A stretch of DNA of 32,000 bases from Candidatus Saccharimonadota bacterium (GTDB lineage: Bacteria > Patescibacteriota > Gracilibacteria > UBA1369 > 2-02-FULL-48-14): contig CP064962.1 of NCBI GenBank assembly GCA_016699145.1, positions 1,020,001 through 1,052,000 of the forward strand, written 5' to 3'. Below are positions 1 through 32,000 of the stretch, one piece after another. The first letter of the stretch is position 1; every line of letters starts with the position of its first letter. The notes beneath the pieces were generated by a model. That model saw nothing but the letters and a program-made list of their open reading frames with translations. It was not told the DNA's origin and did no database searches. Both the position numbers and the translations under genes were made by a program.

Positions 1-25
1 TAATCCTTAAAAAGTTAAAATAAAT

Positions 26-2275
26 ATGGGACAAGCAGCACGAAAACTCGACGGCTCAAGAGAGGTGCCCGATGCAGTGCCTGGTTCAGATCGCAGGAAC
101 CCTAGGCTTGATGAGATGAGAGGAGACCTTAAGAATCGTGTTCAAGATGTAATGGATAGAATGAAGCCCGCCAATGACGACGGTGCTTTTAGAGAAGAAG
201 CATCTCCCGCAGCAGAGGCGGGTGGAGGACATGGACATGGAGCTGCTACCAAGAAAAGTAAAAAGCCTACAATTCCCGAGTTGGGAGATGAAACGATTGC
301 TGATCTCATTGAAACAGGAACAACTGTCCGTGATTTTTACAGAAAATACAGAAAAGGAGAAGTCACTACTCCTGATATAGCTCGTCTTTTCAACGACGCT
401 TTGGATACTCTTGGTTTGGATAAACTGAGAGCCGGAAGCAATGTATACGCTTGGCTCATTGGCCTGGCGTTAGGAATTCCAAACCATCCTCCGGAAAAAA
501 TAACGCCAAACTATACCGATTTAACTGGACAAATTTTAGGTTTTCATCCAGATGAAGACAATCCACAATCGTACCACCACAGCGTAGAAGGTCTTATGGC
601 GACAATAAATGAGATGGATTTACACAGACACTATAGTCTCTTCTTTCATCAGCCCAACTTTACTAAGGCCCTAAGCACTGCCAAAGGGCAAAAAAAAGCA
701 AACGAACAGTTCTCAAAATTATTTGGACCGGATATCGAAACTCGAGCCCAGTTTTTAAATGAGTCTACGCAAGTCTTACTCAGACTGGGCTGTCACATCA
801 CCCCTGGACCTAATGCCGCAGATCCAACAGTTGGAGAACATATACATATTCACGACCTTCGTAATGTTCACGCCAACCATAGCCTCCACACTGTTGTGCA
901 AGCGATGCAAAATGCTCGTCAATGGGTTACTGAGGCCAACGTAGCTCAAATTGCAGAACCCGCTACTGAAGATGTGAAACTCAGTAAAGATATGCAAAAG
1001 TTTGGAGACACACTCATGGAGCATGTGAAAGGGAATACAGGTTTAGTCGTACAGTTCTTAGGCAACATAGAACCATTAGCTGCTTACGAAAAGGCCTTTC
1101 ATGCTCTTGCAAGCGATCAAGCTCTAGAAGAAGGAATGTATGAAGAGCCCGATGCAGTACGTGAACAAATTTGCCAGCTCTTTAACTTCTCGCCTAAAGA
1201 AAGAATCACCGCTGACGACCTCAACAGTTTCACTGAAGCACTGATAGGCCCCACACCTGCTCCAGCAACTGCTCCTTATCCTCTAGACCCAGACAACGGA
1301 GGAGCCTTAGGCCTATTAAGTGCAATCCCAGCAACGGATACTGTCACACGGGCAAAATGGGCTGCAATCAGGACTCGCATCAACGAAGCACGCGCTCGTT
1401 TATTAGCCACACCGACTGGGGCCACTCTTCCAGCTACCCGTTTGGGAGTGCTATTCCCACCAAAATCAGAGACCATCGACTACGCTAAATTTGGAAATCA
1501 ACTCGGAAAGGCAGTACGTGGCAAAACAGGGGTCAACCTTCGAAGAGCTCGTTCAGCCTTTTTACGTGGATGGGAACGAGATGAGTTCAGAGATCACTTT
1601 ATAAATCTTATGGATCCAACTCTCCTTACAGCCGTCTTGGATGGGACAAAGACCGATAAGGATGCACTCAAAACACAAATTGAAGAAGTGACAGGAGTAA
1701 AAGTCACTCGTATGACCCAGGCCTTATTTAGGAGTAGAATTCTAGCAAAAATGAATGAAATCGGAGATGGAACTCCAGGCAATGATGTAGATCCCGATGT
1801 AAGACTTAAACAAACGGCACTGAGAGCTATGTTATCACGACTCGCAAGAACAGTGCTTCCAAGCATTGACCCACTTTACCAAGAAGAAAGTTTGGAAAGA
1901 AACCTAGGAACCACCGTCAACGCAGCAACCCCCGCAAACCTTTCAGGAATTTTCGACAAACTCAATGCTGGCTTCTTTGTGCGCAATTACGGTTTACTCA
2001 ATCAAACTCCAGCCGCTGTGATGGCCCTAGCACCCGCACAACAACAACAATTCAAAGCGCAATTGGCAGGTTTCATTGGCGCACCTCGTAATTTGTCATG
2101 GAACGATGGGAACGTAACAACTTTGCTCGGGGAACTCACTCGTCAAGCTGCAGTAGCAGATCGTTTATCTCGAACAGGGACTCATGGAAATTCAGCACAC
2201 TTAAGGACATTCATTGCTCACGCAACTGGTTTTGTAGGCACACCCGTGATCCCTCACATGGCAACTTTGCCTTGA
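26..2275 (+). CDS. large hypothetical protein (749 aa), no recognisable domain, no signal peptide or TM helix
   Basis: Uninterrupted 2.25-kb ORF with an ATG start after an AT-rich leader. I recognise no family motif. His cluster EHIHIHDLRNVHANHSLH. Arg is encoded mostly by AGA/AGG, unlike neighbouring core genes (CGN). Confidence 0.6.
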   Translation: MGQAARKLDGSREVPDAVPGSDRRNPRLDEMRGDLKNRVQDVMDRMKPANDDGAFREEASPAAEAGGGHGHGAATKKSKKPTIPELGDETIADLIETGTTVRDFYRKYRKGEVTTPDIARLFNDALDTLGLDKLRAGSNVYAWLIGLALGIPNHPPEKITPNYTDLTGQILGFHPDEDNPQSYHHSVEGLMATINEMDLHRHYSLFFHQPNFTKALSTAKGQKKANEQFSKLFGPDIETRAQFLNESTQVLLRLGCHITPGPNAADPTVGEHIHIHDLRNVHANHSLHTVVQAMQNARQWVTEANVAQIAEPATEDVKLSKDMQKFGDTLMEHVKGNTGLVVQFLGNIEPLAAYEKAFHALASDQALEEGMYEEPDAVREQICQLFNFSPKERITADDLNSFTEALIGPTPAPATAPYPLDPDNGGALGLLSAIPATDTVTRAKWAAIRTRINEARARLLATPTGATLPATRLGVLFPPKSETIDYAKFGNQLGKAVRGKTGVNLRRARSAFLRGWERDEFRDHFINLMDPTLLTAVLDGTKTDKDALKTQIEEVTGVKVTRMTQALFRSRILAKMNEIGDGTPGNDVDPDVRLKQTALRAMLSRLARTVLPSIDPLYQEESLERNLGTTVNAATPANLSGIFDKLNAGFFVRNYGLLNQTPAAVMALAPAQQQQFKAQLAGFIGAPRNLSWNDGNVTTLLGELTRQAAVADRLSRTGTHGNSAHLRTFIAHATGFVGTPVIPHMATLP

Positions 2276-2294
2276 TGAAGCTCTTCCGCTAAAC

Positions 2295-2327
2295 TAAGCT
2301 CACTCTTTCGCCAAATTTGTGAGCTTA
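2295..2327 (+). promoter_or_regulatory. 9-bp stem / 15-nt loop hairpin spanning the ftsW GTG start codon
   Basis: taagctcac (2295-2303) is the exact reverse complement of gtgagctta (2319-2327). The 3' arm contains the first possible start codon (GTG 2319) of the ftsW ORF. No T-run follows. Confidence 0.35.
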
Positions 2328-3563
2328 TTCAAGAACCAAAAATACGACCGTGTGCTTTTACTGGCGGTTTTGGCTTTAGTGCTCATTGGAGTGGTGATGA
2401 TCACCTCGATTGGAGTACCCAAATCCATCCGACTGTCTGCCCCCGACTTGGCTTATGGGAACTGTGCCGATGCAGCCGTGGACTGCTATCTGATTTTGAA
2501 AAAACACGTGGTGCGGGCGGCTTTAGGTCTCGTGGCCATGCTCATTGCGTGGAAAATGCCCTACAAAGCATGGAAAACACTGGCTCCCCTTTTTTACATC
2601 GCGGGGGTGGCCTTGCTGGTTTACGTGCTCGCCGCTGGAGACGAAAATGGAACTTTTGCAAAGAGCTGGATCAATTTGCCCGCCCTGCCTTTCATCGACT
2701 CTGTACAGCCTTCTGAAATCGCTAAATTGGGACTGATCTTCTACCTCAGTTATTTTTTATCCGAAAAAATTTCCTACGAAAAACTTCAAGATTTTAAAGA
2801 AGGATTTTTAAAATTCGCACTCATCGCGGGGCTCATCATTGGGCTCATTGTATCCCAACCGGATGTGGGTTCCGCCATCATTTTGGCCGCCATCGCTGGA
2901 GTGATTTATTACATTGCAGGGGCGAACATAAAACACATCGCGGTGGTGCTGGGCATCGGAGCATTTTTTGCGCTCATTGCGTTCAGCACCCAAGACCACA
3001 TCCAAACGCGCGTACAGGCCTTCTTTCAACCTGTTTCAGAGTGCGATGGAGAAGATTATTGCTGGCAAACCAAGCAAGCCAACATCGCCATTGGGAGCGG
3101 AGGATTTTGGGGCAAAGGACTCACGCAAGGCATTCAAAAATCCTTTTGGTTGCCCCAAGCCGTGGATGATTTTATTTTCGCAGCAACGGCAGAGGAATTG
3201 GGCTTCGTGCGCATGTCGCTCATTGTGCTTTTGTACGCGACGATTGCCTATCGCGGCTTTCAAATCGCGAGTCACGCTCCCAATAAATTCAGCATGCTGC
3301 TCGCCACGGGAATCAGCACCTGGATTACCATCCAAGCTTTCGTTAATATCATGGTGAACACCGCGCTGTTCCCCATCACGGGAATCACGCTGCCGTTCAT
3401 GAGTTATGGAGGTTCTTCAATGGTGATGACTCTCTTTGCCATCGGGGTGCTGCTCAACATTTCACAAAGCTATGCAAAAAACGAATATAGTGCTGACAGG
3501 AGGAGGTACGGCCGGGCACGTTATACCCAACCTCGCTATAGCGGACGCTATTCGCGCCTTTGA
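2319..3563 (+). CDS. ftsW: SEDS-family peptidoglycan glycosyltransferase FtsW/RodA
   Basis: 414-aa polytopic membrane ORF with SEDS motifs (GSGGFWGKGL, WLPQAVDDFIFAATAEELGF, PFMSYGGSS). Lies immediately upstream of murG. GTG start. Confidence 0.88.
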   Translation: MSLFKNQKYDRVLLLAVLALVLIGVVMITSIGVPKSIRLSAPDLAYGNCADAAVDCYLILKKHVVRAALGLVAMLIAWKMPYKAWKTLAPLFYIAGVALLVYVLAAGDENGTFAKSWINLPALPFIDSVQPSEIAKLGLIFYLSYFLSEKISYEKLQDFKEGFLKFALIAGLIIGLIVSQPDVGSAIILAAIAGVIYYIAGANIKHIAVVLGIGAFFALIAFSTQDHIQTRVQAFFQPVSECDGEDYCWQTKQANIAIGSGGFWGKGLTQGIQKSFWLPQAVDDFIFAATAEELGFVRMSLIVLLYATIAYRGFQIASHAPNKFSMLLATGISTWITIQAFVNIMVNTALFPITGITLPFMSYGGSSMVMTLFAIGVLLNISQSYAKNEYSADRRRYGRARYTQPRYSGRYSRL

Positions 3564-4521
3564 ACCCAAGGCCGCGCTCTTTTATTTGGGCTCTAAAAAC
3601 GGCATTGAAAAGACGCTCGTCGCTCAGGCAGAAATCCCTTACACGGCCATTAGCACTGGAAAAATGCGGCGTTATTTTGATTTGCAAAATTTCTTGGATC
3701 TTTTTCGCATTCCTTGGGGAGTGGTGGAGGCGTGGTGGAAGCTCGGCTCCCTGCATCCTGCGGTCTTATTCAGCAAAGGGGGCTTCGTCGCCTTCCCAGT
3801 GGTTTTAGCGGCTTGGCTCAGACGTGTGCCCATTGTGATCCACGATTCAGATGCGATTCCGGGGCTGGCCACTCGGCTTTCGGCACCCTTCGCTCAAAAA
3901 ATCATTTTGGCCCATGAAACAGCACACATGCATCTGACCGCTTACGAAAAAAAAATCGAAGTTGTGGGGAACCCTGTGCGACTTTCCCTTTACGAAGGCA
4001 GCATTAAAAAAGGACAAAAATGGACGGGCTTCACTGGCAAAAAACCCGTGCTGCTGGTGATGGGTGGAAGCAGCGGTTCGCAACAACTCAATACCTTGGT
4101 GGAAAAAGAAAAAAAACAATTATTGGAACATTTTGATGTGATCCACATCAGTGGGCAAACACGAAAGAAATTTCTTAAAGAAAAACATTGGATTGAATTT
4201 CCATACGTGGACAAAGGCATGAACGACCTCTACGCGCTCGCTTCGCTCGCGCTCACTCGTGCCGGCGCCAACACCCTGGCCGAATTGCATGCGCTTCAAA
4301 TTCCTGCTCTGCTTTACCCGCTGGGCCGGCACGCGAGTCGTGGCGATCAAATCGCCAACGCCCAGGTCATGTGTCTGGAATCAGAGCTCTTTCAAATCGC
4401 CGATGAAACAGAAGCAGCTCTGCCACAATTGCTCACCTTACCTCTTCGCCCCGCAAAACATGTGACGAGCACCGTCACCGAAAAAATCGCATGGCAACTC
4501 CTTTCTTATTTCCATGACTGA
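3472..4521 (+). CDS. murG: undecaprenyldiphospho-muramoylpentapeptide beta-N-acetylglucosaminyltransferase MurG
   Basis: N-terminal G-loop VLTGGGTAGHVIPNLAIADAI and C-terminal GGSSGSQQLN / TRAGANTLAEL motifs. I chose ATG 3472 (MQKTNIV...) rather than the ORF-track start at 3436. Confidence 0.9.
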   Translation: MQKTNIVLTGGGTAGHVIPNLAIADAIRAFEPKAALFYLGSKNGIEKTLVAQAEIPYTAISTGKMRRYFDLQNFLDLFRIPWGVVEAWWKLGSLHPAVLFSKGGFVAFPVVLAAWLRRVPIVIHDSDAIPGLATRLSAPFAQKIILAHETAHMHLTAYEKKIEVVGNPVRLSLYEGSIKKGQKWTGFTGKKPVLLVMGGSSGSQQLNTLVEKEKKQLLEHFDVIHISGQTRKKFLKEKHWIEFPYVDKGMNDLYALASLALTRAGANTLAELHALQIPALLYPLGRHASRGDQIANAQVMCLESELFQIADETEAALPQLLTLPLRPAKHVTSTVTEKIAWQLLSYFHD

Positions 4522-5668
4522 ATCGCATCCAACTCGTAAAAAAAAGACGAACCTTCGCCTCGGTTTTCAAGGCTGGTTCCTAACGCAGCCACACACTGGA
4601 ATTGGTCGGCATTGCAAGGGTCTCATTGAAGCCTTGCTCCGCCAAAAGATGCAGCTCACGGTCTTGCTTCCCAAAGCCTTGCCAGCAGCAGAACTCCAGA
4701 GCATGGGCCTAAAAAAAACACAAGTTCACGTCATAAAACCGCTCGCTTTTCTGCCTCATCTCGGCCTGAAAAAATGGTTTTGGGAAAAGGTGCAAGTGCC
4801 TGCTTTTTTCTTCCACCTCAATGTGGATTGGGAATATTATCCCTACCCGTGCCCTTTGCCAAACGTCAGTCCTCACCGCCGGGCGATGACCGTTCACGAT
4901 CTCATTTTGTGGAAAGATCCTCGCTATCAAGGCAATGCCCTGAAAAAAAAGTACCACCGTGAAGCCCGACGCACTCTCATTCACATGGATCAATTGTTCA
5001 GCGTCTCCAAGGCCACTCAGCATGAATTGGGCATCCCGGCAGCACTGCTTCTGCCCAATGCCGTAAAAATCCCTTCACCCGCTGCGCGGCCCTCAAAAAC
5101 CCAAAAGAAGCATAAAGATCTGGTTTATTTGGGCGGCTATGAATTGCGTAAACGCGTGCCTTTGCTGGTGGAACGCTTTTTGGAGTACCATAAAAAGCAT
5201 CCCGAATCTCGCCTGATTCTCGTTGGGGAGCCTCATCAAAAATCCAAACTGTATCCGGCTTTACCCAAGCATTCGGCATTGATTTCACTGGGCCCTAAAT
5301 CCGATGCCGAGGCCTTTCAATTGCTGCAAAATGCCTTTGCATTTGTACATGCTTCTGACAGTGAAGGTTTCAATTTGCCTTTACTCGAAGCCATGCTCGC
5401 CGGCACCCCGGCCGTGGTCACCGATTTGCCCGTGAACCGAGAAGTGTCCAAAGAAACGGCGCTGTTTTGGAATCCCTCGAAAAAAAACGCGTTAGACGCT
5501 ATACTGAAACCACTGGAAAACTCAGCTCAAAGACAAGCCCAAATCCATCGTCAAAAAAAAGCGGCTCAAACGTACTCTTGGGATCGCACCGCTCACCTTT
5601 TAATTCAAGCCTTAAGCTCGCATGAAAACTCCAAAAACACTGCGCTTTCCGGGACAAAAAAACAATGA
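4514..5668 (+). CDS. GT-B fold glycosyltransferase (family 1/GT4-like)
   Basis: C-terminal EGFNLPLLEAMLAGTPAVVTD signature region of GT4 enzymes. Start overlaps the murG stop by 8 nt. Confidence 0.8.
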   Translation: MTESHPTRKKKTNLRLGFQGWFLTQPHTGIGRHCKGLIEALLRQKMQLTVLLPKALPAAELQSMGLKKTQVHVIKPLAFLPHLGLKKWFWEKVQVPAFFFHLNVDWEYYPYPCPLPNVSPHRRAMTVHDLILWKDPRYQGNALKKKYHREARRTLIHMDQLFSVSKATQHELGIPAALLLPNAVKIPSPAARPSKTQKKHKDLVYLGGYELRKRVPLLVERFLEYHKKHPESRLILVGEPHQKSKLYPALPKHSALISLGPKSDAEAFQLLQNAFAFVHASDSEGFNLPLLEAMLAGTPAVVTDLPVNREVSKETALFWNPSKKNALDAILKPLENSAQRQAQIHRQKKAAQTYSWDRTAHLLIQALSSHENSKNTALSGTKKQ

Positions 5669-6158
5669 AAAAATCCAGTTGCTCGTGCGCAAACATTGGA
5701 TCATTGACGTAAAAATTTCGGCTATTTTTCTCATCATTGGAATTCTGCCTTTGCTCCTTGGAATTTGGTTTGGAGAAATCCTCTGGGCCTCCACTCATGG
5801 GACTGTTTTTTGGACTTATCTTTTAGTTTTTTTAGTTTACGCTTTATTCATTCTGCTTTTTGTTTACTTGCGTTGGCTGAATGAAGAATTGGACATTGTG
5901 ATTGTGACCAACGAACGCATCATTTCTCACAATCAAATCGATCTTTTTCATCGACAAATTTCAGAAGCTTTGGTCGAGGATATTCAAGACATCAAAGGCA
6001 TTGAACAGGGCCTACTAGGCCATCTCTTGCATTTTGGAGCCATGGAAATCACCACGTCTTCCAATCAACAATTTTTTGCCATCAAAAACATAGAGGATCC
6101 TCACGGCAACACTCGTGCTATGCTGGACGTGCGAGACCAATGCGCCATTCACTCCTAA
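5622..6158 (+). CDS. membrane protein with bacterial PH-like (bPH_2/YdbS-like) domain
   Basis: Two predicted TM helices (ISAIFLIIGILPLLLGIWF, FWTYLLVFLVYALFILLFVYL) followed by a VTNERII...G..L..G.MEITT pattern reminiscent of bPH_2. Overlaps the upstream gene by 47 nt. Confidence 0.5.
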   Translation: MKTPKTLRFPGQKNNEKIQLLVRKHWIIDVKISAIFLIIGILPLLLGIWFGEILWASTHGTVFWTYLLVFLVYALFILLFVYLRWLNEELDIVIVTNERIISHNQIDLFHRQISEALVEDIQDIKGIEQGLLGHLLHFGAMEITTSSNQQFFAIKNIEDPHGNTRAMLDVRDQCAIHS

Positions 6159-6160
6159 TC

Positions 6161-6643
6161 ATGCCCAATTTCATCCTTTTCTTTGCCGGCCTATTCGTTC
6201 TTGCGTTCATCGCTTTGCTGTGGCTCAGACAAACTTTAATGCATCATTTGGATCAATTGAAGCACCACCAAGACATTTTAAAAAAAGACTTGGAAAAAGT
6301 CCGGGACTTAACGCCTTTTTTGTTGGAGGGCGCTCGAGAAGGGGAAGGGGTGACGGATGCATGGAATTTTTTGGTACAGAAAAGGGCCGCATTTCTAAAC
6401 CCCAGCAGCTTGGCTCAAGACTTTGAATTTGAAAAAGACGTGCAACATTTCATTGCCAATTCTACTTTAAAAAACGTGATGTATTTAGAGGCCAAAAAGG
6501 ATCTCACGGAATTGTTTAAACTCATCCAAGAACAAAAAGAAAAAATGAGTGTGCTGATTCAAAAATTCAATCATATAAGAAAGCAATTCCCCTATTCACT
6601 GGCTTCTGGTATCTTCGGCATCCGCGAAGTGAACCCTTTATGA
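6161..6643 (+). CDS. LemA-like membrane protein
   Basis: N-terminal TM helix (FILFFAGLFVLAFIALLWL) and a C-terminal FNHIRKQFPYSLASGIFGI segment resembling the LemA YN..I..FP.N..A..FGF motif. ATG 6161 starts right after the upstream stop; ATG 6140 is an alternative start. Confidence 0.5.
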   Translation: MPNFILFFAGLFVLAFIALLWLRQTLMHHLDQLKHHQDILKKDLEKVRDLTPFLLEGAREGEGVTDAWNFLVQKRAAFLNPSSLAQDFEFEKDVQHFIANSTLKNVMYLEAKKDLTELFKLIQEQKEKMSVLIQKFNHIRKQFPYSLASGIFGIREVNPL

Positions 6644-8091
6644 AATACGCAATTCAAACCTACGGCTGCGCCATGAATTATTCCGACTCCGAGCGGGTGG
6701 CTAGCGTTTTGGAGCGCCTGGGCTATGTGGCCACCCAAGCTGCCAATGCTCAAGCTTCTCAGCCTGAAGCCTTCGACAGTGAAGCGGATGTGCTGGTACT
6801 CAACACTTGCAGTGTCAAACAAAAAGCCGAAGATCGAGTGTATGGACTGCGCAAAGTCATGGCCCGTCTGCACAAGGAAAACCCTCGCATAAAAATCGCC
6901 GTGACCGGCTGCATGATCAAAAAAACTTCCACTCAAAAAACTGCCCGTGACGAAGAAGGGGAGCTCATTGACGAACTGAAAAGTGAGCGTGATCCCATCC
7001 TCACCACCCTACCGGAAGTGGACATCGCTTTGCGCATTGAAGACGTGGCCAAGCTCCCCAACTTGCTGCAAGAAGTGGATCCAAATCTCAAGTTCAGCGA
7101 CCAGCTCGACGAAGGCACTTTAGAAAATTATTTTCAAATCGCACCTAAAAAATCCACGAATTATTCAGTGTTTGTGCCCATCACCACGGGCTGCGACAAA
7201 TTTTGTACTTACTGCATTGTCCCCTTCACTCGCGGCCGCGAAAAAAGCCGCGACTTTGATGAAATTCTTGCCGAATGCCAAAAACACGTGCAGGAAGGGG
7301 CGGTGGAAATCACGCTTGTAGGGCAAACGGTGAATTCTTATGGACTCAGTTTCAACGATAAAAAATCTGGCACGTTTGCTCGCTTCGGACTCAATGCCGC
7401 CGGAAAACCTTCCAGCCCCTTTGCCGCCTTGCTGCGCGAGGTGGACAGACTTTCCGAAAAAGGCCTCAAGCGCCTCCGCTTCACCTCGCCCCACCCTCGC
7501 GATTTTTCTGATGAACTCATTGAAACGCTCGCCAGTCTCAAAACAATTTGTCCCTACATCCATATGCCTGTGCAGTCCGGCGACGATGCCGTTTTGCGTC
7601 GCATGAATCGCAACTACCGCACACCCGAATACAAAGAAATCATGCACAAAATAAAGGCTGCCATTCCCGGTTGCGCCATCAGCACCGACATCATTGTGGG
7701 TTTCTGTGGCGAGACGGAGGAAGAATTTGAAAACACTTACAAAATGTACGAAGAAATGGAATGGGACATGTGCTTCCTTTCTCGTTATTCACCACGCAAA
7801 GGCACTTACTCACAGCGCACCCTACCCGACGACGTGAGCTACGATGAAAAGGCCACTCGCTGGCACCGCCTCAATGACTTGCTCACCCAAACGGCCGCCA
7901 AAAAACACGCGGCTTTCCTCGGCAAAACCGTAGAAGTTTTAGTCACCGAACAAATCGGACAAACCTGCCGTGGCCGCACACCCGAGTTCAAAGAAATCCA
8001 GTTCCGCAGTGGTCGCCCTCTCGTTGGAAAATTCGCAAATGTGCTCGTCACCGAAACCGCCGACTTTTACTTGAAAGGGGAATTGGCGTAA
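6640..8091 (+). CDS. miaB: tRNA (i6A37) methylthiotransferase MiaB-like radical SAM enzyme
   Basis: N-terminal MTTase domain (IQTYGCAMNYSDSE), radical-SAM GCDKFCTYCIVP CxxxCxxC motif and a C-terminal TRAM-like domain. ATGA overlap with the upstream gene. Confidence 0.85.
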   Translation: MKYAIQTYGCAMNYSDSERVASVLERLGYVATQAANAQASQPEAFDSEADVLVLNTCSVKQKAEDRVYGLRKVMARLHKENPRIKIAVTGCMIKKTSTQKTARDEEGELIDELKSERDPILTTLPEVDIALRIEDVAKLPNLLQEVDPNLKFSDQLDEGTLENYFQIAPKKSTNYSVFVPITTGCDKFCTYCIVPFTRGREKSRDFDEILAECQKHVQEGAVEITLVGQTVNSYGLSFNDKKSGTFARFGLNAAGKPSSPFAALLREVDRLSEKGLKRLRFTSPHPRDFSDELIETLASLKTICPYIHMPVQSGDDAVLRRMNRNYRTPEYKEIMHKIKAAIPGCAISTDIIVGFCGETEEEFENTYKMYEEMEWDMCFLSRYSPRKGTYSQRTLPDDVSYDEKATRWHRLNDLLTQTAAKKHAAFLGKTVEVLVTEQIGQTCRGRTPEFKEIQFRSGRPLVGKFANVLVTETADFYLKGELA

Positions 8092-8094
8092 AGG

Positions 8095-8436
8095 TCACTT
8101 CATTTTTAAATATCCAAATAAAGCGACTTCAACTTCTTTGAGTTTTTTCTTTTTCAACTTTCCAAAAACACGACGAATGATACTCTTTTTTAAACTGATG
8201 ATTTTACTGGGACGAATGTAAGATTGAACAGGCAAACTGCCCTGTGCCATATCGTGATCGTTCAATTTGATTTGATTTTTTTTAGAACTTTGACTGGTCA
8301 CTGCGACCAAAATACAATCTTCGCCTTTCAGTGTTTTGTTGGAAACAACAAGAGCAGGGCGACTCTTTACTGCACTCAAGTCGCTGAAAGGGAAAGGAAC
8401 GAGGACAAGATCTCCTTGCTGAAGTTTTATAGTCAT
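8095..8436 (-). CDS. mazF: MazF/PemK-family type II toxin (endoribonuclease)
   Basis: GDLVLVPFPFSDLSAVKSRPALVVS...ILVAVTSQ pattern typical of PemK/MazF. ATG 8436 overlaps the antitoxin stop (ATGA). Confidence 0.8.
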   Translation of the reverse strand: MTIKLQQGDLVLVPFPFSDLSAVKSRPALVVSNKTLKGEDCILVAVTSQSSKKNQIKLNDHDMAQGSLPVQSYIRPSKIISLKKSIIRRVFGKLKKKKLKEVEVALFGYLKMK

Positions 8437-8678
8437 TTTTGATCCAAATGGTTTTGATAAACATCGTCTGCATTTGTGGACCAAAAATCAAAACTCGATT
8501 CGGCCAAAGCATTAAAATCTTCCAAATCGTCCTCTAATACTTTGATTTCAATGGGCTTAAGGACAAAGCAATTGCTTTTCTCTTCCAACAAGCATTTTTG
8601 ATGTTTGAATTTTCGCCTCTCCGAAACAGGAATGGTGATTTGTCCTTTGGGAGAAATGCTGAGGATATAAGAAGCCAT
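8433..8678 (-). CDS. mazE: AbrB/SpoVT(MazE)-type antitoxin
   Basis: N-terminal SPKGQITIPVSERRKF swapped-hairpin motif and an acidic C-terminal tail. Located immediately upstream of the MazF-like gene and translationally coupled to it. Confidence 0.7.
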   Translation of the reverse strand: MASYILSISPKGQITIPVSERRKFKHQKCLLEEKSNCFVLKPIEIKVLEDDLEDFNALAESSFDFWSTNADDVYQNHLDQK

Positions 8679-8682
8679 AAAA

Positions 8683-8725
8683 GTAAAATTATTTTACATT
8701 TTTACTTTACACTTTTTTACTTTTC
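8683..8725. promoter_or_regulatory. putative operator/promoter region of the mazEF-like operon (divergent from the ada-like gene)
   Basis: Perfect palindrome GTAAAAT-T-ATTTTAC at 8683-8697, 5 nt from the mazE start. Direct repeats TTTTTACTTT at 8699-8708 and 8714-8723. Confidence 0.4.
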
Positions 8726-8795
8726 TAATCAATAAATAAAAGCAAGAATCGGATTGCTGAAAAACAAACAAACAATTAACCTGCAAACAGTTTTT

Positions 8796-9641
8796 ATGAG
8801 CATGCAAAAAACATCCGACTTCAATCGCATCGCTAGGGCCATTGATTTTCTACAAAAGAATTTCAAAAACCAACCCAGCCTAGAAAAAATAGCAGCTCAT
8901 GTGGGGCTTTCTTCTTTTCATTTTCAGAAATCATTCACCGAATGGGCTGGAGTAAGCCCAAAGAAATTCATACAATTTCTCAGTTTGGACCATGCAAAGA
9001 AACGGCTTGCCGCACAGGATGGCACACTAGAAACGGCATTAAAAACAGGTCTTTCAGGCACGGGCCGTCTCCACGATCTTTTTTTGCACATCGAAGCCAT
9101 GACACCTGGAGAGTACAAGAATGGAGGCGAAAATTTAGTCCTCAGCTACCATTTTTTTGAGACTCTTTTTGGACAAGCACTTGTGGCATCCACTTCCAAA
9201 GGCCTGAATTATTTAGCCTTTGGAGAAGATAAAAAAGCCGTATTGAAGGAGTTTAAATCTCACACTCCAAAAGCGACTTTTATAGAGAAAGAAACCCATT
9301 TTCAAAGAGCTGCGCTGACTTTTTTTGAGAAAATCAAAACACCTCAAAAATTAACACTGCATCTAAAAGGATCTCCTTGCCAGCTCAAGGTCTGGGAAGC
9401 CTTATTAAAAATTCCTGAAGGACAAATTTCAACGTATGGAAAAGTAGCAGCTCAAATCCAAAATCCCAAAGCCTGTCGTGCTGTAGGAAGCGCAGTAGGG
9501 AACAATCCGGTTTCTTTTTTAATTCCTTGTCATCGAGTGATTCAAGCTGGAGGACAATTTGGCCATTATCATTGGGGCCCCCTTCGAAAAGCAGCCATGC
9601 TCGGTTGGGAAGCGGCCCATTGCAAGCGAAAACTACTCTAA
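8796..9641 (+). CDS. AraC-type HTH regulator fused to methylated-DNA-protein-cysteine methyltransferase (Ada/Ogt-like)
   Basis: N-terminal AraC HTH (IAAHVGLSSFHFQKSFTEWAGVSPKKFIQ) and C-terminal MGMT active site IPCHRVI with a helix-turn-wing segment (ISTYGKVAA...ACRAVGSAVGNNP). ATG 8796 is preferred over TTG 8754. Confidence 0.85.
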   Translation: MSMQKTSDFNRIARAIDFLQKNFKNQPSLEKIAAHVGLSSFHFQKSFTEWAGVSPKKFIQFLSLDHAKKRLAAQDGTLETALKTGLSGTGRLHDLFLHIEAMTPGEYKNGGENLVLSYHFFETLFGQALVASTSKGLNYLAFGEDKKAVLKEFKSHTPKATFIEKETHFQRAALTFFEKIKTPQKLTLHLKGSPCQLKVWEALLKIPEGQISTYGKVAAQIQNPKACRAVGSAVGNNPVSFLIPCHRVIQAGGQFGHYHWGPLRKAAMLGWEAAHCKRKLL

Positions 9642-11630
9642 AATCGCACGAATCCTCCGAATGCCAGCTGAAGACGCCTCCTCTTTAACGATTTTGAAGT
9701 TTTTACCCAAAAGTCCCGTATGTTCCACATGAGGGCCTCCACAGATTTCCTTGGAGTAATCGCCCATGAAATAGACTTTTACGCGCCCGTCGAGTTCGCC
9801 TTCATACTTGTCCACAAAAACTCCCGTTGCATCGATTTTGCGCGCTTGTTCGACGCTCATCTCTTCAAAGCGTACAGGGTAATCCGCTTGAATCGCATCG
9901 TTCACAATTTTTTCAACTTGAGCGATTTGTTCAGGAGTCAATTTGTCGGAATAATTGAAGTCAAAACGCAGGCGTTCTTGAGTGATGTTGGAACCTTTTT
10001 GTTCCACGGTTTTGCCGAGCACGCGGCGCAGCGCCTCGAGCATGAGGTGGGTCGCGGTATGCAATTTGGTCGTTTCAAAACTGTGATCAGCAAGTCCTCC
10101 TGCAAACTTTTGTTCAGAGCCTGCACGCGACTTTTCTTGATGCTGAGCAAAGGCTTTTTCAAACCCTTCGGTATCCACCTTAATGCCGCGCTCCTTCATC
10201 ATTTCTACGGTCATTTCCAAAGGAAATCCAAAACTTTCAAAGTAAAAAAAGGCCCGTTCGCCGCGTAAAGTCCAGCCAGAATTTCGTAGGCCCATGGCCA
10301 CGTCGCGCACCGTAAGCAGCACGCTTTCATCCACGTTTTTTTCAGCCGCCGCCGCCTTGAATTCCGCGCGAAGTTTTCCAAGCACTGGTCGCAAAATTGG
10401 GTTTAAAATGGCAAGCACATCTTTGTTGCCCACCACCTGGCTGAGGGCATTGAGTCCGGTTTCGAGGCGAGCCACGGTGGAGCCTAAAGCCAAAGCCTCC
10501 ACGGCTTCGCTCACACGCAGCACATCTTTTTCGAGTTCATTTTCTCCGTTGGCCAACGCCTTTTGAAACTGCTCTTCTTCTTTGTCCAAACTGTCCACAA
10601 TACGTTTTTCATATTTCGCTAATTCTTTGTAAACTTCGCCATAAATACCGATGAAAAGACGAGCCAGATCAGAAGTAAAAGCGCCTTCAATGCCCAGCTT
10701 GCGTCCATGGCGAATGGCACGACGAATGAGGCGCCGCAGCACGTAACCTTGGTCCACATTCGAAGGAGTCACTCCGCGTTCGTCCCCCAAAATAAAAGTC
10801 GCACTGCGAATGTGATCCGCAATGATGCGTTCACTCACGATGTTTTCGCTGCGAGCCAATTTGCGGATGTGAGCGATCACCGGCGCGAAGAGTTCTGTTT
10901 CGTACAAATTGTCGCGGCCTTGCAAAATGGGTGTCACACGATCAAGTCCCATTCCTGTATCTACATTTTGTTGGGCGAGGGGAGTGTAGGAACCGTCTTC
11001 GTTCTTGTTGTATTGCATGAACACATCGTTCCAAATCTCCACCCAACGTTTGTCTTTGGGGTCGTAGATTTCGGGCGCCGCACCTTCACCGGTCCAGTAG
11101 AACATTTCGGTGTCTGGTCCACACGGGCCGGTTTGTCCAGCGGGCCCCCACCAGTTGTCTTCTTTAGGAAGGAAGACGATGCGTTCATCCGGCATGCCCA
11201 GTGAGCGCCAAATGGCAGCCGCCTCTTCATCGCGAGGCGCATTTTCGTCTCCTTCAAAACAAGTCACAGCCAAGTTTTTGGGATCGATACCCAGCTCTTC
11301 CGTCAAAAATTCATAAGACATTTTAATAGCTCCCTCCTTAAAATAATCGCCCAGCGACCAATTCCCCAGCATTTCGAAAAAAGTGCAATGCGTCCGGTCG
11401 CCCACTTCTTCAATGTCCCCAGTGCGGATGCATTTTTGCACATCCACGAGGCGCGTCCCTTCCGGGTGTTTTTCACCCATCAAATAAGGCACCAGCGGAT
11501 GCATTCCTGCCGTAGTGAACAAAACCGTCGGATCGTTTTCAGGGATCAAACTGGAGCCGGGAATGATCTTGTGCCCATGTTTTTGAGCAAAGAAATTCAG
11601 ATATTTTTGGCGAAGTCCGGAAGCAAGCAT
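9633..11630 (-). CDS. alaS: alanine--tRNA ligase, short form lacking the C-Ala domain
   Basis: Class II AlaRS N-terminus (FTTAGMHPLVPYLMG, CIRTGDIEEVG, FFEMLGNWSLGDYFK) and editing-domain motifs (HTATHLM, CGGPHV). Ends at GIRRIRAILE directly after the editing domain. Confidence 0.95.
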   Translation of the reverse strand: MLASGLRQKYLNFFAQKHGHKIIPGSSLIPENDPTVLFTTAGMHPLVPYLMGEKHPEGTRLVDVQKCIRTGDIEEVGDRTHCTFFEMLGNWSLGDYFKEGAIKMSYEFLTEELGIDPKNLAVTCFEGDENAPRDEEAAAIWRSLGMPDERIVFLPKEDNWWGPAGQTGPCGPDTEMFYWTGEGAAPEIYDPKDKRWVEIWNDVFMQYNKNEDGSYTPLAQQNVDTGMGLDRVTPILQGRDNLYETELFAPVIAHIRKLARSENIVSERIIADHIRSATFILGDERGVTPSNVDQGYVLRRLIRRAIRHGRKLGIEGAFTSDLARLFIGIYGEVYKELAKYEKRIVDSLDKEEEQFQKALANGENELEKDVLRVSEAVEALALGSTVARLETGLNALSQVVGNKDVLAILNPILRPVLGKLRAEFKAAAAEKNVDESVLLTVRDVAMGLRNSGWTLRGERAFFYFESFGFPLEMTVEMMKERGIKVDTEGFEKAFAQHQEKSRAGSEQKFAGGLADHSFETTKLHTATHLMLEALRRVLGKTVEQKGSNITQERLRFDFNYSDKLTPEQIAQVEKIVNDAIQADYPVRFEEMSVEQARKIDATGVFVDKYEGELDGRVKVYFMGDYSKEICGGPHVEHTGLLGKNFKIVKEEASSAGIRRIRAILE

Positions 11631-11739
11631 ATTTTAAATTTTTTTTGGAGAACCGAATTCTAACATAGGGCCCTGGGCCCACCAATAGAACATCAACACG
11701 CTGGTCTTTTTTTGGATTAGCCTCTAAACTCTGTCCACA

Positions 11740-13191
11740 ATGTCCACCCAACTCAGCACTGAAAAATTGCCCAAAGGCCTCTTCCTCGCGAGCTTCATTC
11801 TGCTGGCGTGGCTGGCTGTTTTTGCCGTCGTGGTGCGGTGGAACGCCCTGCCCAATCTAGCCGAACTTTTGCCCAAAGAAGAAACCGAAGCCTTTTGGAT
11901 GCTCGAGCTAGACGACTTAAAAAAGTCGCAAATGACAAGTCCTGCGGCCTTCAATACTTTTTTGAACACTCCTCTAGAAAATCTGCCTTGGGTGAGTCGC
12001 GTAGGAGGGGCTTGGATGAAAAGTGGAGACCTTTCGATTGCAGAAGTGAACTCCAAAGCTGAGGCGCAGGATTTTTTGGAAAGCCTCAAAACTCCCGAAG
12101 AAGAATTTTTGAAAGAATCCTTGGATGGATCTTTATGGAGCACGGTCTATTGTTACAGTGAAACTCAACCCTATTGCTTCACCTGGGTCGGGGATTTGCT
12201 TTTCGTTGCCGATCAAAAAGAGCTGCTGATTTCAGTGCAAAAAACAGCCTTGGGTGAGCTAGAAAACCTGGAATCGGACGGAAAATATCAAAATGTTCGA
12301 GGCCGCTTGGCACACTGGAACGGGGGTTTTTACTACTTGGACCTGCAAAAAGTCAGTCGCCGTTTCATGGACGATTTTGGAGCTGCAGCTTCTCTTTTAC
12401 AACTTTTCCCATCCATGGGCGGAGCACTGGAGTACCCCAATGCCGAAAGCTTTTTGGCGGTGGACAAAACCTTATTGGGGGATCAAGTTTTTTACCGTCC
12501 TGAAGAAAGCTACCAAAAAAAATTCTTACCCTGGACTTCCAAAGAACTCGCCTGGGAATGGGGAGGACAAAATCTCTACGCCCAATGGAAGCGCATGGAA
12601 GAAATTTTAAGTGAAAACAGTCCCTCTGCCGGCATCGTTTGGCGAGCGGAAACCATGGCGCTTTTCACCCGCTGGTTTGGAGCGGATTTCAATTTTGAAA
12701 CGCAATTTGCTCCTTTTTTGGATAAAGAGCAGTATTTTGCATTCACCCCAAACGGACATTTCCTTTTCATTACGGAACTCGAAGCAGGGGAGGCCAAACA
12801 GTTGGATGAACTTAAAAATCAACTCATTTCTAAATTGCCCGAACAAGCAATACTGGAACAAGTGAAGAAAAACGACTCTTTAAGCTATGAGCTAAAAGTC
12901 GACGGGCAAGTGCAATTCACTTTCATGGTTTTAAACAACGCCTTTATCCTTTCTGACTCCCCTCAATTGGCTTTGTCTACACTGGACAGAGCCCTTGGAC
13001 AAGAAGAACCTCGCAATTTACAGGAGTTTTCAGACCTTTTATCAGGGGCCGACGAAGTCGTGATTCTGCATTGTCCACTCCTGCCCGATGGGAATATACT
13101 AAAGACCCTGGGAGGGAAGGAAAGCATCCTCTCAACGCGAAAACTCTTTGACGACGGAGTCTTCACTCGCACTCATTTCAGTCATGATTAG
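11740..13191 (+). CDS. membrane-anchored hypothetical protein (possibly DUF3352-like)
   Basis: 483-aa ORF with one N-terminal TM helix (LFLASFILLAWLAVFAVVV). The family assignment is a weak recollection only. Confidence 0.55.
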   Translation: MSTQLSTEKLPKGLFLASFILLAWLAVFAVVVRWNALPNLAELLPKEETEAFWMLELDDLKKSQMTSPAAFNTFLNTPLENLPWVSRVGGAWMKSGDLSIAEVNSKAEAQDFLESLKTPEEEFLKESLDGSLWSTVYCYSETQPYCFTWVGDLLFVADQKELLISVQKTALGELENLESDGKYQNVRGRLAHWNGGFYYLDLQKVSRRFMDDFGAAASLLQLFPSMGGALEYPNAESFLAVDKTLLGDQVFYRPEESYQKKFLPWTSKELAWEWGGQNLYAQWKRMEEILSENSPSAGIVWRAETMALFTRWFGADFNFETQFAPFLDKEQYFAFTPNGHFLFITELEAGEAKQLDELKNQLISKLPEQAILEQVKKNDSLSYELKVDGQVQFTFMVLNNAFILSDSPQLALSTLDRALGQEEPRNLQEFSDLLSGADEVVILHCPLLPDGNILKTLGGKESILSTRKLFDDGVFTRTHFSHD

Positions 13192-15298
13192 ACTCGACAT
13201 CGGTCCCGAACCCAACCTGCCACGCCCCTCAGCTAAAAAGTCAAAACACGTGGTGGATTTAAAGACGCTCGATGGAGCTAAAAAAATAGAGGCTCATAGC
13301 AAGGTGACGTTGAACATGAAAGAAGAAATTCGCATGCGAACTTTGACTCCCGATAAAATTCAAATTGTTGGAAAAAATTATGGTCGTCGTCGAGGACTCG
13401 GACGCATCCCCATGCTCATTGCAGCGCTCGCCATGATCCTTCTTTTGAATGTGGGTCAACTTCTCTTTTTGGGCAAACGCCAAGGGGAAGAGGCGCTCGC
13501 GCTCGCCAGCCAAGGGTTCATGACCCTGCAAGGGGCCGGCCAATCCTTCACAACAGGGGAATCCGGTGGGGACATTTTGCTCTTCAATCAAGCCGAACAA
13601 CTGTTTGAGGAAGCCAAGCAAGAGGGTGCCTTTCTGCTCAACACGCCCACTCCTTGGCTCGACGAACCCGCTCAAGTCAAAAGCCTGCGCAACATTTTAG
13701 ATGCGGGCAGCCTCATGGCCAGCATTGGGGTGCACCTCAGTGAAGCCAAAGTGGCGCTAGAACTTTTGCCCAAAGAAGGCTCGCTCACCGAACATCTACG
13801 CCAAGTTTCAACAAGCCATTTGGAACCCGCCGCAGACGAAATCACAAAAATCAACCGCTTGCTGAATGAGGTGGATCTCACCGGCACTGGTTACGAAAGT
13901 CAATTCGCCGAATACCAAAGCAAACTCTTGGCTTTAGAAAACATGCTCACTCTGTGGGTCGCCATCAAAGAGCCCTTGCTCACAGCCCTGGGCGACACTC
14001 ATCCACAAACTTACCTCGTGCTCTTGCAAAACAACGACGAAATGCGTTTGGGAGGGGGCTTCATCGGCAGTTTTGTACTGGTCACGCTCAACGACGGACG
14101 CCTCACTCAAATGGATTTTCACGACGTTTATGAATACGACGGTCAGTATCACGGCAATTTAGAAGTGCCCCTTCACGAACTCAGAGAACTCACACCCATT
14201 TGGCGCCTGCGCGACAGCAATATTTCCCCTGATTTCAGTGTCTCTGCACAAAAGGCAGCGTGGTTTTTAGAAGAAGAAGGAGGCCCGGGAGTGGATGGAG
14301 TGATCGCCGTCAACTTATCTTCAGCACAAGCCTTTTTAGAGGTCACCGGACCGCTCACCCTCGCATCCTTGCCTCGGTCGCTGAACGCCGAAGATTTGCC
14401 TTCTGTGCTAGCCACCCTCGTTGAATCCAAGACCTATGGAGCCACGACGCCCAAAGCCATTTTAAACGAACTGCTCACCGCTTTTTCTGAAAAAGCAAAA
14501 GACCCCGCTTTGGCCGCACAATTGTTCTTTGCAGCCTGGCAAGAAACCCAAAACAAATCGCTGAGTTTCTACCACAAAGACCCTGCCATCCAAACTCTTT
14601 TCGAATCCATGGATATGGCCGGTGCCCTTCCAAACCTCAATGAACTCAGCGCAGAAACCGAAATGCCAAGCGATTATTTCATGCCTCTTTTCACCAACAT
14701 CGGGGGCAACAAAACCGACCGATATGTGGAATCCGCAGTAAGTCACAACACACAAATTTTAGAAGATGGAAGCATGGTGGTGACGGTGGAAATGACACGC
14801 ATCCATAGCTTTACGGAAACCACTGAAAACGCACTCAAAGACACGCTCAGGAATTACGGCTTCGCTGCTTGGAACGACGCCCTTCTTTACACCTTGGGCA
14901 AGGCCAACAATCAAACGGGCATCCGCCTCTATGTGCCGGAAGGAGCTCAACTTTTAGAAACTCAGGGCCTTTACAAAGACGAAGTCCAATTTTTCTACGA
15001 TCCATCCGAGGATCACAGCTACTTTTATTTTGATCAAAACTTGGAACCCGGCGAAGCTCAAACCGTGACTTTACAGTGGGCCTTACCCTGGAAATTTCAA
15101 GGAGAGTTCCAAGAGTACCACTTCAATTGGTTCAAACAGCCCGGCCTCAAAAACACCACTTTCACCAAGACTGTGAGTGCTCCCAATGACATTTTGCTTT
15201 CTTCCATTCCCGCCGCCACTCAAACCGAAAAAGGCTACGACTACACTTATGAGACCAGCACTTCAGGCGACCTCGACTTCACCTTGTTGTACCGCTAA
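13184..15298 (+). CDS. DUF4012 domain-containing membrane-anchored protein
   Basis: LLQNNDEMRLGGGFIGSFVLVTLNDG...DVYEYDG...RDSNISPDF...GVDGVIAVN matches the DUF4012 core as I remember it. TM helix IPMLIAALAMILLLNVGQLLFL. ATG 13184 overlaps the upstream stop (ATGATTAG). Confidence 0.75.
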   Translation: MIRLDIGPEPNLPRPSAKKSKHVVDLKTLDGAKKIEAHSKVTLNMKEEIRMRTLTPDKIQIVGKNYGRRRGLGRIPMLIAALAMILLLNVGQLLFLGKRQGEEALALASQGFMTLQGAGQSFTTGESGGDILLFNQAEQLFEEAKQEGAFLLNTPTPWLDEPAQVKSLRNILDAGSLMASIGVHLSEAKVALELLPKEGSLTEHLRQVSTSHLEPAADEITKINRLLNEVDLTGTGYESQFAEYQSKLLALENMLTLWVAIKEPLLTALGDTHPQTYLVLLQNNDEMRLGGGFIGSFVLVTLNDGRLTQMDFHDVYEYDGQYHGNLEVPLHELRELTPIWRLRDSNISPDFSVSAQKAAWFLEEEGGPGVDGVIAVNLSSAQAFLEVTGPLTLASLPRSLNAEDLPSVLATLVESKTYGATTPKAILNELLTAFSEKAKDPALAAQLFFAAWQETQNKSLSFYHKDPAIQTLFESMDMAGALPNLNELSAETEMPSDYFMPLFTNIGGNKTDRYVESAVSHNTQILEDGSMVVTVEMTRIHSFTETTENALKDTLRNYGFAAWNDALLYTLGKANNQTGIRLYVPEGAQLLETQGLYKDEVQFFYDPSEDHSYFYFDQNLEPGEAQTVTLQWALPWKFQGEFQEYHFNWFKQPGLKNTTFTKTVSAPNDILLSSIPAATQTEKGYDYTYETSTSGDLDFTLLYR

Positions 15299-17031
15299 AA
15301 ATTTCTGCGCTTGAACAATTCCTCCAGCTTTTCATGAGTCCATGTGAAAAGGGCCGGTCTTCCATGCGGACAATGCGTGCAATTCGGCGTCACGGCCATG
15401 TCTTTAATGAGCGCCTCCATTTCAAGCATGTTCAAGGCATCGCCGAATTTAATGGCCCCACGACATGCCGTCACCGTCGCCAAAACTTCTCGCACATTTT
15501 TCACATGATTTTGTTTCCATTCCTTCGTCACATCCGCAAGCACTTCCTTGAGCACCGCTTCAGGATCGCGCTTTTCCAAGCCCAAAGGCACCGCCCGGAT
15601 CAAAAAAGTATTGCCTCCAAATTCTTCGATTTCATAACCGAGTTCGGCAAAAGCGGCTGCATGCTCTCGCAAAAGTTGAGCGCTTTCCACTCCCAAATCC
15701 AATTGCAGGGGAGTGAGCAAGGCTTGCGAATAGGAAGCGTGCGAATCCACCGTTTTCATGAGTCGTTCATAACGCACTCGCTCGTGAGCCGCGTGCTGGT
15801 CAATCAATACCAGCCCCTCCGGACTTTCAGCCACAATATAGCGATTGTAAACTTGAGTGAGCGGACGCAATTGCAAGGTCTTCACCTCTATAAAACGGTG
15901 CTCCCGTTCCAGCGAAGCCACGGATTTTTCAGGCCTTTCCTCAGAACCATCGAAACTTAAAAAAGAAAGCGATTCGGTACTTTTGTCTGGGCTTGATCCG
16001 CTCGTAGCCACCGCTGCCACTCGCCCCAAAAGCGGACTCAAAGTGGCATGTTCAAGCGCATGTTTCACGGCTCCAAAAACAATGCGATAGATTTCTTGCG
16101 TGTTCACAAATTTCACCTCCAATTTGCGAGGATGCACATTCACATCCACAAAGGCCGGGTCCATGGTCAGCTCCAAAACATACCAAGGAAACTTGTCGTT
16201 CATGAGCAAAGAATGAAAAGCTTCTTGCACCGCATGACCCACGAGGCGATTTTGAATGGGATGTCCGTTCACGAATAAAAACTGATATTTACGACTGCTG
16301 CGCGAAAGTTCGGGTTTGCCCACGAAACCTCTCAAAATCACATTGCTTTGTTCATAAGTCACAGGCACTAAGGCATCTGCGGTTTGGCCTCCATAAAGCA
16401 CCCGAATGCGCTCGTGCAGCGTTTGCCCAGACGGCAAATCAAAAACCAATTCTCCATCTTTCAATAAACGAAAACCCACGTTCGGATGTGCCATGGCCAG
16501 TTCACTCAAAATATCGAAGCAGTGGCCGTATTCCGTCGCTTCCGATTTCATGTATTTGCGCCGTGCCGGTGTGGGATGAAAAAGTCCGGTAATAGTGATC
16601 TCGGTTCCTTCACTACACGCTGTTTCTTCATGGCGCAGCAATTTTCCAGCATCCAATTCTAAAGCCGTACCCATTCGCTCGCCGACGGGTCGCGTCTTCA
16701 AAAGCACATGAGCAATGCTGGCGATGCTTGCCAAGGCTTCCCCACGAAAGCCCAAACTCGCAAGAGAAAACAAGTCCTCTACGGTGGCGATTTTACTGGT
16801 GGCATGAGCGGTAAAAGCGAGCGCCGCATCCTCAAAACTCATGCCCGAACCCCGATCCACCACACGAATTTTTTGAAGCCCGCCCCCTTCTATTTCCACC
16901 GAAATCGAAGAAGTTCCGCTATCCAAACTGTTTTCCACCAACTCCTTAAGAGCCGAAGCCGGGCGTTCCACCACTTCCCCCGCCGCAATTTGGCTGATCA
17001 ATTCCGGACTGAGCAGACGAATAACACTCAT
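15295..17031 (-). CDS. mutL: DNA mismatch repair protein MutL
   Basis: GHKL ATPase N-terminus IAAGEVVERPASALKELVENSLDSG and DRGSGM, plus a C-terminal dimerisation/endonuclease region (CPHGRP). Confidence 0.95.
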   Translation of the reverse strand: MSVIRLLSPELISQIAAGEVVERPASALKELVENSLDSGTSSISVEIEGGGLQKIRVVDRGSGMSFEDAALAFTAHATSKIATVEDLFSLASLGFRGEALASIASIAHVLLKTRPVGERMGTALELDAGKLLRHEETACSEGTEITITGLFHPTPARRKYMKSEATEYGHCFDILSELAMAHPNVGFRLLKDGELVFDLPSGQTLHERIRVLYGGQTADALVPVTYEQSNVILRGFVGKPELSRSSRKYQFLFVNGHPIQNRLVGHAVQEAFHSLLMNDKFPWYVLELTMDPAFVDVNVHPRKLEVKFVNTQEIYRIVFGAVKHALEHATLSPLLGRVAAVATSGSSPDKSTESLSFLSFDGSEERPEKSVASLEREHRFIEVKTLQLRPLTQVYNRYIVAESPEGLVLIDQHAAHERVRYERLMKTVDSHASYSQALLTPLQLDLGVESAQLLREHAAAFAELGYEIEEFGGNTFLIRAVPLGLEKRDPEAVLKEVLADVTKEWKQNHVKNVREVLATVTACRGAIKFGDALNMLEMEALIKDMAVTPNCTHCPHGRPALFTWTHEKLEELFKRRNF

Positions 17032-17073
17032 GGCTGCAGTTTAACACAATTTGAAAAGGCAAGCCCAGTTCCT

Positions 17074-17134
17074 ACGTAGTTTCACGAATTTCAAGTACAG
17101 CTCAGGGGAAAAGGAAGAGGGAGTAGAGTAGAGA
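17074..17134. repeat. left terminal inverted repeat of the IS (imperfect)
   Basis: Reverse-complement similarity to 18149-18204, found by manual alignment with several gaps and mismatches. Confidence 0.55.
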
Positions 17135-17162
17135 TACTTTACTTCTTCACCCCAACTCCCTC

Positions 17163-18215
17163 ATGGAACAATATAACATGACGAAAGGCATTCGTGGACT
17201 GAGAAGATTACTTCGGCAGTTTAACGAAGCTACTTTAAAGCCCTGGCAGAGAGACGTACTTAGAGAAAGAATCCTTATTTTGGATTGGTACGACCATAAT
17301 GGAAAGAATAAAGCCAAGACTGCCAGGGCTTTTGAAACTTCTAGAAGCCACGTACAAAAGCTGGTGAAGGCCAGAAAGGAAGAAGGACTGGGTGGTCTTA
17401 TTCCGAAAATAACAGGACCCAATAACAAACGTGGATTTAATCTCACCAGTGAAGAGAAACAAGAGATTGAACGCTATGCAAGGATGTTTCCAGATTGGAG
17501 CCACAAGAAGCTTCACATGTTTCTTCACCAGCACAGCATTTCCACCTTGTACCGCTATTTGGCAGCAAAAGGATTACTGGTTCGTAATCGCTGCCCCGGG
17601 TTTCTCAAGAAACCAAAACCTAGGTCTGCTTGGAAAGTCCAAAGAAAAAAACTCCCCAAGGACTACCAAATCTTAAAACCTGGAGACTTGGTAGTCCTAG
17701 ATTCCATCGTTGAGTTTGTGGACAGCGCCTTCAACAAACTGTACTTCATTACCTGTGTGGATGTGGCCACCAGGATAGGTTTTGCACTCGTAACCAAGCA
17801 CCACAGTTCCAAGGCGGCCAAAGCTTTGCTGGAAAAGATGGAAGAAGTGCTCCAGACCAAGATTAAAGCTGTTTTAACAGACAACGGCAGTGAGTTCCTG
17901 GCGTACTTCCATAAAGCCTGCCAGCAGCAAGGGATTGAGCACTTCTTCACTCGCCCCAGAACACCAAAAGATAATGCGATTTGTGAGCGATTCAACCTTA
18001 CTTTGCAACAACACCTCTACTGGAGAGTGGACTTAACCAGTCCCATTTACAAGATTAATGAGGTGCTCGCGGATTGGCTCGTGGAGTATAATTGCCTTCG
18101 TCCACATGAATCTCTCAATATGAGACCTCCAGTTGCTCACTACTTTCATCTATTCTACTCCCCTCGCCCCATCCCCGAGGTGTACTTGAAACTATGGAAC
18201 CGGACAGTTCCTTGA
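17163..18215 (+). CDS. DDE transposase, integrase-core (rve) domain, IS481-like
   Basis: N-terminal HTH region; catalytic-core pattern VVLDS...LTDNGSEF...PKDNAICERFN and C-terminal YNCLRPHESL. AGA/AGG-rich Arg usage. The stop lies just beyond the candidate right IR and direct repeat. Confidence 0.9.
   Translation: MEQYNMTKGIRGLRRLLRQFNEATLKPWQRDVLRERILILDWYDHNGKNKAKTARAFETSRSHVQKLVKARKEEGLGGLIPKITGPNNKRGFNLTSEEKQEIERYARMFPDWSHKKLHMFLHQHSISTLYRYLAAKGLLVRNRCPGFLKKPKPRSAWKVQRKKLPKDYQILKPGDLVVLDSIVEFVDSAFNKLYFITCVDVATRIGFALVTKHHSSKAAKALLEKMEEVLQTKIKAVLTDNGSEFLAYFHKACQQQGIEHFFTRPRTPKDNAICERFNLTLQQHLYWRVDLTSPIYKINEVLADWLVEYNCLRPHESLNMRPPVAHYFHLFYSPRPIPEVYLKLWNRTVP
18149..18204. repeat. right terminal inverted repeat of the IS (imperfect, inside the transposase 3' end)
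   Basis: See the left IR entry; contains the perfect core TGTACTTGAAA at 18181-18191. Confidence 0.55.
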
Positions 18216-18247
18216 CCCGCCCCCCCTTCTGCGCTATCCTCCTTAAG

Positions 18248-19435
18248 ATGAGTAAAGTCGATGCAGAGGTCCAAAAGGAGCGACACAGAAAGCTCTTTGA
18301 AGGCCAATACCATTCTTGGCTCGGACGTGTTTGGTTCTACACAAAGAGAAGCCTGAAAAAAATCTGGAATGTCCTGACTCCCTCGGCAAAAGTCTGGTCG
18401 GAGTTCACGCATCCTCTGGATCAATGGCCCGCTCCCAAACGTTTGTACACTCAATTGGCTTCTTGGAGTATCGGTCTTTTGGTTTTGACCTCCATCAACG
18501 TCTCCAATGCTGCTTTTGGAGGAGGGGAAGGAGTGGGGCAAGAATACCTCAGCCTTGACGCCACCGCCGTACACATGACGGATGACGAAGGTTACATCAT
18601 CAAAGCCATGCCTTTAGAAGGGGAGGCAACCTTTGACATGAATCGCGCCGAACTTGTGGAACATGAGGTTCAAGAAGGGGAAACGCTTTCCATGATCGCT
18701 TATCGTTACGGCATCAGCATCAGCTCCATTCGCTACGCCAACACCACGCTCGGCAGCAGCGATTATTTGAAAATCGGACAAACCCTCAAAATTCCTCCCA
18801 AAGATGGCATTTATATCACCGTACCTTCAGGAGCCACCCTGGTGTCTCTCATGGACAAGTATAAAGGGAATTTAGACGACACCAAGACCTTCAACAGCAT
18901 TGAAAGTGACGATGACCTCAATTCCGGAGATCAATTGTTCATTGTCGGTGGGAAACCGGAAGTGGTCTACGTGGCAGCGATCAACAGTGGAGCTCGAAGC
19001 ACAGCCGGAGGGTACTCAGCCACAGGCCCCAGTGTGTCTGCTTATGAGATTCCCGCCAACGACTTGGGATGGATTCGTCCCACCATAGGGATCATCACGC
19101 AAGGTTTTAAAGGAGGACATCCCGCTTATGACATCGCTGATCGCAGCAAACCTGACATTTTGGCCGTTATGGCGGGCACAGTGGTGGACACTGGCGAAGG
19201 CTGGTCCGGAGGTTATGGAAATCACGTATGGATCGATCACGGCAATGGCTACAAAACCCACTACGCTCACATGACCGAATTCTATGTGCAAGTCGGGGAC
19301 ACCGTCACTCTAGGACAAGTCATTGGAAAAATGGGAAACACCGGTCGCGTGTATGGAGCCACGGGAATCCACCTCCATTTTGAAATCAGCTACAACGGTA
19401 CGAAAATAAATCCTAGCTTCATGGGGGTATGGTAG
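18248..19435 (+). CDS. LysM domain-containing M23 family metallopeptidase
   Basis: TM helix ([16 protein letters not shown]), LysM motif ([27 protein letters not shown]...[10 protein letters not shown]) and M23 motifs ([33 protein letters not shown]). ATG 18248 is preferred over 18194, which lies inside the IS end. Confidence 0.85.
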
Positions 19436-19689
19436 GCCGCTGGAACCCTCTGCACTGGCCCGCCCTCCTCGCCATTCTGCTCGTCGGGCTGTACCAAAAG
19501 ACTCTTTCACCAGATCATTCTTGGCTGCGCCACCTTTTCCCAGGAGGCTTTTGTCGCTTCACGCCCAGTTGCAGCATGTACACGCGTCTTGCTCTTGAAA
19601 AATACGGTTTTATTCGCGGCTCGGCAAAAGGCTTGTGGCGTATTCTTCGCTGCAACCCCTGGAGCAAAGGAGGATTGGATTTACCTTGA
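19429..19689 (+). CDS. yidD: membrane protein insertion efficiency factor YidD
   Basis: YQKTLSP...[37 protein letters not shown] is the YidD signature. Overlaps the M23 stop by 7 nt. Confidence 0.85.
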
Positions 19690-19749
19690 GCCCTTGACCA
19701 AAACAGGCCTTCTGGTTAAGCTCTCCCAGGTTTGTCCAATTAAACTACT

Positions 19750-21321
19750 ATGGATTCTGACCTTCAAAACGTTCGCCCCATTCAGCGCGCCCTTTTAAGT
19801 GTGTCTGACAAAACCGGCCTCGTAGAACTCGCCACTGCCCTGCACGAGCACGGCACCGAGCTGCTTTCCACCGGTGGAACCGCCAAGGCTCTCAAAGACG
19901 CCGGCCTTCCTGTAAAAGATGTGTCTGAGTATACGGGCTTTCCTGAAATGATGGGGGGACGCGTGAAAACCTTACACCCTAAAGTGCATGGAGGACTTTT
20001 GATGCGCCGGGGAGAAGACGACGAAATAGCGGCCCAAAACGGCATCCAAGAAATCGACATGGTGGTGATCAACCTTTACCCTTTTGAAGAGACCATTGCA
20101 AAGGAAGGGGTAACCGAACCCGAAGCCATTGAACAGATCGATATTGGAGGCCCTTCTATGCTTCGTAGCGCTGCTAAAAATTTCAAGTGGGTGGCTTCCG
20201 TCAGCGATATAAAAGACTACCCAGCGCTCATCACCGAACTCAAAAAAGAAGGAGGGCTGAGTTTTGAAACCCGCCGACGTTTAGCCCTCAATGTCTTCGA
20301 AAAGACCAGCCGTTACGATTTAGCCATTGCAGATTACCTGCGCTACAAGGGAGAACCAGTGGAGCTCCTCGATTTGCATTATGAAAAAGTGATGAAGCTT
20401 CGTTATGGAGAAAATCCCCATCAAAAGGCGGCTTTTTTCCGTGATCCCTCCGACACTTTCCCCAATGTGACCAATGCCAAGGTTTTGCAAGGAAAAGAAC
20501 TGTCTTACAACAACATTGTGGATGCCGATGCAGCACTCGAACTTGTCAAAGATTTTGACAAGCCTGCCGCCGCAGTCATTAAACATACAAACCCCTGTGG
20601 TGCTGCTACCGCTGACAACATTGAGGCAGCCTTTGAAGAGGCCCACAGCGTGGACCCTATGGCGGCCTTCGGATGTGTGATTGCCCTCAACCAAACCTGC
20701 ACAAAAACCGTGGCCCAGTATATCCTCGACAAGAAACTCTTCGTCGAAATCATCATTGCTCCCAGCTTTGATCCTGGCGCTCGCGAATTGCTCGCGGCCA
20801 AAACCAATTTGCGCCTGCTCGAAACCGGTGAACTCCGTAAAAACCCAAACCAACGCCACATTCGTTCCGTGTCCGGCGGACTGCTCATACAAACTTCAGA
20901 CGAAACCATTGTTGGAGAAAAAGATCTACAAACCGTCACCGACCGAAAACCCACAGAGGACGAAATTGAAGAGATGCTTTTTGCTCGCGTACTCGTGAAA
21001 CACGTCAAATCCAACGCCGTGGTCTTTGCCAAAAAGAACAGTCATGGCGGCTGCACTACCACGGGAATTGGGGCTGGACAAATGTCTCGCGTCGACAGTG
21101 TGATCATTGCAAAACGCAAGGGCGGGGAACGCATTCCTGGCTCTGTCATGGCCTCCGACGCTTTCTTTCCTTTTCCCGATGCGGTGGAAGAAGCCAAAGC
21201 CGCAGGAGCGCAGGCCATCGTCCAACCCGGCGGTTCCATGCGCGACGCTGAAGTCATTGCCAAAGCCAACGAACTTGGCATGACCATGGTGTTCAGCGGC
21301 ATTCGAAGTTTTAGACATTAG
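19750..21321 (+). CDS. purH: bifunctional AICAR transformylase / IMP cyclohydrolase PurH
   Basis: N-terminal MGS-like IMPCH domain ([36 protein letters not shown]) and AICARFT domain ([17 protein letters not shown]). Native-looking C-terminus ...GIRSFRH followed by TAG. Confidence 0.95.
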
Positions 21322-21385
21322 GAAATCAATAGTAGGCCTTCATTTAAAATCGTGCTAAAGTAGAAACACTTCTTATCTACGCCCC

Positions 21386-21742
21386 ATGAAAAGAACACTC
21401 TCCCTTCTTACGCTTAGCCTTCTGCTGCTGAGTGCTTGTTCTTCTGGAAAAGACAAGTCCACCGATCCAAATTCAGATTCTACTCAGGAATCCAACCGAG
21501 AAAATTCTGAAAACGAAAGCGAGGCCACGACACTTGCGACCAAAGAAAAATCTTGCAAAGATTCCGGCGGAAGCTTCAAAAATGGGACCTGCACCTGTCC
21601 TTCCGACACCTACGGACCCGATGACACCCTCATTTACACCTACAATTCCAAGACCGGTCACTGCGAGGATCCCGATGGCGCTCCCGGAGGCATTTTAGGA
21701 GAGGATGGAAAAGGGGCTCTGCTTGACCCCAAAGATTTATGA
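21386..21742 (+). CDS. small secreted lipoprotein, function unknown
   Basis: Signal peptide with lipobox LLSAC. Low-complexity S/N/E-rich linker, then a Cys-containing C-terminal region. ATGA overlap with the next gene. Confidence 0.6.
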   Translation: MKRTLSLLTLSLLLLSACSSGKDKSTDPNSDSTQESNRENSENESEATTLATKEKSCKDSGGSFKNGTCTCPSDTYGPDDTLIYTYNSKTGHCEDPDGAPGGILGEDGKGALLDPKDL

Positions 21743-22272
21743 AAAAAATCCTTCACTTTTTCTTGATTTTTTCATTACTCGCTTCAAGCGCAATGTTGTC
21801 TACGCCGCGTGCGCAGGCCTGCAGTTGTGTGAGACCCGGCACCCCCGCTGAGGAACTCGAAGCATCCGACGTTGTGTTCAGTGGACAAGTGGTGGGCATC
21901 GACCATGCCACTTATGGCTACGACGTAACTTTACAGGTTCATGAGTCTTGGAAAGGGGAAGTGAAAGGGAAAATCACAGTGCACACGGGCATGGGAGGAG
22001 GAGACTGCGGCTTCAATTTTGAGCAAGGAAAGGACTATTTGGTTTATGCTTCTCAATCTGATGAAAACTACGGAGTGAGCATCTGTGGCCTCACCGGTCT
22101 CCTCGCGGATTCCGACACCGAAAGTCTGGGTATAGGACAAATCTTGACTCAAGAAGAGGATGCAGCACTCAAAAAAATGAACAAGGGGCTCATGACGGGT
22201 GCTGCGGTACTGACCCTCGTACTCTTCGGCACGCTCGGGGTCCTTTATGCTCCTAAAAAAGGGCAAAAGTAA
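21739..22272 (+). CDS. secreted TIMP/NTR-like (OB-fold) protein with C-terminal TM anchor
   Basis: Signal peptide ending AQA. The mature N-terminus CSCVRPGTPAEELEASDVVFSGQVVG parallels the TIMP N-domain start (C-x-C-x-x-P...SD.V..G.V.G). Later Cys residues lie in GGGDCGFNF and SICGL. C-terminal helix GAAVLTLVLFGTLGVLY. Confidence 0.55.
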   Translation: MKKILHFFLIFSLLASSAMLSTPRAQACSCVRPGTPAEELEASDVVFSGQVVGIDHATYGYDVTLQVHESWKGEVKGKITVHTGMGGGDCGFNFEQGKDYLVYASQSDENYGVSICGLTGLLADSDTESLGIGQILTQEEDAALKKMNKGLMTGAAVLTLVLFGTLGVLYAPKKGQK

Positions 22273-22287
22273 CTTTAACCCTGCCGC

Positions 22288-23019
22288 ATGTCACTGTTTG
22301 ATGCCTGCCTGCTCGGCCTCCTGCAAGGAATCACGGAATTCTTGCCCATTTCTTCATCGGGCCACCTTGTTGTGGCGGAAACATTACTGGGATTGCACGT
22401 GGATGGACTTAAGGACTTCGATGTGGCGCTTCACGTGGGGACTCTTTTGGCGATTCTCGTTTATTTCCGCAAAGATCTACTCAATTTCAAATGGTGGCCT
22501 TGGCTCATTTTAGGAAGCGTTCCTGCCGCTCTCATTGGTTTCACCCTAGAGGATCAAATCGATGCCCTGTTTAGAAGCGCTTCTTCTGTGGCGATACTGA
22601 TGATCCTTGTTGGGCTTTTATTTTTTATTCCACAGCGTCGCGAGGATCGCCCACTCACCTGGTGGAGAGCTCTACTCATGGGTTGCGGACAGGCCATAGC
22701 GATCATTCCAGGGGTTTCACGGAGCGGAGCGACCATCTTTACTGGCATGCAACTCGGCCTCAAGCGTGAAGATGCAGCTCGATTTTCTTTTTTACTCGGA
22801 TCCATTGCCATTGCGGGAGCAGGTCTCCTAAAAGCCCTGGACACAGCCCAGCTCAGCATTGCTCCTCCCATTCTGCTGGCAGCTTTGCTCTCAGCCTTTT
22901 TCTCCAGCTTACTCGTCGCCAGCTGGCTCATGAAATTCTTAAAAAAACATTCCTTCAGAGCATTCGGAATTTACCGTATTATTTTCGGAATCACTTTGCT
23001 CTGTATTCTGAATTTCTAA
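22288..23019 (+). CDS. uppP: undecaprenyl-diphosphate phosphatase UppP/BacA
   Basis: GLLQGITEFLPISSSGH and IPGVSRSGATI signature motifs in a polytopic membrane protein. Confidence 0.9.
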   Translation: MSLFDACLLGLLQGITEFLPISSSGHLVVAETLLGLHVDGLKDFDVALHVGTLLAILVYFRKDLLNFKWWPWLILGSVPAALIGFTLEDQIDALFRSASSVAILMILVGLLFFIPQRREDRPLTWWRALLMGCGQAIAIIPGVSRSGATIFTGMQLGLKREDAARFSFLLGSIAIAGAGLLKALDTAQLSIAPPILLAALLSAFFSSLLVASWLMKFLKKHSFRAFGIYRIIFGITLLCILNF

Positions 23020-23088
23020 AACAGCCAGATTCATAGACATTGAATAAGGTGTTTGCTACAATCACCAAAACTTAACGACTTGCACGGC

Positions 23089-24117
23089 ATGTCCACCTCT
23101 ATTTCTGATTATACAATTGCCACCCTTGGAAGTCACACGGCCCTACAAATCCTAAAAGGGGCAAAAGACGAGGGCTTTAAAACGATGGCCATCATCACGC
23201 CCGAAACCAGACGCGTTTTCGAAAGTTTTCCAGTAGCCGACGAACTCATTGAAATTCCTAGTTTTGCCGATTATTTTCAAATTGAAGATCAACTCATTGC
23301 TAAAAATGCCATTGTGATTCCGCATGGGTCTTTTGTGAGCTATGTAGGAGTAGAAAATGTTGCAGCAAGAATGAAAGCGATGTACTACGGCTCCAGAGGA
23401 ATTTTACGTTGGGAGTCGGACCGCACCATGGAACGTGTATGGCTTAAAGATGCAGGTCTCAACCTGCCGAAAGTCTTCAAAACACCCGAAGAAATCGACC
23501 GTCCTGTGATTGTTAAATTTCACGGAGCCAAGGGAGGGTTCGGTTATTTTATTGCTAAATCTCCTGAAGAATTCCGGGAGCGCATCAAAGAATTTCCAGG
23601 AGAAAACGACTATGCCATCCAAGAGTACATTGTAGGAGTGCCCATGTATGTGCACTATTTCTATTCCCATTTGAACAATGAGCTAGAGATCATGAGTTTC
23701 GATAAACGTTACGAATCCAATGCCGACTCTATCGGGCGTATTGCAGCTAAAGACCAAATAGAAGCTGGAATCCGCACCAGCTAGACCATTACTGGAAACA
23801 TGCCCATCGTAGTGCGTGAATCCATGCTTCCCATGTTCTTCCGAATTGGCGAACAGGTCATCCAAAGTTCTCGAAAGCTAGAAGGAGCACCGAAAGGGCT
23901 CTTCGGTCCATTCTGTTTGGAAGGCATCATCGATCCCAACCTCCATTTCCGCGTCTTCGAAATTTCCGCCCGCATTGTGGCCGGAACCAATCCTTATATA
24001 GAAGGCTCCCCTTACACAGCGCTTCGCTATAAAGAGCCCATGTCCACGGGCCGCCGCCTGGCTCGTGAGCTCAAACAGGCTATAGAATCCGGTCGTTTGA
24101 CCGAGCTTTTGAGTTGA
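23089..24117 (+). pseudogene. purP: archaeal-type FAICAR synthetase PurP homologue interrupted by one in-frame TAG (23782-23784)
   Basis: IATLGSHTALQILKGAKDEGF, PHGSFVSY, ILRWESDR, VKFHGAKGGFGYF, FDKRYESN and PFCLEG motifs of PurP (ATP-grasp). ORFs 23089-23784 and 23800-24117 are in the same frame and are colinear across the stop with the paralogue at 25670-26872. Confidence 0.75.
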
Positions 24118-24178
24118 AATAGGCCTTTCATATCAATCTGATCTACAGGAGGCCATTTTAGCGTATAAAGAAATATAT

Positions 24179-24207
24179 TTGACAAACAATCAACTAAGAT
24201 GTATAGT
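24179..24207 (+). promoter_or_regulatory. near-consensus sigma70-type promoter of the SLH protein gene
   Basis: TTGACA (24179-24184), a 17-nt spacer, then TATAGT (24202-24207). This lies 25 nt upstream of ATG 24232. Confidence 0.6.
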
Positions 24208-24231
24208 CATCTCCTTTTTTCTAATTTCTCT

Positions 24232-25584
24232 ATGAAAAAGCTCAAATTCCTTATTCTTGTAACGGTGGCCACCAGCCTCCTTGCAAACTCACTCACTGGA
24301 GTGCGTTCATCCACCGACAGCAACCTCGATGAGGCCAATGTTGAATTCAAATACGTCTTCACCGATGGCGACCAAGCCAGGAATGTGAGCGACGAAGCGG
24401 AAGACAACGACGGTCAAACCTTTGTGGCTTTCGACGACCAAGATGAAGACACTCAATATCTTTACTTAGGTTCTGAAGATCCCTTCAACGAAGCCATCTT
24501 CTTGATTGAAGAAGGCATTGAAGTGGACGCAGACGAAGACCTCGACATCACTTGGGAATACTCCACCTCCAGCGACTGGAGAACTCTCGAACTCGACCGC
24601 GATGAAGTGGATGAATTCGACGACGATGGGACTTTCAAAATTGAATTCGACCCAGCTTCTTCATGGAGAGAAACCGAAGTGGAAGACAAAGAGGCTTACT
24701 GGATTCGCGTGAAGATAGAAGGGGAAGTGGATCAAGGAGTGACCATCGATCAAATTTCTGGAGTGGCTTACAACATCTCTGTGACGGTGACCGATCAAAA
24801 CGGAAACTTCCTCACAGATTTGGATGAAGACAACTTCCGTCTCTACGACATCTCTGACGATAAAATCTACGAATGGACCAACAATGGTAAGGGTGAATAC
24901 GAATTCGCAGTGAACAATGAAAACGACGACAGTTTCCTCTTTGTGGTGGACGTTAAAGATTACAGCGAATACGGAATCAATGTGGTGGAATTCAGCGGTG
25001 AAGCACTTGCTTACAAGATTCAACTCACCCTCGACACCGGATGCAACGCTCCGTTTGTAGACCTCGATTACCACTGGGCTCAAACCGCCGTGGAACTGCT
25101 CTACTGTCGTGGAATCATTGAAGGAGAAGGAAGCAATCTTTATGGAGTGAACCACAGCGTGACTCGTGCCGAATTCCTCAAGATGGCCATGATGAACGCA
25201 GACATCAATACGTCTCGTTACGAGAATGTAAACATCCCTTATGGAGATGTGGATGAAGACGAATGGTACTACGAATACGTAGCTGCAGCCTACAGGATGG
25301 ATGTGATCGACGGTGCCCATGCTTACTTCCCTGAAGGAGAAATCTCTCGTGTGGAAGCCCTCACTATTCTCGTTCGTATGACAGGAATGGAAGGCGACAA
25401 GTCCGCAACTCGCTTCTCGGACGTGAAGGCCAGCGAATGGTATGCAGCCACCGTGCGTCTCGCAACCGACTACGAAGTGGTTGAAGGATATCCCGACGGC
25501 ACCTTCAAACCCGATCGCAAGCTCTCTCGTTCCGAAGCGGCGATGATGACCAACAACGCGTACAACGCTTGGTACCAAAACTAA
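24232..25584 (+). CDS. SLH-domain surface (S-layer-like) protein with highly acidic N-terminal region
   Basis: Signal peptide MKKLKFLILVTVATSLLANS. D/E-rich region of ~270 aa. Three C-terminal SLH-like repeats (FVDLDYHWAQTAVELLYCRGIIEG; YGDVDEDEWYYEYVAAAYRMDVIDG; FSDVKASEWYAATVRLATDYEVVEGYPDGTFKPD). Confidence 0.85.
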   Translation: MKKLKFLILVTVATSLLANSLTGVRSSTDSNLDEANVEFKYVFTDGDQARNVSDEAEDNDGQTFVAFDDQDEDTQYLYLGSEDPFNEAIFLIEEGIEVDADEDLDITWEYSTSSDWRTLELDRDEVDEFDDDGTFKIEFDPASSWRETEVEDKEAYWIRVKIEGEVDQGVTIDQISGVAYNISVTVTDQNGNFLTDLDEDNFRLYDISDDKIYEWTNNGKGEYEFAVNNENDDSFLFVVDVKDYSEYGINVVEFSGEALAYKIQLTLDTGCNAPFVDLDYHWAQTAVELLYCRGIIEGEGSNLYGVNHSVTRAEFLKMAMMNADINTSRYENVNIPYGDVDEDEWYYEYVAAAYRMDVIDGAHAYFPEGEISRVEALTILVRMTGMEGDKSATRFSDVKASEWYAATVRLATDYEVVEGYPDGTFKPDRKLSRSEAAMMTNNAYNAWYQN

Positions 25585-25596
25585 GAATCATAAAAA

Positions 25597-25620
25597 GGGC
25601 TCCGAAAGGGGCTCTTTTTT
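25597..25620 (+). terminator. rho-independent terminator after the SLH gene
   Basis: GGGCTCC-GAAA-GGGGCTC forms a 7-bp stem (including two G:U pairs) with a GAAA tetraloop, followed by TTTTTT. Confidence 0.65.
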
Positions 25621-25669
25621 CTTACTCAAAAAAGCTGTATTCTAAAGCCCCCTTTTCAAACCCTTCCCA

Positions 25670-26872
25670 ATGCTGAACATTCCTGAAGTACTGGCCTCCT
25701 ACAACCTCAAAGAAATCACCATTGGTGTACTGGGGGGGCACAGCGCCCTGGAAGTATGTGAAGGGGCTAAAAAATTAGGATTTCAGACCCTCGTCGTAGC
25801 GCAAAAAGGACGCGAAAAGACTTATGAAAAATACTACCGCACTCGTACGCACGGGGCGCAGCAAAGTGCCAATCGAGAAGTGGGTTGCGTGGATCATCTC
25901 ATCACTCTCGATAAGTTCGCCGACATCGTAAAACCCGAAGTTCAAGAAGAACTCCGCGGCCGGAGCACGATCTTTGTACACAACCGTTATTTTTGGGTTT
26001 ACTGCGACTTCAACGCCATTGAAAACGACTTCAATGTGCCCATCTATGGCACTCGCCACCTTGTGCGTCTCGAAGAACGCGACCAACCGAACAATCAATA
26101 TGTACTCCTTGAAAAAGCTGGCATTCGTATTCCTAAAATCATACGCACCGGGGAGGCCACTGTGACTGGCGACGCACTCAAAACCGTACTCGACCAGCAT
26201 TTCGACACCAATAGAGGAGGGCCCATCATCGTGAAAGTGAACGAAGCAACCCGCACTTACGAACGCGCCTTCTTTGTGGCCGTCAGCACGGGTGACTTCG
26301 AAAAAAAATCCAAAGAAATGATTGCCAGCGGCAAAATCACGGAGGAAGGACTCAACAAAGCGGTGATTGAAGAATTCATCATCGGGGCTCAAGTGAATCT
26401 CAATTTTTTCTACTCACCCATCACGGGCGAACTCGAGTTGATGGGCACCGACATGCGTCGCCAAACCAGCCTCGATGGCTTTTTGCGCCTTAATGCCGAC
26501 GTCCAAAACGAACTGCTCAGTTCAGGCTACCAGTCCAGCATGGTGGAAACCGGACACGTTTCGGTGACCATGAAAGAATCCTTGCTCGAAAAAGCCTTCG
26601 ACATCGGGGAAAAATTTGTAAAAGCCTCTCAAGAAAATGCAGCCCCTGGCATACTCGGACCCTTCGCTTTGCAAGGGGCAGTCGCCGCCGAAAATGGACG
26701 TGAAGAATTTGTGATTTTTGATGTTTCCATGCGCATTCCCGGTTCACCTGGCACGCGTTTCACACCTTATACCAGTTACCTTTGGGGACGCTCCATGAGT
26801 TTTGGCGAACGCATCGCCCTCGACATCAAAGAAGCCCTCGACAGCGGACGACTGAGTGAGATTGTGACTTAA
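25670..26872 (+). CDS. PurP-family ATP-grasp protein (divergent FAICAR synthetase paralogue)
   Basis: 400-aa ORF colinear with the PurP homologue at 23089-24117 (GGHSALEV..GAKKLGF, YGTRHLVRLEERD, FFYSPITGELELMGTDMR, GPFALQG, IFDVSMRIPG, RIALDIKEALDSGRLSEI), with extra insertions. Confidence 0.8.
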   Translation: MLNIPEVLASYNLKEITIGVLGGHSALEVCEGAKKLGFQTLVVAQKGREKTYEKYYRTRTHGAQQSANREVGCVDHLITLDKFADIVKPEVQEELRGRSTIFVHNRYFWVYCDFNAIENDFNVPIYGTRHLVRLEERDQPNNQYVLLEKAGIRIPKIIRTGEATVTGDALKTVLDQHFDTNRGGPIIVKVNEATRTYERAFFVAVSTGDFEKKSKEMIASGKITEEGLNKAVIEEFIIGAQVNLNFFYSPITGELELMGTDMRRQTSLDGFLRLNADVQNELLSSGYQSSMVETGHVSVTMKESLLEKAFDIGEKFVKASQENAAPGILGPFALQGAVAAENGREEFVIFDVSMRIPGSPGTRFTPYTSYLWGRSMSFGERIALDIKEALDSGRLSEIVT

Positions 26873-27252
26873 GCGTTCAAGGCCCGTACCAAACGTTCGT
26901 CAAAAGTGAGCACTTTTGCTTCAAGATTTTTTGCTAAAACCAAAAGCGATATATCCACAAAAGAAAGTTTATGAGGTGAAAGTTCTTCAAAAAGAGCGAC
27001 ACTTTCTTCGAAATATTCTTCGTCCATTTTTAAAAGTTGAATTCCAGAATCTTCTGAAAGGAGGATCTCACTCAGTTGAATTGCCTCCTTCGAAGAAAAT
27101 CGTGACGTCATGAGTGTGAGTAGTTCTTGATACACTAAAAAAGAAACAAAATGAGGCTCTTCTGCACTAGATTTAAAAATATGACGCGCCTTTTTATGAA
27201 GAGAATCGACTGAATTGAAATAAGCGAAAATAAAAGAAGTATCAAGAATCAC
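26869..27252 (-). CDS. vapC: PIN-domain toxin (VapC-like)
   Basis: N-terminal ILDTSFIFAYF (first acidic PIN residue), SFVDISLLVLA and LTFDERL motifs. The GTG start overlaps the antitoxin stop (GTGA). Confidence 0.8.
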   Translation of the reverse strand: MILDTSFIFAYFNSVDSLHKKARHIFKSSAEEPHFVSFLVYQELLTLMTSRFSSKEAIQLSEILLSEDSGIQLLKMDEEYFEESVALFEELSPHKLSFVDISLLVLAKNLEAKVLTFDERLVRALNA

Positions 27253-27485
27253 CAGTCTTTTGGGTAAACAATTTCATCAATACGCTGTGAAATAGTAGGA
27301 TCATCACCCCAAGCAAAAGTAGGCATCTCAGCCAAGGATTTTCTTTTTTTCAATTGTTTTTTGACTTCCTTCTCAGTCAAATCTCGAATCCAAGCGGCCA
27401 TTGGTTTTTCTTCTTGAGCAGCCAAAACTTTGATCTGCATATAGAGCATTTTTGGAAAATAAACTTGTGCAGCCTGTTGTCGCAT
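27249..27485 (-). CDS. ribbon-helix-helix (CopG-like) antitoxin
   Basis: VYFPKMLYMQIKVLAAQEEKPMAAWIRDLTEKEV fits a beta-strand/helix/helix RHH layout. Start chosen at ATG 27485 (MRQQAAQ...). Coupled to the PIN gene. Confidence 0.6.
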   Translation of the reverse strand: MRQQAAQVYFPKMLYMQIKVLAAQEEKPMAAWIRDLTEKEVKKQLKKRKSLAEMPTFAWGDDPTISQRIDEIVYPKDW

Positions 27486-27564
27486 AAATACTGTTACATG
27501 TACAGTTAACAGTATAGATTGAAAGGCAATAAAAAACAAGCCTTTTTAAAACAACAATCCTCCC

Positions 27565-29808
27565 TTAAAGCAAAGGCATCTCAAAATCCGTGCTTTCTTC
27601 AATCACACTTTTGTTAACGGGAGCCATAGCATCCACCTCCCCGCCCTCGTCCCATTTTTTGAGTTGGTCTTCAACAACTTCACGCGACTGACAATAGGCG
27701 GCACGCGACGCTTCGATGATGGTGCGAGAGTGATCCACAGCACCGTATTGAATGTCCAAAGTTTTTCCAGAAAAAGCTTCGGTGAGCTCGCCATCGATGG
27801 ACATTTTTAAATAGAATTCACGCACGCCCAAATTGATGATGTCACGCACGCCAAATACAGGGGTATATTCACCTTCCAGCACGGCTGCATCCTCCGCCCC
27901 CACACGGAAACTGACCATGGAACCCACATTCCCGAATACCGTTTTTCGTACCTCTTCTTCAAGCTGCCCGATGTATTGATGGCCGATGGTTAAACACAGT
28001 CTATATTTACGTGCCTCCGACAAGATTTCTGCAAAAGTATCCGTCGCAAAATTCTGAAACTCATCCACATAAAAGTAAAAATCCTTACGATCTTCCTCAC
28101 GCATATCCGCACGGGCCATGGCCGCTTGATAAATTTTAGTGATGATCATGGAGCCAAGCAGCGCCGCATTTTCTTCACCCAAAAGTCCTTTAGAAACCTT
28201 CATGAGCAGAATTTTTTCGCCGTCCATAATGTCACGAAGATTGAAAGTATTTTTGGACTGCCCAATGATGTTTCGAATCATATTTGTAGACACGAGCTGG
28301 CCCACTTTATTGAGCAGAGGAGTGATGGCTTCGGCATCAAATTTTTCACTCCAACCAGCGAATTCATTCACCCAAAAGTTTTTCACCACACTGTCTTCAA
28401 TACGAGCCACAATTTTTTGTCGATAATTTTTATCGGAGAGCATTTTCAAAATGGACAGCACAGTCGTATTCGGCGAATCCAAAAGCGCCAAAGTCGTATA
28501 ACGCAGCACATGCTCCAAGCGATTGGACCAATTGGAGCCGAACAATTTTTTGAAAATATCAATGAAACCAATCGTGATTTGCATTTTGAATTTTTCATCC
28601 ACTTTTTCAAGCGGATTGAACGCAATGGGGAACTCGGTGTCTGCAGGATCAAAGTAAATCACATCCTTTATGCGATGCTCTGGGATGAAGCGCAAAATGT
28701 TGTCCACCAGATCACCGTGGGGGTCTAAAATGCCCACACCTTTGCCTGCCTCAATGTCGCTTTTGATCAAAAGTTCCAGCAGTTTGGACTTACCGGTACC
28801 GCTCTTTCCCACGGCATAAAGATGACGCCTTCGGTCCGCCCGCTTAATGCCAAAATTTTGAAAATTATTGTGATAATTCGTGGTTCCAAAAAAAGAAACA
28901 TCTTCTCGTGTGCTAGTGGGCAAGTCTTTCGGCGGTTCATGTTTTTTAGCCAAAATATGCACCACGTGTGGCACATGATCGGAGTTGGGGAAATGGTACA
29001 AAGTTGCAAGTTCATCCACACTCACAATCATCGGTTTTACAAAATGACGAGCCGTATATTCGCGTAAAAAAGCAGCCCCTCGACGAGGTCGTTCCAGCAT
29101 GAATTGATTGCGATCCGTTTTGTTGAATTGAAAAAACGCTTTCGAAAGCGCGGCCAAGTTTCTTTCAGCTTCAGAAACACTATCCGCCACCGCCCCAATA
29201 CGAATTTCAATCTCAAAAGGTTCATGTTCGCTCTTGTGCACAAAGTCGGCACTTTCTTCAGTATAAAAGGTCTTTTTATCTTTGAGACGTACATAATTTT
29301 TAAGCCTAAAACTGCGTCCCATCGAATTGAGCCGCATTTGCACTCGACGTCCAAAATGGTATTGCCAATCTTCTTCACGGGGCGAAATTAAAATTTGAAT
29401 CCACGCTTGATCATTACGGCCAAGTTTAGAAATCACCGAGAAAAGCCCGGACAAAGAATCGAGCTCAAAATCTTTGAATGTTTTGATGGGATAAATATCG
29501 CTTTTCCCAAAGCCCAGCCGCGTGCCCACGAGGTGTTGCTTTTGAGAATCATAAAAATGAGTGTAATCCTTCATTGGGCGGATCTCGCTATTGGGGAAGA
29601 TGGAATAAATGAGTCCTTCCACGAGTTTAGTCAAACTGGGTTCGCAGCCCACGAAAAAGTAGGTGTACTGACCATAACCAAAGAGTTCCAGCGACAAATG
29701 CTTGTGGTGCGCCGTATTGTGAAGATTTTCTAAAAGTTGAAGAAAAAGCTGCTCTTTTTTTGCATTTTCAGGCGTACCTTGCTCCAGAATGACTTGTAGA
29801 AATTCCAT
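27565..29808 (-). CDS. soluble P-loop ATPase of the VirD4/TraD (type IV coupling protein)-HerA/FtsK clade with an unassigned N-terminal domain
   Basis: Walker A AVGKSGTGKS (nt 28786-28809), ILDPHGDL, Walker B FYFYVDEFQNF and ARKYRLCLTIGHQYIGQL (TraG/TraD C-terminal-like). Residues 1-~330 match nothing I recognise. No TM helices. Confidence 0.8.
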   Translation of the reverse strand: MEFLQVILEQGTPENAKKEQLFLQLLENLHNTAHHKHLSLELFGYGQYTYFFVGCEPSLTKLVEGLIYSIFPNSEIRPMKDYTHFYDSQKQHLVGTRLGFGKSDIYPIKTFKDFELDSLSGLFSVISKLGRNDQAWIQILISPREEDWQYHFGRRVQMRLNSMGRSFRLKNYVRLKDKKTFYTEESADFVHKSEHEPFEIEIRIGAVADSVSEAERNLAALSKAFFQFNKTDRNQFMLERPRRGAAFLREYTARHFVKPMIVSVDELATLYHFPNSDHVPHVVHILAKKHEPPKDLPTSTREDVSFFGTTNYHNNFQNFGIKRADRRRHLYAVGKSGTGKSKLLELLIKSDIEAGKGVGILDPHGDLVDNILRFIPEHRIKDVIYFDPADTEFPIAFNPLEKVDEKFKMQITIGFIDIFKKLFGSNWSNRLEHVLRYTTLALLDSPNTTVLSILKMLSDKNYRQKIVARIEDSVVKNFWVNEFAGWSEKFDAEAITPLLNKVGQLVSTNMIRNIIGQSKNTFNLRDIMDGEKILLMKVSKGLLGEENAALLGSMIITKIYQAAMARADMREEDRKDFYFYVDEFQNFATDTFAEILSEARKYRLCLTIGHQYIGQLEEEVRKTVFGNVGSMVSFRVGAEDAAVLEGEYTPVFGVRDIINLGVREFYLKMSIDGELTEAFSGKTLDIQYGAVDHSRTIIEASRAAYCQSREVVEDQLKKWDEGGEVDAMAPVNKSVIEESTDFEMPLL

Positions 29809-29820
29809 AGATTAATTATA

Positions 29821-30612
29821 TCAGATTTGACCTGAAAAACAAAGCTCTGACAGAGGGGCTGGTGATACTTTTTGAAGAGCTTTGGGAGAGTCCACACTTA
29901 AATATTCTTCTTTGGAATAAGCTTGGTTAAAGATATGGAATTCCTTTTGTTGAAGGTTCACACATCCAAAACAATTCTTGCATCCCGTACAATTTTTAAG
30001 AAATGCGCTGTCAAAACAATTCGTACAATCCTGACTGTATTTTAAATTATAACAATTTTGACAATCCACACATTGATAAAGCAATTCAGATTGCAAAACA
30101 TAGGAGCAGTCCACGCAAGATCGGGAGTGTTTAATGACATTTCCATAAAGACAATCTTCATTGAAATCAGAATCAAAAACCAAGTAGCAGTTTTTGTTAT
30201 TCCCTGCATAGTTCGTGTAAACACAATTCATCTCAACAATATCACTCGCAGACACTACGTGAGGAAGAGGCACTTGCCGTAGAAGTTCATCGAATTGTTC
30301 AAAAAAAGGTCGATTGAAATCGAAGTCTTTCCCATACGAAAGAGGATCCCAACGATCGCCCCACCACTCTTTTTGATCGTAGACCTTATAAGGTTTTTCA
30401 GGTGAAATATTTGAAATAAGTTCACGTCCCGTCAGATCACATTTACGATGGTAAAGATTGCGTTCATTACGAAAAATCATTCGTCGTCTCATGCGTTCTT
30501 CGGGGCATAAGGTGGGTAAAGGCACATCTATCTTGGCATAAAAAGCCTGATCTTCATCAGTGATGATAAAGGGTTTCGTACTAACCCGACAAATTTTTTC
30601 TAATGCAGTCAT
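29821..30612 (-). CDS. Cys-rich repeat protein, paralogue A (degenerate zinc-ribbon-like N-terminus + one Cys module)
   Basis: 263 aa from ATG 30612 (ATGA overlap with the upstream stop). N-terminal F.I...D..FY.K...P.P..CP..R..RR...RN...LY.RKC pattern, WWGDRWD...FDFNRPFFEQF linker, then 14 Cys in ~100 aa. Confidence 0.7.
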   Translation of the reverse strand: MTALEKICRVSTKPFIITDEDQAFYAKIDVPLPTLCPEERMRRRMIFRNERNLYHRKCDLTGRELISNISPEKPYKVYDQKEWWGDRWDPLSYGKDFDFNRPFFEQFDELLRQVPLPHVVSASDIVEMNCVYTNYAGNNKNCYLVFDSDFNEDCLYGNVIKHSRSCVDCSYVLQSELLYQCVDCQNCYNLKYSQDCTNCFDSAFLKNCTGCKNCFGCVNLQQKEFHIFNQAYSKEEYLSVDSPKALQKVSPAPLSELCFSGQI

Positions 30613-32000
30613 GAATGAAAAAGTTGAGTGTAACAATGATTGCAATAAACTTGCTCGTCCTTCTCAAAAGGCACACGAATCCCTTGCTTGCAGTGTATGC
30701 AATTTCGGTCCCACAGTCGCCTTGGATTTCTCAACTTCAACCGATCCAAATAACGTTGTTGAGGGGCCCGTCTCGGCAGTGCAAGCCCCAGACTTTTATA
30801 AAGGGTCAGTTCTTGAGGGATGATCTTATAAAGCTTTCCTGAAACCTCGCATTTCAAGATTTGTTTACTGAAATCTTCAGGCACATCTTGAATGGAATCA
30901 GGGATAGTTATAAAAGCCCCCTGATAGTTGTCCTCAGGCTTTTCATCAATCCAATTGTATCCTCTGGCCTTTGCCTCCTCAGCAGTCAGCGGGAAGTATT
31001 CTTGTGCCAGTGTTTCATTGTAAGCGAAGGGGCTCAGCGTGGCTGGAAAAAACTCACCCCATTCACCCGTCTTTTTCATCTGATCAATGATTTGTGCTTT
31101 CAACGTTTCAAACTCCTCTTTGGAATATTCTGTATTGAGAATACAGTACTCACTTCGGTGAACTCCCACACAAGCAAAAAGATTTTTGCTGCTTTGGCAT
31201 AAATCTACATAAAGGCTGTCGCTCACATCGTAAGACACGTTTCCGAATTGAATATTCACACTTCGATTGCATCCATGACAGTTGTATTGAAGTTCACAAG
31301 CAAAGGCAGATTCATAAGTATCAAAACAGTCTTTGGCATAGCCTGTTTCATAGCAATAACGACAATCTTGCGAATAAATAACGTCGAAAGAATCAAAAAC
31401 GTTTTTAGACTGATAAATGCAATCTCCCGTACAATTTTCACTGATCAAAATAACAGATTGTTTCGGCGACTTTTGAATCATATTTTCGTACTCGTCCACG
31501 AAGTGTCGCAATTGTGCATAGGACCCCAAATTCACAGTTTTCATAAAGGCTTCATACTCTTCTTTAGTGAGTTGCTTGTTATAAACGCAGTAACTTTTTC
31601 GAATGAGGCCATTGCACATGAAAGAGTCGCTACAGTTGTAGCAGTTGTAAAGAAAAGCAGAATTAGAATTGTTGTCTGAAAGGAAATTATAGAAAGAGTG
31701 ATAGCCTCCGACCACATACTGACATTCGTAACACAGCTCACTTTTTTCAATATTGTAAGAGTCCGCGCAGTCTTTATTTTGAATCATCCATTTGGAATAA
31801 TAGACATTTTCGCAATAAGAAGAATCCACACATAAATAGCAGTTCCGATTGTTCTCTGCATGGTTGGTGTAGTCACAATTTTCACTGTTTTTTTGGACCA
31901 AAGCCAAGCGAGGAACTTTCAATTGCAGTTCTTTCAACTGTTCAAAAAAAGGACGCGAAAAATCAAAAGCTTTTCCAAATATTTTTGCATCCCATTTGTC
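30609..32000 (-). CDS. Cys-rich repeat protein, paralogue B (5' end beyond window; two Cys modules + C-terminal zinc-ribbon-like segment)
   Basis: The frame stays open to nt 32000 (DKWDAKIFGKAFDFSRPFFEQ precedes the ORF-track TTG start at 31937). Cys modules at ~31554-31889 and ~31113-31445. WGEFFPATLSPFAYNETLAQEYFP segment. C-terminal CIHC...CNHC. Confidence 0.7.
   Translation of the reverse strand, partial: DKWDAKIFGKAFDFSRPFFEQLKELQLKVPRLALVQKNSENCDYTNHAENNRNCYLCVDSSYCENVYYSKWMIQNKDCADSYNIEKSELCYECQYVVGGYHSFYNFLSDNNSNSAFLYNCYNCSDSFMCNGLIRKSYCVYNKQLTKEEYEAFMKTVNLGSYAQLRHFVDEYENMIQKSPKQSVILISENCTGDCIYQSKNVFDSFDVIYSQDCRYCYETGYAKDCFDTYESAFACELQYNCHGCNRSVNIQFGNVSYDVSDSLYVDLCQSSKNLFACVGVHRSEYCILNTEYSKEEFETLKAQIIDQMKKTGEWGEFFPATLSPFAYNETLAQEYFPLTAEEAKARGYNWIDEKPEDNYQGAFITIPDSIQDVPEDFSKQILKCEVSGKLYKIIPQELTLYKSLGLALPRRAPQQRYLDRLKLRNPRRLWDRNCIHCKQGIRVPFEKDEQVYCNHCYTQLFHS

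Follow-up and report, generated by a model that had tools for sequence, protein, structure and literature searches.

Type VII secretion loci encode an FtsK-like ATPase, EssC or EccC, with adjacent arrays of WXG, LXG or PE-PPE substrates. In type IV secretion systems (T4SSs) that handle effectors, the coupling proteins (VirD4/TrwB/TraD/TraG) are receptors for signal-less substrates, and TraJ of pIP501 is a type IV coupling protein that lacks a transmembrane (TM) segment. For Patescibacteria, one survey counts 5,713 VirD4-like coupling protein (T4CP) homologues in 2,918 genomes, of which only 148 are located close to virB4, and its authors leave room for exaptation of these homologues (PMC12102498).

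The window, the whole stretch of 32,000 nucleotides that was analysed, ends in the downstream part of a chromosomal module that consists of a divergently transcribed TrmB-like regulator (often), a tandem array of Cys-rich genes, and a terminal, very highly conserved ATPase combining a DUF8128 domain with a hexameric motor of the VirD4/VirB4 type. The link between array and ATPase is real and newly described here, and the module is conserved across CPR/Patescibacteria.

The Cys-rich genes and their family

Five co-oriented genes, all on the minus strand, occupy positions 26869–32000 of the window. The features are as follows.

30609–32000, minus strand: Cys-rich B, frame open to base 32000 and continuing past the window edge
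29821–30612, minus strand: Cys-rich A, 263 aa, a deletion-truncated family member
29809–29927, minus strand: deletion junction and 12-nt spacer (blastn against the syntenic locus L001)
28909–29808, minus strand: ATPase N-terminal domain, residues 1–300, which is DUF8128 (PF26449) in homologues
27565–28908, minus strand: ATPase motor domain, residues 301–747, a VirD4/VirB4/HerA-type P-loop NTPase
27486–27564, minus strand: ATPase-vapB intergenic region with a 28-bp near-palindrome (27488–27515)
27249–27485, minus strand: VapB-like RHH antitoxin, 78 aa (weak RHH_5 match, gene arrangement)
26869–27252, minus strand: VapC PIN-domain toxin, 127 aa (Pfam PIN, E = 2.2e-15)

The genes listed in the first-pass annotation are present, and its spacings (the ATGA overlap at 30609–30612, the 12-nt spacer at 29809–29820 and the 79-nt gap at 27486–27564) are exact. 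Cys-rich A and B are paralogues, as it proposed (36% identity by BLASTP, E = 2e-19). However, Cys-rich B proved incomplete and Cys-rich A truncated, and the RHH assignment falls below the Pfam threshold. The supposed pair of Cys-rich genes represents the last two copies of an array, which comprises 2–11 genes in relatives.

The part of Cys-rich B inside the window is its C-terminal 463 aa, family members being typically ~555 aa long. It contains two Cys-rich, beta-rich repeat domains, a linker (TGEWGEFFP..SPFAYNET) and a C-terminal zinc-ribbon module (CxxC-x15-CxxC). It matches the family profile with E = 5.5e-134 (hmmsearch), its AF2 model has a pLDDT of 79, and the Pfam zinc finger zf_Tbcl_2 scores 21.2 bits on it, under the cut-off. 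According to the family alignment, the protein is already at the conserved DxWD...FDFxRPFFEQ region at base 32000, so that ~100 N-terminal residues fall beyond the window. The TTG at 31937, listed earlier as the start, is an artefact because the frame runs open through this conserved region and off the window end.

Cys-rich A is 100% identical to NCBI IPG41_05870 of Candidatus Peregrinibacteria and shares 74% identity with the first 237 aa of the protein (563 aa) encoded by the last array gene of L001. Its counterparts in L001 and in the related locus L022 are 556–563 aa long. It retains only the N-terminal, partly degenerate zinc-ribbon module and the first Cys-rich domain, and the final ~26 residues, encoded past the deletion junction, are novel. 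By blastn, window positions 30616–29927 correspond to L001 positions 10242–10931, and 29820–27565 to 12609–14864; at the junction, ~107 nt in the window (29927 to 29820) replace ~1.68 kb in L001 (10931 to 12609). By this alignment, Cys-rich A has lost ~1.57 kb, and with it the second of its repeat domains, the zinc ribbon at the C-terminus and the sequence between the genes. The 12-nt spacing is a by-product of this deletion, not an ancestral translational coupling. The gap between array and ATPase in relatives is mostly 33–125 nt, and up to ~900 nt.

The family is large (5,575 clusters at 50% identity), and profile searches bore out the earlier description of it as unannotated: Pfam contains no core model. 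In a complete member, zinc-ribbon modules flank two Cys-rich beta-rich domains and the strongly conserved linker, and there are ~37 Cys per protein. The zinc ribbons at both ends are of the treble-clef type with Arg-rich helices. The termini are basic (+3 and +5) and the body is acidic; neither a signal peptide nor a TM segment was found. Because model confidence is moderate in the repeat regions (pLDDT 62–77) and a fold search of the PDB gave no significant match, the fold class is uncertain. Rare members are fused to a GNAT domain (Pfam) or to a C-terminal extension that resembles a winged helix by eye only, with no Pfam match.

Synteny of the array and the ATPase

Two sets of loci were compared, 77 genome loci seeded with the Cys-rich family and 80 loci seeded independently with the ATPase. 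In the Cys-rich-seeded set, the genes form co-oriented tandem arrays of 2 to at least 11 copies of ~555 aa. Of the 40 arrays for which at least 3 kb of sequence is available downstream, 16 are followed directly by the ATPase in the same orientation, and the other 24 have no ATPase within 3 kb downstream; solo Cys-rich genes without an ATPase also occur. In the ATPase-seeded set, 39 ATPases were testable (full-length, with at least 2.5 kb of upstream sequence), and 26 of them are preceded by a co-oriented Cys-rich gene, which lies within 1 kb in 20 cases. Six of the remaining 13 are distant homologues (35–42% identity), and the other seven are closer (57–62% identity) and have no Cys-rich neighbours. 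The most recurrent neighbour is a TrmB-like regulator (53 genes in 44 loci), which often heads the array in divergent orientation. A shorter ATPase of ~485 aa is found beside or inside arrays in Parcubacteria-, Nomurabacteria- and Saccharibacteria-type loci. It is placed upstream of the array in some loci and downstream in others, indicating that the linkage outlasts changes in gene order.

Conserved synteny had been proposed beforehand as a check, and the outcome was positive across many CPR lineages. It appears improbable that the array and the ATPase are neighbours without being functionally linked, merely because one part of the CPR tree has inherited this gene order. Such an origin would fit the many arrays and solo copies that have no ATPase nearby and the ATPases that have no array; in Peribacteria, PurP and SLH genes are likewise found as conserved neighbours with no obvious functional tie. 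Nevertheless, the adjacency spans Peribacteria, Gracilibacteria, Parcubacteria-like, Nomurabacteria and Saccharibacteria contigs and persists despite differing gene order and fused or split DUF8128, and one ATPase paralogue shares a zinc-finger domain with the array proteins.

The ATPase and its chromosomal setting

The ATPase gene (27565–29808, minus strand) encodes 747 aa. The Walker A/B and HQY..QL signature noted earlier was located in full: GKSGTGKS at 28786–28809, FYFYVDEFQ at 28054–28080 and GHQYIGQL at 27961–27984. The motor scores over the Pfam cut-offs for T4SS-DNA_transf (36.6 bits), TrwB_AAD_bind (35.7) and TraG-D_C (25.5), a TM scan detected no hydrophobic segment of 19 aa, and Foldseek matched the protein to TrwK/VirB4 (E = 4e-14) and TrwB (E = 1e-10, TMt 0.61). 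These results agree with the first-pass assignment to VirD4/TraD-type P-loop ATPases without a membrane anchor. An all-helical insertion is present in the motor at approximately residues 405–530, and the acidic, conserved C-terminal tail ends in FEMPLL.

The N-terminal domain, modelled with pLDDT 85–97 over residues 1–270, aligns with stand-alone DUF8128 proteins of ~450 aa from L035, L144, L145 and L149, and PF26449 is precomputed on ATPase homologues of 60–86% identity. In Parcubacteria-like relatives, DUF8128 is a separate membrane-anchored protein that is not fused to the ATPase. It has N-terminal TM helices in L035, L144 and L145; the same scan calls no TM segment in the L149 protein. A further TM protein, ~170 aa long, comes next in L035 and L145, and then the ATPase and Cys-rich genes; homologous coding sequence is also present in L140 and L143. 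An ATPase paralogue in L144 carries zf_Tbcl_2 (48.6 bits), the treble-clef zinc finger common to the Cys-rich C-termini.

Downstream of the ATPase, vapB begins with the ATG at 27485 (a longer TTG ORF reaching 27539 is unlikely) and overlaps the PIN gene by GTGA. In the proposed RHH-PIN pair, the RHH half is assigned from a sub-threshold Pfam match (E = 0.033) and the gene arrangement. The 28-bp near-palindrome lies immediately 5′ of the vapB ATG and is a candidate VapB operator. With a PIN toxin bearing the four acidic residues (D4, E43, D100 and D118), a small upstream RHH-like gene, a 4-nt overlap and an upstream palindrome, VapBC resembles type II toxin-antitoxin (TA) systems and shows nothing unusual.

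The first-pass annotation took the cluster for a candidate defence or mobile-element module; read as a five-gene unit, it would have VapBC cooperate with the ATPase and both Cys-rich proteins. Their tight packing and co-orientation suggest such a unit, and locus L159 contains a homologous VapBC pair (45–51% identity; VapB is 51% identical to the small gene preceding the PIN gene). That pair, however, is ~8 kb from the ATPase, inside the array, and none of the other 158 related loci has VapBC beside the ATPase; in L022, only 28 nt separate the ATPase from PurP, with no TA pair between. The pair also has its own operator-like site, and the GC content of the vapC gene is 0.36, compared with 0.48 in the rest of the window. 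A five-gene module is thus very unlikely. VapBC is a sporadic, lineage-specific add-on in the spacer that separates the ATPase from the convergently oriented PurP gene, an ordinary TA pair outside the conserved module and unrelated to it.

The locus occupies a conserved chromosomal position adjoining PurP and SLH-domain genes, and the window flank is of housekeeping type (FtsW, AlaRS, MutL and PurH). L001, L022 and L159 share the PurP/SLH flank, have ATPases ~75–84% identical to that of the window, and show only further Cys-rich genes and TrmB regulators for 10–12 kb upstream. T4SS, relaxase and integrase families are absent from the recurrent neighbours of related loci, and, as noted in the first pass, no canonical T4SS or relaxase gene is seen in the window, nor in the syntenic regions of close relatives. 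These observations make it exceedingly unlikely that the locus is a fragment of an ICE whose remaining T4SS and relaxase genes lie just past base 32000. The sole point in favour is the VirD4-type Pfam and NCBIfam similarity of the ATPase, which scores 46.7 against a cut-off of 250 for the NCBIfam T4CP equivalog and has no TM anchor. PADLOC returned a weak match to the mad8 ATPase, at the P-loop level only, and nothing for the Cys-rich proteins, whose family has no copy in plasmid, phage and IMG/VR collections. The locus is a chromosomal housekeeping context, neither an ICE nor a known defence island, and the defence or mobile-element interpretation is abandoned.

A motor ATPase and its putative clients

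Array paralogues share 39–47% identity. In a comparison of L001 with L022, both with ATPases ~75–80% identical to that of the window, a clear counterpart exists for only two of six array copies. Across Peregrinibacteria and Gracilibacteria, the ATPase is 60–86% identical, with hundreds of invariant columns. This combination of a fast-diversifying array and a near-frozen ATPase fits one constant machine with many variable clients. We infer that the ATPase is an exapted motor rather than a conjugative coupling protein and that the array proteins are its clients, a reading to which we give slightly less than an even chance. Through either its DUF8128 domain or its conserved acidic tail, the ATPase would probably recognise the conserved, basic zinc-ribbon modules at the ends of the array proteins, their invariant TGEWGEFFP linker, or both. 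The motor would then spend ATP on the translocation, delivery or assembly of these proteins, for which the cytoplasmic membrane is the most plausible site. Type IV and type VII secretion offer a parallel, in that their ATPases of the FtsK/VirD4 class handle adjacently encoded signal-less substrates.

The TM-anchored DUF8128 proteins and ~170-aa TM partners of other lineages speak for a membrane link, and the occurrence of zf_Tbcl_2 on both the L144 ATPase paralogue and the Cys-rich C-termini speaks for a shared adaptor domain. The lack of signal peptides and TM segments, the basic termini, the acidic body and the conserved linker are client-like features. On the other hand, the fused ATPase of the window has no TM segment and no visible membrane partner, and two-end zinc ribbons, ~37 Cys and the GNAT and winged-helix-like fusions are more typical of cytoplasmic than of exported proteins. 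The 24 of 40 arrays without an ATPase and the seven closer ATPases without an array also argue against clients of a motor, as does the Southlakia t4cp homologue, which was reportedly not essential for epibiotic growth (PMC12102498).

The same zinc ribbons and fusions could instead belong to an intracellular nucleic-acid machine, in which the ATPase is a DNA or RNA translocase (TrwB/FtsK/HerA-like) and the Cys-rich proteins are nucleic-acid-binding adaptors or sensors. Such a machine might process imported DNA, handle the chromosome, or provide a form of immunity not yet described, with a diversified set of sensors. The similarity of the motor to the TrwB_AAD_bind and HerA types, the Arg-rich helices, the absence of export signals and the mad8 match are in line with it, and a sensor repertoire would suit a fast-diversifying array. 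Against it, the module has no conserved effector such as a nuclease or methylase, the PADLOC evidence is blank or generic, the chromosomal position is stable and not that of a defence island, and the TM-anchored partners elsewhere point to the membrane. A sensor repertoire of as many as 11 paralogues, each of 555 aa, would also be unprecedented in a defence system. We regard this alternative as possible but rather unlikely.

Compared with type IV coupling proteins, the ATPase has a P-loop motor of the same clade over the Pfam gathering score, a predicted fold that superposes on TrwB (TMt ~0.6), a helical region inserted between the two Walker motifs, and an acidic C-terminal tail that is conserved. 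It differs in having a 300-aa DUF8128 domain instead of an N-terminal membrane anchor and in lacking nearby T4SS channel genes or a relaxase. The similarity is remote, with NCBIfam scores 5- to 20-fold under the equivalog cut-offs, and the ATPase is vertically inherited at a fixed chromosomal site, with 60–86% identity across CPR classes. VirB4/TrwK is its best whole-length Foldseek match (~850 aligned columns) and is similar in size (~750–800 aa), solubility and arrangement of an N-terminal domain and a C-terminal motor. However, the TM-score is low (0.32), the ATPase has no CagE_TrbE_VirB Pfam match and no adjacent VirB3, VirB6 or VirB8 partners, and hhalign detects no similarity between the DUF8128 profile and TrsD, the VirB4-N-like protein of pSK41 (probability 0.4%).

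The likeness to type VII secretion is an analogy in logic only: a monoderm-type envelope, an FtsK/HerA-superfamily ATPase, and adjacent, fast-diversifying tandem signal-less paralogues. The array proteins are large, Cys-rich and zinc-ribbon-bearing, EsaA/EssA/EssB-type membrane components are lacking, and a relationship in sequence or fold is not expected. The orphan T4CP homologues of Patescibacteria, usually not near virB4, are probably the same gene population as the ATPase; the available portion of their description gives no account of a DUF8128 fusion, arrays of Cys-rich genes or a TrmB regulator in the T4CP context (PMC12102498). The link between array and ATPase provides a testable clue to the role of thousands of "orphan" coupling-protein genes in the tiny-celled CPR/Patescibacteria.

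Gene layout at the window end and the Cys-rich family

Five co-oriented genes occupy the end of the window, all on the minus strand, and the ORF table and the sequence agree with the positions assigned to them in the first-pass annotation.

Genes at the end of the window
26869-27252, minus strand: VapC/PIN (ORF table)
27249-27485, minus strand: VapB, with its ATG at 27485
27565-29808, minus strand: ATPase, 747 aa
29821-30612, minus strand: Cys-rich A (ORF table)
30609 onwards, minus strand: Cys-rich B (ORF table)

The 79-nt gap between the ATPase and VapB genes was reproduced with the VapB start codon at 27485, and the ATGA overlap shared by Cys-rich A and B is present. The two Cys-rich proteins are indeed paralogues (36% identity, E=2e-19), and the C-terminal zinc-ribbon module of B is homologous to the N-terminal one of A (E=8e-8). 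Because the reading frame of B is open to base 32000, where the family segment DxWD...FDFxRPFFEQ is already encoded, the gene is cut by the window edge. The start formerly placed at TTG 31937 is an artefact, and the gene continues past the window end.

Judging from the DNA alignment with the syntenic locus L001, Cys-rich A is a truncated copy of a family member. Where L001 has ~1.68 kb, the window has ~107 nt (29927-29820); the missing stretch encodes the second repeat domain and the C-terminal zinc ribbon and includes the spacer. In L001 and in L022, a second syntenic locus, the proteins corresponding to A are 556-563 aa long. The 12-nt spacing between A and the ATPase, which had been taken as tight packing, is therefore correct as a distance but represents a deletion scar. 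A hypothetical protein from a Candidatus Peregrinibacteria genome has the same sequence as Cys-rich A. Scans of the window for tRNA genes, Rfam families, promoters and terminators gave nothing informative. Two large plus-strand ORFs elsewhere in the window have no Pfam match at E<=1e-5 (26-2275, 749 aa; 11740-13191, 483 aa).

A profile search against 1.84 billion cluster representatives identified 5,575 members of the Cys-rich family (2,317 at E<=1e-30), which are typically 545-565 aa long; at 50% identity, the family comprises >5,000 clusters. The core is not matched by any Pfam or NCBIfam model. Only the C-terminal finger scores, below threshold, with zf_Tbcl_2, a family of CxxC-x17-CxxC treble-clef zinc fingers (PF23477, TIGR04272); the C-terminus of Cys-rich B, CIHC-x15-CNHC, reaches 21.2 bits against a cut-off of 27. 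The architecture was derived from 287 full-length members, in which the four Cys residues of the predicted C-terminal finger are conserved at 97-99%. From the N-terminus, a predicted zinc-ribbon module, the WWSDxWD motif and the FDFxRPFFEQ helix precede Cys-rich domains 1 and 2, which are followed by a highly conserved TGEWGEFFP..SPFxYNET linker and a zinc-ribbon module ending in VYCExCY. Each protein holds ~37 Cys residues, with period-12 ladders and CxxCxxCxxC runs, and has an acidic body (-6) and basic termini; transmembrane (TM) or signal-like segments were not found in the family. The AF2 model is beta-rich and repetitive, with moderate confidence only, and has no significant match among PDB or viral structures. 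The family was not found in PLSDB, INPHARED or IMG/VR. The analysis flags a dark family of thousands of Cys-rich clusters that has neither a Pfam model nor a matching solved fold.

In the related loci, family ORFs longer than 600 aa looked mostly, when their sequences were inspected, like artefacts of upstream alternative starts. In the metagenome loci L116, L124 and L127, whose ATPases are ~50% identical, the Cys-rich ORFs appear in pieces of ~310-350 aa under code 11. This fragmentation is likely due to UGA recoding (code 25) in the lineage concerned, so the Cys-rich copy counts in these three loci are unreliable.

A conserved module of regulator, Cys-rich array and motor

Linkage between the Cys-rich family and the ATPase was examined from both sides. 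Seeding with the Cys-rich proteins used one genome per GTDB species, and the best 77 of >550 relatives are labelled almost entirely as CPR lineages. The genes form co-oriented tandem arrays with a period of ~1.65-1.75 kb and up to 11 copies in 21 kb. Of the 40 arrays whose downstream sequence is long enough, 16 are followed directly by the ATPase gene in the same orientation. An independent seeding with the ATPase used metagenome contigs and counted full-length ATPases with at least 2.5 kb of upstream sequence. A Cys-rich gene lies upstream on the same strand in 26 of these 39 cases, in 20 of them within 1 kb; six of the remaining 13 ATPases are only 35-42% identical. The conserved synteny that had been proposed as a check was thus found in many CPR lineages.

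The gene maps reveal a recurring order, in which a divergent TrmB-like gene is followed by n Cys-rich genes and then by the ATPase. The TrmB-like regulator is the commonest recurrent neighbour (53 genes in 44 loci) and is located divergently at array heads, sometimes inside arrays; none is present within the window. On contigs of Parcubacteria, Nomurabacteria and Saccharibacteria type, the position of the ATPase varies (upstream, downstream or inside the arrays), and the linkage is kept. The locus L144 encodes a second T4CP-like ATPase, and this paralogue carries a zf_Tbcl_2 finger of the kind predicted at the Cys-rich C-termini.

Module features in related loci
L001 197-976, minus strand: TrmB-family HTH regulator, ~250 aa
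L001 7739-8497, minus strand: TrmB-family HTH regulator, ~250 aa
L122 7342-8109, minus strand: TrmB-family HTH regulator, ~250 aa
L144 4228-5985, plus strand: second T4CP-like ATPase paralogue, 585 aa, with a C-terminal zf_Tbcl_2 finger (48.6 bits)
L035 6642-8513: split DUF8128 variant
L145 1295-3162: split DUF8128 variant
L144 2865-4235: split DUF8128 variant

Array copies share 39-47% identity with one another. When L001 and L022 are compared, a clear counterpart exists for only two of six array copies, and the ATPases of both loci are each ~75-80% identical to that of the window. These identities depict an array with rapid turnover next to a motor that is nearly frozen.

The N-terminus of the ATPase probably corresponds to DUF8128: PF26449 is precomputed on the homologues that are 60-86% identical to the window ATPase and on P0124, a protein of the syntenic locus L159. 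Our local Pfam scans gave no PF26449 match, even for a homologue with a precomputed assignment to this family. The N-domain profile also had no match in a sequence search of the PDB. The available part of one study reports a TrsD/VirB4-N-like protein unlinked from VirB4 in Gracilibacteria (PMC12102498); such an identity was not supported for DUF8128 by hhalign against pSK41 TrsD (probability 0.4%). Parcubacteria-like loci encode DUF8128 as a stand-alone protein of ~450 aa, which carries TM helices at its N-terminus in L035, L144 and L145. It is followed in two of these loci, L035 and L145, by a single-TM helical protein of ~170 aa and then by an ATPase of ~485 aa. The upstream region of L035, like that of L144, contains genes for SecD/SecF and a Sigma70_r4 + HARE-HTH protein. 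Some cultivable Saccharibacteria appear to carry the split variant. The regulator, the variable array and the constant VirD4/VirB4-like motor constitute a conserved module, joined in some lineages by a membrane-anchored DUF8128 partner.

The VapBC pair and the chromosomal setting

The window PIN gene follows a small overlapping antitoxin gene, as in VapBC type II toxin-antitoxin (TA) systems. VapC matches PIN at 57.7 bits (Pfam) and contains the acidic residues D4, E43, D100 and D118; a GTGA overlap joins the two genes, and VapB gives only a sub-threshold RHH match. The vapB ATG is preceded, at a distance of 3 nt, by a 28-bp near-palindrome (ATACTGTTACATGT / ACAGTTAACAGTAT; window 27488-27515). 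We regard this element as a candidate operator for autoregulation; transcription of the TA pair from a promoter of its own would then be implied.

The earlier inclusion of VapBC in the module had to be dropped, because the pair adjoins the ATPase in no other locus. In L022, the ATPase gene and a convergent PurP gene are 28 nt apart. In L159, the closest context-resolved relative, a homologous pair is located inside the Cys-rich array, ~8 kb upstream of the ATPase.

L159 1850-2459, plus strand: VapBC homologue pair (RHH 51% and PIN 45% identical to the window pair)

Therefore, TA pairs visit the Cys-rich/ATPase locus sporadically. Small ORFs of 82 and 80 aa are found directly downstream of the L159 ATPase.

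The module is set in a conserved chromosomal flank (PurP, SLH protein, PurP, then PurH, MutL, AlaRS and FtsW), and no integrase, relaxase or T4SS gene was found in the window or among the recurrent neighbour families. Such a flank rules out a typical defence island as well as a fragment of an ICE, and the suggestion of a mobile-element or defence-island module was abandoned. The proposed PADLOC check (PADLOC-DB v2) found no system's signature set: the ATPase alone was matched (mad8 at E=1e-9, HerA weakly), and neither Cys-rich A nor B had a match. Membership in MADS was rejected because the mad8 match is confined to the P-loop region and further mad genes are absent.

The GC content is 0.38-0.43 at window 27000-32000 and 0.45-0.53 upstream. 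In 47 of 55 loci, the GC content of the arrays is slightly lower than that of the flanks (0.422 versus 0.444), so most of the drop in the window may be compositional, arising from biased amino-acid composition rather than recent transfer. We therefore did not retain low GC as a sign of foreign origin; the real outlier is VapBC (0.36). As a separate observation, the second PurP paralogue (23053-24117, plus strand, DUF1246 + DUF1297) has an in-frame TAG at 23782-23784 and its frame resumes at 23800. The gene may be split or a pseudogene, or the interruption may be a sequencing error; the remaining PurP copy (25670-26872) is intact.

The motor, its possible role and its relation to coupling proteins

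Motifs of the window ATPase
28786-28809, minus strand: Walker A
28054-28080, minus strand: Walker B
27961-27984, minus strand: GHQYIGQL

The assignment of the ATPase to the VirD4/TraD type was upheld by the profile search. Within residues ~320-640, T4SS-DNA_transf (36.6 bits), TrwB_AAD_bind (35.7 bits; cut-offs ~20) and TraG-D_C all score above their Pfam gathering thresholds. The ATPase scores below every NCBIfam T4CP cut-off, for equivalogs and subfamilies alike (its highest score, with conju_CD1115, is 46.7 versus 250 bits), and has no VirB4 match in Pfam. An hhalign comparison with pSK41 TrsE aligns the Walker A region only, and no VirB3, VirB6 or VirB8 partner gene adjoins the ATPase. Full-length homologues occur in Peregrinibacteria, Gracilibacteria and other Patescibacteria, and an alignment of 49 homologues contains hundreds of invariant columns. 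In Foldseek searches with the AF2 model (pLDDT 77 overall, 85-97 in the N-domain), the best whole-length match is TrwK/VirB4 of R388 (E=4e-14, but a TM-score of 0.32) and the best compact match is TrwB (E=1e-10, TMt 0.61), followed by HerA, Cag-beta and DotL. Taken together, the Pfam, NCBIfam, homologue and Foldseek results place the ATPase in the VirD4/VirB4 motor clade as a deep member, one whose soluble N-domain is novel.

The protein ends in a disordered acidic tail whose last residues (742-747, window 27568-27585) read F-E-x-P-L-[LI], with F742 and P745 invariant in the 49 homologues. This motif resembles a short docking peptide, by analogy with TraD, whose tail binds TraM.

That the array proteins are clients handled by the motor, in this general form, is plausible to us at somewhat below even chances. 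The motor would recognise their conserved end modules or linker and would translocate or assemble them at the membrane, in analogy to the substrate-receptor ATPases of type IV/VII secretion. Export or assembly in particular is a more tentative proposal, which we regard as doubtful. The main rival, a cytoplasmic machine directed at nucleic acids, is unlikely in our estimation, and several features are in its favour: the predicted zinc ribbons of the array proteins, the fused ATPase without a TM anchor, and two rare Cys-rich fusions. One of these, P0244 (731 aa), carries an N-terminal GNAT acetyltransferase; the other, P0333 (808 aa), has a C-terminal extension of ~230 aa that is without a Pfam match and possibly winged-helix-like, as judged by eye only.

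Extending the client reading, a dedicated and hitherto undescribed ATPase-driven CPR/Patescibacteria pathway might export, assemble or otherwise process the very large, fast-evolving family of Cys-rich proteins for the surface or for host contact, using DUF8128 and a VirD4/VirB4-like motor (membrane-anchored in some lineages) under a TrmB-type regulator. We put this forward as a rather speculative possibility. If true, most of the 'orphan' coupling-protein genes of CPR/Patescibacteria, which number in the thousands, would be accounted for, and a new type of secretion or assembly system would be defined. Patescibacteria represent a large share of bacterial diversity and, to our knowledge, hardly anything is known of their interactions with hosts.

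For 2,918 Patescibacteria genomes, the available part of a 2025 study counts 5,713 VirD4-like homologues, of which only 148 lie close to virB4; there the authors consider exaptation possible and leave the role open (PMC12102498). We found no description of the module in the literature on DUF8128, Patescibacteria cysteine-rich proteins or CPR T4CPs, and no published link of these ATPases to DUF8128, Cys-rich arrays or TrmB regulators. Therefore, we rate it as a known component, an orphan T4CP-like motor, inside an undescribed module, with a substantial chance that this module represents a new system type. The analysis now ties candidate clients and a regulator to at least one major clade of extremely conserved orphan ATPases, and this link makes the open question of the orphan ATPases experimentally addressable.

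Compared with the T4CPs (VirD4/TraG/TraD/TrwB), the ATPase shares the P-loop nucleotide-binding domain (NBD) of this clade with its Walker A and B motifs, and the model predicts an overall TrwB-like fold with an all-alpha insertion in the NBD (helices over residues ~405-530, where pLDDT is only 55-75). Unlike T4CPs, it has no T4SS or relaxase neighbourhood; neither T4SS channel genes nor a relaxase were found in the window, its syntenic relatives or the recurrent neighbour families. The absence of an N-terminal TM anchor was confirmed by a hydrophobicity scan, in which no 19-aa segment reached a Kyte-Doolittle value of 1.6. In place of the membrane anchor of T4CPs, the N-terminus of the ATPase is a confidently modelled alpha/beta domain.

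What the first reader, a model, noticed from the sequence alone, without database searches (positions are those of the whole stretch)
29821..32000. Three copies of a ~110-aa Cys module with Cys on a 3-residue register, plus zinc-ribbon-like segments that have lost half their Cys
Modules at ~31554-31889, ~31113-31445 (protein B) and ~29902-30234 (protein A) are mutually alignable. They end in a shared motif: SYCVYNKQLTKEEY, EYCILNTEYSKEEF, EFHIFNQAYSKEEY. In module 1 and module 3 every Cys-to-Cys spacing is a multiple of 3 by my count: 12,3,6,15,12,3,27,3,6,9 and 12,12,12,3,12,3,3,9,3,9,3,3,3. Module 2 is less regular. Such a strict register over ~100 residues suggests a beta-solenoid-like fold with a Cys ladder (disulfide or metal), as in 12-residue-repeat insect antifreeze proteins. 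The flanking F.I...D..FY.K..P.P..CP..R...RN...LY.R.C segments look like double zinc ribbons. In protein A each expected CxxC pair retains only the first Cys (CRVS, CPEER, CDLTG). In the C-terminus of protein B only the last two pairs (CIHC, CNHC) survive. The C-terminus of B and the N-terminus of A are the same module type, so the pair looks like a tandem duplication with domain reshuffling.
Basis: seen in the sequence. Interest (0 to 1): 0.65.

Follow-up and report, generated by a model that had tools for sequence, protein, structure and literature searches.

The report
Zinc-ribbon-capped tight beta-solenoid paralogs
The two genes belong to a very large, unnamed protein family of tiny candidate-phyla-radiation (CPR) bacteria whose cysteines sit on every third residue because they line the narrow core of a 12-residue-per-turn beta-coil. 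The family comes in tandem gene arrays, often next to an orphan secretion-type ATPase, and its function is unknown.

Summary
A recount reproduces every Cys spacing. All 11 Cys of module 1 and all 14 Cys of protein A's module fall in one mod-3 class (2 and 0 of 200,000 shuffles). Across 293 relatives, 97% of module-1 Cys share that register.

The modules are homologous (hhalign E 4e-36). AlphaFold2 (pLDDT 89, pTM 0.90) and profile autocorrelation give a beta-solenoid with 12-residue coils made of four [N/D]-[C/S]-x tripeptides. Beetle antifreeze protein TmAFP uses the same in-out-out geometry.

The solenoid Cys are not a disulfide or metal ladder. They swap freely with Ser, Ala, Val and Leu, i/i+6 pairs are depleted, and losses are graded. 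The flanking domains are genuine duplicated double zinc ribbons (E 4.5e-28), and their sites are lost all-or-none.

Protein B continues beyond the window (548 aa: ribbon, module, module, linker, ribbon). Protein A is a short paralog collinear with B's N-terminal half, so there is no domain reshuffling.

The family has over 3,000 clusters at 50% identity, is almost entirely Patescibacteria, and has no module match in Pfam, NCBIfam or the PDB. It forms arrays of 2-8 paralogs. The only recurrent neighbours are a TrmB-type regulator and a soluble VirD4-like ATPase, which lies immediately downstream here. Function remains inferred.

The parts
30609..32000 (-). Gene B, partial in the window (residues 86-548 of the 548-aa protein P0121, plus the stop codon). 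Architecture: N-terminal ribbon domain (mostly outside the window), solenoid module 1, solenoid module 2, conserved linker, C-terminal ribbon domain.
   Evidence: ORF and translation. The full-length protein was recovered at 100% identity. AF2 pLDDT 89.1, pTM 0.90.
31548..31910 (-). B solenoid module 1 with its cap (P0121 aa 116-236). About 9 coils of 12 residues. All 11 Cys are in one mod-3 register. It ends in the cap SYCVYNKQLTKEEY.
   Evidence: 2/200,000 shuffles; 97.3% of family Cys in register; period 12.
31104..31469 (-). B solenoid module 2 with its cap (P0121 aa 263-384). It is a homologue of module 1 with two one-residue register shifts. It ends in the cap EYCILNTEYSKEEF.
   Evidence: hhalign module 1 vs module 2, E 4e-36. 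Family Cys fall in two register classes, 2070 and 1000, with 67 in the third.
30891..31103 (-). B linker (P0121 aa 385-455), containing the conserved motif TGEWGEFFP..SPFAYNET..EYFPL. G400 and Y412 are invariant.
   Evidence: Alignment A1 invariant columns. pLDDT 81-96. Mean information 2.34 bits.
30612..30890 (-). B C-terminal double zinc-ribbon domain (aa 456-548). Site 1 is degenerate (C469, S472, A497, Q500). Site 2 is intact (C519, C522, C538, C541).
   Evidence: hhalign N-terminal vs C-terminal domain, E 4.5e-28. Weak Pfam zf_Tbcl_2 and TIGR04272 hits. Site 2 is CCCC in 279/293 relatives.
29821..30612 (-). Gene A (263 aa, P0001), a short paralog collinear with B residues 1-234. Its ATG overlaps B's TGA as ATGA. 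Its stop lies 12 nt before the next gene.
30313..30612 (-). A N-terminal ribbon domain (aa 1-100) with both zinc sites degenerate. Site 1 is C8, S11, C36, E39. Site 2 is C58, T61, D79, E82.
   Evidence: The same 'CSCE/CTCE' and 'C[TS][DE]x' patterns recur in the family.
29902..30261 (-). A solenoid module with its cap (aa 118-237). All 14 Cys are in one register. It contains a complete four-Cys turn (C208, C211, C214, C217). It ends in the cap EFHIFNQAYSKEEY.
   Evidence: 0/200,000 shuffles. AF2 DSSP shows 'E--E--E' through aa 146-221 with pLDDT 84-93.
29824..29901 (-). A's 26-residue C-terminal tail (LSVDSPKALQKVSPAPLSELCFSGQI). It matches nothing in the family and has low confidence. It marks where the second module, linker and C-terminal ribbon are missing.
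   Evidence: pLDDT 38-60. The closest relative, P0002 (70% identity), continues into a second module. No remnant is found in the window.
27565..29808 (-). VirD4/TraD/TrwB-like P-loop ATPase (747 aa), soluble, immediately downstream in the same operon-like arrangement. It is a recurrent neighbour of the paralog arrays.
   Evidence: Pfam T4SS-DNA_transf 36.6 bits (cut-off 20.1) and TrwB_AAD_bind 35.7 bits. NCBIfam hits are all below cut-off. No hydrophobic segment. 73% identical and syntenic in L001. Present in 23 of 85 loci.

Best explanation
B and A are two adjacent members of a large, undescribed, soluble protein family of Patescibacteria (CPR).

Shown or predicted structure:
- The standard protein is about 550 aa: ribbon domain, solenoid module, solenoid module, conserved linker, ribbon domain.
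- Each module is predicted to be a tight beta-solenoid of about nine 12-residue coils.
- Each coil is four tripeptides of the form [N/D]-[C/S/small]-[variable]. Every third side chain points into a core too narrow for anything larger than Cys, Ser, Ala, Val or Leu. That produces the strict Cys register.
- The solenoid Cys act as interchangeable small core residues in a reducing cytoplasm. They are not obligate disulfides or metal ligands.
- Each end domain is a basic, Arg-rich double zinc ribbon with two four-Cys sites. These sites are lost all-or-none in different paralogs. B keeps two of its four sites and A keeps none.
- A is a natural short form (ribbon plus one module).

Inferred function (not shown): the rigid, acidic solenoids, whose outward faces vary, act as a non-enzymatic binding scaffold. 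The conserved ribbon domains, caps and linker are the constant working parts. The family acts together with the co-transcribed soluble VirD4-like ATPase, as its cargo, adaptor or nucleic-acid-handling partner, under a TrmB-type regulator.

The confidence of 0.65 is for the whole statement. The structural and evolutionary part alone would be about 0.8, and the functional link to the ATPase about 0.25-0.3.
For: Register:
- exact spacings; 2 and 0 of 200,000 shuffles.
- 3849 of 3955 module-1 Cys in one class across 293 relatives. The register class is 35.5% C and 18.5% S, and the preceding position is 34% N or D.

The 12-residue coil:
- DSSP periodicity in two AF2 models.
- Independent profile autocorrelation of 0.49, 0.43 and 0.38 at 12, 24 and 36.
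- The TmAFP geometry out-in-out-out-in... with inward C2, S5, C8, A11 (PMC8038014).

Duplications: hhalign E 4e-36 for the modules and 4.5e-28 for the ribbon domains.

The Cys are not ligand sets:
- Per-column Cys is about 20-90% with Ser, Val, Leu or Ala as alternatives.
- d=6 O/E is 0.73-0.90.
- The last turn shows graded counts (160/90/39 with 4/3/2 Cys; 4 with one) with r 0.07. By contrast, zinc site N2 is bimodal (87 sequences with 4 Cys, 175 with 1, 27 with none, 1 with 2-3) and zinc-site r is 0.46-0.75.

Soluble: maximum KD19 is 0.79-0.83.

Family size and taxonomy:
- 6212 hits.
- 3016 clusters at 50% identity.
- More than 573 genomic hits, almost all Patescibacteria.

Neighbourhood:
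- Arrays of 2-8 paralogs at a median 43% identity.
- Unbiased clustering of neighbours finds only TrmB (26 loci) and the VirD4-like ATPase (23 loci) as recurrent.
- In the window the genes are arranged B, A, ATPase with a 4-nt overlap and a 12-nt spacer.

Charge and conservation:
- Modules have pI 4.4-5.0 and ribbon domains pI 8.5-9.4.
- Caps, ribbon domains and linker are more conserved than the coils, and outward positions are the most variable.

Orphan T4CP homologues are abundant in Patescibacteria and rarely lie near virB4 (PMC12102498).
Against: - I could not inspect model coordinates. Handedness, cross-section and Cys-Cys distances rest on DSSP strings and sequence periodicity only.
- pLDDT drops to 65-81 in the middle coils of both B modules and to 57-68 in A's first coils.
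- Foldseek finds no significant structural neighbour. The best E-values are 7.6e-3 (B vs PDB), 0.35 (A vs PDB) and 2.7e-2 (B vs viral), and TM-scores for the top-ranked, long alignments are at most about 0.15. The weak hits mix left- and right-handed helices.
- The last turn of module 1 is four Cys in 55% of relatives, so a facultative metal site there is not excluded.
- The functional part is only guilt by association. The ATPase follows the array in 11 of 45 loci with enough sequence downstream, and TrmB precedes it in 18 of 57 loci. Some members are solitary, for example L063.
- There are no expression, binding or metal data.
Confidence: 0.65

Rival explanations
1. Metal-binding Cys ladder. 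The inward-facing Cys of successive coils coordinate a row of metal ions or Fe-S clusters, so the protein stores, buffers or senses metal or carries electrons, like an ordered metallothionein.
For: - Cys density is 6.0-6.8%, against 0.77% in the other 23 long ORFs of the window.
- Up to four inward Cys per turn. The C205/208/211/214 turn is CCCC in 160 of 293 relatives.
- Weak enrichment of stacked i/i+12 Cys pairs (O/E 1.2-1.27).
- Two loci lie beside Fur-ZnuABC or CopA-CsoR genes.
Against: - Cys per module ranges from 4 to 20.
- Every Cys column tolerates Ser, Ala, Val or Leu.
- Losses are independent and graded (r 0.07; observed CCCC 0.55 vs 0.51 expected), unlike the all-or-none zinc-ribbon sites in the same proteins.
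- Metal-homeostasis neighbours are not recurrent: Fur in 2 loci, and CopA only in L086/L087.
- No Fer4 or other metal-cluster Pfam hit.
Confidence: 0.15
2. Disulfide-stapled, TmAFP-like secreted solenoid, such as an ice-binding or surface-adhesion protein, as the antifreeze analogy suggests.
For: The same 12-residue coil and inward C/S pattern as TmAFP. Peribacteria are known to encode many Cys-rich exported proteins (PMC4736985).
Against: - No signal peptide or hydrophobic segment.
- Intracellular-type zinc ribbons at both ends.
- The i/i+6 Cys pairs that make TmAFP's disulfides are depleted.
- The positions flanking the inward residue are N/D and Y/E/K/R rather than Thr, so there is no TxT face.
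- No sequence match to any PDB chain at E up to 10 other than chance-level hits.
- The Cys-rich proteins described in the Peribacteria paper are different, large, signal-peptide proteins.
Confidence: 0.03
3. The family works independently of the neighbouring ATPase, for example as a nucleic-acid-binding or DNA-mimic regulator, or as a cytoskeletal or scaffold element. The gene adjacency would be only inherited synteny within Peregrinibacteria and Gracilibacteria.
For: - Most loci (62 of 85) show no ATPase within 6 kb, and solitary copies exist, for example L063 in a Bdellovibrionota MAG.
- Basic Arg-rich ribbon helices plus acidic solenoids fit nucleic-acid binding or mimicry, as in pentapeptide-repeat proteins (my own knowledge).
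- A ribbon-less form of about 315 aa with two modules exists.
Against: - The ATPase and TrmB are the only recurrent neighbours among 787 neighbouring ORFs.
- The linkage spans several CPR classes (Peribacteria, Gracilibacteria, Abawacabacteria, and 'Nomurabacteria'-labelled MAGs).
- The genes are translationally packed in the window.
- Many loci are too short, or the arrays too long, to see the end of the array.
Confidence: 0.3
4. The register is a chance or compositional artefact, or these are non-coding or spurious ORFs.
Against: Shuffle tests. The register holds across the family. There are thousands of conserved homologues. The AF2 models are confident.
Confidence: 0.01

Closest known systems
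Beetle hyperactive antifreeze proteins (TmAFP, DcAFP, DhbAFP; PDB 1EZG)
   Same: A tight beta-helix with a 12-residue coil. The side-chain pattern is out-in-out-out-in..., with small inward residues (Cys, Ser, Ala) at every third position. Occasional 13-residue coils occur, like the register shifts in module 2.
   Different: - No detectable sequence homology.
- No TxT ice-binding face.
- No signal peptide.
- The i/i+6 disulfide pairs are not conserved and are in fact depleted.
- The modules are embedded between zinc-ribbon domains in a 550-aa cytoplasmic bacterial protein.
- Handedness here is unknown.
zf_Tbcl / zf_Tbcl_2 'probable treble-clef zinc finger' (PF13451, PF23477) and the TIGR04272 CxxC-x17-CxxC domain
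   Same: The end domains carry paired CxxC knuckles. B's C-terminus hits PF23477 and TIGR04272 weakly. Several homologues carry precomputed PF13451 or PF23477 hits. Foldseek gives local matches (probability 0.98-1.0) to phage 'putative zinc-ribbon domain' proteins.
   Different: - Each end domain has two sites plus an Arg-rich helix (F.I...D..FY.K...P.P..CP.CR..RR...RNER.LY.R.C).
- B's score is below the Pfam and NCBIfam cut-offs.
- Many sites are replaced by C-[S/T]-x-[E/Q] patterns.
- The function of the Pfam families is itself unknown.
Other repeat beta-helices: the left-handed hexapeptide helix (LpxA, LpxD, GlmU, gamma-carbonic anhydrase), the pentapeptide-repeat quadrilateral helix (MfpA, Qnr) and bactofilins
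   Same: Repeat-encoded beta-solenoids with small or aliphatic inward ladders and Asn/Asp corner residues. The weak Foldseek hits for B are all left-handed beta-helix proteins. An acidic solenoid surface recalls the pentapeptide-repeat DNA mimics.
   Different: - The coil is 12 residues (4x3), not 18 (3x6) or 20 (4x5).
- No period-5 signal, and the period-6 signal is no stronger than that of any other multiple of 3.
- No Pfam Hexapep, Pentapeptide or Bactofilin hit.
- Foldseek TM-scores are at most about 0.1 for the top-ranked B hits.
Type IV coupling proteins and their substrates (VirD4, TraD, TrwB), including the orphan T4CP homologues of Patescibacteria (PMC12102498)
   Same: The downstream gene has the T4CP P-loop domain. 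Like most Patescibacteria T4CP homologues, it does not lie beside virB4. A set of diversified paralogs beside a coupling-type ATPase resembles an effector repertoire.
   Different: - The ATPase has no membrane anchor and carries a distinct soluble N-terminal domain (DUF8128 in relatives).
- No VirB components are in the window.
- There is no evidence that B or A are translocated.

Membership tests
TmAFP-type beetle antifreeze proteins | 12-residue coil with every third residue small and pointing inward | tested here: met
   DSSP period of 12 in two AF2 models. Autocorrelation maxima at 12, 24 and 36. The register class is C, S, A, V or L. The geometry of the reference family comes from PMC8038014.
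TmAFP-type beetle antifreeze proteins | One conserved intracoil disulfide per coil (Cys i and i+6) | tested here: not met
   Cys co-occurrence at d=6 is depleted (O/E 0.73-0.90, r -0.04 to -0.12). Cys columns are variable.
TmAFP-type beetle antifreeze proteins | TxT ice-binding ladder flanking the inward Cys | tested here: not met
   The flanking positions are N, D, Y or F before and Y, E, K, R or F after. Thr is not enriched.
TmAFP-type beetle antifreeze proteins | Secreted (signal peptide), with detectable sequence homology | tested here: not met
   No hydrophobic N-terminus. phmmer against all PDB chains finds no antifreeze protein at E up to 10.
zf_Tbcl / zf_Tbcl_2 zinc ribbon (PF13451, PF23477) | Two CxxC knuckles forming one four-Cys site | tested here: met
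   B site C2 (C519, C522, C538, C541) and site N2 are intact. Family sites behave all-or-none.
zf_Tbcl / zf_Tbcl_2 zinc ribbon (PF13451, PF23477) | Profile score at or above the Pfam gathering threshold | tested here: not met
   B scores 21.2 bits against a cut-off of 27, and A has no hit. Several homologues do carry precomputed PF13451 or PF23477 hits, so at family level the relationship is likely.
zf_Tbcl / zf_Tbcl_2 zinc ribbon (PF13451, PF23477) | Zinc actually bound | not testable with these tools
   This needs metal analysis of purified protein.
Hexapeptide-repeat left-handed beta-helix | Period of 6 and 18 with an [LIV]-G-x4 repeat; Pfam Hexapep hit | tested here: not met
   No Hexapep hit. 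Autocorrelation at 18 (0.30) is no higher than at other multiples of 3, and 12 is the maximum. Foldseek hits have E at least 7.6e-3 and TM at most about 0.1.
Pentapeptide-repeat proteins | Period of 5 and 20 with an A(D/N)LXX repeat | tested here: not met
   Period-5 power is about 0-0.19, against 1.0-1.6 at period 3. No Pfam hit.
Type IV coupling protein (for the neighbour at 27565-29808) | VirD4/TrwB-type P-loop domain | tested here: met
   PF02534 at 36.6 bits (cut-off 20.1) and PF10412 at 35.7 bits (cut-off 20.5).
Type IV coupling protein (for the neighbour at 27565-29808) | N-terminal membrane anchor and linkage to virB4 or a relaxase | tested here: not met
   No window of 19 residues exceeds KD 1.04. 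No VirB or relaxase genes were found in the window. All NCBIfam T4CP equivalogs score far below cut-off.

The most novel reading that the evidence does not exclude
The TrmB regulator, the tandem array of ribbon-solenoid paralogs and the soluble orphan VirD4-like ATPase may together form a previously unrecognised CPR-specific system. In it an exapted coupling-protein ATPase would recognise the invariant C-terminal zinc ribbon and conserved linker and would handle a diversified repertoire of rigid solenoid proteins. These could be cargo delivered to host cells, or adaptors that present nucleic acid or protein clients. That would also explain what the thousands of orphan T4CP homologues in Patescibacteria are for.
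Probability: 0.2. Interest if true: 0.85.

Novelty: new variant of a known kind. Interest (0 to 1): 0.62.

Why it matters
- The family has over 3,000 clusters at 50% identity and up to eight or more copies per roughly 1-Mb genome, which is more than 1% of coding capacity. That makes it one of the larger unexplained investments of CPR bacteria, and its solenoid module has no Pfam, NCBIfam or PDB entry.
- Structurally it would be the first 12-residue 'tripeptide-repeat' tight beta-helix outside the beetle antifreeze proteins. It would also show that such a helix can be built without disulfides.
- The same proteins contain zinc sites lost all-or-none and solenoid Cys lost gradually. This gives a clean internal contrast for telling ligand Cys from packing Cys by sequence alone.
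- The recurrent linkage to an orphan, soluble VirD4-like ATPase gives a concrete, testable lead on a question left open in the literature, namely what non-T4SS-linked coupling-protein homologues do in Patescibacteria (PMC12102498).

Tried and rejected
- The look-up of encoding contigs for the window's own protein A failed because it is not on record. I took context from relatives instead.
- PDB sequence searches for both proteins gave only chance-level hits.
- Foldseek against the PDB (B and A) and against the viral library (B) gave nothing with E at or below 0.001. There were only generic beta-helix hits and local zinc-ribbon matches.
- PADLOC gave no hit for B or A, and only a weak mad8/HerA hit for the ATPase.
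- Literature searches for the Pfam identifiers and for Peregrinibacteria zinc-ribbon paralogs found nothing.
- The Cys-rich proteins described in the Peribacteria genome paper are a different set of large, secreted proteins.
- The metal-homeostasis idea came from Fur-ZnuABC in L002 and CopA-CsoR in L086. I rejected it because these genes do not recur across loci.
- Apparent long 'fusion' ORFs of 640-1600 aa are read-through artefacts of translating with code 25.
- The TmAFP-like i/i+6 disulfide signature was tested and is absent.
- A four-Cys metal site in the last turn of module 1 was tested for concerted loss and shows none.
- A search for remnants of A's missing C-terminal half in the window found nothing.
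Full report
WHAT IS THERE

The region holds two co-oriented minus-strand genes.
- B occupies 30609..>32000 and runs off the window end. The full protein was recovered at 100% identity as P0121, 548 aa, from a 1.34-Mb contig.
- A occupies 29821..30612 (263 aa, P0001). Its ATG overlaps B's TGA as ATGA.
- A's stop lies 12 nt before the ATG of a 747-aa VirD4/TraD-like ATPase at 27565..29808.

CHECK OF THE OBSERVATION

- All 11 Cys of B's module 1 and all 14 Cys of A's module lie in one residue class modulo 3. Shuffling the same sequences reaches this in 2 and 0 of 200,000 trials. Module 2 (7 of 11) is not significant on its own.
- The three shared end motifs and the half-degenerate CxxC pairs are as described.
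- Cys makes up 6.0% of B and 6.8% of A, against 0.77% in the other 23 long ORFs of the window.

HOMOLOGY AND ARCHITECTURE

- Pfam, NCBIfam and PDB sequence searches give nothing for the modules. There are only sub-threshold zinc-finger hits at B's C-terminus.
- Database searches find 206 relatives of A and 6212 relatives of B. A profile of the three window modules finds 3016 clusters at 50% identity. Where a source gives a name, it is 'hypothetical protein', apart from two annotated 'zinc-ribbon domain containing protein'.
- An alignment of 117 full-length members (A1) shows one standard architecture of about 550 aa. It runs N-terminal ribbon domain, helix, module 1, helix, module 2, conserved linker (TGEWGEFFP..SPF.YNET), C-terminal ribbon domain.
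- Profile-profile comparison shows that the two modules are homologous (E 4e-36) and that the two end domains are homologous (E 4.5e-28).
- A aligns collinearly with B 1-234 (48% identity, E 1e-71). It is therefore a paralog that lacks module 2, the linker and the C-terminal ribbon.
- A's closest relative, P0002 (70% identity), still has the second module. No remnant of the missing half is present in the window.
- Other natural short forms of about 250-265 aa exist. So does a form of about 315 aa with two modules and no ribbons.
- Apparent longer fusions are artefacts of translating with code 25.

THE FOLD

- AlphaFold2 on A1 gives pLDDT 89.1 and pTM 0.90 for B. On A2 it gives pLDDT 81.7 for A.
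- When the sequence is laid out in rows of 12, the DSSP strings repeat as '-EEEE--E--E-'. In A they read 'E--E--E' through residues 146-221.
- Independent of any model, the autocorrelation of family profile columns peaks at every multiple of 3 (about 0.3). The maxima are at 12, 24 and 36 (0.49, 0.43, 0.38).
- In 293 non-redundant relatives, 3849 of 3955 module-1 Cys (97.3%) share one register. Module 2 uses two registers separated by single-residue insertions.
- The register position is 35.5% Cys and 18.5% Ser, with the rest mostly Leu, Asn, Ala, Val and Thr.
- The preceding position is rich in Asn and Asp. The following position is variable and often aromatic or charged.
- This in-out-out pattern on a 12-residue coil is the one described for TmAFP-type antifreeze proteins. 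There the inward residues are C2, S5, C8 and A11 (PMC8038014).
- Foldseek finds no significant neighbour in the PDB or the viral library. It returns only weak generic beta-helix hits and local zinc-ribbon matches.
- I could not inspect coordinates, so handedness and exact Cys geometry remain open.

WHAT THE CYSTEINES DO

Within the same proteins the two kinds of Cys behave differently.
- The ribbon sites are all-or-none. Site N2 has four Cys in 87 sequences, one in 175, none in 27 and two or three in a single sequence. The mean pairwise correlation at the four zinc sites is 0.46-0.75.
- Degenerate ribbon sites follow fixed replacement patterns: C-[S/T]-C-E, C-[T/S]-[D/E]-x and C-[T/S]-x-Q.
- The C-terminal site C2 is four Cys in 279 of 293 sequences.
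- In the solenoid, Cys counts range from 4 to 20 per module, and each column tolerates Ser, Ala, Val or Leu.
- The i/i+6 pairs that form TmAFP's disulfides are depleted (O/E 0.73-0.90). Stacked i/i+12 pairs are only mildly enriched (1.2-1.27).
- The most conserved four-Cys turn (C205, C208, C211, C214) degrades gradually and independently. Counts are 160, 90 and 39 with four, three and two Cys, plus 4 with one, and r is 0.07. CCCC is observed at 0.55 against 0.51 expected.
- Neither B nor A has a hydrophobic segment.

I conclude that the solenoid Cys are small core-packing residues of a cytoplasmic protein. They are not an obligate disulfide or metal ladder. A facultative metal site in the last turn is not excluded.

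CONTEXT AND LIKELY FUNCTION

- A scan of species-representative genomes gives more than 573 confirmed hits. Nearly all are Patescibacteria: Peregrinibacteria/Peribacteria, Gracilibacteria, Abawacabacteria and others. One Bdellovibrionota MAG is the exception.
- The genes form co-oriented tandem arrays of 2-8 paralogs within 13-kb loci. Median within-array identity is 43%, so the duplications are old.
- Clustering all 787 neighbouring ORFs shows only two recurrent neighbours. One is a divergently transcribed TrmB-family regulator (26 loci). The other is the VirD4-like ATPase (23 loci).
- In the closest long relative (L001) the order is TrmB, 547 aa, 548 aa, ATPase. The ATPase there is 73% identical to the window's.
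- The ATPase has the T4CP P-loop domain but no membrane anchor.
- A recent survey found 5,713 VirD4-type homologues in 2,918 Patescibacteria genomes. Only 148 lie near virB4, and the authors raised possible exaptation (PMC12102498).
- The solenoid modules are acidic (pI 4.4-5.0). The ribbon domains are basic and carry a conserved Arg-rich helix (pI 8.5-9.4).
- Caps, ribbon domains and linker are better conserved than the coils, and the outward positions of the coils are the most variable.

From this I infer, without direct evidence, a non-enzymatic binding scaffold. Its ends would be constant and its solenoid faces diversified. It would work with the adjacent ATPase as cargo, adaptor or nucleic-acid-handling partner.

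Metal-homeostasis neighbours seen in two loci do not recur. No defence-system model matches.

VERDICT

The disulfide-or-metal ladder and the domain reshuffling are not.

The object is a new, very large CPR family. It combines a known kind of fold, the tight 12-residue beta-helix, in a new disulfide-free cytoplasmic setting with duplicated zinc-ribbon domains. Its gene neighbourhood suggests a new system, but the evidence does not establish one.

Noticed in passing
window 23053-24117 (+); second copy at 25670-26872 (+): Two purP genes (DUF1246/DUF1297, the archaeal-type FAICAR synthetase). The first copy is a single reading frame interrupted by one in-frame TAG at 23782-23784, and Pfam coverage continues across the stop. 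This could be a pseudogene, a sequencing error or read-through. Two purP genes also lie near the array in L001 and L005.
   Followed up: partly
window 27565-29808 (-): The VirD4/TraD-like ATPase has no hydrophobic segment and carries a soluble N-terminal domain of about 320 aa (annotated DUF8128 in relatives). It resembles the orphan T4CP homologues reported as widespread in Patescibacteria and away from virB4 (PMC12102498).
   Followed up: partly
window 26869-27252 (-) and 27249-27539 (-): A PIN/VapC-like toxin gene is preceded by a small ORF that overlaps it by 4 nt. This is probably a VapBC toxin-antitoxin pair directly downstream of the ATPase. A PIN gene also lies beside the array in L004, but on the opposite strand.
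   Followed up: no
window 8095-8484 (-): A MazF/PemK-type toxin gene. I did not examine its partner antitoxin.
   Followed up: no
window 17163-18215 (+): An IS-type transposase (HTH plus rve integrase core) lies between mutL and an M23/LysM peptidase gene.
   Followed up: no
window 26-2275 (+) and 11740-13191 (+): Two long ORFs (749 aa and 483 aa) have no Pfam match at E up to 1e-4.
   Followed up: no
related proteins P0277, P0299, P0314, P0356, P0359, P0275; locus L086 8001-8945: A distinct architecture of about 315 aa has two solenoid modules, no zinc-ribbon domains and a short GxYGxF.PS.YP.ED tail. It also comes from Peregrinibacteria and Gracilibacteria, and in L086 it lies beside a standard 556-aa member.
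   Followed up: partly
related protein P0276 (731 aa): One family member carries an N-terminal extension of about 185 aa that looks like a GNAT acetyltransferase, judged by eye from the sequence. I did not check it with a profile search, and I did not rule out a gene-calling fusion.
   Followed up: no
L063 6004-7647 (Bdellovibrionota MAG, 3.26-Mb contig): A single full-length family member outside the CPR, with unrelated neighbours (M20 peptidase, PMT glycosyltransferase, DUF4397). This could be horizontal transfer into a predatory lineage or a binning or labelling issue.
   Followed up: partly
L030/L079 (contig CALRAD010000002.1) and L006, L013, L014: Very long arrays of at least 7-10 paralogs in a row. 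In L079 three TrmB-like genes are interleaved, which suggests that the repeated unit is a TrmB gene plus one to three paralogs.
   Followed up: partly
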